A DNA stretch of 64,000 nucleotides from Streptococcus cristatus (GCF_963529205.1 NZ_CAURYF010000003.1:12258-76257); one strand, 5' to 3'; shown: positions 1 to 64,000, counted from the first letter of the stretch. Numbers and translations are program-made. The notes: a model not told the origin generated them from the sequence alone.

Positions 1-295
1 TGATATTCTGCACCCGTCCGCCATTATCAACGATGGCCAAAAGTTCGGCTTCGATATCGTCCGCCTTATGCTTGAGTTTAAAAAGACGGTGAAAATGAGC
101 AGGTTGATTGCTTTCTTTATAGAGATAGCCCCTATTGGTACTGATAATGGGAGTGCCATCGGCTCGCAGCAGGGCAATATCCTGAACGATAATCTGGCGA
201 GTGACATGAAATTGTTCCGCCAAAAATTGTCCGTTTAAAGGTTGGCGAGCTTCTTTTAAAAGCTCTAATAGATCATTTCTTCGTTTTTTTGTCAT
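1..295 (-). CDS. niaR: Niacin-responsive transcriptional repressor NiaR (HTH_11 + 3H domain), 3' end outside window
   Basis: Not in the ORF track. Translated by hand from ATG at 295: MTKKRRNDLLELLKEARQPLNGQFLAEQFHVTRQIIVQDIALLRADGTPIISTNRGY, typical of NiaR; lies downstream of niaX. Confidence 0.9.
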   Translation of the reverse strand, partial: MTKKRRNDLLELLKEARQPLNGQFLAEQFHVTRQIIVQDIALLRADGTPIISTNRGYLYKESNQPAHFHRLFKLKHKADDIEAELLAIVDNGGRVQNI

Positions 296-333
296 AACTT
301 CATTGTAAATCAAATCTCTAGAAGATTCAAGGT

Positions 334-858
334 TTAACGAATCTTTTTCAGAGCCTGATAGACAAATTTGGCAATGACAAAGTCCACCATACTATGGACA
401 ATTGTACCAAATCCAACTAAACCGAAGAGGATATAGAAGGCATTAGCCGGATAGGCTGTTGTTGTGTAAAAGAGAATGCAGACCACTACCTCACCAAAGG
501 CATGAATCAAGGCCAGCACGAAATTAAAGATCCAGGTCGTTTTCTGATTGTCCAATATACCAGGATGCTTTTGCAGGTAAAGAGCGCCGATAGTCCCGAA
601 AAGCAGGTGAGACAGGGCTCTCAGGGTGATGATGAAAGGAAGGCCGGACATGAAAAATCCGATGGTAGAGCCGAGAACGACAATCACTGTCATGAGTGGT
701 GAGATGAACATGGCTAGAAAGATTGCAACGTGGCTGGCTAGAGTGAAGGAAGCAGGCGGAATGACAATCTTAATCGGCATAACCAGCGGGATAACGATGG
801 CTAGGGCAGTCAAGAAAGCGGTCAGTGTCATAAACTGATTTTTAGATGTTGGTTTCAT
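334..858 (-). CDS. niaX: Niacin ECF transporter S component NiaX
   Basis: 174 aa hydrophobic protein with PPASFTLASHV motif; next to niaR, with a NiaR operator upstream. Confidence 0.88.
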   Translation of the reverse strand: MKPTSKNQFMTLTAFLTALAIVIPLVMPIKIVIPPASFTLASHVAIFLAMFISPLMTVIVVLGSTIGFFMSGLPFIITLRALSHLLFGTIGALYLQKHPGILDNQKTTWIFNFVLALIHAFGEVVVCILFYTTTAYPANAFYILFGLVGFGTIVHSMVDFVIAKFVYQALKKIR

Positions 859-873
859 AATAAACTCCTTTTA

Positions 874-922
874 TCTACTGTATATACACTAGAATAGTAC
901 ATTGTTTTGTCATAAAAGTCAA
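874..922 (-). promoter_or_regulatory. NiaR operator (874-893) and sigma-A promoter of niaX
   Basis: Near-perfect palindrome TCTACTGTATATACACTAGA; on the minus strand TTGACT (922-917), 17 bp, TACTAT (899-894) directly upstream of it. Confidence 0.8.
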
Positions 923-1065
923 GAAAGTTTTTTGAAAACAAGTGATTTTTTTGCACATTTGTCAAATAAGATAAAATATCGTATAATAAGACGGTAAAAT
1001 ATGGCTGTCATTCAGGTTCTGTTCTTTTTCTGAATGTCTGTCCACTTATAAGGAGAAATGAATTA

Positions 1066-1404
1066 ATGAATAATTTGCCAAATTGCCCAAAATGTAACTC
1101 AGAATACGTTTATGAAGACGGTGTTCTTTTAGTTTGCCCAGAATGTGCCTACGAATGGGATCCAGCAGAAGTTGCAGCAGGAGAAGCTGGTCCAGTGGCT
1201 ATTGATGCGAACGGAAACCAGTTGGCCGATGGGGATACAGTTACCTTAATCAAGGACTTGAAAGTCAAAGGTGCTCCTAAGGATCTCAAACAAGGAACGC
1301 GCGTGAAAAATATCCGCATCGTCGAAGGCGACCACAATATTGACTGTAAGATTGACGGATTTGGTGCTATGAAGCTCAAGTCAGAATTTGTCAAGAAAAT
1401 CTGA
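1066..1404 (+). CDS. phnA: PhnA/YjdM zinc-ribbon family protein
   Basis: CPKC...CPEC zinc ribbon, [11 protein letters not shown] and LKSEFVKK motifs. Confidence 0.9.
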
Positions 1405-1412
1405 GAAGCGCT

Positions 1413-2039
1413 ATGAATAAAAAAATAATTCTTTCTTATCGCCTTCTTCTTCTGGTTTTAGCTTTTGTCGGAGTCTATCTGGAAATTGCTAAACTTGGCG
1501 TAGGAATGCTGATGTACTACACGGTCTTGTCTAATCTTCTGGTTCTGTTATTCACAGCCTATCTCATTTTTAGGATGTGGACAGACAATAATTGGGAGAG
1601 TTCCAAGCTGTTGCGCGTGAAGGGCGGCGTGACCATGTGTATCATGATTACCTGCGTCGTCTATCACTTGCTCCTAGCTCCGATTGCGACAGATTTTTAT
1701 CGTTTGGAAAATTTCCTTTGCCATTACATTGTGCCTCTCATGTTTTTCTTTGATACTCTTGTATTTGATAAAACTCGGCAGTACCGTTGGTTTGATCCCA
1801 TTTCTTGGACAAGTGTTCCGCTGATTTACATGATTTTTGCCCTTATTAACGGTTTTTTCTTGAAAATTGATATTCCGAATGCCAAGGATAAACCCTTTCC
1901 CTACTTTTTCCTTAATGTCTATAAGCACGGTTGGCCTTATGTTATCAAGATGTGCTTGATTATCTTTGTGGCCTATCTAGTCTTTGGTTATATTTTTTAT
2001 GGAATCAAATCTATCTCATTTTCAAAGAAGAAAGCTTAG
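1413..2039 (+). CDS. Integral membrane protein (Pr6Pr-like family)
   Basis: Multi-TM; YYTVLSN, HYIVP and PYFFLN motifs. Confidence 0.7.
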   Translation: MNKKIILSYRLLLLVLAFVGVYLEIAKLGVGMLMYYTVLSNLLVLLFTAYLIFRMWTDNNWESSKLLRVKGGVTMCIMITCVVYHLLLAPIATDFYRLENFLCHYIVPLMFFFDTLVFDKTRQYRWFDPISWTSVPLIYMIFALINGFFLKIDIPNAKDKPFPYFFLNVYKHGWPYVIKMCLIIFVAYLVFGYIFYGIKSISFSKKKA

Positions 2040-2175
2040 ATTCTTATAATAGGAATAGAAAACAGATGTTCTCTGTTTTTTATTTTGTTGAAATGGATTA
2101 GCAATTTATCATGAAAAAAGTTCATTTTTTTCTTGAAATGGAATTGAAATTGTGGTATAGTTATAAACAATTAAA

Positions 2176-2305
2176 TAGTCCTTTAATTCTATCCAGAGAG
2201 ATAGGCAAGGAGCAAAGTAAAAATGATGGGTGGAGTGTGACAAGTGCGTCTTGTTTCAGCCTGTCTATATTTTCTGAGGTCTCCTTGCAAAAGGAGGCTT
2301 TTTTA
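2176..2305 (+). promoter_or_regulatory. PyrR-binding attenuator leader
   Basis: AGTCCTTTAA...ATCCAGAGAG binding stem-loop, then terminator GGTCTCCTT-GCAA-AAGGAGGCT-TTTTT before pyrR. Confidence 0.85.
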
Positions 2306-2324
2306 ATGTTTTTAGGAGGTTTAG

Positions 2325-2852
2325 ATGAAGACAAAGGAAGTTGTCGATGAGATCACTATGAATCGTGCCATCACGCGAATCACCTATGAAATCATCGAGC
2401 GCAACAAGGATTTAAGCCAAATCGTTTTGGCAGGCATTAAGACCAGAGGGGTTTTCATTGCCAAGCGGATCCAACAAAGACTGGCTCAGCTTGAGAAAAT
2501 AGAAATTCCAGTTTGCGAAGTAGATACAAAGCCCTTCCGAGACGATATCAAAGTCAAGGAAGACACGACAGTGATTCCAGTTGACATTACTGATCGTGAA
2601 GTGATTCTCGTTGACGATGTGCTCTATACAGGTCGGACGATCCGCGCAGCCATTGATAATCTTGTCAGCAATGGGCGGCCGTCACGTGTCAGCCTCGCTG
2701 TTCTAGTGGACCGTGGGCACCGTGAGTTGCCGATTCGGGCAGACTATGTTGGCAAAAATATTCCAACGAGCCGCCGCGAAGAGATTATTGTTGAAATGAC
2801 TGAAAAAGATGGTCAGGACCGAGTTCTGATTGTAGAGGAGGAGACAAGATGA
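2325..2852 (+). CDS. pyrR: Pyrimidine operon regulator / uracil phosphoribosyltransferase PyrR
   Basis: [17 protein letters not shown] motif; [20 protein letters not shown]. Confidence 0.97.
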
Positions 2853-4129
2853 GTCAAGAAATTAAATACGATGTCCATGATATGCCAAAACCTGGTTTAC
2901 TCTTAGGACTTTCATTCCAGCATCTATTCGCCATGTTTGGTGCGACGGTGTTGGTTCCGATTCTGGTGGGAATTGACCCAGCAGTAGCCCTGTTTTCAAG
3001 TGGTTTGGGAACGCTGGCCCACTTGACAGTGACCAAGTACAAAATCCCTGCTTATATGGGTTCCAGCTTTGCTTATATCGCTGCCATGCAAATGCTGATG
3101 AAGACAGATGGGATTGCTGCGGTTGCACAAGGTGCTATCACGGGTGGTCTAGTCTACTTCATCGTAGCCCTCATCGTGAAATTCGCAGGCAACGCTTGGA
3201 TTGATAAGATTTTGCCGCCAGTAGTGGTAGGGCCTATCATTATGGTGATTGGTCTGAGTCTAGCGGGTACAGCCGTTGGCGATGTGATGTATAAGACCGT
3301 TGGAGACCAGAAGGTCTACGACATCACCTACTTTGCTATCGGGATGGTAACCCTCCTCTGTGTCATTCTATTTAACATCTACGGTAAGAAAATCGTTGGT
3401 ATTATTCCAGTTCTGCTGGGCTTGATTGTTGGCTATATCTTTGCCCTGATTGTCGGAGCGGTGACAGGTCAGGAGATTATCTCTTTTGCCAACGTGACAA
3501 AAGCTTCTTGGTTCCACGTTCCGCCGATGAATCTTCCATTTATAGATTATGATTTTAAATTGTATCCAAGTGCAATTCTAACAATGGCACCGATTGCCTT
3601 TGTAACGATGACAGAGCACTTTGGGCATGTAATGGTTCTGAACAGCTTGACAGGCAAAGATTTCTTTAAAGAGCCTGGATTGGATAAGACTTTGGCTGGA
3701 GATGGTCTGGCTCAGGTTATTGCGGGTATCTTTGGTGCTCCACCAGTGACTAGCTACGGTGAAAATATCGGGGTGATGGCACTCAATAAAATCTACAGTG
3801 TTTATGTAATTGCTGGTGCTGCTGTATTGGCTATTATCATGAGTTTTGTCGGGAAAGTATCCGCCCTGCTCCAATCGATTCCAAGTCCAGTTTTGGGAGG
3901 CATTTCCATCGCCCTCTTCGGGGTAATTGCTTCCAGCGGTTTGAAAATTCTGATTGAAGCCCAAACCAATTTTGACAACAAAAAGAATCTGCTGATTGCC
4001 AGTGTCGTTCTGGTATCTGGTATCGGTGGTCTGACCCTGCAACTATCAGGTCTGCAAGTTTCAGGAGTTGCCTTGTCAACTGTTCTCGGAATTGCCCTCT
4101 ACCTCATCCTGCCAGAACCTAAAAATTAG
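2849..4129 (+). CDS. pyrP: Uracil permease (NCS2 family)
   Basis: [14 protein letters not shown] and TSYGENIGV motifs; pyr operon context. Confidence 0.93.
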
Positions 4130-4185
4130 GCTGACGAGATTGCTACATTTGTCCAAAGTTTTTAATAAAAAAGGAGTATAACATC

Positions 4186-5103
4186 ATGTCATCAAATCAA
4201 ATCGCACTTAAAAATCTTGTATCTATGGAACACCTTACGAACGAAGAAGTAATGGCTTTGATCAAGCGCGGGATCGAATTTAAAAACGGCGCAAAGGTTC
4301 ATTATGATGAGCAGCATATCGTTGCAAACCTCTTCTTTGAATCTTCAACTCGGACTCACAAGGCTTTTGAAGTAGCAGAATTAAAACTTGGATGCGACCT
4401 GCTTGACTTTGATGTCAAGACAAGCTCAGTCAACAAGGGAGAAACCTTGTATGACACGATTTTGACTATGTCAGCTCTCGGTGTAGATGTCTGTGTCATC
4501 CGTCACCCTGAGGTGGATTACTATAAAGAATTGATCGAAAGCCCAACAATTACAACTTCTATCGTAAATGGTGGTGATGGTTCTGGTCAGCATCCGAGTC
4601 AAAGTTTGCTTGACTTGATGACCATTTACCAAGAATTCGGTCATTTTGATGGTTTGAAAGTAGCTATCGCTGGTGACCTTGATCACTCTCGTGTAGCCAA
4701 GTCTAATATGCAAATCTTGAAACGTCTTGGTGCCGAGCTCTTCTTTGCTGGTCCAGATGAGTGGAGAAGTGAGGAGTTTGCTGACTATGGTAAGTTCGTA
4801 ACGATTGACGAAGTGATTGACCAGGTGGACGTGATGATGTTCCTTCGTGTGCAGCATGAGCGCCATGACTACAACTCTATTTTCTCTAAGGAAAATTATC
4901 ATAAACTTCATGGTTTGACGCAAGAGCGCTATGATCGTATGAAGGATACCGCTATCCTGATGCACCCAGCGCCTGTCAATCGCGATGTAGAAATTGCAGA
5001 CCATTTGGTTGAAGCTCCAAAATCTCGGATTGTAGAACAAATGACAAATGGAGTCTTTGTCAGAATGGCTATCATTGAGGCTGTTCTCAAAGGACGAAAT
5101 TAA
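4186..5103 (+). CDS. pyrB: Aspartate carbamoyltransferase catalytic subunit
   Basis: [16 protein letters not shown] and MHPAP motifs. Confidence 0.97.
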
Positions 5104-5118
5104 TCTCAAATGTAGCTT

Positions 5119-5162
5119 GGGAGTAGGATTGGACTCAATAAGAGTCTTCCTATTCCTTTTTT
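5119..5162 (+). terminator. Intrinsic terminator after pyrB
   Basis: GGAGTAGGA...TCCTATTCC stem followed by a T run. Confidence 0.7.
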
Positions 5163-5200
5163 AAACTTAATCTTAAAGACTTATAAAAAAACAAATGTTA

Positions 5201-5251
5201 AAATCAAAAGAACTACTCGAAATTATGTTTTTTGAGTAGTTCTTTTGATTT
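5201..5251 (-). terminator. Terminator of the hydrolase/ECF operon
   Basis: 18-bp inverted repeat AAATCAAAAGAACTACTC / GAGTAGTTCTTTTGATTT. Confidence 0.75.
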
Positions 5252-5816
5252 ATGCATTGCTGGATTTTACAAAGATTCTTGGGATGACTTTTTTGAGTTG
5301 TGGTATGAAGACCAGACTGACCCCAATAACGATGAGTCGGTCTGCATAGTCGGTTAGCGCTTGGACGATGATGGTGCTGGTGACCAAATCTAAGCCTAAA
5401 CCGTGTAAACCTTGAACGATAATACTAGAGCCGCTTGGGGTAATTCCTTTGAAGACTATCACAGTGATCAGAGAGGCTAAAGCAGTAGCTGGTAGAGAGA
5501 CTAGAACCGTTTTCCAGAGGAGGTTTAGTCTTGGTTTTGAATCAGCAGTGAAAAAGGCTGAGACAAGCAGAGCCAAAAGAATGGCTACTGGAGAGAAATA
5601 GATAGCAGAGATGTCCGTTGTAAAGGCGCTAATAAGAGCACTGGCAACCGCTGTTCCTACTCCCCAAATAGGTCCTAAAATGAGGCTGGCCAATATCGTT
5701 CCAAAAGTATCCAAATAAACAGGAAGTTTTAGAAAAAGTGCGATGTTGGCCCCGATATAGTTTAGAGCGATGCAGATAGCTGTAAATGTGATGGTAAATG
5801 GTGTTGTTTTTTTCAT
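5250..5816 (-). CDS. ECF transporter S component, predicted queuosine/queuine-specific (QrtT-like)
   Basis: LKLPVYLDTFGT motif of ECF S components; co-transcribed behind a preQ1 riboswitch. Confidence 0.78.
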   Translation of the reverse strand: MKKTTPFTITFTAICIALNYIGANIALFLKLPVYLDTFGTILASLILGPIWGVGTAVASALISAFTTDISAIYFSPVAILLALLVSAFFTADSKPRLNLLWKTVLVSLPATALASLITVIVFKGITPSGSSIIVQGLHGLGLDLVTSTIIVQALTDYADRLIVIGVSLVFIPQLKKVIPRIFVKSSNA

Positions 5817-5820
5817 AATT

Positions 5821-6798
5821 TTATCCTAAATTTAAAGTTTCTAGATCTTGGCAGATAATTTCCTTTGAAGTGTTGAGTATCACGGAGAGAAAATCCTGAA
5901 AGAAGAGGTGGCTGTTTACTTGGGTCAGCACCTTAGCATTGGCTTGCTTACCATAAAAATGATAGGCATCAACCAGCGTTTGTCCCATGGCAATGCCTTC
6001 CGTTGCAAGATCGACGAAGGAGTTAAAGCCTTGGCAAAGGTCTTCATGCAGGAAATGGGCAACAGCCAATGGATCGTTGATGACACAACCGATGATATGT
6101 TCATACTCCCAATGAAAATCCCAGTAAAAACGAGTGATTTTTCCGACAAAGTCAGCGACTTCAGGATTGATAAAACGCATATATTCCAAGAGATTGGGTG
6201 TCAAGACAATCTTTCGAGTGACATCTAGACCGACCATTTCAATCTTTTTTCCAAGTTTTTCGTAGGTTTCTTGCGCTGCATGTGGATCGCACCAGTAGTT
6301 GTACTCAGCTACGGGCGAGCAGTTGCCATGCGATTTGTAGCTGCCGCCCATGCTGACAAATCGGTCTAGATGTTGCCCAAGTGTAGGATTTTTCCTAAGA
6401 GCCAAAGCAATATTAGTCAAAGGCCCCTGTGCAATGATGGAAGTATCACTATTTTTCTGGAAATAGTCAGCCAGAAAGTCATAAGCTGCTTGTGGTTGGG
6501 CTTGGGTGGAACTGCTTCTTGTTATCCCGCTTTCCCCCAATCCATCCATGCCGTGGGTGTCCTGAGCGGAGACGAAGTCACGAACCAAGGGCTTGTCGGC
6601 TCCTGCATATACTGGAATATCTAGCCGATTCAGCCTTTCTAGGATTTTAAAGGCATTTTCAAGACCAAGTTCCACTGGGACATTTCCAGCGACTATGGTC
6701 AAAGCTACGACCTCTAAGTCAGGGTGTTGCAAGGCATAGAGCAGGGCTATGCTGTCGTCTATGCCAGGATCGCAGTCAATAATAACTTTTCTTTTCAT
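5821..6798 (-). CDS. IUNH-family nucleoside hydrolase, predicted queuosine hydrolase (QueK-like)
   Basis: DCDPGIDD, GPLTN and AEYN motifs; preQ1 riboswitch upstream. Confidence 0.85.
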   Translation of the reverse strand: MKRKVIIDCDPGIDDSIALLYALQHPDLEVVALTIVAGNVPVELGLENAFKILERLNRLDIPVYAGADKPLVRDFVSAQDTHGMDGLGESGITRSSSTQAQPQAAYDFLADYFQKNSDTSIIAQGPLTNIALALRKNPTLGQHLDRFVSMGGSYKSHGNCSPVAEYNYWCDPHAAQETYEKLGKKIEMVGLDVTRKIVLTPNLLEYMRFINPEVADFVGKITRFYWDFHWEYEHIIGCVINDPLAVAHFLHEDLCQGFNSFVDLATEGIAMGQTLVDAYHFYGKQANAKVLTQVNSHLFFQDFLSVILNTSKEIICQDLETLNLG

Positions 6799-6924
6799 AG
6801 GTCCTCCTTTTGAGAAATAAAATAAGGCTGAAACTTCCGTCTCAACCTCTCAGTTAGTTCTGCCAAAGTGGCAGGACACCAGAAAAAACTATGCGCAATT
6901 ACATTACTTTAGAATATAAGGGTA

Positions 6925-6960
6925 CTTAGTTTTTTATACTGGGAAGTTTGCGAACCAGTC
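6925..6960 (-). ncRNA. preQ1-I riboswitch aptamer (type I-like)
   Basis: Minus strand GACTGGTTCGCAAACTTCCCAGTATAAAAAACTAAG: 5-bp P1 (ACTGG/CCAGT), UUCG loop start, A-rich tail AAAAAACUA; promoter TTGACT(7020-7015)-17-TATGAT(6997-6992) upstream. Confidence 0.9.
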
Positions 6961-7096
6961 CAAAACAAGTGTTTTGAATTATGCATTTACTATCATAAAG
7001 AAAAATTTCCTAAAAGTCAATGGAAAGGGGGACAAGATTAGTCAGTCTTTTGACTTTGTGATATAATAAGTAAGATAGAAGAAATGAGGAGATACA

Positions 7097-7480
7097 ATGG
7101 CAAAAATAGTACAAACAGATAAAGCACCAGCAGCAATCGGCCCATATGTTCAAGGAAAAATCGTTGGTAACCTTTTATTTGCAAGTGGTCAGATTCCTTT
7201 GTCACCAGAGACAGGAGAAATTGTAGGTGCAACGATTGAAGAGCAGACTCAGCAAGTTTTAAAAAATGTAGGAGCTATTTTGGAAGCGGCTGGAACAGAT
7301 TTTGACCATGTGGTCAAGGCGACCTGCTTCCTAAGTGATATCAATGATTTTGTGCCATTTAATGAGGTCTACAAAACGGCTTTTAAGAGCGAGTTTCCAG
7401 CTCGTTCGGCAGTAGAAGTGGCTCGCTTGCCTCGTGATGTAAAAATCGAAATTGAAGTCATTGCTGAGATTGTAGAATAA
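7097..7480 (+). CDS. ridA: RidA family enamine/imine deaminase
   Basis: APAAIGPY, SGQIP, PARSAV and EIE motifs. Confidence 0.93.
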   Translation: MAKIVQTDKAPAAIGPYVQGKIVGNLLFASGQIPLSPETGEIVGATIEEQTQQVLKNVGAILEAAGTDFDHVVKATCFLSDINDFVPFNEVYKTAFKSEFPARSAVEVARLPRDVKIEIEVIAEIVE

Positions 7481-7547
7481 ATGATTGGGACCGGGAGAAG
7501 TTTCCCGTCCTTTTTTAGAAATAAAATGTTAGACGAAGGGAGAAAGA

Positions 7548-8438
7548 ATGGCTGAACACAAGATTCAATTAGTGATTGTGACAGGAATGAGCGGTGCCGG
7601 AAAGACCGTTGCTATCCAGTCTTTTGAGGATTTGGGTTATTTTACCATTGATAATATGCCGCCGACCTTAGTACCAAAGTTTTTGCAGCTGGTCGAAGGA
7701 ACCACTGACAATGATAAACTAGCTCTGGTTGTTGATATGCGGAGTCGCTCCTTCTTTTTGGAGATTCAGGATATTCTGGATGAGCTGGAAAGAAGTACGG
7801 AAATTGATTTTAAAATTCTATTTTTGGATGCGGCTGACAAGGAATTGGTGGCTCGCTATAAGGAAACGCGACGTAGTCACCCTTTGGCAGCCGACGGGCG
7901 AATTTTAGATGGTATTAAATTGGAGCGCGAACTCTTAGCCCCTCTGAAGAACCTCAGTCAAAATGTTGTAGATACGACGGAACTGACACCACGGGAGCTC
8001 AGAAAGACCATCTCTGAACAATTTTCAAACCAGGCTGACCTGCACAGTTTCCGCATTGAGGTTATGAGTTTTGGTTTCAAATACGGTTTACCTCTGGATG
8101 CGGACTTGGTTTTTGATGTGCGTTTCCTGCCTAATCCCTACTATAAACCTGAGCTGCGTAACCAGACAGGCTTGGACAAGGATGTCTTTGACTATGTCAT
8201 GAACCATGCGGAGTCAGAAGAGTTTTACCAGCATTTGCTGGGCCTGATTGAGCCGATTTTGCCAGGATATCAAAAGGAAGGAAAATCTGTACTGACTATC
8301 GCAGTTGGCTGTACAGGTGGACAACACCGCAGTGTGGCTTTTGCACAGCGTTTGGCGGATGATTTAGCGAAAAACTGGCCAGTTAATGCCAGTCATCGCG
8401 ACAAAAATCGCCGGAAGGAAACGGTGAACCGCTCATGA
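7548..8438 (+). CDS. rapZ: RNase adapter RapZ/YvcJ
   Basis: [16 protein letters not shown] and [10 protein letters not shown] motifs. Confidence 0.95.
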
Positions 8439-9412
8439 GAAAACCGAGAATTACAGTTATCGGCGGCGGTACAGGAATTTCAGTCATTTTAAACAGCCTG
8501 CGGAAAAAGGATGTGGAGATCACAGCCATTGTCACAGTAGCAGATGATGGCGGCAGTTCTGGTGAGCTGCGGAAAAACATCCAGCAGCTGACACCGCCGG
8601 GTGACTTGCGAAATGTTTTGGTCGCCATGTCTGATATGCCAAAGTTTTATGAGAAGGTCTTCCAGTATCGCTTTGCCAAAGGAGATGGTGTTCTAGCAGG
8701 TCATCCCTTGGGGAATCTGATTATTGCAGGCATTTCCGAAATGCAGGGTTCGACCTATAATGCTATGCAGCTTCTGACTAAGTTTTTCCATACAACAGGT
8801 AAAATCTACCCTTCAAGCGACACTCCGCTGACTCTGCATGCTGTGTTTACAGATGGAACAGAAGTTGTTGGTGAAAGTAATCTGGCCAGTAAGGCTGGTA
8901 TGATTGAGCGGGTCTATGTGACTAATACCTATGATGATGTAAAGCCTGTTGCTAGTAGAAAGGTAGTCCAGAGTATTTTGGATAGCGATATGGTGGTGCT
9001 GGGACCGGGTTCTCTCTTTACCTCCATCTTGCCAAACCTCGTAATCGAAGAAATCGGACAAGCTATTTTAGATACTAAGGCAGAAGTAGCCTATGTTTGC
9101 AATATTATGACTCAACGTGGCGAAACCGAGCACTTTTCAGATAGCGACCACGTTCAAGTACTGCATCGTCATTTGGGTAAAAAGTTCATTGATACTGTCT
9201 TGGTCAATATCGAGCCAGTTCCGCGCGAGTATATGAATAGCAATAAATTTGATGAATATCTGGTTCAGGTTGAGCATAATTTTCGAGGGCTGCAAGAGCA
9301 AGTTCCGCGTGTCATTTCATCGAATTTCCTTCGTTTGGAAAATGGCGGAGCTTTTCATGATGGAGAGTTACTTGTTGATGAATTGATGCAGATTATACAG
9401 GTGCGCAAATGA
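8435..9412 (+). CDS. yvcK: YvcK/GlmR family protein
   Basis: GGGTG, DDGGSSG and PPGDLRN motifs; yvcJ-yvcK-whiA synteny. Confidence 0.93.
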
Positions 9413-10320
9413 GCTTTACAGTAAAAGTAAAAGAAGAGCTTTTGAGCTTATCTGTAAAAGACAAAAATGAGTTAGCTGCCATGATCAAGATGGCTGGTAG
9501 TTTGGGAATTTCTTCGACTGGCCTTACCTTATCCATTTCAACAGAAAATGCCAAGATTGCTCGCCATCTCTATGAATTGCTGTTGGATCTTTATCAGGTC
9601 AAGTCAGAAATTCGCCATCATCAGAAGACTAATCTGCGCAAGAATCGCGTTTATACAGTATTTCTGGATCAGAAAGTGGAAGAAATCTTATCTGACCTGC
9701 ACTTGGCTGACTCCTTTTTTGGTATTGAGGCAGGTATTGACCAGGCCATTTTGTCAGATGACGAAGCCAGCCGAGCCTATCTGAGGGGGGCCTTTCTCTC
9801 AAATGGCAGCATGCGGGAGCCAGACTCAGGCAAATACCAGCTGGAAATTCTGTCCGTTTATCTGGATCATGCTGAGGATTTAGCTGCCTTGATGCGACGT
9901 TTTCTGCTGGATGCCAAGACCATTGAGCGCAAGAAGGGAGCTGTCACCTATCTGCAGCGGGCTGAGGATATTATGGATTTTCTCATTGTCATTGGGGCTA
10001 TGGAAGCCATGGCTGAGTTTGAGTCTCTTAAGCTCATGCGGGAAGCGCGCAATGACCTCAATCGTGCCAATAATGCGGAGACAGCGAACATTGCTCGCAC
10101 GGTCACAGCCAGTATGAAAACCATCAATAATATTGCCAAAATCAGCGATAATATCGGCATTGAGAGTTTACCTGTAGACCTGCAGGAGGTTGCTCAACTT
10201 CGTATTCAGCATCCGGACTATTCGATCCAGCAGCTAGCTGATAGTCTGAGCCGGCCTCTGACTAAGAGCGGTGTCAATCATCGCTTGAGAAAAATCAATA
10301 AAATCGCAGATGAATTATAA
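9409..10320 (+). CDS. whiA: DNA-binding protein WhiA
   Basis: MSFT..VKEEL, YLRGAFL and [10 protein letters not shown] motifs. Confidence 0.95.
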
Positions 10321-10321
10321 A

Positions 10322-10354
10322 AGCTGCTGAGCTTGAGCTCGGCAGCTGTTTTTT
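10322..10354. terminator. Terminator between convergent whiA and the flavoprotein gene
   Basis: AGCTGCTGAGC-TTGA-GCTCGGCAGCT followed by a T run. Confidence 0.75.
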
Positions 10355-11321
10355 ATAGGCTTGTAGAATGTTTGGGTTGGACCTTCTGGTCGGGATAGAT
10401 ATGATTAATGGCATTGTTGACAGCGGTAGGAGCTTCGCCCAGACCCGTTGCAATTAAATCAATCTTTCCTTCATAGGAACAGCAATCACCAGCAGCATAA
10501 ATACCTGGTATAGAAGTTTCCTGTTTGCTGTTGACCAAAATCTTGTGACGATTGAGCTCCAAGCCCCAATCTTTGAGATTGCCGACAGAGGACTTAAAAC
10601 CGTAGTTGACAAAGAGATGGTCTAATGGAATCAGCTGACTTTCCTCTCCCTTGACTTGGCTGATTTCCAAGTGGGTAATCTTGCCGTTTTCGCCGACCAA
10701 TCGACTAGGTACAAATGGTGTTTTAATCTCAACACTAGAAGCCTTGAGTTCTTCCACGCTATGCTCTAAAGCACGGAAATTATCCCGACGATGAACTAGG
10801 CTGGTTTCTGCGATTTTTTCAAAAGCTAGCGCCCAGTCAACAGCCGAGTCACCGCCACCCAGAACAACAACCTTTTTGCCAGCGTATTGGCTGATGTTTG
10901 AAACGTGATAGTGGAGGTTGCTGTAGGCTTCAGCATCGTCTAGCTCCAAGGCCCTCGGTTTGAAGGCGCCGCCTCCCATGGCGATGATAATGGTTTTGGT
11001 CTGATGTTGAGCCTTAGAAGTCGTGATGGTGAAGCCATCATCAGATTTAACGATATCCAGCACTGTTTCATTTAGGCAAATGTCGGTCTGGAAAGTCTCC
11101 AGCTGCTCAATCAGACGCTGAGTCAACTCTTCGCCAGTCAAATTAGTAAAGCCTGGCACATCCAGAATCTTCTTCTCTGGATAGAGAATGGCCGGCTGAC
11201 CACCCAGCTGAGGTAGGGAATCAATGATTTTCACCTTGGCTTGGCGTAAGTGGGCGTAAAAAGCAGCGAATAAGCCAACTGGACCGCCTCCGACAATCGT
11301 AATATCATACAGTTCAGACAT
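10353..11321 (-). CDS. Thioredoxin-reductase-like ferredoxin-NADP+ reductase (YumC type)
   Basis: GGGPVG, LYPEKKILDVPG, GGGDSAVDWA and C-terminal HST; no CxxC. Start moved to the ATG after GGAA/GAGG RBS. Confidence 0.85.
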   Translation of the reverse strand: MSELYDITIVGGGPVGLFAAFYAHLRQAKVKIIDSLPQLGGQPAILYPEKKILDVPGFTNLTGEELTQRLIEQLETFQTDICLNETVLDIVKSDDGFTITTSKAQHQTKTIIIAMGGGAFKPRALELDDAEAYSNLHYHVSNISQYAGKKVVVLGGGDSAVDWALAFEKIAETSLVHRRDNFRALEHSVEELKASSVEIKTPFVPSRLVGENGKITHLEISQVKGEESQLIPLDHLFVNYGFKSSVGNLKDWGLELNRHKILVNSKQETSIPGIYAAGDCCSYEGKIDLIATGLGEAPTAVNNAINHIYPDQKVQPKHSTSL

Positions 11322-11431
11322 AATTTTCCTCAATCTTTTTAAAATAAACTAGGATTATTGTATCACAAAAATAGGTTGAAATGTAGTTAAATTTTTGTAG
11401 GGATTGTAAAAGCCCCATTAGGGGCTTAACA

Positions 11432-12748
11432 TTAGATAGCAAATAAATCATTGAGGTTTTCAGCCAGAGTTGGATGAGTGAAGATTTGCTTGCTCAAGTA
11501 GGTGTAAGGAATCTTATTATCCATGGCTACAGTCAGGATATTGATAATTTCCTGAGCCCCTGCTGAGAAGATTGTTGCTCCGACGATTTCCTTGGTTTCA
11601 GTGTTGACAACGGCCTTGAAGGCACCGCGTAAGTCAGCATTGACATGTCCACGAGGCATTGCTGCGACTGGAATCTCCTTAACTGCAATCGGCAGGCCTT
11701 GCTCTTGGGCTTCCTTTTCAGTCAATCCGATTTGAGCCAAAGGCGGTGTGATGAACATGCTGGTAGGGACGTTTTTACGGTCTTCCAGTGTGTAGCTGCC
11801 ATCGCCAGCTAGATAGCTATAAAGGATACGGAAGTCATCCAGTGAGATATAAGTAAACTGCAGACCGCCATTGACATCGCCCGCTGCAAATACACCAGGT
11901 ACAGTTGTTTCCAAGTGTTTATCAACCTTGATAGCTCCGCGCTCTGTCAGCTCAATGTCGGTATTTTCCAACTGAAGTGGCTCAACATTCGGCTTGCGGC
12001 CAGTAGCATAGAGCAAGGCATCAAAGCGGAATTCTCCATCCTCTGTCACAACCACAACTTCATCACCATCATTTTTAATCTGCTTGGTTTGTACATTTTG
12101 CAGGAGCTGGATTCCGTCTTCTTCCATGTACTGCTTAGCTAGAGCAGCGATAGAAGGCTCAACTCGAGGGAGAAAGACAGGAGCAGCATCCAGCACAGTT
12201 ACCTGACTGCCCAATTTATTGTATAGTCCGGCAAATTCTAGGCCGATGTTACCGCCGCCCAGAACTCCCAAGCGTTTAGGAAGTTCTTTCAGATTTTGGA
12301 TGCCAGTTGAGTCATAGACATGCTCGGTCTCAGTCAGTCCTGGAATTGGCAGGACATTGGAAACTGCACCGGTATTGATGACAATAGTCTCAGCAGTCAG
12401 TTCCTCTTTTTCATCGCCAGCTGTGATTTCGATGATTTTATTGGAAAGGAAATGAGCTTCCGCATCGATGATGTCGACACCAGCGCCACTGATTGCTGCG
12501 TAGTTCTTCCCGTTGAGACGGCTGGTTACAGCATTTTTTTCAGCCATGACTTGGTCGAAAGCCAGGCCTTTTTCAGCTGCGACAAGCAGGGTCTTGGTTG
12601 GGATGCAGGCAATATTGATACAGGTTCCCCCGTACATAGCCTTGCTTCGCTCAATCAAAGCAACTTTTTTTCCTTGGGCCGCCATTTTGGCTGCCAATGT
12701 TTTACCGGCCTTACCAAAGCCGATGACAATTAAATCATAGGTTAACAT
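11432..12748 (-). CDS. har: Flavoprotein disulfide reductase, RclA/Har-type hypothiocyanite reductase
   Basis: GGTCINIACIPTK redox motif, C-terminal THPTLAE; N-terminus MLTYDLIVIGFGKAGKTLA resembles pneumococcal Har as recalled. Confidence 0.75.
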   Translation of the reverse strand: MLTYDLIVIGFGKAGKTLAAKMAAQGKKVALIERSKAMYGGTCINIACIPTKTLLVAAEKGLAFDQVMAEKNAVTSRLNGKNYAAISGAGVDIIDAEAHFLSNKIIEITAGDEKEELTAETIVINTGAVSNVLPIPGLTETEHVYDSTGIQNLKELPKRLGVLGGGNIGLEFAGLYNKLGSQVTVLDAAPVFLPRVEPSIAALAKQYMEEDGIQLLQNVQTKQIKNDGDEVVVVTEDGEFRFDALLYATGRKPNVEPLQLENTDIELTERGAIKVDKHLETTVPGVFAAGDVNGGLQFTYISLDDFRILYSYLAGDGSYTLEDRKNVPTSMFITPPLAQIGLTEKEAQEQGLPIAVKEIPVAAMPRGHVNADLRGAFKAVVNTETKEIVGATIFSAGAQEIINILTVAMDNKIPYTYLSKQIFTHPTLAENLNDLFAI

Positions 12749-12939
12749 AATTTACCTCCATTTTTCAAAAAGATTGTATCACATCTAGTCAGAAAATGCT
12801 GAGTTTTGCTACGCCTATTTTAAAAATGTAATTTAAGACGTCTTTATACACTTTGTCCATTTTATTAGAACCAAATTTTAGCGCTTTTTCTTGTTCTATG
12901 TTATACTTTTTTCGTCATAAATTTCTATAAGGAGAAGAA

Positions 12940-13296
12940 ATGTCTATTTTTACACTGATTTTGGCAAGTGTGGTTGCCTTGGAATTTTTCTATATTATGT
13001 ACTTAGAGACTATCGCAACGACTTCTGCAGCGACAGCACGGGTCTTTGGTATGTCACAAGAGGAGTTGGAGCAGAAGTCGGTCAATACCCTTTTCAAAAA
13101 CCAAGGTGTTTACAACGGGCTTATAGCTGTTTTGGTCTTGATTGCGGCCTTTGTGCAGCCTAATCCAGTTTGGCTGGGAATTTTTATGGTTTATATCATC
13201 TTGGTAGCGGCTTACGGTGCAGTTACCAGTGACCCAAAAATCCTGTTCAAGCAGGGTGGTTTGGCAATGTTGACTTTGCTGAGTTTATTTTTCTAG
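12940..13296 (+). CDS. DUF1304 family membrane protein
   Basis: YIMYLE and NQGVYNG motifs, about 4 TM. Confidence 0.85.
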   Translation: MSIFTLILASVVALEFFYIMYLETIATTSAATARVFGMSQEELEQKSVNTLFKNQGVYNGLIAVLVLIAAFVQPNPVWLGIFMVYIILVAAYGAVTSDPKILFKQGGLAMLTLLSLFF

Positions 13297-13340
13297 AAAG
13301 AGCGGGAAATAGTGATTCCCAGCTCTTTTTTACATAATGA

Positions 13341-13369
13341 TTGACTTTTTTATTAGACATGTGTAGAAT
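13341..13369 (+). promoter_or_regulatory. Promoter of the BlaI-like gene with an overlapping BlaI/CopY-type operator
   Basis: TTGACT(13341)-17-TAGAAT(13364); GACA-TG-TGTA at 13356-13365. Confidence 0.75.
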
Positions 13370-13406
13370 AAAATTAGAAGAAGACTTTAGAAAGGATGGA
13401 AATACA

Positions 13407-13784
13407 ATGAATCATTCAATTAAACGTTTACCAGATGGTGAATTTGCCATCTTAAAGATTATTTGGCACCTGCCAAATCCAACGACTTCTGCTCAAATTA
13501 TGGAAAAGCTAGGTGAAGATAACCATTGGAAGCCTCAGACCTTGTTGACAGTTCTGGCTCGCTTGACGGAAAAGGGTTTCTTAGAAAGTGTTCGAAAGGG
13601 ACGCGAAAGGCAATATACGGCCTTAATTTCGGAAGAGGAATATTTAGAAGTAGAGACGTCAGACTTTTTGAAGCGCTACAGCGGACATTCCATGGGAGGC
13701 TTTGTCAAGACTCTCTTTTCATCTAATTCTTTTTCAGAAAATGAACTGGATGAGTTGCGTAATTTACTGAATCAGAAAGAGTAA
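13407..13784 (+). CDS. BlaI/MecI/CopY family repressor
   Basis: EFAILKIIW, WKPQTLLTVLARLTEKGFL winged helix, C-terminal ELDELRNLL; RBS AAAGGA before ATG 13407. Confidence 0.92.
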   Translation: MNHSIKRLPDGEFAILKIIWHLPNPTTSAQIMEKLGEDNHWKPQTLLTVLARLTEKGFLESVRKGRERQYTALISEEEYLEVETSDFLKRYSGHSMGGFVKTLFSSNSFSENELDELRNLLNQKE

Positions 13785-13799
13785 GATGAGGTAGTATCC

Positions 13800-15305
13800 A
13801 TGAAACAGTTCCTTTTGTCTTTCCTCTTAACCAGTCTTTCCACTTCGATTTTGGTTCTGTTTTTGAGCCTTCTTTTTGCAGCCCTCAAGACCAAGATTTC
13901 AGTCAAGGTCAAGTATTTTGTCTGGTTTTTAATCTTGCTGAGCTTTCTATTCCCATTCCGTCCTCAGTTTGGCTCTGGTTTGATTCGGCTGAGTACTGGG
14001 GCGACTGTTCAGACAGCTGTTAGAGCTGGCCAGACAGGTGGAGGGCAAGCTGTTTCTCAAGTAGCTGAGAAAGCAACCCAGGCCAATCTCTGGGAGGCTT
14101 TTCTGGGTCTACCTTGGTTTGAAATATTCTTTGCCATTTGGCTGCTTGGTTGTGCATTTAACCTAGGTAAATATGCCTATTCTTATATCCGTTTCAAAAA
14201 GATGTTGCAACGTTGGGGGACAGAGGTTGAGGACGAAGAGACTGTGTTCCAGTTGCATTTGATCAAAGAAAAGATGGGCGTTAAAAGTAAGATTCGTCTG
14301 CTCCACTACCCTATGACACAGAGCCCAATGTTGCTAGGATTCAGGGATATTTTGATTGTGCTACCGGAGCTGGACTACACGGAGGAGGAGCTGCAGCTGA
14401 TTTTTCAGCATGAGTTGACCCATTATCAGCACCGGGATGTCTTGATTAATCTTCTTGCAATTTTCGCCAAGAGCCTGCATTGGTTTAATCCAGTAGTGCG
14501 TTTTGCTTGTCGGGAAACTCAGGAAGCAGGAGAAATGTATTGTGACTACGATGTTTTGAGCTGTAGAGATACAGAGTATCGGACTTTCTACGGTGAAACG
14601 ATTTTGACCATGATAGACCGCAGTAAGAAGACCCCGATTTCTCTGACAACTTGTTTTTACTCTGATAATTTTAATCTTAAGCGGCGGATTGTCGGCATTA
14701 TGGATAACCGCCTGCCTAAGAGGTTTCTGTCTGCTTCTTTCGTAGTAGCAGTTCCTCTACTTTTACTCTTGTCTAGCTCGGTCTTTGCCTTAGAAAATCC
14801 TGTCGCACAAGATAGTAAACTTGTCTTAGAGTCCAAGAAAGCGGAAGGACTTAGTCAGCGTCAGGCCTTAGAAACAGTTTTGAAGGAACTTTCTCTGGCT
14901 GAAAAGGATGTCAAAGATGTGCAGATTTCACGTGAGAAAGGCAATTATAAGATTCTCTTTTCACATGGACAGACGGCTCATGAGCTCACTGTAAATGCCA
15001 AGACTGGAAAAGTCGTCCAATCCAAGCAGCATACCATTGTTGAAAAGACAGTAACAGTTGAAAAAGAAGTTCCGGCATCATCGTCTTCTGCAGCGACTCC
15101 AGCTGATAGTGAAAGTGGGAATGTGAATGCGGGTCAGACGGGAAGTGTTAGCTCGCCGACTCTTGCGACCAATAATGTGACAAATTCAAATACAAACACT
15201 AGTACAGCACCTGTCCAACCTCCTGCTCAAACTAGCTCTTCAAAGAGTAAGGATAAAGATCGTGATGATGACAAAGACGATGACGACGATGATGATGACG
15301 ATTAG
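13800..15305 (+). CDS. BlaR1-type M56 metallopeptidase sensor with PepSY-like extracellular domain and poly-Asp tail
   Basis: SPML.G, HELTH zinc motif, HWFNP, E..CD and LKRRI; then TM, PepSY-like segment (HELTVNAKTGKVV), Ser/Thr-rich linker and DDDKDDDDDDDD. Confidence 0.9.
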   Translation: MKQFLLSFLLTSLSTSILVLFLSLLFAALKTKISVKVKYFVWFLILLSFLFPFRPQFGSGLIRLSTGATVQTAVRAGQTGGGQAVSQVAEKATQANLWEAFLGLPWFEIFFAIWLLGCAFNLGKYAYSYIRFKKMLQRWGTEVEDEETVFQLHLIKEKMGVKSKIRLLHYPMTQSPMLLGFRDILIVLPELDYTEEELQLIFQHELTHYQHRDVLINLLAIFAKSLHWFNPVVRFACRETQEAGEMYCDYDVLSCRDTEYRTFYGETILTMIDRSKKTPISLTTCFYSDNFNLKRRIVGIMDNRLPKRFLSASFVVAVPLLLLLSSSVFALENPVAQDSKLVLESKKAEGLSQRQALETVLKELSLAEKDVKDVQISREKGNYKILFSHGQTAHELTVNAKTGKVVQSKQHTIVEKTVTVEKEVPASSSSAATPADSESGNVNAGQTGSVSSPTLATNNVTNSNTNTSTAPVQPPAQTSSSKSKDKDRDDDKDDDDDDDDD

Positions 15306-15312
15306 ATAAAAG

Positions 15313-15364
15313 ATTCTACCAATTGAGGTTTCTTGATAGAAGCAGCGATTGGTAGAATTTTTTT
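15313..15364 (+). terminator. Terminator after the M56 gene
   Basis: ATTCTACCAATTG...CGATTGGTAGAAT followed by a T run. Confidence 0.75.
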
Positions 15365-15447
15365 ATCTTTATTTTTGGTAGAATCTAGTCTTCAACTCAT
15401 AAATTGAGGTCAATTTTAAAGTTTTTTAAATTTTAGTAATTTTCCTC

Positions 15448-15590
15448 TTGACTTTTTAAAACTACAAGCGTAGAATGTAAGTATAAACTACAAATGTAGA
15501 ATAAAGTTTTGAAAATACTGTCCGGAAAGTATGAGAGTAGTAGAGCAAGGGCTCTCTTTCTTTTAAAACTTTAAACGACACTTGTAGAAT
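15448..15590 (+). promoter_or_regulatory. VTC operon promoter with three BlaI/CopY-type operators
   Basis: TTGACT(15448)-17-TAGAAT(15471); AAACTACAAGCGTAGAAT, AAACTACAAATGTAGAAT and AAACGACACTTGTAGAAT. Confidence 0.8.
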
Positions 15591-15605
15591 AAAAGGGGAA
15601 TTAAA

Positions 15606-16337
15606 ATGAAACAAAAACAAATCCAAACGAACTTCCTACGTGTTGAAACAAAGTACATTTTAGACCGTGCGACCTTGGCTCGCGTAGAAGCTGAGATGCA
15701 TGCTTACCTCATTCCGGATGATTATGCAACTTCGACTATTTCAAATGTCTATTTTGATAATGATGATTTTCAAATGATCCAAGACTCGATTGCTAGAAGA
15801 GGCGGCCGTGAAAAGCTACGGATGCGGACTTATGCAGCGGAGCCAACAAGGGATAGTCAGGTATTTTTGGAAATCAAGAAAAAGTCGGAGGACGTTGGCT
15901 TCAAGTATCGACTGGTTTCAAATCTAACTTCAGTTGTTAATTATATTGAGAAAGGACTTACAGACCAAACTATTTCTGATGAGCGGGTCAAGACAGAAGT
16001 GGAGCTGTTGCAGGAGCGTTATGCAGGCTTAAAACCGAAAATGGTAATTAGCTATGATCGTTATTCGATGAAAGGATCAGAAGATAAAAAAGTTCGTGTG
16101 ACGGTTGACTCCAATATCCGCTTCCGTGATTATGATGTAGACTTGACTTCAGGTCGCCACGGCTATCCTCTCTTGGAAGACGATATGGTGATTATGGAAA
16201 TCAAGGTTTCAGGGGAATATCCTCAGTGGATGTCTGAAATTTTGAATAAATACGGCCTTGAAGCTCAGTCCTTCTCAAAATACGGCAAAGCCTATCTAAA
16301 ATCTAAAGAATTGGTTCCTCAAGCCGTCAAGGTTTAA
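15606..16337 (+). CDS. VTC-domain (CYTH/TTM superfamily) polyphosphate-polymerase-like protein
   Basis: RVETKY, SNVYFD, KLRMRTY, FLEIKKK, YDR, RVTVDSNI, IMEIK and FSKY motifs. Confidence 0.9.
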   Translation: MKQKQIQTNFLRVETKYILDRATLARVEAEMHAYLIPDDYATSTISNVYFDNDDFQMIQDSIARRGGREKLRMRTYAAEPTRDSQVFLEIKKKSEDVGFKYRLVSNLTSVVNYIEKGLTDQTISDERVKTEVELLQERYAGLKPKMVISYDRYSMKGSEDKKVRVTVDSNIRFRDYDVDLTSGRHGYPLLEDDMVIMEIKVSGEYPQWMSEILNKYGLEAQSFSKYGKAYLKSKELVPQAVKV

Positions 16338-16348
16338 GGAGAGAAACA

Positions 16349-17032
16349 ATGATTACACAGTTATTTAACAGCATCTATTCTTCGGCCGAAATCAAGGTTA
16401 ACCCTCTAGCTCTAATAGCCTCCCTCGTGACGGGCTTGATTTTGGGGATTATTTTGGCCAAGGTTTATAAGCACCAAACTATTTACACCAAGGAGTTTGT
16501 CATCACACTGTCTCTCTTGCCGGCCATTATCTCCATTATCATTTTCTTGGTAAATGGAAATCTGGGAACCAGTGTCGCTGTAGCAGGAACATTCAGTTTG
16601 ATTCGTTTCAGATCAGCAGCAGGAGGGTCCAAAGAACTTTTAGCCATCTTCATGGCGACAGCGATTGGGATCACGACAGGAATGGGTTTCTTAGCTCTAG
16701 GAGTTTTTTTCACGCTCCTCATTTCCTTCTTTTGGTTGCACTTTGAAAAGATGGGCTTTAGTTCGGTTAGTCAAACCAGACGTTATGTCCAAATTCAGAT
16801 TCCTTCTGAGTTAGACTATGAAGTCCTTTTTGAAGCAATCTTTGAAACAGCCTGCAAAAGTTTTGAGTTGACCTCGGTCCAGTCAGTTGACAATAAGTTT
16901 ATCAAGTTGGACTACGTGGTTGATTTGAAACCAGATGTAAGCGACCAGCACCTCATTCAACGCTTCTTACGCTATGAGAAGATTAAGAATATTTCCTTCT
17001 CGAAAGAAGCCAAAAAACGAAAAACCTTGTAA
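16349..17032 (+). CDS. DUF4956 family membrane protein
   Basis: VNGNLGTSVAVAGTFSLIRFRSAAG signature, several TM plus soluble C-terminal domain. Confidence 0.9.
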   Translation: MITQLFNSIYSSAEIKVNPLALIASLVTGLILGIILAKVYKHQTIYTKEFVITLSLLPAIISIIIFLVNGNLGTSVAVAGTFSLIRFRSAAGGSKELLAIFMATAIGITTGMGFLALGVFFTLLISFFWLHFEKMGFSSVSQTRRYVQIQIPSELDYEVLFEAIFETACKSFELTSVQSVDNKFIKLDYVVDLKPDVSDQHLIQRFLRYEKIKNISFSKEAKKRKTL

Positions 17033-17056
17033 GGTAAAAGACAGTCGTTTTGAATG

Positions 17057-17092
17057 ACTTGCATCCCAAAAGTTATCTTTTGGGATGCAAGT
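17057..17092. repeat. Perfect 16-bp inverted repeat (terminator; possible IS-end remnant)
   Basis: ACTTGCATCCCAAAAG-TTAT-CTTTTGGGATGCAAGT. Confidence 0.7.
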
Positions 17093-17166
17093 GTTTTGTT
17101 GATCAATATAGCTGTAATCTCTCTAAAATGCTATAATGTAGTTATCCAGAAGTGGAGGATTGAAGA

Positions 17167-17784
17167 GTGCTTCATATAATAATCATCATTTCTATCATAC
17201 TTTTATTACTCATGTTTCATTCTTTGATTCAGCAATCAAAGAATCCTTCGGGCTTTCTAGGAAAACGAATGATGAAATTGTGGAATCGAGCCTATATCCC
17301 CATGTTTGTATGGGCAATTCGTCATCTGGATAGGACATTTTACCCTGTAATCTTAGATGTAGGAGTTGGGAACGGCCGTTCAACCATCCTACTGAAAGAA
17401 ACCTTTCCGCAAAGTACTATAACTGGAATCGATATTTCAGACATTGCAATAGCTCAAGCCAAACAGATAGGGATGGTCAATCTAAATTTTGAACGAAGAG
17501 ACGTTAGGGAGACAGGATTTTCTGATGAAAGTTTTGATTTGATTACAGCTTTTCAAACGCATTTTCATTGGCAAGACCTAGATGCTTCTTTTATAGAGCT
17601 TCGAAGGATACTCAAATCAGATGGGATGCTCTTACTGGCTTGTGAATATAACAAGTTGTCTTACTTTTTACCAGAGGTCCAAAGCGAAGAAGCATTTAGA
17701 CGATTTTTGTTATCAGTAGGCTTTGAGCTCGTAACTAGTCAAAGAAAGGGATCGTGGATCCTTTATAAAATTGTCAAACATTAA
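17167..17784 (+). CDS. Class I SAM-dependent methyltransferase with hydrophobic N-terminus
   Basis: ILDVGVGNG, GIDIS, FDLI and RILKSDG motifs. Confidence 0.85.
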   Translation: MLHIIIIISIILLLLMFHSLIQQSKNPSGFLGKRMMKLWNRAYIPMFVWAIRHLDRTFYPVILDVGVGNGRSTILLKETFPQSTITGIDISDIAIAQAKQIGMVNLNFERRDVRETGFSDESFDLITAFQTHFHWQDLDASFIELRRILKSDGMLLLACEYNKLSYFLPEVQSEEAFRRFLLSVGFELVTSQRKGSWILYKIVKH

Positions 17785-17797
17785 TGGAGGCACAATC

Positions 17798-18421
17798 ATG
17801 AAACAATTATTTTTATGTTCATACTTTGCTGGTGTCAAAAAGCTTTTTAGAGATTATGCAAAGGAAAAGAATCTAGAAAATAAGGTTTTATTTATTCCTA
17901 CCGCTGGGAACAAAGAGGACTATACTGCCTATATTGATGAGGCTCAGCAAACATTCAGAGATTTAGGATTTGAGATAGAGGTTCTAGATATTGCTTCTTG
18001 TGATCGAGAAACTGCACAGGCAAAGATTTTCCAAAGCAAAATTCTTTATATCTCTGGCGGGAATACATTTTATTTATTACAAGAATTAAAGAAAAAACAA
18101 CTCCTATCTCTTATCAAAGAACAAATAAGAGATGGGTTGGTCTATGTGGGAGAATCAGCAGGGGCTATCATTACAGCTAAGGATATTGACTACAATAAAC
18201 TCATGGACGATAAGACCGTAGCGACAGAGTTATCTGATACAGCAGGATTGGATGAAGTGGATTTTTACATCCTTCCACATTATGGTGAGGAGCCTTTTAC
18301 TGATAGTAGCAAAAAGACCTTTGAAACCTATAAAAATCAGTTCAGTTTAATGCTAATAAACAATTCCCAAGCCGTAATTGTAAATGGTGAAGAAAGAGAA
18401 GTCGTTTCTGAACAGACTTAA
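17798..18421 (+). CDS. Peptidase S51 (peptidase E / GATase1-like) family protein
   Basis: FIPTA, SGGNTFYLL, GESAGA and LPH motifs; GGAGG RBS. Confidence 0.88.
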   Translation: MKQLFLCSYFAGVKKLFRDYAKEKNLENKVLFIPTAGNKEDYTAYIDEAQQTFRDLGFEIEVLDIASCDRETAQAKIFQSKILYISGGNTFYLLQELKKKQLLSLIKEQIRDGLVYVGESAGAIITAKDIDYNKLMDDKTVATELSDTAGLDEVDFYILPHYGEEPFTDSSKKTFETYKNQFSLMLINNSQAVIVNGEEREVVSEQT

Positions 18422-18580
18422 AATAAATTTCTTTTTGCTATTATGATGTTCATTCTAACAATTTGTTGCTTTTAAAAAAGAAAGTGAAGATAATATAAGT
18501 TTATGGCAGTTTTTTTCTTGACATTTATCCATTTTGCGTGTAGAATAGAATAGATCTTGGACTTGAAGGGAGTGAAAAAA

Positions 18581-18757
18581 ATGTCAAAAACAGTAGTACG
18601 TAAGAATGAATCTCTTGACGATGCTCTTCGTCGTTTCAAACGTGCGGTTACTAAAGCTGGTACTCTTCAAGAAACACGCAAACGTGAATTCTATGAAAAA
18701 CCTTCTGTAAAACGCAAACGCAAATCAGAAGCAGCTCGTAAACGTAAAAAATTCTAA
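18581..18757 (+). CDS. rpsU: 30S ribosomal protein S21
   Basis: [21 protein letters not shown]. Confidence 0.98.
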
Positions 18758-18819
18758 TAACTAGAATGAGAAAACAGTCGATTTGGCTGTTTTTTTCTTT
18801 TGGTTGAAAAGCGTATAAT

Positions 18820-18851
18820 AAAACAGCACTGAGTTTTCTCAGTGCTGTTTT
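18820..18851. terminator. Bidirectional terminator between rpsU and mscL
   Basis: AAAACAGCACTGAG-TTTT-CTCAGTGCTGTTTT. Confidence 0.8.
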
Positions 18852-18855
18852 GATA

Positions 18856-19242
18856 TTAGTTTTGTTTTTCAAGCAAGCTCTTGATTTCTTGTAGAACTTC
18901 AAGTTCTGTTGGTCCAGCTGGTGTTTCTTCAGCAGCTTCTTCGTTCTTTTTAGCAAGGCTTTGTGCTTTTTCAGCAGACTTAACGATGAAGAAGAGAACA
19001 GTACCGACTACCAAGAAGTTGATCACAGCGCTCAAGAAGTTACCATAAGCTACTCCGTTCCATTTCAATTGAGAAATTTGCTCTAATTGTGCAGCTTTCA
19101 AAATTGGGTTGAGGAAGAGGGGAGTGATAACGTCAGTAATCAATGAGTTAACGATTGCTCCGAAAGCATTCGCAATGATAACCCCGACTGCTAAGTCAAT
19201 CACGTTACCGCGTAGCAAAAATTCTTTAAGATCCTTTAACAT
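18856..19242 (-). CDS. mscL: Large-conductance mechanosensitive channel
   Basis: FLLRGNVIDLAVGVII, YGNFL and LQEIKSLL motifs. Confidence 0.96.
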   Translation of the reverse strand: MLKDLKEFLLRGNVIDLAVGVIIANAFGAIVNSLITDVITPLFLNPILKAAQLEQISQLKWNGVAYGNFLSAVINFLVVGTVLFFIVKSAEKAQSLAKKNEEAAEETPAGPTELEVLQEIKSLLEKQN

Positions 19243-19400
19243 TTTCTTTTCCTTTCAAAAAATAATTTAATATTTGAGATTATATTATAGCTTAAAGAAG
19301 CAATTATTTCAAGTCATTTGCCTATCAAATGTTTTACATTTGCGTCAAATTATTATAAAATATAGAGTGATATTCTGTGATGAATTGGAGGTATTGTCTA

Positions 19401-21182
19401 TTGGATAAAGAAATGATTTCTGAAATAAAAAATAGTGTCAATATCGTCGATGTCATAGGAGAAACGGTAGCCTTAACCAAGGCTGGCAGAAACTTTCTGG
19501 GACTTTGTCCCTTTCATGGCGAAAAGACGCCCTCTTTCAACGTTGTAGAGGACAAGCAGTTTTATCACTGTTTTGGCTGTGGCAAGTCGGGGGATGTTTT
19601 CAAGTTTATTGAGGACTACCGAGGCGTATCCTTCATGGATGCTGTTCAGATTGTCGCAGACAGAGCGGGCATTTCCTTAGGGATGGAGAGAGCTGGCGCA
19701 GATCGACCGAGACAGGCTCATCCGCATCAGGCGCTCTACGATATTCATACAGAGGCAGCGAAGTTTTACCATGCGGTTCTGATGACGACCAAAATAGGAG
19801 AAGAAGCACGCGCTTATCTCTACAATCGTGGGCTGACAGATGAGGTCATTAAGCATTTTCAAATCGGCTTGGCTCCTAATGAAGGCAACTATCTTCATAA
19901 GAGTATGGCTGGTAAGTTTGATGAGTTCACTATCATGAACTCGGGTCTTTTTAATCTGGCAGAGAATAATCTGGTCTATGATGCTTTTCAGAACCGGATT
20001 ATGTTTCCCTTGACCAATGACAAGGGGCAGGTTGTCGCCTTTTCTGGTCGAATCTGGCAAGATTCGGAGGCTGTTTCACAGACTGCCAAGTATAAGAATA
20101 GTCGCAGCACCCCTATTTTTAATAAAAGCTATGAGCTTTATCATCTGGATAAGGCCAAGCCGGTTATCAAGAAGAGCCATGAAGTTTATCTGATGGAAGG
20201 CTTTATGGACGTGATCGCGGCTTATCGGGCTGGAGTTGAAAATGCAGTCGCATCTATGGGAACAGCTCTGACGCCTGAGCATGTCCAGCACCTGCGTAAG
20301 TATTGCAAGAAAATCATTCTGACTTATGATGGAGACAGGGCTGGTCAGGCTGCGATAGCCAAGGCTTTAGAAGAGCTGCGGGATATGTCGGTAGAGATTG
20401 TGTCCTTTCCTGACAATATGGATCCAGACGAATTTATTGCTAAAAATTCTGCCGAGGAATTGCGACAATTTCTGACTAAAACGCGAATTAGTGATGTAGA
20501 GTTCCTTTTACGCTATCTCAAGCCGGATAATATTGAAAATTTGCAGGCTCAGATTGAATTCGTGGAGCGAATGGCGCCAATCATTGCTCAAACGCAGTCT
20601 ATTACAGCTCAGAATTCCTATATTTATATGTTGGCTGAGTTGCTGCCAGATTTTGATTACCAGCAGGTAGAGAATACGGTTAACAACAGTCGTTTGGCTG
20701 AGCGAAGTAGCCGAAGCGGACAGCAGTCGGAATCTCTAAGAAGACCTGTACTGGTAGATCTTCCACTGTCTAAACAGCTTTCACGGTTGATAAAAGCAGA
20801 AATCCATATCCTTTATCGTATGGTACACAATCCGCTGGTTTTAAATAGCTATCGGCTTCGTACAGATTTTGCCTTTGATACGGCGGAACTGCAGGAGTTA
20901 TACGAGCTTTTACTGGCCAATGGTGAAGTGACTTCGCAGGATTTATCCAGCTTACCGGAAAGAGTCCAGCAACTTTGGTATCGGATGTTGGAGGAAGATT
21001 TGCCAGAGGAGATGGAAGACGGAGAGTTAGCAGAAGTTGAGTTGACTAGGGAACGTGAATTGCTTCGTAAGAATAATCAGCTGATTAGCAAAAAGATTCG
21101 AGAAGCTTTGCATACTGGAGATGAGAATGCCGCTATATTAGAAGTGGAGCGCTTAATCGCACAAAAAAGAAGAATGGAGTAG
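19401..21182 (+). CDS. dnaG: DNA primase
   Basis: [11 protein letters not shown] zinc finger, KYKNS and EGFMDV TOPRIM; probable TTG start after GGAGG. Confidence 0.97.
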
Positions 21183-21184
21183 GT

Positions 21185-22297
21185 ATGGCTACAAAACAAA
21201 AAGAAGTAACAACATTAGACGTTCAAATTGCAGAATTCATCCGCAATCACAAGCAGACAGGTGTAGCGACAGACGATGAAATCAATGACCAGCTGGTCAT
21301 TCCTTTCACTTTGGACGCTGATGGGATTGAGGATTTGCTGCAACGCATTCAGGATGCGGGCATTTCTATCACGGATAAGGAAGGAAATCCCAGCGCGCGT
21401 GTCTTGAATACTGAAGAGGAAGAAGTAGAACTGACCGATGAAGAGCTCTTGGGTAGCAATTCAGCCAAGGTCAATGACCCAGTCCGCATGTATCTGAAAG
21501 AAATCGGGGTTGTGCCGCTTCTTAGCAATGAAGAAGAACAAGAGCTGGCGATTTTGGTAGAGCAGGGAGACTTGGAAGCCAAGCAGCGTCTGGCTGAGGC
21601 CAATCTTCGTCTGGTTGTTTCCATTGCCAAGCGCTATGTCGGCCGTGGTATGCAGTTCCTTGACTTGATTCAAGAAGGAAACATGGGACTGATGAAGGCT
21701 GTTGATAAGTTTGACTACACCAAAGGATTTAAGTTTTCAACTTATGCGACTTGGTGGATTCGTCAGGCTATTACCCGTGCGATTGCTGACCAAGCTCGGA
21801 CTATTCGGATTCCGGTCCATATGGTGGAAACCATTAACAAGCTAGTCCGTGAGCAACGTAATCTATTGCAGGAATTAGGTCAAGATCCTACGCCTGAGCA
21901 AATCGCTGAGCGGATGGATATGACACCTGACAAGGTTCGTGAGATTCTCAAGATTGCTCAAGAGCCGGTTTCTCTAGAGACGCCAATCGGTGAGGAAGAT
22001 GACAGCCATCTGGGAGACTTTATCGAAGACGAAGTGATTGAAAATCCAGTTGATTACACAACTCGTGTCGTTCTTCGTGAGCAGTTGGATGAGGTCTTGG
22101 ATACTTTGACAGATCGTGAGGAAAACGTCTTGCGTCTGCGCTTTGGTCTGGACGATGGAAAAATGCGGACGCTGGAAGATGTCGGCAAGGTTTTCAATGT
22201 CACCCGTGAGCGGATTCGCCAGATTGAAGCCAAGGCACTGCGTAAACTTCGCCACCCAAGCCGCAGTAAACCACTCAGAGACTTTATCGAAGATTAA
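21185..22297 (+). CDS. rpoD: RNA polymerase primary sigma factor
   Basis: [23 protein letters not shown] and [12 protein letters not shown]. Confidence 0.99.
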
Positions 22298-22422
22298 GAA
22301 CTGAAAAGCAAGAAGGGGCAGAAATCTTTCAGTAGGAAGTGTCAAGTCGGCGATCCTTGCTGAAAACAAAGGTCCCCTCGAGCTAACTTGAAATTTCTGC
22401 TATATCTATAAGGAGGATATGC

Positions 22423-22761
22423 ATGTCAGAAAAAAAATACAGCCCTGAAGAAGTTGAAAAGATTAAAACGCGTATTTTGGAGAGCTTGGAGCAGGTCATT
22501 GACCCAGAGCTGGGGATTGATATTGTCAATCTAGGTTTAATCTATGAAATCCGTTTTGACGAGACCAATGGGGAAACGGAAATCGATATGACCTTGACCA
22601 CTATGGGATGCCCTCTGGCGGATCTTCTGACTGACCAGATTTATGACGCCATGTCAGATGTTCCAGAGGTTACTAAGACAGAAGTCAAATTGGTTTGGTA
22701 TCCCGCTTGGACAGTGGAAAAGATGAGTCGTTATGCTCGAATTGCATTAGGGATTAAATAG
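22423..22761 (+). CDS. DUF59/SufT metal-sulfur cluster assembly factor
   Basis: DPELGIDIVNLGLIY and TLTTMGCP motifs. Confidence 0.9.
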   Translation: MSEKKYSPEEVEKIKTRILESLEQVIDPELGIDIVNLGLIYEIRFDETNGETEIDMTLTTMGCPLADLLTDQIYDAMSDVPEVTKTEVKLVWYPAWTVEKMSRYARIALGIK

Positions 22762-22843
22762 CGACATCACACTGGAAGAAAGACTATACAGAAAAGCGCT
22801 TGAATGGAACATCAAGTGCTTTTTGAATGTAATTTTGTACAAA

Positions 22844-23779
22844 CTACCAGCTAGTTAGTGAAATTTCCCCGCTGTTGAGCCAGATATTTTGGCCGTTCTC
22901 CAACTGGACTAGAAGTTGGCCACTGTCCGAGATATCGCTAGCAATTCCCTTATAGGTTTGATTATTTTGCTGGAAGCTCACTTGGCGACCGAGGACTAGA
23001 GAGTGCTTTTTGTAAAGATAGAGCAGGTCTTGGGGATCGCTTTCGTAGAAACATCTCCAGATTTCAGCAATCAGCTCATTTCTGCTGATAGGAGCTCGCT
23101 CTGTAAAGAGTGATCCAGCCTTAGATTGCAATTCTTCTGGAAAATCATTAACGCAAAAATTAAACCCGACCCCGATAATAATATCTGTGACTAAGTCTGT
23201 CTCGACTGAAGTAATGGCCTCGGTTAAAATGCCTGCGATTTTTTTATCCTTGTAGTAAATATCGTTGACCCACTTGATATCTATGTCTATCAGGGTTAGA
23301 TTTTTTACAGCCTGATAGATGGCTCCAGCTGTCAGGAGGGTATAGGCAGGGATTTGATCAAAAGATAGGTTGGGCTTGAGATGGAGGGACATGTAAAAGC
23401 CGCCTTGTTTTGGAGAGAAAAAGTTTCGGCCGAAGCGACCGCGACCAGCGGATTGAGCGGCAGCTAGATAAAGGGTATTTGCTTCGCCGCTCGCTTCCAG
23501 ACCTGCTTTGGCATCTATTTGAGTAGATTGACAGTTGGGGTTGAAGGAAACTTTGATGGGTGCCTCTTTTTCAATGATTTCTGGGATTAGTAAATCCCCC
23601 GCTTTGAGCTTATAGCCCCGATTTTTAACGGAATCAATCTGGATTCCTTCTCTTTCCAAGCGCTGAATGGCCTTCCAAATGGAAGTTCTGGAAATACCCA
23701 ATGTCTGGGCCAGACTTTCTCCATTGGCATAATCGTCAGCTTGGCTGAGAATGGTAAATAATTGTTCGTAGGTTTTCAT
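22844..23779 (-). CDS. birA: Bifunctional biotin ligase/repressor
   Basis: N-terminal HTH, GRGRFGR, KWVND and KIAGIL motifs. Confidence 0.95.
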   Translation of the reverse strand: MKTYEQLFTILSQADDYANGESLAQTLGISRTSIWKAIQRLEREGIQIDSVKNRGYKLKAGDLLIPEIIEKEAPIKVSFNPNCQSTQIDAKAGLEASGEANTLYLAAAQSAGRGRFGRNFFSPKQGGFYMSLHLKPNLSFDQIPAYTLLTAGAIYQAVKNLTLIDIDIKWVNDIYYKDKKIAGILTEAITSVETDLVTDIIIGVGFNFCVNDFPEELQSKAGSLFTERAPISRNELIAEIWRCFYESDPQDLLYLYKKHSLVLGRQVSFQQNNQTYKGIASDISDSGQLLVQLENGQNIWLNSGEISLTSW

Positions 23780-23793
23780 TCGTTCTTTCTCTG

Positions 23794-24795
23794 TTAAATA
23801 CTGCTTTCTCGAATGGTCAGCTTGGTAGAAAGTTTGACCATATAGGGAATGGAGTCCTCTTCGGATGTTAAAATTTGATTCAGAATGTGCAGAGCCTGCT
23901 TGCCCATTTCTTCTGTAAAAACGGTGACCGTACTGAGACTGGGATAGATGTACTTAGCAATAGACGTATCATTAAATGAAATAATGCTGACATCTTGGGG
24001 AACTTGGATTCCGTGTTCTTGCAGAGCCCGCAAGGCACCGATAGCCAAAGCATCGCTAGAGATGAAGAAGGCGGGCGGGAGCTGGTTCTCGTGCTCGCTA
24101 AGGAGCTCTGTCATCATCTGATAGCCTGATTCCGAAGAAAAGCTGCCTACCTTAACCAAGTCAGGTTGATAAATTTCTTTTTCAGACAGATACTGCTGAA
24201 AGCTTGCCAAACGAGGGTCGCTGATTAGACTAGTCTGGTCAGAGGTTCTTTCTTGCCCGGCAATCATGCCAATCTGATCAAAACCAGCATTTATGAAGTG
24301 CTCAAGTACCTTCCTTACAGCATTCTCAAAATCAACCGTCACACAGCTGTGGCCTGCATTAAGTGTATCACTGTCGACAAAAACTAAGTGGCTGCTGTAT
24401 TGCTCCAGCTGCTGGATTTGAGCTGGGCTGAATTTACCGATGGCAATCAAGCCATCAATGTCTTTCAATTGCTCAAGAGAATCATTTTGAAACACTCTGA
24501 GAATCTCATAGCCCAATTCTTGGGCTTTTTTTTCAATGCCCAAACGAATGGAGTAGTAGTAAAGGTCATCGAGCTCTTCCTGCTCAGTGTACCATTCAAT
24601 GAGCCCAATACGGTAGGCCTGAGCCTTACTTGGCTTCCTTTTTCTTGATTTTTTATAGTTCAGCTGCTCAGCGATATCAAAAATCTTTTTACGAGTGCTA
24701 TCACTGACTGACATGGCTGGGTCGTAGTTGAGTACGCGAGAGACCGTAGCGGGAGAGACCCCAGCAGCCTGGGCAATATCCTTAATCGTAGCCAT
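23794..24795 (-). CDS. galR: LacI-family galactose operon repressor
   Basis: MATIKDIA..AGVS.ATVSRVLN and ELDDLYYYSIR; divergent from galK. Confidence 0.9.
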   Translation of the reverse strand: MATIKDIAQAAGVSPATVSRVLNYDPAMSVSDSTRKKIFDIAEQLNYKKSRKRKPSKAQAYRIGLIEWYTEQEELDDLYYYSIRLGIEKKAQELGYEILRVFQNDSLEQLKDIDGLIAIGKFSPAQIQQLEQYSSHLVFVDSDTLNAGHSCVTVDFENAVRKVLEHFINAGFDQIGMIAGQERTSDQTSLISDPRLASFQQYLSEKEIYQPDLVKVGSFSSESGYQMMTELLSEHENQLPPAFFISSDALAIGALRALQEHGIQVPQDVSIISFNDTSIAKYIYPSLSTVTVFTEEMGKQALHILNQILTSEEDSIPYMVKLSTKLTIRESSI

Positions 24796-24889
24796 TTTTT
24801 TCTCCTATTGTCTTATATGGGCTATTATACCTCAAAAACAAGTAAATAACAAAGAGGAATTTAGTAAATATTAGGTGATCGCTTTATTA

Positions 24890-24960
24890 AGTAAAAATTT
24901 ACTAAAATTATTGAAGTTTTACTCGGAAACGGTTATAATAAAATCAAGAAAACGATTACA
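24890..24960 (+). promoter_or_regulatory. galK promoter with GalR operator and cre site
   Basis: Palindrome AGTAAAAATTTACT (24890-24903); TTGAAG(24911)-17-TATAAT(24934); cre-like AGAAAACGATTACA (24947-24960). Confidence 0.72.
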
Positions 24961-24992
24961 ATATCGATCATCGTTATAAAGGAGTTTAGTTT

Positions 24993-26171
24993 ATGTCAAA
25001 TGTCATTTCAGTAGAGCAAATCCGCGCAGATTTTGCCAAGGTTTTTGGAGTAGAAGCGGACCACACTTTCTTTTCACCCGGTCGGATCAATCTGATCGGC
25101 GAGCATACGGACTATAACGGCGGCCATGTCTTTCCTGCAGCTATTTCTCTTGGAACTTATGGAGCGGCTCGTAAGCGGGACGACCAGCTCTTGCGATTCT
25201 TCTCAGGGAATTTTAAAGAAAAAGGGATTATTGAAGTGCCGCTGGAAAACCTGCACTTTGAGCCTGAGCATAACTGGACCAACTATCCAAAAGGAGTTCT
25301 GCATTTTCTGCAGGAGGCAGGCCATAAGATTGACCGAGGCATGGATGTCTATGTTTATGGAAATATTCCCAACGGCTCGGGCTTGTCTTCTTCTGCATCG
25401 CTAGAGCTTTTAACTGGTATCATGGCCGAGAAACTTTTTGATTTGCAGTTGGAACGTCTGGACCTAGTGAAAATCGGTAAATTAACTGAGAATGAATTTA
25501 TCGGGGTTAATTCTGGTATTATGGACCAGTTTGCCATCGGTATGGGAGCTGACCAGCGGGCTATTTACTTAGATACCAATACCTTGGAATATGACTTGGT
25601 GCCACTTGATTTGAAGGATAATGTTGTAGTGATTATGAATACCAACAAGCGGCGTGAGTTGGCGGATTCTAAGTACAATGAGCGTCGGGCGGAGTGTGAA
25701 AAAGCTGTTGAAGAACTGAACCGCAAGCTATCTATCGCAACCTTGGGTGAGTTGGACGAGTGGTCCTTTGATGAGTATAGCTATCTGATAGAGGACGAAA
25801 ATCGCCTCAAACGGGCTCGCCATGCCGTTTTGGAAAATCAACGCACTTTGCAAGCGCGGGCAGCTTTGCAGGCAGGCGATCTTGACAAGTTTGGCCGCCT
25901 CATGAATGCTTCCCACGTTTCATTGGAGCATGACTATGAAGTGACTGGCCTAGAGCTGGACACCTTGGTTCACACGGCCTGGGAGCAAGAAGGCGTTCTG
26001 GGAGCCCGTATGACCGGAGCTGGCTTCGGTGGCTGTGCCATTTCCTTGGTGCAAAAAGATGCCGTTGAGGCCTTTAAGGAAGCTGTTGGCAAGCACTACG
26101 AGGAAGTCGTTGGATACGCTCCAAGCTTCTATATCGCTGAAGTTGCAGGTGGCACTCGAGTTTTAGACTAG
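24993..26171 (+). CDS. galK: Galactokinase
   Basis: [22 protein letters not shown] and [11 protein letters not shown]. Confidence 0.98.
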
Positions 26172-26182
26172 GAGAGAAGTAA

Positions 26183-26842
26183 ATGGAAGCTGTAATATTT
26201 GATTTAGATGGCTTATTAGCTGATACTGAGATCATTTCTCTAAAAGTTTATCAAGAATTGCTTAAAGATTTTGGAATTCCTTTCACAGAAGAAACATATT
26301 CTAGAGAATACAGTGGACATAGGGAAGAGGAGAATGTTCAACGATTTTTGGATACCTATGATTTACCTTGGAACTTTGACCAAACCTTGGAAAAAGTTTA
26401 TGAACTGGAAGCTCGAATATTAGCCAAAGGTGTAAATTTAAAAAAAGGTGCTAAAAATTTGCTTGCTTTTTTGCAAAGAGAAGGCATTCCGATCGCCTTA
26501 GCAACTTCAAGTGTTGAATCTCGAGCGAGAATGATCTTGGATAGCAATGGTATACTGTCCCTATTTGACCATCTAGTTTTTGCAAAAGATGTAAAGAGAA
26601 GCAAACCTTACCCTGATATATTTTTAAAGGCCTGTAGAGATTTGAACGTTTTACCAGAGAATTGCTTAGTACTAGAGGATAGTGAAGCAGGGATTGAGGC
26701 AGCGTATAGGGCTGGGATACCAATCATTTGTATTCCAGACTTAAAAATACCAGCGCAGTCTTTCTTAAATAAAACAGAACAAGTTTTTCAGGATTTAGAC
26801 GCTGTCAGAGACTATTTAGAATGTAAGAAGGAGAATCAATGA
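26183..26842 (+). CDS. HAD-family phosphatase (beta-PGM/CbbY-like subfamily)
   Basis: [22 protein letters not shown] and LEDSEAG motifs. Confidence 0.9.
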
Positions 26843-28320
26843 GTCAGGGAGTTCTAGATGCATTTATCACAGAAGTCATTTCTGAAAGTTCATTTGAGGA
26901 AATGGATCGAATCTACCTGATCAATCGTGTTTTGGCACGAGTGGGAGATGGCGTTTTAGAAGTTGAGACTGAGTTGGATGACTTGATTGGCCTCAAGGAC
27001 CAGCTGGTTGAGGAGGCAGTTAGATTAGAGACGATTGAGGATAGTCAGACTGCGCGTGAAATCCTTGGTGCTGAGCTTATGAACTTCATCACACCTGCCC
27101 CTAGCCAGCTCAATCAGGACTTCTGGACGACCTATGCTTCCAATCCCGAGCAAGCTGTGGCTGATTTTTACCAGCTTAGTCAAAAGAATGACTACATCAA
27201 GGTCAAGGCTATTGCTAAAAACATTGCTTTCAAAGCACCGACCGCTTATGGAGATTTGGAAATCACCATCAATCTCTCTAAGCCAGAAAAGGATCCCAAG
27301 GAAATTGCGGCAGCTAAAAAGGCTAAGAACAGCCATTATCCAGCCTGCCAGCTCTGCATGGAAAATGAAGGCTACCAAGGCCGCTTGGATCACCCTGCCC
27401 GCGCTAACCATCGGATTATTCGATTCGATTTGGCCGGACAGGAATGGGGCTTCCAGTATTCGCCCTATGCCTACTTTAATGAGCATTGCATCTTTCTGCA
27501 CAGCCAGCACCTTCCTATGGCTATCAGCCGGCTGACCTTTGAGCGCCTGCTGGACATCGTCGAGACTTTTCCAGGCTATTTTGCAGGATCCAACGCCGAC
27601 CTGCCTATTGTCGGTGGCTCCATCCTGACCCACGACCACTATCAGGGCGGACGTCATACTTTCCCTATGGAAATAGCAGAGCTGGATTGCAGCTTTACTT
27701 TTAGCGGATTTGAAGAGGTGGAAGCAGGTATTGTCAAGTGGCCTATGTCTGTCATTCGTCTGAAGTCTGATAAGAAGGAACAGTTGATTGAGTTGGCTGA
27801 CAAGATCTTGCAAGCTTGGCGGACTTATTCTGATCTAAGTGTGCAGGTGTTGGCAGAGTCTGAGGGTGAGCCTCACCATACCATCACACCGATTGCCCGC
27901 AAAAAAGATGGATGTTTTGAGCTAGACTTGGTCTTGCGGGACAATCAAACTTCCGCAGAACATCCAGACGGCATTTACCATCCTCATAAGGATGTGCAAC
28001 ATATTAAGAAAGAAAATATCGGTCTGATTGAGGTTATGGGGCTGGCTATTCTGCCGCCTCGGCTCAAGGAAGAACTCAAGCAGGTGAAACTTTTCTTGCT
28101 GGGAGAAGACTGTCAGGTTGCTGCCTATCATCAGGAGTGGGCCAAGCAACTCAAAGACCAAAATCCAAATGTTTCCGCTGAAACGGTGGAAGGAGTAGTT
28201 CAGGCTTCAGTTGGACAAATTTTCAGCCGTGTGCTGGAAGACGCGGGAGTTTACAAGCGAACAGAGGAGGGGCAGGAAGCATTCATGCGCTTTGTCCAAT
28301 CTGTTGGTTTGAAAGAATAA
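26839..28320 (+). CDS. galT: Galactose-1-phosphate uridylyltransferase (type II)
   Basis: [16 protein letters not shown] and [13 protein letters not shown]. Confidence 0.97.
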
Positions 28321-28397
28321 TTGCAGCAAGAGTTTTCATTCGTCCTTATTTTTGATAAAATAGTTAAAGTATAAATCAAGACAAGAAAGAGAGAAAC

Positions 28398-29399
28398 ATG
28401 GCAATTTTAGTATTAGGTGGAGCTGGTTATATCGGCTCGCACATGGTAGACCGTTTGGTAGAAGCAGGTAAGGAAGAGGTAGTCGTCGTTGATAATTTGG
28501 TGACTGGCCATCGCGCAGCCGTCCATCCTCAAGCAGTCTTTTATGAGGGCGATTTAGCTGATAAGGATTTTATGCGTAGTGTATTTGCCAATCATCCATC
28601 TATTGATGCAGTCATTCACTTTGCTGCCTTTTCACTGGTCGCAGAGTCTATGGTTGATCCGCTCAAATATTTTGACAATAACACAGCCGGTATGGTTTCT
28701 CTTTTGGAGGTCATGCAGGAATGCGGCGTTAAAAACATTGTCTTTTCTTCGACTGCGGCAACTTATGGCATTCCTGAGGAAGTTCCGATTCTGGAAACAA
28801 CTCCGCAAACGCCGATTAATCCTTATGGTGAGAGCAAACTCATGATGGAGACTATTATGCGCTGGGCAGACCAGGCCTATGGCATCAAGTTTGTAGCTCT
28901 GCGTTATTTCAATGTAGCTGGTGCCAAGCCCGACGGCTCAATTGGTGAGGATCATGGACCAGAGACCCATCTCTTGCCCATTGTGCTCCAGGTGGCTCAG
29001 GGCAAACGTGAAAAGATTGCCGTCTTTGGCGACGATTACGACACTCCGGATGGAACCAATGTTCGTGATTATGTTCATCCTTTTGACTTGGCTGAAGCCC
29101 ATATTTTGGCTGTTGAGCATCTGCGTGCTGGTCAACCTTCGGATGCCTTTAACCTTGGCTCTTCGACTGGTTTTTCCAACTTGCAGATTGTAGAAGCCGC
29201 CCGCAAGGTGACCGGCCATCCTATTCCTTTGGAAATAGCAGAGCGACGTCCAGGGGATCCAGATACGCTGATTGCTTCCTCTGAGAAGGCAAGAAATATT
29301 CTGGGCTGGCAGCCGAAATTTGACAATATCGAAACCATTATCGAAACTGCTTGGAAATGGCATTCCAGTCATCCAAATGGCTATGATGATCTCCAGTAA
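28398..29399 (+). CDS. galE: UDP-glucose 4-epimerase
   Basis: [14 protein letters not shown] and LRYFNVAGA. Confidence 0.97.
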
Positions 29400-29422
29400 T
29401 CAGTGTAGTTTCAAATATTGGC

Positions 29423-29458
29423 AGAGACACCTTGTTAGGAATAGCAAGGTGTCTCTTT
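29423..29458 (+). terminator. Terminator after galE
   Basis: AGAGACACCTTGTTA-GGAA-TAGCAAGGTGTCTCT. Confidence 0.75.
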
Positions 29459-29529
29459 GGAGTGTTAGAAGTTCTTTTTCTTAGATTTAATTTGTTGTAA
29501 AAAAAGCGGATACATAGTAAAATAGAAAA

Positions 29530-30456
29530 ATGATGAAAATAAGACGAATAAATAATGAATTAGAGATAAATCAGGAAGAAGATACGGTCTTGGTCTTGGG
29601 CTATTTTGACGGCCTGCATAAGGGACATCAGACACTTTTTAAGGAAGCTAGGAAAATAGCGGATGAGCAAGGACTGAAGATTGCGGTACTGACCTTTCCT
29701 GAGTCACCAAAATTAGCTTTTGTCCGTTATCAGCCAGAGTTGATGTTGCATTTAAATCATCCAGAGGAACGAGCTGCTCACTTAGAAAATTTGGGTGTGG
29801 ACTACCTTTACTTGATTGACTTTACTAGTCATTTTTCTAAAAATACAGCCCGAGAATTTTTTGATAAGTACGTTTCTGCGCTTAAAGCAAAGGCAGTTGT
29901 GGCAGGTTTTGATTACCATTTTGGATCTGACAAGAGAAAGGCAGAGGAGCTTGCAGACTATTTCGATGGTCGGATTGTCATCGTCTCATCGGTCAATCAA
30001 GATGAGGAAAAAATCTCTTCTACTCGGATTAGAGAGACCATTCAAAATGGTGATGTTGCCAAGGCGCATCAGCTATTAGGCTATCCTCTCTCTACTCGTG
30101 GCATTGTGGTTCATGGCAATGCTAGAGGGCGTACCATTGGCTATCCAACGGCCAATCTAGCACCATTGGATCGCGTGATTTTGCCAGCAGATGGTGTCTA
30201 TGTGGTAGATGTTGAGCACAATGGCAAGATTTTTCGTGGCATGGCTAGCGTTGGCAAAAATGTGACCTTTGAAGGAGATGAGCTTCGTTTTGAAGCCAAT
30301 CTATTTGACTTTGCGGAGGAAATCTATGGCGATACGATTCGGATTATCTGGCTGGATAAGATTCGTGACATGGTCAAATTTGATGGTATTGAAGAACTGG
30401 TTGCTCAATTAAAGAGTGATGAAGAAGTGGCAAGAAATTGGGAATGTTCGGAATAA
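29530..30456 (+). CDS. ribF: Riboflavin kinase / FAD synthetase
   Basis: GYFDGLHKGH, ISSTRIR and GRTIGYPTAN. Confidence 0.96.
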   Translation: MMKIRRINNELEINQEEDTVLVLGYFDGLHKGHQTLFKEARKIADEQGLKIAVLTFPESPKLAFVRYQPELMLHLNHPEERAAHLENLGVDYLYLIDFTSHFSKNTAREFFDKYVSALKAKAVVAGFDYHFGSDKRKAEELADYFDGRIVIVSSVNQDEEKISSTRIRETIQNGDVAKAHQLLGYPLSTRGIVVHGNARGRTIGYPTANLAPLDRVILPADGVYVVDVEHNGKIFRGMASVGKNVTFEGDELRFEANLFDFAEEIYGDTIRIIWLDKIRDMVKFDGIEELVAQLKSDEEVARNWECSE

Positions 30457-30575
30457 ATGTCAGTTTTTAATATTTTTCTTAGTATTTCGAGCCGATTCTC
30501 AAAAATATCTAGTCAAGAGAGATAAAATTTAGTATAATAGAGTTAGTTACTATATAAAAATAAGAAGAGAACAGC

Positions 30576-30974
30576 ATGATTACATTATTTTTATCGCCTA
30601 GCTGCACTTCCTGTCGCAAGGCGCGTGCTTGGTTGATTGGTCATGAAGTTCCATTTACGGAGCATAATATCATGACGAGCCCTCTGTCTGCTCCAGAATT
30701 GCAACACATTCTTTCATTGACAGAAAACGGCACTGATGACATCATCTCAACCCGCTCAAAAATTTTTCAAAAACTAGATTTAGATGTAGAGGATTTATCG
30801 ATTTCAACGCTCATTAAGCTGATTGAGGAAAATCCTAGTCTTTTGCGTCGCCCAATTATCCTCGATGGTAAACGAATGCAAATCGGTTTCAATGAAGATG
30901 AAATCCGTGCTTTCTTGCCTAGAGGCTATCGGAAAGAAGAACTAAGAGCCGCAACTATGCGTGCTGATATTTAA
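30576..30974 (+). CDS. spxA: Transcriptional regulator Spx (SpxA1)
   Basis: SCTSCRKA and LRRPII motifs. Confidence 0.95.
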   Translation: MITLFLSPSCTSCRKARAWLIGHEVPFTEHNIMTSPLSAPELQHILSLTENGTDDIISTRSKIFQKLDLDVEDLSISTLIKLIEENPSLLRRPIILDGKRMQIGFNEDEIRAFLPRGYRKEELRAATMRADI

Positions 30975-30977
30975 ATT

Positions 30978-31256
30978 ATGGAAAAAAATTATAGTTACCC
31001 ACTAGACTTATCGTGGAGCACTGAAGAGCTTGCTTCAGTGCTTTCTTTTTTTAATGATGTAGAGCAAGCCTATGAACAGAAGATTCAAGCGGAGAAACTG
31101 CTCCAGTCCTATGCAGTTTTCAAGAAAGTTGTTCCCAGCAAGGGAGAAGAGAAGCGACTCGGCCGTGAGTTTGAGACGGTCAGTGGCTATTCTCTTTATC
31201 GTGCTGTTCAGGAGGCGAAAAGGAAAGGGAAAGGAATGATTTCTCTTGGAAAATAA
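30978..31256 (+). CDS. UPF0223 family protein
   Basis: [13 protein letters not shown] motif. Confidence 0.88.
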
Positions 31257-32016
31257 ATTTCATTTTGCGAAAGAAATAGTGTATCAGGCAGGTGCTTTTT
31301 TGAGAGACCATCTCTATGGTGATTTGGATGTCGTGCAAAAAAGTAGTCCGACTGACTTGGTGACTCAAATGGACAGTTTCATCCAGGATGACTTGGTTGG
31401 GAAAATTTTAGCTCAGTATCCTGACGACGCGATTTTGGCTGAGGAAAATGACCTGCGACACGACATCGCGGATGGTAATGTCTGGGTGATTGATCCTATT
31501 GATGGCACCAATAATTTCATTACCCAGCGGGCTGATTTTGCTATTATGTTAGCTTATTTTGAAAATGGGCAGGGCAAGTTCGGCTTGATTTACGATGTGA
31601 CAAGGGACCAGCTTTTTCATGGAGGTGGGGCTTTTGATGTTTACTGCAATGACAGAAAGTTGTCTGCTTTTATCGATAAGCCCTTGCAGCAATATCTTAT
31701 GGCTTCAAATGCTAGTATGCTGGAGCATAATCACTGGGGACTAGCTGACTTATCTCGTGCCTGCTTAGGCGTGCGTGTCTATGGCAGTGCTGGGATTAGT
31801 TTTGGCAAGGCTCTGTCTGGTGGTTTGGCAGCCTATTTCTCTTATAATTGGCCTTGGGACTATGCGGCGGCCTATGTGATGGCTGACAAATTGGGTTTTG
31901 TCATTCAGACTTTAGATGGCGGCCAGCCGAATTTTCAGACTCAGGAGCCGATTATGATTGCACCAAAGTGTAAATTGGGCGAATTACAAAAGTATTTACG
32001 AAAGGGAAAAGGCTAG
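31246..32016 (+). CDS. Inositol monophosphatase family protein
   Basis: [13 protein letters not shown] and WDYAA motifs. Confidence 0.92.
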
Positions 32017-32017
32017 T

Positions 32018-33331
32018 ATGGACTTTCCAGTAGGTTTTAAGGAAAAGTATGAGGAGCTCTTGGGTCAGGAAGCAGAGGTTTTTTTTGCGACTTTTGATCA
32101 AGATCCGATTTCAGCTTTTCGCAGCAATCCCTTAAAAGAGAATCAGAAAAATTTTGCAGATGCGATTCCAAATACAGACTGGGGTTATTACGGAAAAGTG
32201 TCTGGGAAGTCGGTGGAACATGTCACGGGGCTGGTTTATTCTCAGGAGCCGGCAGCACAAATGGTTGCCCAGGTTGCAGCACCGGAAAAGGGCATGAAAG
32301 TTTTGGACTTAGCGGCTGCACCAGGTGGAAAATCTACTCATTTACTCTCTTATCTGGGAAATACAGGCTTGCTGGTTTCTAACGAAATCAATGCCAAACG
32401 CAGTAAAATTTTGGTGGAAAACATTGAGCGTTTTGGAGCGCGAAATGTCCTTGTCACCAACGAATCTGCGGATCGATTAGCTAAGGTTTATCAGGGCTAT
32501 TTTGACCTCATTGTTCTGGATGCTCCTTGCTCTGGCGAAGGAATGTTTCGCAAGCAGCCAGATGCTACCCAGTATTGGAGTCCGGAATATCCTGCCCAGT
32601 GTGCGCGTCTCCAGCGAGAAATTCTAGAGGACGCTGTCAAGATGTTGGCAACAGGTGGTCAGTTAGTTTATTCAACTTGCACTTGGGCGCCCGAAGAAAA
32701 TGAAGAAATTGTCGCTTGGCTTTTGGAGAATTTTCCTTTGGACTTGCTTGAAATACCAAAAGTCAATGGCATGGTTGCGGGGATTAATTTCCCAGAAACA
32801 GCTCGGATGTATCCCAACCATTTCAAAGGAGAAGGGCAATTTGTAGCGAAATTTCGCTTTACAGGAAGTCAGTCTGCTAAAAAAATCAAGGCAGTCAAAA
32901 ATAAATTGACAGTTGAGCAGAGAAAACTCTGGCAAGATTTCCAGAAAAAGCATTTAAACATTGAGCTAGAAGGACATTTAGACACTTTTGGGGACAATCT
33001 TTATCTGTTACCAGCTGGACTACCAGACATGTCCAAGCTGAAAATTGCTCGTAACGGCCTATATCTAGGGCAATTTAAGAAAAATCGCTTTGAACCGAGC
33101 TTTGCCTTAGGTTTGGCCTTGAGACCTAGTGAAGTCGTCTCAGTCCTTGAGATTGATGATGAGGCCTTTAGCAAATACGTAGCAGGCGAGACGGTTCAAC
33201 TCTCTCAAAACTATCCAAATGGCTGGTATCAAGTGCTTGCCCAAAGCAACGGTCTGGGGTTTGCAAAAATTACTGGAAATACCTTGAAAAATTATTTCCC
33301 AAAGGGGCTTCGCTTTCGTTCAAAAGACTAG
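32018..33331 (+). CDS. RsmF/NOL1/NOP2 family rRNA m5C methyltransferase
   Basis: DLAAAPGGKS, DAPCSGEG and YSTCT motifs; start moved to ATG 32018. Confidence 0.92.
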   Translation: MDFPVGFKEKYEELLGQEAEVFFATFDQDPISAFRSNPLKENQKNFADAIPNTDWGYYGKVSGKSVEHVTGLVYSQEPAAQMVAQVAAPEKGMKVLDLAAAPGGKSTHLLSYLGNTGLLVSNEINAKRSKILVENIERFGARNVLVTNESADRLAKVYQGYFDLIVLDAPCSGEGMFRKQPDATQYWSPEYPAQCARLQREILEDAVKMLATGGQLVYSTCTWAPEENEEIVAWLLENFPLDLLEIPKVNGMVAGINFPETARMYPNHFKGEGQFVAKFRFTGSQSAKKIKAVKNKLTVEQRKLWQDFQKKHLNIELEGHLDTFGDNLYLLPAGLPDMSKLKIARNGLYLGQFKKNRFEPSFALGLALRPSEVVSVLEIDDEAFSKYVAGETVQLSQNYPNGWYQVLAQSNGLGFAKITGNTLKNYFPKGLRFRSKD

Positions 33332-33427
33332 GCAAAGCCCTCTTTCTATGTTATAGTGGATATAGTGGGGTTTTTAGATTCTTACGATAGATAACCCACT
33401 ATCATTCTCAAGATTTCGAGGAGAAAA

Positions 33428-34312
33428 ATGGTAAAGAAAAAATATAAGCTGATTTTGTCAGCTGTTCTAGTGCTATTTGCAGTTAGCCTCTCTGCCTGTT
33501 CCAGCTGGATTGACCGAGGGGAGTCCATGACTGCCGTTGGTTCGACAGCTCTTCAGCCGCTCGTTGAAGCAGCAGCGGATGAGTTTGGTTCAGCCAACAT
33601 TGGAAAAACGGTCAATGTTCAAGGTGGTGGATCAGGTACGGGCTTGTCTCAGGTTCAGTCTGGTGCGGTTGAAATTGGCAACTCAGATGTCTTTGCTGAG
33701 GAAAAAGAAGGGATTAATGCTTCAGCCCTTGTTGACCACAAAGTAGCAGTTGCTGGAATTGCCGTGATTGTCAATAAAGAAGTGTCTGTCGATAATTTAA
33801 CGGCAGAGCAGCTGCAGAAGATTTTTACCGGTGAAGTGACCAACTGGAAGCAGCTGGGTGGTAAAAATCTAGAGATTTCCATCATCAACCGTGCGGCAAG
33901 CTCTGGCTCTCGAGCTACGTTTGACAGTGTCATTATGGCCGGTAAATCAGCCGTTCAAAGTCAGGAGCAGGATTCAAATGGGATGGTTAAGTCCATTGTT
34001 TCTCAAACACCGGGAGCCATTTCTTATCTGGCCTTTGCTTACGTGGATGATTCTGTCAAGACTTTGAAGCTCAATGGCTACGAACCAACGGCCAAAAATG
34101 TTGCGACCAATGCTTGGCCACTCTGGTCTTATGAGCATATGTATACACTGGGCAAGCCGACTGGTCTTGCAGCAGAGTTTTTGGACTACATGTTGTCAGA
34201 TGAAGTTCAGGATGGAATCGTCTCAGGAATGGGCTATATTTCCATCAAGGAAATGCAGGTCAGCAAGGACGCTGATGGAAATGTTACGAGTTTAAAAGGA
34301 GATAGCAAATGA
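33428..34312 (+). CDS. pstS: Phosphate ABC transporter lipoprotein
   Basis: LSAC lipobox, GSTALQP, GGGSGTG and SGSR. Confidence 0.95.
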
Positions 34313-35226
34313 GAAATGAAGAATTAGCAAAGAAATTACTATCCCCTTCGAAAAACTCTCGTCTGGAAAAATTTGGGAAATATATCACCTTTGCCTGCCT
34401 GTCTTTAATCGTCCTGATTGTAGCCATGATTCTAATCTTTGTAGCACAAAAAGGCTTATCAACCTTCTTTGTCAACGGAGTCAATGTGTTTAAATTTTTA
34501 TTTGGCTCCACTTGGAATCCGTCAGGTAAGGAATTCGGTGCCCTTCCGATGATTTTGGGTTCCTTTATTGTAACGATTTTATCAGCCCTCATCGCAACGC
34601 CATTTGCTATTGGGGCAGCAGTCTTTATGACTGAAGTGTCGCCTAAAGGAGCTAGGATTCTCCAGCCTGCAATCGAACTCTTGGTTGGGATTCCGTCTGT
34701 TGTGTACGGATTTATCGGCTTGCAGGTCGTTGTTCCCTTTGTTCGGACTGTTTTTGGCGGTACCGGATTTGGGATTCTGTCTGGTATTTTCGTACTTTTT
34801 GTCATGATTTTGCCGACAGTAACCTTTATGACGACGGACAGTCTGCGTGCTGTGCCACGTCACTACCGTGAGGCAAGTCTGGCTATGGGTGCAACGCGCT
34901 GGCAGACCATTTGGCGGGTAACGCTAAAGGCTGCTCGCTCTGGTATCTTTACAGCTGTGGTCTTTGGAATGGCACGTGCCTTCGGTGAAGCCTTGGCCAT
35001 TCAAATGGTTGTCGGTAACTCTGCGGTGATTCCAACCTCTTTGACAACACCGGCAGCTACACTGACTTCCGTTTTGACCATGGGAATCGGAAATACCGTT
35101 ATGGGAACAGTGGACAATAACGTTCTTTGGTCTCTGGCTCTGGTGCTCTTGATGATGAGCTTAGCCTTTAACAGTGTCATTAAACTGATTACAAAAGAAA
35201 GAGGTAAGAAAAACTATGCACGCTAA
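34309..35226 (+). CDS. pstC: Phosphate ABC permease
   Basis: [12 protein letters not shown] and EAA-like loop. Confidence 0.95.
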
Positions 35227-36100
35227 GAAATTAGATAAATTGGCGACTGGTATCCTCTACACGATAGCTGGTATCATTGTTGCCATCCTTGCCTCTCTGA
35301 TTCTTTATATTCTGGTAAGAGGCTTGCCGCATATTTCTTGGTCTTTCCTGACTGGAAAGTCTTCTTCCTATCAGGCTGGCGGTGGTATTGGGATTCAGCT
35401 CTACAATTCCTTCTTCCTGTTGGTGATTACTTTGATTATCTCTGTTCCTCTCTCTATGGGTGCTGGGGTCTATCTGTCAGAGTATGCTAAGAAAGGCCCA
35501 GTAACCAACTTTGTCCGTACCTGTATTGAAATCCTGTCCTCGCTGCCATCCGTGGTAGTCGGACTCTTTGGTTATTTGATTTTCGTTGTCCAGTTTGAGT
35601 ATGGCTTTTCTATCATCTCAGGTGCCTTGGCGCTGACTGTCTTCAATCTGCCTCAGATGACTCGTAATGTCGAGGATAGCTTACGCCACGTTCACCATAC
35701 ACAACGTGAAGCAGGACTGGCTCTGGGAATTTCCCGCTGGGAAACAGTGCTTCATGTGGTCATTCCTGAGGCTCTACCAGGGATTGTGACAGGGATCGTC
35801 CTTGCTTCTGGTCGGATTTTCGGTGAAGCAGCTGCCTTGATCTATACTGCGGGACAATCTGCGCCAGCCCTGGATTGGTCTAACTGGAACATTTTCAGCA
35901 TTACTAGCCCGATTTCGATTTTCCGGCAGGCGGAGACTCTTGCTGTCCATATCTGGAAGGTCAATAGTGAAGGAACCATTCCTGATGGCACTGTGGTGTC
36001 AGCAGGATCAGCAGCGGTGCTTCTGATTTTTATCTTGATTTTCAACTTTGGAGCCCGCAAACTCGGTTCTTACTTGCACAAGAAATTAACCTCTGCATAA
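35216..36100 (+). CDS. pstA: Phosphate ABC permease
   Basis: LSSLPSVVVGLFG and RIFGEAA. Confidence 0.95.
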   Translation: MHAKKLDKLATGILYTIAGIIVAILASLILYILVRGLPHISWSFLTGKSSSYQAGGGIGIQLYNSFFLLVITLIISVPLSMGAGVYLSEYAKKGPVTNFVRTCIEILSSLPSVVVGLFGYLIFVVQFEYGFSIISGALALTVFNLPQMTRNVEDSLRHVHHTQREAGLALGISRWETVLHVVIPEALPGIVTGIVLASGRIFGEAAALIYTAGQSAPALDWSNWNIFSITSPISIFRQAETLAVHIWKVNSEGTIPDGTVVSAGSAAVLLIFILIFNFGARKLGSYLHKKLTSA

Positions 36101-36110
36101 AGGAGAAGCA

Positions 36111-36914
36111 ATGACAGAATATAATTGGAATGAAAAACATATCATTACTTTTCCTGAAGAAAAGGTAGCCCTTTCGACCAAGGATTTGCATGTTTACTAC
36201 GGTAAAAAGGAATCCATCAAGGGTATTGATATGCAGTTTGAAAAGAATAAAATCACAGCTCTGATTGGACCGTCTGGCTCAGGGAAATCGACCTATCTCC
36301 GTAGTCTCAACCGTATGAATGATACGATTGATATTGCCAAAGTAACAGGGCAAATTCTTTACCAAGGAATAGACGTCAATCGGTCTGATATCAACGTTTA
36401 CGAGATGCGTAAGCACATCGGCATGGTTTTTCAACGGCCCAATCCATTTGCCAAGTCTATTTATCGCAACATTACCTTTGCCCATGAACGTGCTGGTGTA
36501 AAAGATAAAAAGATTTTGGATGAGCTTGTTGAAACTTCGCTCAAGCAAGCCGCGCTTTGGGACCAAGTAAAGGATGATCTTCATAAATCAGCCTTGACCT
36601 TGTCAGGCGGCCAGCAGCAACGGCTCTGTATTGCCCGAGCTATTTCGGTCAAGCCAGATATCTTGCTTATGGACGAGCCGGCTTCTGCGCTGGATCCGAT
36701 TGCGACCATGCAGCTAGAAGAAACCATGTTTGAGCTCAAAAAGGACTATACGATCATCATCGTAACTCACAATATGCAGCAGGCTGCCCGGGCCAGTGAC
36801 TACACCGGCTTCTTTTATCTGGGAGATTTGATTGAGTACGACAAGACTGCCAATATCTTCCAAAATGCCAAACTGCAGTCGACCAATGACTATGTTTCTG
36901 GTCATTTTGGTTAG
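36111..36914 (+). CDS. pstB: Phosphate ABC ATPase (first copy)
   Basis: [17 protein letters not shown] and LNRMND. Confidence 0.95.
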   Translation: MTEYNWNEKHIITFPEEKVALSTKDLHVYYGKKESIKGIDMQFEKNKITALIGPSGSGKSTYLRSLNRMNDTIDIAKVTGQILYQGIDVNRSDINVYEMRKHIGMVFQRPNPFAKSIYRNITFAHERAGVKDKKILDELVETSLKQAALWDQVKDDLHKSALTLSGGQQQRLCIARAISVKPDILLMDEPASALDPIATMQLEETMFELKKDYTIIIVTHNMQQAARASDYTGFFYLGDLIEYDKTANIFQNAKLQSTNDYVSGHFG

Positions 36915-36941
36915 AGGTGAAGAAACTAAAGGAATGAACTT

Positions 36942-37700
36942 ATGACAGAACCTATTTTGCAAGTCAAGGACTTGTCGGTTTATTATAATAAAAAGAAAGC
37001 ACTCAATAGTGTCTCCTTGGACTTTATGCCTAATGAAATCACTGCCTTGATTGGACCGTCCGGTTCAGGGAAATCTACCTTGCTTAAGGCTATCAACCGC
37101 ATGGGAGATTTGAATCCTGAAGTCACTACGACAGGCACAGTCATCTATAACGGCCACAATATCTACAGCCCTCGGACAGATACGGTGGAGTTGCGCAAAG
37201 AGATTGGCATGGTTTTCCAGCAGCCTAATCCCTTCCCAATGACCATTTATGAAAATGTTGTCTATGGACTGCGCATCAACGGTGTCAAGGATAAACAGGT
37301 TTTAGATGAAGCGGTAGAGCGATCCTTGATTGGGGCTTCTATCTGGGATGAAGTGAAAGACCGTTTACATGATTCCGCTATTGGTCTCTCTGGTGGTCAA
37401 CAGCAGCGGATTTGTGTAGCACGCGTTTTGGCTACCAGTCCGAAAATTATCCTCTTGGATGAGCCAACGTCAGCGCTAGATCCAATCTCTGCGGGTAAAA
37501 TTGAGGAAACTCTCTATGGACTTAAGGACACCTATACCATGCTCTTGGTGACGCGCTCCATGCAGCAGGCTTCTCGGCTTTCGGATAAAACAGGCTTCTT
37601 CTTAGGTGGTGATTTGATGGAGTTTAATGATACTAAGGAGATGTTCCTCAACCCACAAAATAAGGAAACAGAAGATTATATTACAGGAAAATTTGGATAA
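36942..37700 (+). CDS. pstB: Phosphate ABC ATPase (second copy)
   Basis: [16 protein letters not shown] and YITGKFG. Confidence 0.95.
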
Positions 37701-37708
37701 GGAGTTGA

Positions 37709-38365
37709 ATGATGTTACGATCACAATTTGAAGAAGATTTGGAGAAATTGCACAATCAGTTCTATGCAATGGGACAAGAAGTGCTCTCACAAATCAACCG
37801 CACGGTGCGTGCTTTTGTCACGCATGACCGTGACTTGGCAAAGGAAGTCATCGAAGATGATGCAGAAGTAAATGAATATGAAGTGAAATTGGAAAAGAAA
37901 TCATTTGAAATGATTGCCCTCCAACAACCTGTTTCTCAAGACCTTCGCACTGTCTTGACTGTTCTCAAGGCTGTTTCAGACTTAGAGCGTATGGGAGACC
38001 ATGCGGTATCCATTGCAAAAGCAGCTATTCGTATGAAGGGCGAGCAGCGTATTCCAGCTGTCGAGGAAGAAATTAAAAAGATGGGTCGCGATGTGAAAAA
38101 TTTCGTTGAAGCTGCCCTTGATCTCTACCTGAATGGTTCTGTAGATCAAGCCTATGAAGTAGCAGCCATGGATGAAAAAATCAACCATTATTTTGATAGC
38201 ATTCGTGATCTGGCTACGGAAGAAATCAAGAAAAATCCTGAAGCCATCGTTACAGGCCGTGATTATTTCCAGGTTATTTCTTTCTTGGAACGTATCGGCG
38301 ATTATGCCAAAAACATCTGCGAATGGGTCGTTTACTTTGAAACGGGTAAAATTATTGAATTATAA
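37709..38365 (+). CDS. phoU: Phosphate signalling protein PhoU
   Basis: QQPVSQDLR, DLERMGDH and LERIGD repeats. Confidence 0.96.
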   Translation: MMLRSQFEEDLEKLHNQFYAMGQEVLSQINRTVRAFVTHDRDLAKEVIEDDAEVNEYEVKLEKKSFEMIALQQPVSQDLRTVLTVLKAVSDLERMGDHAVSIAKAAIRMKGEQRIPAVEEEIKKMGRDVKNFVEAALDLYLNGSVDQAYEVAAMDEKINHYFDSIRDLATEEIKKNPEAIVTGRDYFQVISFLERIGDYAKNICEWVVYFETGKIIEL

Positions 38366-38589
38366 TATATGTTAAAGAGACAGGCTAAGCTTGTCTTTTT
38401 TGTTTTGAGGAGAAGAAAAGCTAATGACAGGATGGCTTTAAAATGATTACTTTATGTTTGAAGTCAAAAATCAATTTTGGGTCAGTTGGAATGAGTATAA
38501 AGTCACTAAATATGGTAGAATAGTAAGAGATGAATTTTGAATGGAGGTTGGTTTAATACCAGCCCCTTCAATTAGATGAGGAGAAAAAC

Positions 38590-41133
38590 ATGCAAGCAGT
38601 TGCACATTTTATTGATACTTTTGTTCCAGAGCACTATGATCTCTTTTTGGATTTAAATCGTGCGGATAAGACTTTCTCAGGGAAAGTTACCATTACCGGT
38701 GAAGCTAAAGCTGAGAAAATTTCCTTGCACCAAAAGGATTTGACGATTGAGGCCGTAGAAGTAGATGGACAAGCTCGTCCCTTCACTCTTGATAATGACA
38801 ATGAAGCTCTTTATGTTGAGTTGGAAGCAGCAGGCCCTGTGGAAGTAACCTTGACCTATACAGGTAAGATTACAGATAATATGACAGGGATTTACCCATC
38901 TTACTATACAGTAGATGGAGTGAAAAAAGAGATCATTTCTACGCAGTTTGAGAGCCATTTTGCTCGTGAAGCCTTTCCTAGCGTGGATGAGCCAGAAGCT
39001 AAGGCAACTTTTGATCTGGCCTTGAAATTTGACCAAGCAGAAGGTGAACTTGCCTTGTCTAACATGCCTGAAATCGACGTTGAAAACCGGAAAGCGACTA
39101 GCATTTGGAAGTTTGAAAGAACACCTCGCATGTCTTCCTATCTTTTGGCCTTTGCTGCTGGTGATATGCAAGGTATTACTGCTAAAACTAAAAACGGTAC
39201 TTTGGTTGGTGTTTATGCAACTAAGGCTCACCCAGCTAGCAACTTAGAATTTGCTTTGGACATTGCGGTTCGCTCTATTGAATTTTACGAAGAATATTAC
39301 GGTGTCAACTATCCGATTCCTCAGTCACTGCATGTTGCCTTGCCAGACTTTTCATCTGGTGCTATGGAAAACTGGGGTCTGGTGACCTATCGCGAAATTT
39401 ACCTCTTGGTAGATGAAAATTCTACTGTATCCAGCCGTCAAGATGTGGCACTTGTTATCGCTCATGAGTTGGCTCACCAATGGTTTGGTAACTTGGTCAC
39501 TATGAAGTGGTGGGATGACCTTTGGCTCAATGAAAGCTTTGCCAACATGATGGAATATGTCTGTGTCAATGCGATTGAACCAAGCTGGAATATCTTTGAG
39601 AATTTCCAAACCACAGGTGTTCCTTTGGCACTTAAGCGGGATGCGACAGACGGAGTTCAGTCTGTCCATGTGGAAGTGAAGCACCCCGACGAAATCAATA
39701 CTTTATTTGATCCGGCTATCGTTTACGCCAAGGGAAGCCGCCTTATGCACATGCTTCGTCGTTGGTTGGGTGATGAGGCCTTTGCTAAAGGATTGAACGC
39801 TTACTTTGCTAAACACCAGTATGGAAATACTATCGGTCGTGACCTTTGGAATGCCTTAGGAGCTGCTTCTGGTCGTGATGTAGCAGCCTTTATGGATTCT
39901 TGGCTGGAACAACCAGGCTACCCTGTTTTGACAGCTACAGTAGAAAACGATACGCTCAAACTCTCTCAAAAACAATTCTTTATCGGAGAGTACGAAGATA
40001 AGAAACGCACTTGGGTCTTGCCTTTAAATAGCAACTGGAAAGGTTTACCAGATACGCTGGAGACAGAGACGCTGGAAATTCCAAATTATTCTGCCTTGGC
40101 TGCTCAAAACCAAGGCGCTTTGCGCTTCAATACGGAAAATACGGCCCACTATATCACGGACTATCAAGGTGTCTTGCTTGAGCAGATTTTAGATACCATT
40201 ACAGACTTGGATAGCACCAGCAAGCTTCAAGTAGTGCAAGAGCGTCGTCTCTTGGCTGAAGCAGGCAGCATTTCATTTGCCGATTTGGTTCCAGTTATTG
40301 AAAAACTAACAGAAGAAACCTCTTATTTGGTTGTTTCAGGAGTTAAAGCCGTTTTGAATGGTCTTAAGCTGTTTGTGGACGAAGGAAGCGAGTGCGAGAA
40401 AGCTTATCATGAATTGGTGGTTAAGCTCAGCAAATTCAACTTTGATCGTCTAGGCTTTGAAGCAAAAGAAGGCGAAAATGATGAAGATGAGCTGGTTCGT
40501 CAGATTGTCGTAGGTGGTCTGATTGAAGCTGATGATCAAGCAGCAAGTCAAGAAGCAAGGCGTATTTTTGCTGCTCATCAAAAGAACTTGGAGAAATTGC
40601 CTGCGGCCATTCGCTTGCATATTCTCATCAATCAAATCAAGCATGATGAGAGCAAAGAATTGGCTGACCAATACTTGAATGATTATGTTTCAACAGTTGA
40701 TGGTAGCTTTAAACGCCAATTGGCATCTGCTTTGGCTTATACTAAGGATGCGGAAACGCTTGCTCGTATCTTGGAATCTTTGAAGAACAAAGATATTGTA
40801 AAACCACAAGATTTAGCTATGAGTTGGTATTTCCCTCTCTTAAATCATCAGTTCACTCAAGCTACTGCTTGGACTTGGGCGCGTGAGAATTGGGATTGGA
40901 TTAAGGCGGCTCTGGGTGGCGACATGAGCTTTGATAAATTTGTTATTTATCCAGCTAATGCCTTCAAAACAGTAGAAAGGCTAGCAGAATACAAGGCCTT
41001 CTTTGAGCCACAGTTGGACGATATGGCTATCAGCCGTAACATCAGCATGGGAATTAAGGAAATCGCAGCGCGTGTTGACTTGATTGCCCGTGAAAAAGCA
41101 GCGGTTGAGAATGCAATCAAGGCATCAGTTTAG
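38590..41133 (+). CDS. pepN: M1 aminopeptidase N
   Basis: GAMENWG and HELAH..NE motifs. Confidence 0.96.
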   Translation: MQAVAHFIDTFVPEHYDLFLDLNRADKTFSGKVTITGEAKAEKISLHQKDLTIEAVEVDGQARPFTLDNDNEALYVELEAAGPVEVTLTYTGKITDNMTGIYPSYYTVDGVKKEIISTQFESHFAREAFPSVDEPEAKATFDLALKFDQAEGELALSNMPEIDVENRKATSIWKFERTPRMSSYLLAFAAGDMQGITAKTKNGTLVGVYATKAHPASNLEFALDIAVRSIEFYEEYYGVNYPIPQSLHVALPDFSSGAMENWGLVTYREIYLLVDENSTVSSRQDVALVIAHELAHQWFGNLVTMKWWDDLWLNESFANMMEYVCVNAIEPSWNIFENFQTTGVPLALKRDATDGVQSVHVEVKHPDEINTLFDPAIVYAKGSRLMHMLRRWLGDEAFAKGLNAYFAKHQYGNTIGRDLWNALGAASGRDVAAFMDSWLEQPGYPVLTATVENDTLKLSQKQFFIGEYEDKKRTWVLPLNSNWKGLPDTLETETLEIPNYSALAAQNQGALRFNTENTAHYITDYQGVLLEQILDTITDLDSTSKLQVVQERRLLAEAGSISFADLVPVIEKLTEETSYLVVSGVKAVLNGLKLFVDEGSECEKAYHELVVKLSKFNFDRLGFEAKEGENDEDELVRQIVVGGLIEADDQAASQEARRIFAAHQKNLEKLPAAIRLHILINQIKHDESKELADQYLNDYVSTVDGSFKRQLASALAYTKDAETLARILESLKNKDIVKPQDLAMSWYFPLLNHQFTQATAWTWARENWDWIKAALGGDMSFDKFVIYPANAFKTVERLAEYKAFFEPQLDDMAISRNISMGIKEIAARVDLIAREKAAVENAIKASV

Positions 41134-41191
41134 CCTAATGAAAAGATCAGATTATAATATCTGGTCTTTTTTGTCGTTTAGAATCCCATAG

Positions 41192-41246
41192 TTTCAGTCT
41201 TCTTTAAGAAAAAATTCAGTCCCGTTTAAGCAAGCCACCCTATAAT
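41192..41246 (+). promoter_or_regulatory. CiaR-dependent promoter with four phased half-sites
   Basis: TTTCAG-5-TTTAAG-5-ATTCAG-5-TTTAAG-10-TATAAT. Confidence 0.82.
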
Positions 41247-41352
41247 AATCCTAGCGTGTGAAGGGATGTGGGCTTGTGTATTCAAGCATTATATTACTTC
41301 ATCATGTTAAAATCCATGAAAATATAAAATGTAGAAAGAGGAAAACTTTAAA

Positions 41353-41790
41353 ATGGATATGGAAAAAATGATTGTAGTTAAAAAGAGTACCAAATGGTGG
41401 ATGACAGCAGTAGCTAGTGCATCCTTAGCTGTCGGAGCAATTGGTGGCTATGGAATTGGTGCCTTGACACAGAAAAGCTCGCAACAGAACTCAGTGCAAG
41501 CCACTATGCCTCAGCAAAACAATCAAGATGGTAAGATGCCAGGGCAAGGCGGACAAGCCCCTCAAGGTCAGGGACAGGGAAATGAAAAAGGCATGCCACC
41601 GCAGATGGGTGGACAAAACGGTCAAGGCGGTCCCGGAGGTGGAGGTCAGCCACCACAAGGAAATGGCCATCCAGGAGGACCACAAGAAGGAAATCAATCA
41701 AAAAAGAAGCCATCAAACGCTGACGGCACAACAAAAGATGATAAGAACAGTGAAATAGTCGAAAATAACTCGAAAACAACAAATTCTTAA
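41353..41790 (+). CDS. Membrane-anchored or secreted Gly/Gln/Pro-rich low-complexity protein upstream of ciaR
   Basis: GAGG RBS; basic N-terminus plus hydrophobic helix; G/Q/P-rich core; charged tail. Confidence 0.8.
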   Translation: MDMEKMIVVKKSTKWWMTAVASASLAVGAIGGYGIGALTQKSSQQNSVQATMPQQNNQDGKMPGQGGQAPQGQGQGNEKGMPPQMGGQNGQGGPGGGGQPPQGNGHPGGPQEGNQSKKKPSNADGTTKDDKNSEIVENNSKTTNS

Positions 41791-41910
41791 AGCATTTTCG
41801 ATAAGTCATGATATAATAGAAAAAGATAGGTTAAGATAGCATGAGAAGTGTCTACCATGTCTCTATTTAAACTAAAGAACATAAGCTTTTTCTAAAAAGG
41901 GAGGAACAGG

Positions 41911-42585
41911 ATGATTAAGATTCTATTAGTGGAGGATGACCTCGGTCTGTCAAACTCAGTATTTGATTTTTTAGATGATTTTGCAGATGTTATGCAGGTC
42001 TTTGATGGCGAAGAAGGCTTATACGAGGCAGAAAGTGGCGTGTATGACCTGATTTTGCTAGACTTGATGCTTCCTGAAAAGGATGGCTTCCAAGTGCTCA
42101 AAGAATTGCGTGAAAAAGGGGTAACCACTCCTGTCCTCATCATGACTGCCAAGGAAAGTATCGATGATAAAGGCCATGGTTTTGAACTCGGTGCTGATGA
42201 TTACCTGACTAAGCCTTTTTATCTAGAAGAGCTTAAAATGCGGATTCAGGCCTTGCTCAAACGCTCTGGTAAGTTTAATGAAAATACCCTATCCTATGGT
42301 GATGTGACAGTCAATCTTTCGACCAATTCGACCTTGGTAGATGGAAAAGAAGTTGAGCTATTGGGGAAAGAGTTTGATCTGTTGGTCTACTTCCTTCAGA
42401 ATCAAAATGTCATTTTGCCCAAGACTCAGATCTTCGATCGTTTGTGGGGCTTTGACAGCGATACGACCATTTCTGTGGTGGAAGTCTATGTATCTAAGAT
42501 TCGGAAAAAATTGAAAGGAACGGCTTTTGCGAATAATCTTCAAACCCTTCGCAGTGTCGGTTACATTTTAAAGAATGCTGAATAA
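41911..42585 (+). CDS. ciaR: Response regulator CiaR
   Basis: [33 protein letters not shown]; pepN-ciaRH synteny. Confidence 0.96.
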
Positions 42586-43954
42586 ACTCAAAAAAGCCTT
42601 ATATGCGGATGATTTTTCTTATTTCATTCGCTATTTTGGTGTATTCACCCTGATTTTCTCGGCCATGACGCTCATTATTATCCAAGTCATGCGCTCTAGC
42701 CTTTACACGACCGTTGATGATAATCTCAAAAGTCTCAGTCAAAATCCCGCCTGGGTAGCCAATCTAGCCTATCGGACGACGGGGCGGCAATACCAAGAGC
42801 CAGAGAACAAGGATTCAGAGCACAGAGATTCAGAGTCTGTCCAAGCTCATGATATCAAGATTGAGGAACCGGGTAGGGTAAATGTTAGCGCCAATACCTC
42901 AGCTATTCTTTTGAATGATGATTATCAGAATGTATCGGCAAAAAATAGCTTTTTAAACTTTGATGCGATTAAATTTAACAAACGATTTCTTAATCAAATC
43001 AAGCAAATTCAGCTGACCAATAGCTACGGACAGGTCGAGAGTTATCGGGCCTATATGTTTGACATTGATCCAGATGATGAAATTGAAAATGTCAAATACG
43101 CGGTTGTCATGACCAGTATCAGCCAGCTGGAGCAGACTAGCGAAAAGCATGAAAAGCTGATTGCGATTGTCATGATTAGCTTCTGGGGTATTTCCTTGAT
43201 TGCCAGTATCTATCTAGCGCGGATGAGTGTCAAGCCTCTCTTGGACAGCATGCAAAAGCAGAAGTCCTTTGTCGAAAATGCTAGCCACGAATTGCGGACG
43301 CCTCTAGCTGTGCTGCAAAATCGCTTGGAATCTCTCTTCCGTAAGCCTGAAGCTACGATTATGGAGTCTAGTGGGAGTATCGCGTCTAGTTTAGAGGAAG
43401 TACGAAATATGCGTCTATTGACGACCAACTTACTCAATCTAGCAAGGCGAGATGACGGCATCAAGCCAGAATACGGTGAAGTCACGCCAGACTTCTTCAC
43501 GACAGCTTTTTCTAACTATGCTATTATTGCGGAGGAAAGCGACAAGATCTTTGATTTTAAAAATCTGGTTTCAAAATCAATCACGACAGACAAGGTCTTG
43601 CTTAAGCAGGTTATGACCATCCTTTTTGATAATGCCATCAAATACACAGAGGAAGATGGAGAGATCTACTTTGTAGCCTCCGCCAATGATCGGAGCTTGA
43701 CCTTGCGTATTTCTGACAATGGTCCAGGAATTGCGGGCGATGATAAGAAAAAGGTTTTCGATCGTTTTTATCGGGTGGATAAGGCACGGACTCGGCAAAA
43801 GGGTGGTTTTGGATTAGGTCTATCCTTGGCAAAACAAATTGTAGACGCCTTAAAAGGAACCATCACAGTCAAAGACAACAAACCGCGTGGAACCATTTTT
43901 GAAATCAAAGTTCCTCTTAGGTCAGATATTAGAAAACGAATCAGCAAAAGCTGA
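42575..43954 (+). CDS. ciaH: Sensor histidine kinase CiaH
   Basis: [19 protein letters not shown] and GGFGLGL; follows ciaR. Confidence 0.95.
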
Positions 43955-44028
43955 AAAATTTTTCATATTATTTCAAATTTGACTGCTTTTGCGGTATAAT
44001 AAAAGAAAGAAATGAGAGAGGTACAACT

Positions 44029-44415
44029 ATGACATCAAAAATGTTGCATACTTGTTTACGAGTGGAAAATTTAGAGGCTTCGATTGCCTTTTATGAAGAT
44101 GCGTTTGGTTTTAAGGAATTGCGTCGCAAGGACTTTCCAGAGCATGCTTTTACCATTGTTTATCTTGGTTTGGATGGCGATGATTATGAGCTCGAACTGA
44201 CCTATAATTATGACCACGGACCTTATGTAATCGGTGATGGCTTTGCTCATATTGCTCTTAGCACGCCTGATTTGGAAGGCTTGCACGCTGAGCACAAGGA
44301 TAAAGGCTATGAAGTGACAGATCCAAAGGGTCTGCCTGGGAACCCACCAAATTATTACTTCGTTAAAGACCCTGATGGCTACAAGGTCGAAGTGATTCGA
44401 GAAAATAGTCTTTAA
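44029..44415 (+). CDS. gloA: Lactoylglutathione lyase (glyoxalase I)
   Basis: LHTCLRV, LELTYN and DPDGYKVE. Confidence 0.92.
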   Translation: MTSKMLHTCLRVENLEASIAFYEDAFGFKELRRKDFPEHAFTIVYLGLDGDDYELELTYNYDHGPYVIGDGFAHIALSTPDLEGLHAEHKDKGYEVTDPKGLPGNPPNYYFVKDPDGYKVEVIRENSL

Positions 44416-44503
44416 AAATAATTAAACTTGTATTTTAGCACTTGTAAGATACAAGTTTTTTAACATTAGAATCATTTTATGACAATAGCTTAGGGGATAA
44501 TAA

Positions 44504-45901
44504 ATGAAAAGACAACATAAAAGGAAGCGTAGACGAAAATACAGACTGGTTCTCAGTCTTCTGAATCTGCTTCTTTTAGGACTTCTTATTTTTGGCGGAC
44601 TACGAATCTATGAAATGTTTCAGGAGCAGGAATTCCAGAAAAAGATTACAGAAGTGATTGCCAAGGAAGAGCAAAGACATGCTGACAATGCCGAAAAGCA
44701 GGCTGGTAGGATTGGCAGCCATTATGTGGCAGCTTTTTATCCTCTTATGAATGGGCAGCCGCTTCAAAGTGTCAAAGATAAAATGTTGCAGAACAGTCAG
44801 AGCATTTCTGATGACAAAAAGCAGAAGGAAAACTTGACGGCTTTGACCTTTTTCTATACAGAGGAGAAGTCTACTAGTCTGGCCAATATCAAAGAAGTGA
44901 TCATCCAGAGAAAAGATTACAGCATCTCAAAAAGAGACATCAAGTCTGAGGAGGCAAGAGAAGTAGCCTCGACTTATATCAATCAAGAAGGTGCAGCGGT
45001 CACTTTGGACAAGTTGTTTCAAAATCCAGAAGCTGCCAAAGAAATTTTTCTGAAGGAGTTGACCAGTCAGCTAACCTTTAGGCAGGTGGAGGAAAGTCAG
45101 CAAACAGCAGCCTTAAATGCTCTCCGAGAAATAGAGTTGAGCCAGTGGAACTTTCATTACGAGGATAGTTTATTTTCCATTCGTCTGCCCAAAGAAATCA
45201 CCGGTGTGTCGAGCGTGACAGTGCCTCTGTCTAGTTTTTATGACCTAATCCGTCCGGAATATTTGCAGGGGGCTGATTTGGAAGCTTACCAGCAGTATGA
45301 AACCAAGCGGCATGAGAAAATGGTTGCCCTGACCTTTGATGACGGTCCCGACAGTAAAACGACTCCTCAGGCCTTGGAAATTCTGAAACGCTACAATGCT
45401 AAAGCGACCTTCTTTATGGTGGGACAAAACGTTGCGGCCAATCCAGAACTGGCTAAACGTGTCCTTGATGAAGGCCATCAGCTTGGCATCCATACTTGGA
45501 GCCATCCAGATTTGACCAAGCTGCCTGTAAATCAAGTCAAAAAAGAAATCCTAGATACTCAGGAAGCCATTTATAAGGCGACTGGTATTCGGCCTATGAT
45601 TACAAGACCGCCTTATGGAGCCATCAACCCTACGGTTCAAAATGCTGTCGATCAGTCCTTTATCATGTGGAGCGTGGACAGTCTCGATTGGAAAACACGC
45701 AATACAAAGGCTATTATGCAGGAGATCGTGAAAACCCAACCGGGATCTATTATTCTCATGCACGATATCCATCAGACGACCATTGATGCCCTGCCAAGCG
45801 TTCTTGACTATCTGAAGAATAGCGGCTATACTCTGGTGACAGTTGATGAACTATTAGAAAATCAACTTCAACCACATCAGATTTATTACAGCAGAAATTA
45901 A
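44504..45901 (+). CDS. pgdA: Peptidoglycan GlcNAc deacetylase
   Basis: N-terminal anchor; TFDDGP, HTWSHP, RPPYG, DSLDW and LMHDI motifs. Confidence 0.9.
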   Translation: MKRQHKRKRRRKYRLVLSLLNLLLLGLLIFGGLRIYEMFQEQEFQKKITEVIAKEEQRHADNAEKQAGRIGSHYVAAFYPLMNGQPLQSVKDKMLQNSQSISDDKKQKENLTALTFFYTEEKSTSLANIKEVIIQRKDYSISKRDIKSEEAREVASTYINQEGAAVTLDKLFQNPEAAKEIFLKELTSQLTFRQVEESQQTAALNALREIELSQWNFHYEDSLFSIRLPKEITGVSSVTVPLSSFYDLIRPEYLQGADLEAYQQYETKRHEKMVALTFDDGPDSKTTPQALEILKRYNAKATFFMVGQNVAANPELAKRVLDEGHQLGIHTWSHPDLTKLPVNQVKKEILDTQEAIYKATGIRPMITRPPYGAINPTVQNAVDQSFIMWSVDSLDWKTRNTKAIMQEIVKTQPGSIILMHDIHQTTIDALPSVLDYLKNSGYTLVTVDELLENQLQPHQIYYSRN

Positions 45902-45938
45902 AAAAAGCATTGGAAATTTAATATTTCCAATGCTTTTT
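45901..45938. terminator. Bidirectional terminator
   Basis: AAAAAGCATTGGAAAT / ATTTCCAATGCTTTTT. Confidence 0.8.
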
Positions 45939-45983
45939 GATTTGCTACCATCAAATAAAAATATTGATGACCGTAATTCTTGC

Positions 45984-47072
45984 TTAAGGACACACATACA
46001 GTTCTTGTTTTTTCAAGATGATTTCTCGAACAGAGGCATATTTTTTGAGAGCTTTTAATTCTTCTGGGTGGCTGATGAAGGTGATGACATAGCCTTCCTT
46101 GCCCATGCGACCTGTTCGGCCAGAACGGTGGGTGTAGGTTTCCAAATCGCGCGGCACTTCGTAGTTGACCACGCACTCTAGAGAATCAATATCAATGCCA
46201 CGTGCAACTATGTCAGTCGCCAGCAAGAGTGTGATATCGTAATCTTTAAATTTCTCAAGAATGACCTTGCGGAATTTTACATTGACATCGCTGGCTAGAG
46301 AGACCACACTAGCTCCTCGGTACTGAAGCTTTTCTTCGGCGCTGCCCAAATCTGACAAGTTGTTGAAAAAAACTAGTCCACGAAATTCTTCTACATTGGA
46401 TAGTTTGCGCAAGAGTTCAACCTTATCACGTTTCTCCACCTGCATATAGAAGTGCTGGATATTGTCCAAAGTCTGGTCGTCAATGCTGATGCGCAGAGTA
46501 TTTTCGGCAATCTTATCTTGATCGAACTTAGCAGTAGCACTCATGTAAATCAGCTGGTGGTCCCGCGGTGCATAATGCAAAATCTTATCAACAAACGCAT
46601 ACTGGGAATCACTGAGAAGCTGGTCAAATTCATCTAGGATAATAGTATCAACATTCATCATCTTGATTTTCTTGAGCTTAATGAGCTCAAGAATCCGACC
46701 AGGTGTACCAATCAGTATCTCAGGCCCTTTCTTGAGCCGCTCAATCTGCCTTTTCTGGCTATTACCAGAGAGGAGGAGTTGACTGCTCAAGTCCAAGGGC
46801 TCCGCCCAAGATTTACAAACATCAAAAATCTGTCCCGCCAGCTCTGTATTTGGAGCTAAAATCAAAAGCTGCTGCGCTTTTTTAGGCTTCAATCTCAATA
46901 AGCTAGGAAAGAGATAGGCCAATGTCTTGCCCGTACCGGTTGGACTGATGCCTAGCACCGTTTCTCCCTGAGAAATAGGCTGGAATATTTTTTCTTGGAT
47001 GGCAGTTAGTTCAGAAAAACCGAGCTGATTTAGCTGTTTCTGCCAGACTGTTGGAAATGTTTCTTTAATCAT
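45984..47072 (-). CDS. DEAD/DEAH-box helicase
   Basis: SPTGTGKT, DEFD, SAT, ARGID and HRSGRTGR. Confidence 0.93.
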   Translation of the reverse strand: MIKETFPTVWQKQLNQLGFSELTAIQEKIFQPISQGETVLGISPTGTGKTLAYLFPSLLRLKPKKAQQLLILAPNTELAGQIFDVCKSWAEPLDLSSQLLLSGNSQKRQIERLKKGPEILIGTPGRILELIKLKKIKMMNVDTIILDEFDQLLSDSQYAFVDKILHYAPRDHQLIYMSATAKFDQDKIAENTLRISIDDQTLDNIQHFYMQVEKRDKVELLRKLSNVEEFRGLVFFNNLSDLGSAEEKLQYRGASVVSLASDVNVKFRKVILEKFKDYDITLLLATDIVARGIDIDSLECVVNYEVPRDLETYTHRSGRTGRMGKEGYVITFISHPEELKALKKYASVREIILKKQELYVCP

Positions 47073-48045
47073 GGTCAACCTCAAATCTAATACCAGCATC
47101 TTTTCTCATAGCAAACAGACACTCATGCACAGCAGTAGCAGCCTGCAGGTAGTCGCTATAAAGCTCTTTCCGGTCGCCTTTAAGCACACGAGCAAAAGCA
47201 TGAGCCTCTTCCAGCATTTGGTGGTCTGCTTGGCGGATAGTTAGATTTTCCGTCTCTCCATTGAGCTTTTGGAAAATGGCAGAGCGGATGAACTCGATAC
47301 CATCTAAGGTCAGAGTGCCTTGGTCCGTATAGATTTCAGCTGGCAGCTGGCTATGAATATTTTTTCCAGCTTGAATACGAACCTGAAAATCAGGATAAAT
47401 CAGACTGCCTGAACCGTTGAGGTCAACGCTATTTGGCAGTTGTTGAGCTGTATAGCAGACGCTTTGTGGAGCACCAAAGAGTCGGACAGCAGCATAAAGC
47501 GTATAAACTCCCAAATCCATCAGAGCACCGCCTGAAAATTTAGCAGAAAAAACATTGGGCTCCTGTCCACTCAGCAGGGCTCCCATCTTTGAGGAGTATT
47601 TAGCATAAGTAAAATTGGCTCCCCAGATTTTCTTGTCTTTTAGGAAGTCCTGAATGACTGCAAAAGCTGCTTCGTGGTAGTTTCTAGCTGCCTCAAAGAT
47701 ATAAACCTGATGTTCAGTTGCCAGCTTGACCAATTCTTGCCATTCTTCAGGCCTTGATACAGCCGGCTTTTCAACAATGACATGTTTTCGAGCCAAAATG
47801 GCTACCTTGGCATGGTTGAAGTGGAGGCTATTGGGACTGGCGATGTAAACCACATCTAGGTCGGCAGATAAGAATTCAATCATATCGGTGTAGAGTGCGA
47901 CGTTTTTATAAGCTTGTGCAAAACACTCCGCGGCATTCAAGGTTCGCGAGTAAACAGCTGTAAACTCATACTCACCACTTAGTTGAGCTGCTTTGATAAA
48001 CTTGTGGGAAATGGTTCCTGTACCGATGATACCGAGTCGTAACAT
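47065..48045 (-). CDS. Gfo/Idh/MocA oxidoreductase
   Basis: GIIGTG, VYIASPNSLH, EKP and GGALMDLGVY. Confidence 0.92.
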   Translation of the reverse strand: MLRLGIIGTGTISHKFIKAAQLSGEYEFTAVYSRTLNAAECFAQAYKNVALYTDMIEFLSADLDVVYIASPNSLHFNHAKVAILARKHVIVEKPAVSRPEEWQELVKLATEHQVYIFEAARNYHEAAFAVIQDFLKDKKIWGANFTYAKYSSKMGALLSGQEPNVFSAKFSGGALMDLGVYTLYAAVRLFGAPQSVCYTAQQLPNSVDLNGSGSLIYPDFQVRIQAGKNIHSQLPAEIYTDQGTLTLDGIEFIRSAIFQKLNGETENLTIRQADHQMLEEAHAFARVLKGDRKELYSDYLQAATAVHECLFAMRKDAGIRFEVDHD

Positions 48046-48149
48046 ACTTTCTCCTTTAAAATGATTTTCCTGAATTTTTCTTGATTCACCCTTTCATTAT
48101 ATCATGAATTGAGGTAAAATAGATAAGATAACAAGTAATGGAGAAAACA

Positions 48150-48785
48150 ATGCAAAACAGACCTATTATTATCGGTGTTACAGGTGGCTCTGGTGGGGGA
48201 AAAACCAGTGTTTCTCGGGCGATTCTAGATAATTTTCCAAACGAAAAGATTTCCATGATTGAGCATGATTCTTATTACAAGGATCAGTCGCATTTGACCT
48301 TTGAGGAGCGGGTTAAGACCAACTATGACCATCCTTTTGCTTTTGATACTGACCTCATGATTGAGCAGATCAAGGAGCTTTTGGCTGGCCGTCCAGTAGA
48401 CATCCCGACCTATGACTATACGGAGCACACGCGCAGTAATAAAACCTATCGTCAAGAACCGCAGGATGTCTTCATTGTAGAGGGTATTCTGGTCTTGGAA
48501 GACCAACGCCTCCGCGATTTGATGGACATCAAGATTTTCGTCGACACTGATGATGATGTGCGGATTATTCGTCGGATTAAGCGGGACATGGAGGAGCGTG
48601 GACGCAGTTTGGATAGCGTCATCGAGCAGTATCTGGGTGTCGTAAAGCCTATGTACCATCAGTTTATCGAGCCGACCAAGCGCTATGCGGATGTTATCAT
48701 TCCAGAGGGCGCTTCTAATAAAGTTGCGATTGATTTGATTACCACCAAGATTGAAAAGATTTTGGAGGAAGCTAGAGAAGGATAG
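48150..48785 (+). CDS. udk: Uridine kinase
   Basis: [13 protein letters not shown] and [12 protein letters not shown]. Confidence 0.96.
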
Positions 48786-48825
48786 AAAGGAAGTCTGGTG
48801 TTACACTGGACTTTTTGGGTAAATT

Positions 48826-49494
48826 ATGAGAAAGTTCGTCAAAAGGGAATTCCATTCTCGATCAAAGTTTTTTGCTTGTTTGCTGACCTTCTGCGCAGGT
48901 TTCGTGGATGCTTACACTTTCATGGAGCGCGGGGGTACATTGGTTGCGGGCCAGACAGGAAACGTCGTCTTTTTGTCCGTTGAACTGATTCATCACAAGA
49001 CTGGAGAGATTGAAGTCAAACTAGCTACCATGCTAGCCTTTATGCTGGGGATTTTTCTAATAACTGTTTTCCGTCCCTTTTTTGAGCAGTCTATATGGCG
49101 AGTAAGTAGTATCTCACCAATGGTGCTCATCTGTACTCTGGTAGGTTTTATGCCAAGTACCGTTCCAAATATGCTGATCGTTCCTCCGATTGCTTTCTGT
49201 ATGGGAGTCGTTGCGACAGCTTTTGGCGAAGTAGATGGCATAGTCTATAATAATTCCTTTATGACAGGAAATATCAAGAAAACGATGGTGGCTTTTGGAA
49301 ATTTTGTGCGAACGCAGGAAAAACCATACTTGAAAGAGGGCATTTTCTTTGTTGCTTTGTTAGGAAGTTTTGTCATCGGAGCCATTATTTCTACCTACCT
49401 GCTCCAATTTTACGCCTTACGAACCATTTGGATCGTTGCAGGAATTCTATTTGCTTTCATGATGTTCCGCTTGGTTCAGTATGTACGAAGATAA
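48826..49494 (+). CDS. YoaK/DUF1275 membrane protein
   Basis: AGFVDAYTF, QTGN and MTGN motifs. Confidence 0.88.
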   Translation: MRKFVKREFHSRSKFFACLLTFCAGFVDAYTFMERGGTLVAGQTGNVVFLSVELIHHKTGEIEVKLATMLAFMLGIFLITVFRPFFEQSIWRVSSISPMVLICTLVGFMPSTVPNMLIVPPIAFCMGVVATAFGEVDGIVYNNSFMTGNIKKTMVAFGNFVRTQEKPYLKEGIFFVALLGSFVIGAIISTYLLQFYALRTIWIVAGILFAFMMFRLVQYVRR

Positions 49495-49553
49495 AGACGA
49501 AGCTGCTAAGGAATGAAGAAGCCTTAGTTGTAAATTATTAAAAAAGAAGAGAA

Positions 49554-50255
49554 ATGAGAAAAATAATTTTTATTGGACAGAGCGGCAATGAGGCTGTTTA
49601 CTATAACACGCGAACAAAAGAGGCCTTAATGGCAAACAAAAGTGCCCTCTTAAATACAGAAGGGGCAAGAAGGTCGAATAGAGCCATTATTCCTTTGATT
49701 TTGCTTTTTGCATTATTTGGTGGAGGTACTGGAGTTGCGATTTTTTCTTTTACTAGTCCATTTAGATTAAACGAGAGGATGATTCCAATCATTTTACTAG
49801 CCATATTTTTAGTTTTTGTTGGCAGTACTTATATGTTGGAAAAGGCCTTGTATAAAAATGTTCGATCCACAGTTTTGGCAAACGAGGAACAATTTAAAGC
49901 TGCAGTGAATAGCAGTTTAATTTGGGAAGGATTTTCCGACAAGAAAGCAACATTAGGTAAAATTTTCTTTTTCTTGTTTATTATCTTGGTTCTTCTGTTT
50001 TGTTCAGGAATTGTAAGTCTATTTGGAATACCAGGAATGCTTATTCCTTATTATGAACATGAGTGGTTTGATCTTTCATTATTATTTTCACCAGTGGCAG
50101 GGGTGCTTCCAGCTGTGGTTGTGATTTCTCTTTTCCAAAACAACCCCATCCGCTGGTTGTTAGCCGTGCGGAAGTATGAACAAGGGGAAGTGGTGTTTAA
50201 ACAGAAAGCAGAGGAGATAAATGAAATCCATTCTCTTTTGAAGGATAAAATGTAG
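49554..50255 (+). CDS. Hypothetical 4-TM membrane protein (immunity-like array member 1)
   Basis: N-terminal KIIFIGQSGNEAVYYNTRTKEAL followed by two TM pairs; AT-rich. Confidence 0.7.
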   Translation: MRKIIFIGQSGNEAVYYNTRTKEALMANKSALLNTEGARRSNRAIIPLILLFALFGGGTGVAIFSFTSPFRLNERMIPIILLAIFLVFVGSTYMLEKALYKNVRSTVLANEEQFKAAVNSSLIWEGFSDKKATLGKIFFFLFIILVLLFCSGIVSLFGIPGMLIPYYEHEWFDLSLLFSPVAGVLPAVVVISLFQNNPIRWLLAVRKYEQGEVVFKQKAEEINEIHSLLKDKM

Positions 50256-50328
50256 AAGATAAGGAAAATCTCGAACAGGTTTGATTTAAACAAGGTTTGT
50301 TTCTTATGCTTATCACGAGGAGGTTAAT

Positions 50329-50994
50329 ATGCGAGCGCATCATGTAAATTTTCGTTATATTTTATTGGAGGATGGTGAGGAATACTTTCTATTGGATAAG
50401 CTACCGACATTAGGCGGTTATTTTTTCCCTTATCTGAATTGGTTTAGCAATCGAACACTTTACCGATTGACAGAAGCGCAGTTTTGGGAAATCCGAATGC
50501 GTAAAAAACATTGGTTGGAGACCCTTCTAATTCCAGCACCGATATTTTTAGCTGTTTCAGTATGGGCAGGGCGGATGCGAACTAGTGACAGCTTACATGC
50601 ATACCTTAATTCACCTCGCTTTTCATTTACTGAAAGATGGATTTATTGGTTTCTTGCTTTTATACTAGCAGTAATACTTGCAAATCTTATCCATTTTTTA
50701 TCATCTCGGTCTTTAGCAAAAAAATTTGATTTTAGTCTTTACAAAAAAGAGAAGGGAAAAATAAGATTAGCTAAATTGGCTCCTTGGATGAAAAAGCAGT
50801 TTAAGGGCGTTCTGATTCTTAACTTCCTAATCCTTTTGTTTAGCTTTTTCATTTTAAATTGGGGGACTTTAGTCTTTCTGATGTTTCATAGTCTTATATT
50901 ACTAATGTCTACGCTGTTAGCAGGTGATCTAAGCTATAGTGAGAACTGTCAGTATACAATAGAAAGAGATGAGAAAGATAGTGCCATAAAATAA
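50329..50994 (+). CDS. DUF443 (tandem five-TM / TsaI-like) membrane protein
   Basis: NFRYILLEDGEEYFLLD...YFFPYLNWF resembles the DUF443 N-terminus as recalled; GGAGG RBS. Confidence 0.65.
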   Translation: MRAHHVNFRYILLEDGEEYFLLDKLPTLGGYFFPYLNWFSNRTLYRLTEAQFWEIRMRKKHWLETLLIPAPIFLAVSVWAGRMRTSDSLHAYLNSPRFSFTERWIYWFLAFILAVILANLIHFLSSRSLAKKFDFSLYKKEKGKIRLAKLAPWMKKQFKGVLILNFLILLFSFFILNWGTLVFLMFHSLILLMSTLLAGDLSYSENCQYTIERDEKDSAIK

Positions 50995-51081
50995 AGGTAT
51001 TTACTTTCTAGTTGTTAGCTGCAGTGCTAGTAAAAATAAAATTCTGAATAAGTAAAATATTCAATAATACGGGAGACCAAA

Positions 51082-51636
51082 GTGACTACATTTAAAAAAT
51101 TGTTATTTCTTGGAAATTTTCAAGAATAAGATATTTTCTATCATTTTGAATCAGGGAAACTCTATTCTTACTCTTATAAACCAGATAAGGTATGGGACAT
51201 TAAATGGGCAGTTTTAGCTTCTGGACTGGTGCTAACCAACTTACTATCTTCCATCGGTTTTCTTACTTTCTCAAATTCTTTTGTAAAATATGGTTTGCTT
51301 ATAAGCATGATATTCACCATTGTTCTTTTAGCAGAATGGGCTCTGAAACTCAAACATGATCAAGAATTGATAAGTTTTAACCCTAGTAATTATTTTGGTT
51401 GGTCTGACTTTATTAAGAAGTGCAAGAATAACTTGTTGTTCCTCTCATTGACAGGTATCGTTTTCTCTGTAATGACATTTCAATTTTTATTGACCTATCT
51501 TCAAGAAGCAAACTTGTATAACTATATCCTATTTAGTCTTTTTTTCCCAGTTTCCTATTTTTTAACATTTAAGGTTCGACCAATCAAAAGATTTTTGATG
51601 TTAAAGAAATTATCCGAGGAGATATCTAATACTTAA
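51082..51636 (+). pseudogene. 4-TM membrane protein with an early nonsense codon (array member 3)
   Basis: GGGAG RBS, GTG at 51082: MTTFKKLLFLGNFQE*DIFYHFESGKLY...; TAA at 51127-51129, in frame with the 51229-51636 ORF. Confidence 0.72.
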
Positions 51637-51861
51637 GTTATTACCAATAGGTAATGTTGTCCAGCTTAATAAAGAGAAAGTAAAAATCACTATTCTCTTT
51701 ATGATAATAAAGATGAAATTGCTATTAGACTAGTCTGGTAGGAAATTGGAAAAGTTTAGTATAGGTGATAATGTATTAAAAAATGATTATCACGATTTAT
51801 AATCGCCAGCAATTATTTGAATCAAATATATAATGGAATAAGCTGATTACCAAGGAGAATA

Positions 51862-52101
51862 TTGTTGAAAAATAAAGCAAAGTTGGTTAATTTAGGTGCT
51901 TATAAGGATAAGTGTTACCATTTTGATTTTGAAAATAAAACATTATTAGAAGAGGTGAAACCTCCTAATTATTGGTCTTATATTTTAGTTCCGATAACTG
52001 TTTACGTTTTAAGATTTCTGATGACTGGTATTGAAAAAACTGGTATATTTGAAAGTGAAATACTCGGAAACCATAGGGAAAGAGTAAATAGGTTATACTA
52101 A
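51862..52101 (+). pseudogene. Truncated membrane protein (array member 4)
   Basis: AAGGAG RBS and TTG start; KLVNLGAYKDKCYHFDFENKTL then only one TM before the frame ends. Confidence 0.55.
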
Positions 52102-52236
52102 ACCAGACAGAATTTAATAAGTTTTTTTACTCAAAAAAACGTTATAGGCCTTTTCGATTCAAAGTTGAATTATCAGAGGCGCTGTAACTCTTGGAGGACT
52201 TTAATGAGTAAAATTGTGAGTAGAGGAGGATGCGAA

Positions 52237-53307
52237 TTGAGAAAAAAGCCATCGATTGTTATCTATAAAAGATCAGCACTAGGATTGCTTAGTTTATTTA
52301 GTTTAATGGTGGTGACCAGTTTTTTTAATATCTTTCTAGAAGAAAATCGGTCAGCAAATCTTTTCTATTTCTTAGTATCAGTTTCTTTATTGCTCACAGT
52401 AGGTTGGATGGCCTTTGCTTTCATGGGAAAAATTCAGCTTGATGGTCAATACTTGCTTGTTTTCCGAAATTTTAAATACTATCGCTTTCCTCTTTCTTCG
52501 GTTACATTTTACTTCGGCAAGAATAGACACGCTTATCGTGGGAATTATGAATGGCCTTTATTTATTGTAGGGGAAGCGTTGACCCCAAATGGCAGCGGTC
52601 AAAAAGTAACACTGAAGTTGATTGGAAGTAAGCGGAAGAACTGTCAATTCCAGCAATTTATTCAAGAACATCTTGAAGGGAAAATACCACATCTGCCTAA
52701 GGAAGATTCGTGGAAACTGGACGCTTTTGGTCAGTTGGAGGTCATTGAAGATGAGCTGCATGAAGAACCAAAGTTAGCATTGGTAGTTACTAGGAAGTTG
52801 TCTGATTTTATCGAATTTGGAGCAGATCAAGGAAATATAAAAAAAACTGTGTTTTATGATATTAAGAGAAATGAGCTTTTTGTAGGGAAAAGTGTGCCTT
52901 TTCCAATGATTTTTCTACCAGGTGCTGGTTTTTCTTATGGCCTACATGTGTTAACTGAAAATCTGACTGTACGAGGTTTGTTCCCTTTACTTTTTTCCTT
53001 CATTTTCATGCTTTTACTGGCTCTTTACCAGTTTAAAAATAGAAGGGAGAAATCAGTAGTTGAAGTAGTGCCTTATGAGATGCCCAGAGACTATTTTGCC
53101 ATCCAAAAATCCAACGGTCTTAAAACCTATGCTCTCATTTTACTCTTTGCCTTGATTTCAGCTGTTTTTTCGTGGTTATATCTTCTATTTGGCAGTTTCC
53201 TACTTTTATTTTTGACGATTGTGACATGGTATTGTTTCTTGCTCTTGCTCCTGTCTGGGCAATTTAAAAAAACTAAATATTTAAAAGTATTAGAAAAAGA
53301 AAAGTAA
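52237..53307 (+). CDS. Two-module membrane protein (2TM + soluble beta-rich domain fused to a 4-TM array-type module)
   Basis: GGAGG RBS before TTG 52237; internal FIEFGADQGNIKKTVFYDIKRNELF followed by 4 TM. Confidence 0.68.
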   Translation: MRKKPSIVIYKRSALGLLSLFSLMVVTSFFNIFLEENRSANLFYFLVSVSLLLTVGWMAFAFMGKIQLDGQYLLVFRNFKYYRFPLSSVTFYFGKNRHAYRGNYEWPLFIVGEALTPNGSGQKVTLKLIGSKRKNCQFQQFIQEHLEGKIPHLPKEDSWKLDAFGQLEVIEDELHEEPKLALVVTRKLSDFIEFGADQGNIKKTVFYDIKRNELFVGKSVPFPMIFLPGAGFSYGLHVLTENLTVRGLFPLLFSFIFMLLLALYQFKNRREKSVVEVVPYEMPRDYFAIQKSNGLKTYALILLFALISAVFSWLYLLFGSFLLLFLTIVTWYCFLLLLLSGQFKKTKYLKVLEKEK

Positions 53308-53532
53308 TATAGAAATCAAAGATGGAAAAGTTGATTTGGAAAGCATGGGGATCAGAAATGGTACAAGGCTGGCAGATTTGCCGCGTATGATTCCCTTCTA
53401 AAGGATAAGAATGACTGGTTAGCTAAAGTTTAACTTTATAATCAATATAATACTATAAGAAGAAGCTGGCCTGCTTCTTTTTCTTTCTCGCATTTATAGT
53501 AATAAGACCACAAAATAATCCAGTATATTAAA

Positions 53533-53588
53533 AATTTTCAGAAAATATCGAATTATCTGTTGACAGCTGAATGATACTGTGCTAAAAT
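53533..53588 (+). promoter_or_regulatory. CodY box and leu operon promoter
   Basis: AATTTTCAGAAAATA (53533-53547) vs consensus AATTTTCWGAAAATT; TTGACA(53560)-17-TAAAAT(53583) with TG extension. Confidence 0.85.
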
Positions 53589-53624
53589 ACTAATCAATAA
53601 CATTTCAAAAGGAGTCAGTCAAAC

Positions 53625-53678
53625 ATGAAGTCAACTCAATTTTCAAACTTTGCTTTGTTGTTGCGTTACTCGGGCTAG
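53625..53678 (+). CDS. leu operon leader peptide MKSTQFSNFALLLRYSG
   Basis: AAGGAG RBS; three consecutive TTG Leu codons; attenuator follows. Confidence 0.82.
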   Translation: MKSTQFSNFALLLRYSG

Positions 53679-53760
53679 TGCGAAAGCATTAGTCCTGTTT
53701 GGCTTACCAAGCGGGAGTAAATCAACATCTCGCTTGGCTTCCAGCGAGATGTTTTTATTT
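53672..53760 (+). promoter_or_regulatory. leu attenuator: pause hairpin, antiterminator and terminator
   Basis: GGGCTAGTGC-GAAA-GCATTAGTCC; CCAAGCGGG can pair with CTCGCTTGG; terminator AACATCTCGCT...AGCGAGATGTT-TTTATTT. Confidence 0.82.
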
Positions 53761-53880
53761 TATTCTTCACAAAATCTTTGCTAGGATATACTGAGAAAAG
53801 CGAACTAAAAGTTCATTTCATAGTTGTATCTCTCATTGATTTTTATAGCTGTTTTAAACGATAAAGAAAGAGGAAAGTCT

Positions 53881-55446
53881 ATGCAAAAAGTTGAGTTTCT
53901 AGATACCAGTCTTCGGGATGGTGAGCAGACACCAGGAGTGAACTTTTCTATTAAGGAAAAGGTTGCCATTGCTAAGCAACTAGAAAAATGGGGGATTTCT
54001 GCTATTGAAGCTGGTTTCCCAGCTGCTAGTCCAGATTCATTTGCGGCGGTGCAGGCGATTGCCAAAGTCATTACAAAAGCTTCTGTCACTGGCTTGGCGC
54101 GTTCGGTTAAGTCTGACATCGATGCTTGCTACGAGGCACTCAAGGATGCCAAACATCCGCAGATTCACGTCTTTATTGCGACCAGTCCCATCCATAGAGA
54201 GTTCAAGCTGAAAAAGTCCAAGGAAGAGATTTTAGCAGCCATTAAAGAGCATGTTTCTTATGCTCGTTCTAAGTTTGAGATTGTCGAGTTTTCACCTGAG
54301 GACGCGACACGTACCGAGCTGGACTTTCTGCTCCAAGTTGTCCAGACAGCAGTTGATGCGGGTGCGAGCTACATTAACATTCCAGATACAGTCGGCTTTA
54401 CTACGCCAGAAGAATTTGGCAATATCTTCAAGCATCTGATTGACAATGTCCAAACAGATCGTGAGATTATCTATAGTCCTCACTGTCACGATGATTTGGG
54501 AATGGCAGTAGCCAACAGCCTGTCAGCAGTCAAGTACGGAGCTAGGCGGGTGGAAGGTACTATCAACGGTATTGGCGAGCGTGCTGGTAATGCTGCGCTA
54601 GAAGAAGTAGCGGTTGCTTTGGAAATTCGCAAGGACTATTATCAAGTTGAAACAGATATTATCCTTAATGAAACCATCAACACTTCAGAGTTGGTGTCCC
54701 GCTTCTCAGGTATTCCAGTACCTAAGAACAAGGCGGTTGTTGGTGGCAATGCCTTTTCTCATGAATCTGGTATCCATCAGGATGGCGTTCTTAAGAATCC
54801 ACTGACCTATGAAATCATCACACCAGAGCTGGTTGGAGTCAAGAGCAATTCACTGCCGCTTGGCAAGCTGTCTGGTCGCCACGCCTTTGTTGAAAAGCTC
54901 AAAGAACTGTCTCTGGACTTTGAAGAATCTGAAATTAATGAGCTCTTTGCTAAGTTTAAGGTCTTGGCGGATAAGAAAAACGAAGTCACGGACGCTGACA
55001 TTCGGGCTCTGATTGCTGGAACGACAGTTGAAAATCCAGAAGGCTTCCACTTTAATGATCTGCAGCTGACGACCAATGACGATCATACCATCACAGCAGA
55101 TGTGCAGCTGGTTAATGGCGACGGCGAGACAGTCAACTGTGTGGCAGAAGGCAAGGGAAGTGTCGAAGCTATCTTTAATGCTATTGACCAATTCTTTAAC
55201 CAATCTGTTCAACTTTTGGCCTATAACATTGAAGCCGTGACAGACGGAATTGACTCTCAGGCTCGTGTTTTGGTAGCTGTTGAAAACACCGACACAGATA
55301 CGATTTTCAACTCCTCTGGTATTGACTTTGATGTTCTTAAGGCCAGCGCCATTGCCTATATCCATGCCAACACCTTTGTGCAAAAGGAAAATGCGGGTGA
55401 AATCGGTCATCAGGTATCCTACCGTGATCTGCCTGCAAATAATTAG
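53881..55446 (+). CDS. leuA: 2-isopropylmalate synthase
   Basis: DTSLRDGEQ, HCHDDLG, GERAGN and HESGIHQDG. Confidence 0.97.
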   Translation: MQKVEFLDTSLRDGEQTPGVNFSIKEKVAIAKQLEKWGISAIEAGFPAASPDSFAAVQAIAKVITKASVTGLARSVKSDIDACYEALKDAKHPQIHVFIATSPIHREFKLKKSKEEILAAIKEHVSYARSKFEIVEFSPEDATRTELDFLLQVVQTAVDAGASYINIPDTVGFTTPEEFGNIFKHLIDNVQTDREIIYSPHCHDDLGMAVANSLSAVKYGARRVEGTINGIGERAGNAALEEVAVALEIRKDYYQVETDIILNETINTSELVSRFSGIPVPKNKAVVGGNAFSHESGIHQDGVLKNPLTYEIITPELVGVKSNSLPLGKLSGRHAFVEKLKELSLDFEESEINELFAKFKVLADKKNEVTDADIRALIAGTTVENPEGFHFNDLQLTTNDDHTITADVQLVNGDGETVNCVAEGKGSVEAIFNAIDQFFNQSVQLLAYNIEAVTDGIDSQARVLVAVENTDTDTIFNSSGIDFDVLKASAIAYIHANTFVQKENAGEIGHQVSYRDLPANN

Positions 55447-55458
55447 AAGGAAGCGACT

Positions 55459-56496
55459 ATGACAAAAGAAATTGTAGCTCTGGCGGGTGATGGTATCGGC
55501 CCAGAAATCATGGAGGGTGGTCTCCAAGTACTGGCTGCTGTTGCGGACAAGTTCGGCTTTACTTATCATGTCACAGAGAAAGCTTTTGGGGGTGCTGGTA
55601 TTGATGCGGAAGGTCATCCTCTGCCTCTGTCAACTTTAGAAGCGGCCAAGGAGGCGGATGCTATTCTCCTAGCAGCTATCGGCAGTCCCCAGTACGATAA
55701 TGCCCCAGTTCGGCCGGAGCAAGGCTTGCTCGCTCTGCGCAAGGAGCTTGAACTTTATGCCAATATCCGTCCAGTTAAGATCTTCGATGCACTTAAGCAT
55801 TTGTCGCCTTTGAAAGCTGAAAGAATTGCTGGTGTGGACTTCGTGGTCGTACGTGAGCTGACTGGTGGAATTTACTTTGGTGAGCATATTTTGGAGGACA
55901 GAACCGCGCGTGATATCAACGACTACAGCTATGAAGAGGTGGAACGAATTGTCCGTAAGGCCTTTGACATTGCGCGTGGTCGCAGAAAGCGCGTGACCAG
56001 TATTGACAAGCAAAACGTACTAGCGACATCCAAACTCTGGCGTAGAGTAGCAGATGAGGTGGCCAAGGATTATCCAGATGTGACCTTGGAGCACCAACTG
56101 GTGGACAGCGCTGCTATGCTCATGATTACCAATCCTGCTAAGTTTGATGTTGTAGTAACAGAAAATCTCTTCGGAGATATTCTATCCGACGAGTCCAGCG
56201 TCTTGTCAGGAACGCTGGGAGTTATGCCATCGGCCAGTCATTCGGCTGCTGGACCGAGCCTTTACGAGCCTATTCATGGTTCTGCTCCAGATATTGCAGG
56301 GCAAGGCATTGCCAATCCTATCAGCATGATCCTTTCTGTGGCCATGATGTTACGGGATAGTTTTGCAGAGCTTGAAGCTGCAGAGGCGATTGAAGCAGCG
56401 GTTGAGAAGACTTTGGCTCAGGGTATTTTAACCCGAGATCTTGGCGGTCAGGCAGGGACAGTTCAAATGACGGAGGCAATTATTAAGAACCTATGA
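55459..56496 (+). CDS. leuB: 3-isopropylmalate dehydrogenase
   Basis: GDGIGPEI, RELTGGIYFG, NLFGDILSD and HGSAPDIAG. Confidence 0.97.
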   Translation: MTKEIVALAGDGIGPEIMEGGLQVLAAVADKFGFTYHVTEKAFGGAGIDAEGHPLPLSTLEAAKEADAILLAAIGSPQYDNAPVRPEQGLLALRKELELYANIRPVKIFDALKHLSPLKAERIAGVDFVVVRELTGGIYFGEHILEDRTARDINDYSYEEVERIVRKAFDIARGRRKRVTSIDKQNVLATSKLWRRVADEVAKDYPDVTLEHQLVDSAAMLMITNPAKFDVVVTENLFGDILSDESSVLSGTLGVMPSASHSAAGPSLYEPIHGSAPDIAGQGIANPISMILSVAMMLRDSFAELEAAEAIEAAVEKTLAQGILTRDLGGQAGTVQMTEAIIKNL

Positions 56497-56759
56497 AATG
56501 GATATTAACGGGTATTTGCCTGCTATGGAACCTTGTCGTTTTCCTCCTTTATGGTTGGGATAAGCGTAAGGCTAAGAAAAATCACTACCGCATTCCGGAG
56601 AAGACCTTGCTCTTGTCAGCATTGGCAGCCGGAGGTTTGGGCGCTTTATTAGGCGGTCGCTTCTTTCATCACAAGACCAGAAAATGGTATTTCTGGTTGG
56701 CTTGGATTGGCGGAATAATAGTGGAAATCGGAATTTTATATTACATATGGAGAAGCTAG
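56493..56759 (+). CDS. DUF1294 small membrane protein
   Basis: [21 protein letters not shown]. Confidence 0.9.
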
Positions 56760-56760
56760 T

Positions 56761-58143
56761 ATGGCTGGAAAATCGATTTTTGATAAGCTGTGGGAAAGAC
56801 ATCTGATAACAGGTGAAGAAGGCCAGCCCCAGCTTATGTATGTGGATCAGCATTATATTCATGAAGTAACCAGCCCTCAGGCTTTTCAAGGCCTTCGAGA
56901 TGCGGGTCGCAAAGTTAGACGACCGGACTTGACATTTGGTACCTTTGATCATAATGTTCCTACGGTCAATATTTATGATATTCGGGATGTGATTTCCAAG
57001 GCTCAGATTGATAAACTTTCTGAAAATGTCAAGGATTTTGGCATCGAGCATGCGGCTCACGGATCGGAACTGCAAGGGATTGTCCATATGGTTGGACCCG
57101 AAACGGGCAAGACTCAGCCGGGCAAATTCATTGTCTGCGGTGACAGTCACACGGCCACTCACGGAGCTTTTGGAGCTATCGCTTTTGGAATCGGTACTTC
57201 AGAGGTAGAGCACGTCTTTGCCACGCAGACCATTTGGCAAGTCAAGCCCAAGAAAATGCTGGTCAAATTTAGCGGGGTGCCACCTAAAGGTGTCTATTCC
57301 AAAGACTTTATCCTCGCTCTGATTGCCCGATATGGTGTGGCTGCGGGTGTTGGCTATGTGGTCGAGTATGCCGGTGATGCCATTGATCATTTGACCATGG
57401 AAGAGCGCATGACCATCTGTAATATGTCCATTGAGTTTGGCTCCAAGATGGGCATTATGAATCCTGACCAGAAGACCTATGATTACGTTCAAGGACGGCC
57501 GGGAGCACCTAAGGACTTTGAGGCGGCAGTGGCTGATTGGAAGACTCTGGTCAGTGATCCCGACGCTGTCTATGATAAGGTCATTGAGATGGATGTTTCC
57601 CAGTTGGCACCTATGGTGACTTGGGGAACCAATCCTTCTATGGGAGTAGAGTTCGGCGCAGCTTTCCCTGAAATCCGTGACATGAACGACGAGCGGGCTT
57701 ACAATTACATGGACCTCTCCCCAGGTAAGAAAGCAGAAGATATTGACCTAGGGTATATCTTTATAGGTTCCTGCACCAATGCCAGACTCAGCGATTTGCA
57801 GCTGGCGGCTAAGTTTGTCGCTGGCAAGCATATCGCTCCCAATCTGACTGCTATCGTCGTACCAGGCTCTCGTCCGGTCAAGCGGGCTGCTGAAAAGATG
57901 GGACTGGATAAAATTTTCATGGATGCAGGCTTTGAGTGGCGCGATCCGGGCTGTTCCATGTGCCTGGGAATGAATCCAGACAAGGTGCCAGACGGAGTTC
58001 ACTGTGCTTCGACTAGCAATCGGAACTTTGAGGATCGGCAGGGATTTGGAGCTAAAACCCATCTTTGCAGTCCGGCAATGGCCGCAGCGGCAGCCATCGC
58101 CGGGCACTTCGTAGACGTCCGCCAACTACCGGAGGTCCAGTAA
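56761..58143 (+). CDS. leuC: 3-isopropylmalate dehydratase large subunit
   Basis: [19 protein letters not shown] and CSMCLGMN. Confidence 0.97.
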
Positions 58144-58152
58144 GGAAGGTTT

Positions 58153-58743
58153 ATGGAAAAATTTACAATCTACACGGGGACAACAGTGCCCCTCATGAAC
58201 GATAATATCGATACGGACCAAATTTTGCCCAAGCAGTTTCTCAAGTTGATTGATAAAAAAGGTTTTGGCAAGTATCTCATGTATGCTTGGCGTTATCTGG
58301 ACAATCGATATACTGAAGATCCTGATTTCGTCTTTAATAGACCGGAGTACCGCAAGGCAACTATTCTGATTTCAGGAGATAATTTCGGGGCGGGTTCCTC
58401 TCGGGAGCACGCTGCCTGGGCCTTGGCTGACTATGGCTTCAAGGTAGTCATTGCTGGATCTTTCGGGGATATTCACTACAACAATGAGCTTAATAACGGT
58501 ATGCTACCAATTGTCCAGCCGCTAGAAGTGCGGCAAGCCTTGGCGAATCTGAAACCGACGGATGAAGTGACGGTGGATTTGGAGCAGCAGAAGATTTTTT
58601 CACCGGTGGGAGAATTCTCCTTTGACATTGATGGTGAATGGAAGCACAAGCTCCTCAACGGTCTGGATGACATCGGCATTACACTCCAGTATGAGGATTT
58701 GATTGCAGAATATGAAAAAAATCGTCCATCTTATTGGCAGTAA
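58153..58743 (+). CDS. leuD: 3-isopropylmalate dehydratase small subunit
   Basis: [13 protein letters not shown] and [11 protein letters not shown]. Confidence 0.97.
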
Positions 58744-58842
58744 CCTTATTTTTGCTATATTGAGAAAATTCTGAAAAAATCTTGTTTCCAATAAAAATAT
58801 ATGGTAAAATAAATCTTAATTTAATAGAAAAGGAAGAAACTT

Positions 58843-59622
58843 ATGACAAAACACATTCAATGGAACGGAACTCTTTCACAAGAAGGCTATGACATCTTGA
58901 AAGGCGATGGCGGCTGCATCGTTTGCCCGACCAAGGTGGGTTACATCATCATGACCAGCGATAAAGCTGGCTTGGAGCGTAAGTTCGAAGCTAAGGCACG
59001 TAACCGTAATAAGCCAGGTGTTGTCCTCTGTGGCAGTATGGATGAGCTTCGCGCTTTAGCACAACTCAATCCGGAAATTGAAGCTTTTTACCAAAAGCAT
59101 TGGGATGAAGACATCCTCTTGGGCTGTATCCTTCCATGGAAGCCGGAAGCTTTTGAAAAGCTCAAAGCCTATGGCGACGGTCGGGAAGAGTTGATGACAG
59201 ATGTTCGTGGCACTAGCTGTTTTGTTATTAAGTTTGGTAAGGCGGGCGAGCAGCTGGCAGCTAAGCTTTGGGAAGAAGGTAAGATGGTCTATGCTTCCTC
59301 AGCCAACCCATCCGGTAAAGGAAACCGCGGCAAGGTCGAAGGAATTGGCGAGCGCATCGAAAATGCTGTTGACTTAGTCATTGAAGCAGATGATTATGTA
59401 GCTTCTATCCAGCCAGACAAGACTATCGAAACTCGCTATGAGCAAGGTGTTATGGTCTCTATGGTGGACAAGGATGGAAAACTGATTCCAGAACAAGGTG
59501 GCCAACGTTCCATCTCACCAGCACCAGTGGTCATCCGCAAAGGCTTGGACATCGACAAAATCATGATGCACCTATCTGATACCTTTAACTCATGGGATTA
59601 CCGTCAGGGCGAATATTACTAA
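58843..59622 (+). CDS. Sua5/YciO/YrdC family protein
   Basis: PTKVGY, K.R.RNKP and SSANPSG motifs. Confidence 0.82.
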   Translation: MTKHIQWNGTLSQEGYDILKGDGGCIVCPTKVGYIIMTSDKAGLERKFEAKARNRNKPGVVLCGSMDELRALAQLNPEIEAFYQKHWDEDILLGCILPWKPEAFEKLKAYGDGREELMTDVRGTSCFVIKFGKAGEQLAAKLWEEGKMVYASSANPSGKGNRGKVEGIGERIENAVDLVIEADDYVASIQPDKTIETRYEQGVMVSMVDKDGKLIPEQGGQRSISPAPVVIRKGLDIDKIMMHLSDTFNSWDYRQGEYY

Positions 59623-59632
59623 GATAAAAAGA

Positions 59633-59676
59633 AGCTCAGTGTAAGAGGGGGATTTCCTCTTTACACTGAGCTTTTT
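59633..59676 (+). terminator. Intrinsic terminator
   Basis: AGCTCAGTGTAAGAGG...CCTCTTTACACTGAGCT-TTTT. Confidence 0.8.
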
Positions 59677-59812
59677 AGTTCGAAACTTTGAGTTTAAAAT
59701 CTTTATTCAGTTTAAAGTTATTTCCAAATAGAACAAAATTCTTGATAGATGAAACAACAAATGTTACAATAAATAAAAAATCAATTCGATATAGAAATAA
59801 ATTAGAGGAAGT

Positions 59813-60250
59813 ATGAAAGACAGTCATTTGGTAGCCTATCATATTCGTTTGTTGAATGGGCGGATTTTTCAAAAGTTACTGGGCCAGGAGCCTGAAGCTC
59901 TTTATCGGAGTGAACAGGGCAAGATTCTCACTGTTTTATGGAATAGTGAAACAGGGTGTGCGACGGCGACAGATATTGCTCTGGCGACAGGACTGGCAAA
60001 TAATACGCTGACAACTATGCTGAAAAAGTTGTAAGAACGGGGTTTGGTGACCTTTAGTCAGTGTGGTTTAGACAAGCGAAAAAAATATGTCAAGTTGACA
60101 GAGCGGGGTTGGTCGCAGAAAGAAGTTGGCCATCGTGTCAGTCAAAAACTGGATGCTATTTTTTATAAAGGCTTCTCTGAGGAAGAAATTCGCCAGTTTG
60201 AAAGTTATCAGGAACGTATCTTAGCAAATCTAAAAGAAAATGAGGCATAA
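59813..60250 (+). pseudogene. MarR-family regulator split by an in-frame stop
   Basis: ...TMLKKL*ERGLVTFSQCGLDKRKKYVKLT; TAA at 60032-60034, both halves in the same frame. Confidence 0.85.
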
Positions 60251-60253
60251 ATC

Positions 60254-61017
60254 ATGTCAAAACAAGTTGAAAATGCACGAAATCTATATATTCATGCCAT
60301 TCAAGATGGGCGTGTTGCCGAGGCTCAAGCTCAGTCTGTAGGGGATACCTACATTCAACACTCGACAGGTGTGCCAGATGGGAAAGAAGGTTTTGCGGCT
60401 TTCTTTGCAAATTTCTTTGAGCGCCATCCCGAGCGTGAGATGAAGATTGTTCGCACCATTGAAGACGGCAATCTAGTCTTCGTCCATGTTCACCAATATC
60501 TCAATGGCGGGGAAGCTCAATGGGTGACGACGGATACTTTCCGTTCTGATGAGAATGGCCGTATCGTGGAGCATTGGGATGTGATTGACTACTATCGCGC
60601 TCCAGAAAATGGACAGTTAGACCAGATCTTTGGAGATTTTGAAATCACGGATTTGGACAAGACAGTAGCAAATAAAAAACCGTTCGTCGTTTCCTGCCAG
60701 AAATCTTTCAAAACGGCGAACTAGAGCAGTGGAGTGATTATGTGGCAGAAGATTTTATTCAGCATAATCATGAGATTGGCCAAGGAAGTCAGGCTTATAA
60801 AGACTATGTTTCAGAGAATGGGCTTACTTTTGACTTTGTTTTCCAACTTTTGGGACAAGGAAATTATGTGGTCAGCTATGGGCAGACTCAGATCGATGGG
60901 GTGGCTTATGCCCAGTATGACATCTTCCGTTTAGAGAATGGATTAATTGTTGAGCATTGGGACAACAAAGAAGTCATGCCTAAGGTAGAAGACTTGACGA
61001 ATCGTGGGAAGTTTTAA
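60254..61017 (+). pseudogene. Tandem SnoaL/NTF2-like protein with a frameshift
   Basis: YIQH...EHWD motif occurs twice; adding one A to the A6 run at 60674-60679 gives NKKTVRRFLPEIFQNGELEQWSDYVAEDFIQH and joins the 60742-61017 ORF. Confidence 0.85.
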
Positions 61018-61031
61018 ATTGAGGAGAAAGA

Positions 61032-61760
61032 ATGATTGAATACAAAAATGTAGCGCTACGCTACACAGAAAAGTATGTCTTGAGAGATGTCAACTTACGG
61101 ATTGAAGATGGTGAATTCATGGTTTTAGTTGGGCCATCTGGGTCTGGCAAGACGACTATGCTCAAGATGATCAACCGCCTTTTGGAACCTACAGATGGTG
61201 ATGTTTACATGGATGGCAAGCGCATTAAGGACTATGATGAGCGTGAACTCCGCCTTTCTACAGGCTATGTCTTACAAGCAATTGCCCTCTTTCCAAACCT
61301 AACTGTGGCCGAAAATATTGCTCTCATTCCTGAAATGAAAGGATGGAGCAAGGCAGATATTCAGCAGAAGACTGATGAATTGCTGGAGCTAGTAGGCTTG
61401 CCTGCCGAAGACTATGGTCATCGACTGCCGAGTGAGCTGTCAGGTGGGGAACAGCAGCGTGTGGGTATTGTCCGTGCAATGATTGGTCAGCCAAAGATCC
61501 TACTCATGGACGAGCCTTTTTCAGCGCTAGATGCTATTTCTAGAAAACAATTGCAGACTTTGATCAAGCAACTGCATAATGAGTTTGGGGTGACGACCAT
61601 TTTTGTCACCCACGATACGGACGAAGCTTTGAAATTAGGAGATAGGATTGCAGTTTTACAGGACGGGGAGATTCGTCAAGTAGCGACACCTGAGAAAATC
61701 TTATCTGCACCTGCGACCAGCTTCGTAGCGGATTTATTTGGAGGTGTTCAACATGGCTAA
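61032..61760 (+). CDS. Choline/osmoprotectant ABC ATPase (ProV/OpuCA-like)
   Basis: [17 protein letters not shown] and MDEPFSALD. Confidence 0.9.
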
Positions 61761-63273
61761 TTTGTTTTCTACCTTTCAGGAGCGCTTTGGCGAATGGTTG
61801 GTAGCCTTAGGGCAACACCTCCAGCTGTCTCTTCTGACTTTACTAGTGGCCATATTCCTGACCATTCCGCTTGCTATCTATCTACATAGTCATAAAAAAG
61901 TAGCCAATTGGGTGCTGCAAATTGCGGGAATCTTTCAAACCATTCCTTCAATGGCCTTGCTGGGACTCTTTATCCCCCTCATGGGGATTGGTACACTGCC
62001 GGCACTGACTGCTCTGGTGATTTACGCTATTTTCCCGATTTTAGAAAATACTGTCACGGCTTTGAATGGGATTGATCCTAGTTTAGAAGAAGCTGGAATC
62101 GCCTTTGGGATGACCAAGTGGGAACGACTCCAAAAGTTTGAACTGCCTCTAGCAATGCCCGTCATTGTATCAGGAGTTCGGACAGCAACGGTTATGATTA
62201 TCGGAACAGCAACTCTAGCAGCCCTCGTCGGAGCTGGTGGACTAGGTTCTTTTATCCTTCTAGGAATTGATCGTCGCAATGCCAGTCTGATTTTGATTGG
62301 AGCAATTTCATCCGCAGTTTTGGCCATTCTTTTCAACAGTCTCCTTAAATGGATGGAAAAAGCTAAGTTTCGAACGGTATTTACAGCTTTTGCGGTCTTA
62401 ATCCTCGGCCTCGGCGCGTCTTACACACCGAGTCTGCTTCCCAAGCAGGAGAAGGATCATCTGGTTATAGCTGGGAAATTGGGGCCAGAGCCAGAGCTTC
62501 TCATGAATATGTATAAACTTCTCATCGAGGAAAATACGGATATGACTGTGACAGTAAAGCCAAACTTTGGGAAGACCGACTTCCTTTATCAAGCTCTGAA
62601 AAAAGGTGATGTTGATATCTATCCTGAGTTTACCGGTACGATTACTGGAACTCTCTTGCAGCCTGCTCCAAAGGTTAGCAATGACGCTGAAGAAGTTTTT
62701 GAAGCAGCACGTGATGGAATCAAAAAACAGGACAATCTAGTCTTGCTCAATCACATGGCCTATCAGAATACCTATGCAATTGCAGTTCCAAAGACTATCG
62801 CCAAAGAATACAATCTTAAAACCATCTCTGACCTTAAGACAGTTCAGGATAAGCTCAAAGCTGGTTTTACCCTAGAGTTTAACGATCGTGAAGATGGGAA
62901 CAAAGGACTTCAATCTGTCTATGGACTGAATCTCAATGTGTCAACTATGGAGCCAGCCCTTCGCTACCAAGCTATCCAGTCTGGTGATATTCAAATCACG
63001 GATGCCTATTCGACTGACGCAGAACTTGCGCGTTATGATTTACAAGTTTTAGAAGACGATAAGCACCTTTTCCCTCCTTATCAAGGAGCACCTCTCCTGA
63101 AGGCTGAATTGCTCGAAAAACACCCTGAATTGGAAGGTATTCTCAATAAGCTATCTGGTAAAATTACGGAAAGCCAGATGAGCCAGATGAATTATCAAGT
63201 TGGCATTGAAGGCAAAAAAGCGGAAGCTGTCGCGCGTGATTATCTGGTCAAGGAAGGGCTTTTAAAAAAATAA
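61753..63273 (+). CDS. Fused osmoprotectant ABC permease / substrate-binding protein (ProWX/OpuBB-like)
   Basis: [21 protein letters not shown] and FPPY motifs. Confidence 0.9.
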
Positions 63274-63313
63274 GCAAAAAAGTTAGACTTGTAAGGTCTA
63301 GCTTTTTTGCTTA
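63271..63313 (+). terminator. Terminator
   Basis: TAAGCAAAAAAGTTAGAC...GTCTAGCTTTTTTGCTTA. Confidence 0.75.
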
Positions 63314-63420
63314 CTTGGGGATAGATAGACTACGGATTGAAGAAGCTGTGTTTATCTCTTAGTCAGGCAATCTTCATCCATTTTTGGTATAATAAAGTAT
63401 CAATTCATGGAGGTGTTTCG

Positions 63421-63738
63421 ATGGCATCTAGTCAAGAATATTTGGATTTTATCCTGAGGCAGCTGCAGGGCTTAGGTCAAGAAATTAGCTTTCGCAAGAT
63501 GATGGGGGAATATTTGCTTTATTATCGAGGTCGCTTATTCGGTGGGATTTATGACAATCGCCTGCTGCTCAAGCCAGTCAAGCCAGCTCTCGATCTTTTG
63601 GAAAATCCAATCTATGAAATCCCTTATCCAGGTGCAAAGCCAATGCTTCATATAGAAGAAGTAGAAGATGCTGCTTTTCTCTGTAGTTTGATTGAAGCGG
63701 CCTACCCTGCCTTACCTACACCTAAAAAGAAAAAATAG
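63421..63738 (+). CDS. TfoX/Sxy N-terminal family protein
   Basis: MASSQEYLDFI, RKMMGEY, GGIYDNR and PYPGAK; GGAGG RBS. Confidence 0.88.
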   Translation: MASSQEYLDFILRQLQGLGQEISFRKMMGEYLLYYRGRLFGGIYDNRLLLKPVKPALDLLENPIYEIPYPGAKPMLHIEEVEDAAFLCSLIEAAYPALPTPKKKK

Positions 63739-63742
63739 TCTT

Positions 63743-63812
63743 TCTGTTCTAATGGATATTTCTAAAATTTTCCGTTATAATGGATATTTTAAGATTTTTC
63801 CGTTATAATGGA
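63743..63812 (+). repeat. Three 14-bp near-palindromes at 28-bp period upstream of satD
   Basis: TCTGTTCTAATGGA (63743), TCCGTTATAATGGA (63771), TCCGTTATAATGGA (63799). Confidence 0.85.
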
Positions 63813-63834
63813 CTTAAAGGAGGTTTGGTCAGCT

Positions 63835-64000
63835 ATGCTTTATATTGCTCTTATTGGAGATTTGATCGAATCAAAACAGCTGAAAAATCGTAAGCAGGCC
63901 CAGAAGGACCTGCAGGACATGATGGCGGTGCTAAATCAGGATTATCAGGATTATCTGGTGTCGCCTTTTACCATTACGACTGGAGATGAGTTTCAGGCTT
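63835..64000 (+). CDS. satD: SatD family protein, 5' part only
   Basis: Translated by hand: MLYIALIGDLIESKQLKNRKQAQKDL...SPFTITTGDEFQA; AAGGAGG RBS. Confidence 0.85.
   Translation, partial: MLYIALIGDLIESKQLKNRKQAQKDLQDMMAVLNQDYQDYLVSPFTITTGDEFQA

Follow-up and report, generated by a model that had tools for sequence, protein, structure and literature searches.

A BlaI/M56-type repressor–protease pair wired to a putative polyphosphate-polymerase operon in oral streptococci

INTRODUCTION

In Streptococcus cristatus, genes for a BlaI-like repressor and an M56 membrane metalloprotease stand directly before genes for a VTC-domain protein and a DUF4956 membrane protein, which raises the question of what this regulatory pair controls and what its target may make. 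A first-pass annotation of the DNA had proposed that the two gene pairs share promoter architecture and operator, and that the output is not a beta-lactamase but a split, Vtc4-like polymerase with a membrane partner, i.e. a possible inducible module for polyphosphate (polyP) synthesis or export. Here, we analysed this proposal computationally in a 64,000-nucleotide stretch of the genome (GCF_963529205.1 NZ_CAURYF010000003.1:12258-76257; hereafter the window) and in related genomes.

RESULTS

Layout of the locus

As listed in Table 1, the four genes are present in the proposed order on the plus strand, and a Pfam check places each in the expected family. The previously given start of the unit, position 13341, is the −35 hexamer rather than a gene; the repressor begins at ATG 13407, where its Pfam and NCBIfam matches also begin, and a 147-aa reading from a TTG start was dropped on these grounds. 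The hairpin following the M56 gene is unusually stable (−29.2 kcal/mol, z −8.7; 0/200 shuffles equally stable) and, together with the terminator-like site at the end of the DUF4956 gene, points to two transcription units. The downstream methyltransferase and PepE genes were not counted as parts of the locus, being preceded by a terminator, lower in GC and absent from most relatives. An Rfam search of positions 11000–45000 gave no match at gathering level.

Table 1. Coordinates of genes and of predicted regulatory features in the window
Feature	Position	Strand	Remarks
blaI-M56 promoter, TTGACT-17-TAGAAT	13341..13369	+	operator match 5' of blaI in 24/24 BlaI loci
Operator 1, AGACATGTGTAG	13355..13366	.	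2 mismatches to CTACAnnTGTAG; overlaps −10
BlaI/MecI/CopY-family repressor	13407..13784	+	125 aa; Pfam PF03965 (Penicillinase_R) 3e-27
M56 membrane metalloprotease	13800..15305	+	501 aa; Pfam Peptidase_M56 6e-46
Hairpin and T run 3' of M56	15308..15364	+	predicted terminator
VTC-DUF4956 promoter, TTGACT-17-TAGAAT	15448..15476	+	conserved in alignment of relatives
Operator 2, CTACAAGCGTAG	15462..15473	.	1 mismatch; overlaps −10
Operator 3, CTACAAATGTAG	15488..15499	.	0 mismatches; 26 bp past operator 2
Operator 4, CGACACTTGTAG	15576..15587	.	1 mismatch; immediately 5' of VTC ribosome-binding site
VTC-domain protein	15606..16337	+	243 aa; Pfam VTC 2e-48
DUF4956 protein	16349..17032	+	227 aa; Pfam DUF4956 4e-16
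Terminator-like hairpin	17057..17092	+	closes VTC-DUF4956 unit

Operators cluster upstream of the VTC gene

The core of canonical BlaI/MecI operators is an ACA-n-TGT palindrome, which the sites found here resemble. Both promoters do share the TTGACT-17-TAGAAT architecture, a pattern with three exact occurrences in the 1.86 Mb genome; the common −10 is partly a by-product, since the TAG of the operator overlaps TAGAAT. That both carry the same operator needs qualification: related sites are present at both, one at blaI and three at VTC, but their sequences are not identical (0–2 mismatches). Weak autorepression of blaI-M56 is predicted for operator 1. A single exact TACAnnTGTA in the window, against 0.60 expected, is by itself at chance level; however, all three sites with at most one mismatch in the 64 kb lie within 115 bp 5' of VTC (genome rate 0.027 per kb), and this cluster is not due to chance. 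Operator-like matches elsewhere in the genome (C31, C41, C12 and others) are without the paired-box promoter layout, and the additional matches in five relatives fall mostly inside genes.

Operators precede VTC at all 24 streptococcal BlaI loci, which are related and represent about three lineages (Abiotrophia adding a further one), and at none of the 58 VTC loci without BlaI (0/6 with CotH, 0/52 others; shuffled background rate 1.2%). The proposed linkage is likewise borne out in other genomes, VTC lying within 4 kb of the M56 orthologue in 46 of 50 cases and the remaining four being deletions that took VTC and part of M56. A species-wide scan found VTC with an operator at 59/63 M56 loci, including two of three in Abiotrophia. 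The cassette is deleted or frameshifted in several strains, VTC stands without DUF4956 at some loci (L096, L105, L152) and DUF4956 without VTC at L253. Overall, a VTC domain was found in 236/400 genomes of the genus and 69/401 across the phylum.

An unlinked lipoprotein gene carries the same operator

The same operator is found in this genome at an unlinked DUF3642 lipoprotein gene, and two boxes were present at 19/19 orthologues whose start was located by the search pattern, of 30 fetched. The S. sanguinis orthologue is likely SSA_0918, which co-varies with VTC-DUF4956 (SSA_0818, SSA_0819) in published SK36 RNA-seq data. SSA_0818, SSA_0819 and SSA_0918 decreased 50 min after an acid shift (log2 −1.61, −1.12 and −0.99) and in an ssaACB Mn-transport mutant (−1.07, −0.83 and −1.01), these shifts being just 2- to 3-fold with a variable wild-type baseline (138 +/- 47). 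In the same data blaI, M56, htrA, ciaR and the second VTC gene barely change. In a ciaR mutant, SSA_0818/0819 were at 0.44x (q = 1), without a drop of SSA_0918. The cre-site list of the SK36 paper includes SSA_0816 and SSA_0818 and lacks SSA_0918. An exported protein belonged to the BlaI regulon in every case examined.

Taken together, operator co-occurrence, conserved linkage and the co-varying expression of predicted targets support the regulatory wiring that had been proposed.

The repressor and sensor are probably of a non-beta-lactam type

The repressor scores under every NCBIfam BlaI/MecI/CopY cut-off (CopY model, 77 bits, cut-off 122) and contains no cysteine, and has neither the C-terminal Cys metal motif, seen as a Cys tail in the CopY proteins of this genome, nor a cop transporter operon; the true CopY genes are located on C75 and C78. 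The M56 protein carries a HELTH motif at 204–208, with H204, H208 and E245 of the zinc site invariant and E205 present in 9/10 sequences. Its last membrane helix (about 305–333) is followed by an outer part with a weak PepSY-like domain (351–406), a Ser/Thr-rich linker and an Asp-rich tail. BlaR1/MecR1 matches comprise the N-terminal ~340 residues (BlaR1 model, 3–343 of 585 only), and searches of the M56 protein found no penicillin-binding (transpeptidase) domain, the outer part matching only weak PepSY.

Akin to canonical BlaI/BlaR1 and MecI/MecR1, the locus thus combines a repressor of the same family, an HExxH M56 domain and a predicted autoregulated operon, but without a penicillin-binding domain or a beta-lactamase/PBP target, and with all scores below the family cut-offs. 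The operator-bearing targets are blaI-M56, VTC-DUF4956 and the DUF3642 lipoprotein, with no beta-lactamase or PBP among them, in agreement with the original reading of the output.

Non-beta-lactam BlaIR pairs are already known. CenIR of Clostridioides difficile, as far as described in the accessible text of PMC13492132, also consists of a BlaI-type repressor and a membrane protease without a penicillin-binding domain, with a largely low-complexity outer tail and a small regulon that includes an exported protein; that text further gives such a domain for only about 6% of BlaR-like proteins. The regulator type is therefore less unusual than first supposed, whereas the wiring itself was not found described in the literature searched (subscription papers and bioRxiv supplements lay outside the search). 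For metal-triggered repressor proteolysis, PetRP of Synechocystis offers a precedent, according to the portion available of bioRxiv 10.1101/2020.07.31.226407. Both systems differ from the present one, in which the repressor is directed at VTC-DUF4956 and at a DUF3642 or PepSY protein, the sensor carries an Asp-rich tail and a PepSY-like domain, and the cassette is not essential, since it is deleted in some strains.

The VTC protein resembles the catalytic domain of Vtc4

The VTC protein is a single domain of the Vtc4-type triphosphate tunnel, without SPX or membrane helices. All nine Vtc4 residues needed for synthesis (K200, R264, R266, K281, Y359, R361, E426, S457, K458) have equivalents (K16, R72, R74, K91, Y150, R152, E198, S224, K225), invariant in 43/43 streptococcal and 39/39 other Bacillota VTC proteins; K458 (K225 here) separates active Vtc4 from Vtc2/Vtc3. 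The structural model matches Vtc4 with Z 20.2 (rmsd 2.7, 224 aligned), other tunnel enzymes reaching Z ≤13.7, and a profile search gave 1e-15 for Vtc4 and 0.18 for the best CYTH protein. Of the hydrolase acidic-patch positions, as mapped by sequence motif and not by superposition, three are basic; E14, invariant where Vtc4 has T198, leaves one hydrolase-type acidic residue. The conserved residues and closest fold make polymerase activity likely, and on this evidence from sequence and model it is reasonably probable that the protein makes polyP. The eukaryotic complex (PDB 3g3q/3g3r, 7ytj, 8i6v), which shares the tunnel fold and the nine residues, differs in its SPX domain, its fused membrane helices, its T198 and in not having DUF4956 as partner.

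No biochemistry on any bacterial VTC protein was found in the literature searched, and neither PPK1 nor PPK2 was detected in this genome and five single-contig relatives. In S. intermedius, the available text of PMC12345266 reports an aggregation defect for deletion of the DUF4956 gene and none for that of the VTC gene.

The DUF4956 partner appears MgtC-like

The notion of a split Vtc4 holds for the catalytic domain only; for DUF4956, no match to the VTC channel emerged from searches whose fold lists were filled by its ACT-like domain. The protein has four predicted membrane helices, flanked by conserved basic residues (near-invariant R86-F-R88), and a C-terminal ACT-like domain. Its score against MgtC/SapB is weak (1e-4; 21.8 bits against a cut-off of 214), with a fitting architecture, and the C-terminal domain matches those of MgtC (2lqj, Z 9.1, tied with many ACT-like folds). 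Comparison with solved structures gave no VTC channel match, the ACT-like domain filling the hit lists and the membrane part being barely probed; an Atlas search with the membrane part alone returned low scores only (0.79). By these comparisons, DUF4956 appears MgtC-like.

Other VTC-DUF4956 copies probably carry a different input

A second VTC operon is present in this genome. This copy is among the 33/52 other streptococcal VTC copies with a CiaR-type box 10 bp before the −10, many of these boxes being without the final G; the window copy has none. The boxes resemble those of the CiaRH regulon (as given in the accessible parts of PMC3091779 and PMC8317062), whereas the window VTC lacks one and the single ciaR-mutant data set shows q = 1. 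The literature searched did not list VTC genes among the targets of CiaR, and VTC is absent from the text and the one supplement of the S. suis ciaRH paper. The CiaR-type boxes on so many other copies make it probable that the BlaI/M56 pair took over from an older two-component input. What looked like a remnant of a CiaR promoter ahead of the BlaI-type one (L050, L071) proved to be the loop of the M56 terminator.

Elsewhere, the usual neighbours of VTC-DUF4956 are exported Cthe_2159 or CotH proteins, found with DUF4956 at 26 of 82 streptococcal loci. Neither occurs beside BlaI-linked copies (0/24 loci, and 0/63 in the species-wide scan), and no CotH was found in this 91%-complete genome, so an outside polyP consumer is not evident. 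Gram-positive pel loci, according to the available parts of bioRxiv 10.1101/768473 and PMC12345266, have the same two families adjacent to each other with cotH; their VTC protein belongs to a distant subfamily (24–28% identity to the window protein, on a separate long branch in a quick tree), and the present locus has a dedicated repressor–protease switch instead of CotH and pel genes. The lipoprotein target, the second VTC operon and the CiaR-type input elsewhere had all lain outside the view of the first-pass annotation.

DISCUSSION

These results suggest a model of a small non-beta-lactam BlaIR-type regulon, which we favour tentatively in its full form, including the passage of polyP to the surface. 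The repressor would bind (C/A)KACAnnTGTAG operators, which we consider highly likely, holding its own operon weakly and VTC-DUF4956 and one exported protein tightly repressed; the latter would be the unlinked DUF3642 lipoprotein in this group, its place being taken by a PepSY-repeat protein in the lineage resembling S. suis. An outside cue, sensed by M56 via its PepSY-like domain and acidic tail, would lead to cleavage of the repressor. Such proteolytic induction is probable, while a signal linked to divalent cations or pH is rather doubtful. Once induced, VTC would make polyP from ATP with Mn2+ in the manner of Vtc4, acting with DUF4956 at the membrane, from where the chain would most likely be passed to the surface as a cation-binding polyanion; passage through DUF4956 itself is conceivable, if somewhat short of likely. 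A broader version appears unlikely: VTC-DUF4956 would be a PPK-independent synthase-exporter coating the cell with polyP under cation or envelope control, for which the CiaR-like two-component systems flanking it across Bacillota were the original input, and a mobile copy in oral streptococci and Abiotrophia would have been re-wired, the acidic tail of the protease sensing the same kind of cue.

Whether the boxes serve BlaI at all may be asked, as operator 3 has its 10-bp core in common with the CopY boxes of this genome (TTACAAATGTAA), the cre-site list includes SSA_0816 and SSA_0818, and blaI hardly responds in SK36. CopY (copper) might then be the main reader, or CcpA might set expression, with BlaI-M56 a mere neighbour. 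However, the boxes follow BlaI rather than CopY (24/24 vs 0/58), the full box at VTC is absent from genomes with only CopY-like proteins (G311, G177, G010), the flanks differ consistently (C...G here, T...A for CopY), and the co-varying SSA_0918 is missing from the cre list, all of which renders this explanation highly improbable.

Two further alternatives accept the regulation and differ in the product. A genuine polymerase could keep its polyP inside the cell, where the module would act as a sink for ATP, phosphate or metal; DUF4956 would be an MgtC-like membrane anchor or regulator, with its ACT domain adjusting the activity of the enzyme. Consistent with this are the MgtC resemblance of both the whole protein and its C-terminal domain, the VTC copies that exist without DUF4956, the lack of an outside partner enzyme at BlaI-linked loci and the lack of PPK in the six genomes tested; it is nevertheless an unlikely reading, given the exported Cthe_2159 or CotH proteins adjoining the pair elsewhere, the exported member of the BlaI regulon and the basic residues flanking the DUF4956 helices. 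Less likely still, VTC would hydrolyse triphosphates, or transfer phosphate to an acceptor in the membrane or envelope that DUF4956 presents. Many reactions are compatible with the tunnel fold, a plant TTM whose tunnel resembles that of Vtc4 turned out to be a hydrolase (PMC4641920), E14 is invariant, and no phenotype of VTC deletion in S. intermedius is reported in the accessible text. Against it, the patch formed by four glutamates in hydrolases is basic in Vtc4, and in the window protein three of these positions are occupied by R12, K100/R102 and K200 (by motif mapping); the protein also has the polymerase-specific K225 and a profile match far closer to Vtc4 than to CYTH.

Overall, a repressor–protease type known from penicillin resistance appears here wired to a polyphosphate-polymerase-like pair in oral streptococci, so that one of the many BlaR-like sensors now has an operator and a defined set of predicted targets. 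In S. sanguinis-group bacteria, the widespread VTC-DUF4956 pair is placed under a dedicated, dispensable repressor with no PPK found, and removal of the repressor alone should induce both genes in an otherwise clean background, which would reveal whether polyP is made and where it goes. The finding thereby bears on how Gram-positive bacteria may have polyP without PPK and outside the cell, a question raised for B. cereus, where the authors report no VTC4 homologue (PMC13484657).

Organization of the locus and its predicted operators

The gene order proposed in the first-pass annotation (BlaI-like repressor, M56 protease, VTC-domain protein, DUF4956 protein) and all four family assignments were borne out, although position 13341, taken there as the start, belongs to a -35 hexamer and the repressor begins at 13407. 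The source genome (G000) is a Streptococcus (completeness 91%) whose M56 shares 90-96% identity with the M56s of S. cristatus records. As proposed, a TTGACT-17-TAGAAT promoter precedes each gene pair. M56 is followed by a strong hairpin and DUF4956 by a terminator-like site, so the locus is probably organized as two transcription units, each with its own promoter of this kind.

Features of the locus and related loci in G000 (window positions unless a contig is given)
Feature	Position	Strand	Remark
blaI box	13355		weak
BlaI-family repressor	13407-13784		125 aa
M56 protease	13800-15305		501 aa
VTC boxes	15462, 15488, 15576		three
VTC-domain protein	15606-16337		243 aa
DUF4956 protein	16349-17032		227 aa
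ciaRH	41911-43954
Second operon, VTC-DUF4956-Cthe_2159 lipoprotein	C1:85964-83298	(-)	VTC 45% identical

A common operator had also been claimed for both promoters; related boxes are indeed present at both, but as variants of CTACAnnTGTAG rather than identical copies. The exact TACAnnTGTA core occurs once in the 64-kb window, which is chance level, and the three sites with at most one mismatch all lie directly upstream of VTC. A VTC-like layout was found before an unlinked lipoprotein gene (G000:C19:2547), with one box covering the -10 and another 26 bp further along. Its orthologue in genome G393 is Pfam DUF3642, and both boxes are retained in 19 of 19 orthologues whose start was located by pattern (30 fetched; start not located in 11); no box precedes a distant G000 paralogue. 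The CopY operon on contig C78 carries TTACAAATGTAA, with the same core as BlaI-type boxes and different flanks. G000 contains two separate copY-led copper operons (C75 and C78), both at contig ends, and has 4.5% contamination. Locus L114 (G044:C1:887783) has a TTGACT-17-TAGAAT promoter whose -10 is overlapped by a BlaI-type box; the gene behind it, which we take to resemble UDP-GlcNAc 2-epimerase, is a possible extra regulon member.

Elsewhere in the window, methyltransferase and peptidase S51 genes (17167-18421) have lower GC (0.37, 0.35) and occur in closest relatives only. A TTGACA-17-TAGAAT promoter and a terminator-like site (18518-18796) enclose ~190 bases with heavy single-strand coverage by RNA reads from a related organism; this candidate non-coding RNA has no convincing match in Rfam.

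Linkage of BlaI-M56 to VTC-DUF4956

Of 400 genomes in the genus, 236 encode a VTC domain. Among 82 streptococcal loci (80 of the 150 matches listed, out of 312 in all, plus the two G000 copies), BlaI-M56 adjoins VTC in 24, and a box deviating at no more than one position lies upstream of VTC in 24/24 of these versus 0/58 others (shuffled regions, 1.2%). The reverse survey likewise indicated that the two gene pairs are linked in other genomes, as the proposed wiring implies: an M56 orthologue was found in 50 of 400 genomes, and in 46 of these VTC lies no more than 4 kb away; the remaining four carry deletions removing VTC and part of M56. A scan of all species representatives yielded 63 M56 loci. 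Of these, 59 combine VTC with a box, among them loci of S. sanguinis, S. gordonii, S. sinensis, S. suis and S. minor, as well as two of the three from Abiotrophia; the four misses are one S. cristatus deletion, one Abiotrophia DUF4956-only locus and two clostridial M56s that are distant. The S. suis-like lineage has, between M56 and VTC, a gene for a secreted PepSY-repeat protein, with boxes of its own. Taken together, regulation of VTC-DUF4956 by BlaI-M56 is well supported.

In a quick tree, the BlaI-linked loci are related and fall into three streptococcal lineages; L071, nested among them, has lost the regulator and full boxes. Degenerate operator remnants persist at the VTC promoters of L057 (G311) and L071 (G177), in whose genomes no BlaI orthologue was found, and L071 retains a piece of the M56 terminator. 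The cassette is frameshifted or deleted at L043, L080, L140-L143, L237 and L253, and in three of these cases a similar deletion runs from M56 into DUF4956.

Predicted functions of VTC and DUF4956

A profile of 43 streptococcal VTCs gave 1e-15 for Vtc4 and 0.18 for the best CYTH protein, and the VTC model (pLDDT 92) gave Z 20.2 with Vtc4 and at most 13.7 with other tunnel enzymes. All nine Vtc4 residues reported to be required for synthesis (bioRxiv 10.1101/2023.01.27.525886) are present, K225 being the equivalent of Vtc4 K458, and are invariant in 43/43 streptococcal and 39/39 other Bacillota copies. At the four positions that are glutamates in TTM hydrolases and basic in Vtc4 (PMC4641920), motif mapping placed three basic residues and one invariant acidic residue (E14). 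Neither PPK1 nor PPK2 turned up in G000 or in any of five single-contig relatives. By sequence and model, the VTC protein is likely to have polymerase activity.

DUF4956 has four predicted membrane helices, an ACT-like C-terminal domain (pLDDT 78.5) and a weak MgtC score; S. intermedius SIR_1592 has been described in similar terms (PMC12345266). Positions 86 and 88 carry a basic residue in all 78 sequences compared, and position 95 does in most. VTC is followed by DUF4956 in 79 of 82 streptococcal loci, the exceptions being one contig end and two genuine cases. Fold and sequence searches turned up nothing resembling the VTC channel; by analogy, and with exported neighbours in favour, DUF4956 may mediate polyP export. 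Second-copy operons at L096 and L105 contain VTC and Cthe_2159 without DUF4956, and tables for S. sanguinis SK36 likewise show none between SSA_2340 and SSA_2342. Since the BlaI-linked copy in genome G037 does contain DUF4956, its shared use by both VTC copies is possible. At L040, L075, L077 and L088, VTC-DUF4956 occurs with a phosphodiester glycosidase (NAGPA) and a GT2-GtrA glycosyltransferase, usually plus Cthe_2159.

Possible CiaR-type input at other VTC loci

The second G000 copy has no operator; instead, three TTTAAG-like repeats are followed by a -10 ten bases on. Using the CiaR consensus of PMC3091779, we found a CiaR-type layout at 33/52 non-BlaI non-CotH loci, 1/24 BlaI loci and 0.16% of shuffles, many boxes before VTC lacking the final G. 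Across the phylum, 69 of 401 genomes encode a VTC domain; 40 loci were fetched and the neighbours of 24 Pfam-scanned. In 17 of these 24, a histidine kinase adjoins VTC with a response-regulator gene next to it. For 13 of 16 tested VTC-flanking regulators (L150, L153, L156-L158, L160, L163-L166, L172, L175, L176), the best G000 match was CiaR (38-45%), named by its recognition helix (table in PMC3091779), and TTTAAG-N5-TTTAAG-like boxes precede many of these Bacillota VTC genes. BlaI-M56 lies near VTC in only 1/40 phylum loci, downstream and without box. CiaR-like systems may have had VTC-DUF4956 among their ancestral targets. Most simply, an input of the OmpR/CiaR type would have come first and BlaI-M56 would have taken over on one paralogue, the direction of replacement being drawn from nesting in the unrooted quick tree.

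Published expression data in S. sanguinis SK36

In tables of PMC8844241, SSA_0816-0819 bear the same four annotations as the window genes, with identical lengths for blaI, VTC and DUF4956 (378, 732 and 684 nt). When the pH was shifted from 7.4 to 6.2, VTC changed by -0.74/-1.06/-1.61 (log2, 10/25/50 min; p column 1e-4 at 50 min), DUF4956 by -0.48/-0.91/-1.12 and SSA_0918 by -0.63/-0.63/-0.99, against at most -0.31 for blaI and M56. SSA_0918 is identified as the lipoprotein solely from its neighbours and length. In the ssaACB mutant at pH 7.4, VTC (-1.07), DUF4956 (-0.83) and SSA_0918 (-1.01) were already lower than in wild type, with no further fall. This co-variation fits a common regulator, with small effects and a variable baseline. 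The cre-site list of that study includes SSA_0816 and SSA_0818 as well. In a ciaR mutant (PMC5719415), both VTC operons were at 0.43-0.44x and restored by complementation (q = 1, low counts), rpsU was also halved and SSA_0918 was unchanged, which, if anything, speaks slightly against simple co-regulation.

The M56 sensor and its possible signal

M56 conserves the HExxH motif and downstream glutamate. BlaR1 models align to its protease half only; past the last membrane helix follow a weak PepSY-like domain (below cut-off), a Ser/Thr-rich linker and an acidic tail, with 10-15 acidic residues among the last 25 in 10/10 aligned proteins. By these features it is a non-canonical BlaIR system resembling CenIR, the non-lactam pair of Clostridioides difficile; a penicillin-binding domain is reported in only ~6% of BlaR-like proteins (PMC13492132). 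Given the acidic tail, the pH/Mn-transport response, the use of Mn2+ by Vtc4 (bioRxiv 10.1101/2023.01.27.525886) and the precedent of calcium-binding S. mutans CiaX (PMC8317062), our leading guess for the signal is a cation-related cue.

Non-lactam BlaIR pairs, Vtc4 and VTC-DUF4956 as (untested) pel accessories are already known, the last from bioRxiv 10.1101/768473 and PMC12345266. In agreement with the first-pass annotation, which knew of no characterized precedent, no description of BlaI-M56 wired to VTC-DUF4956 was found in the literature searched (subscription papers and bioRxiv supplements lay outside it); in further literature, such genes appear in tables only. The BlaI-M56 cassette gives experimenters an on-switch for an uncharacterized, widespread VTC-DUF4956 enzyme pair.
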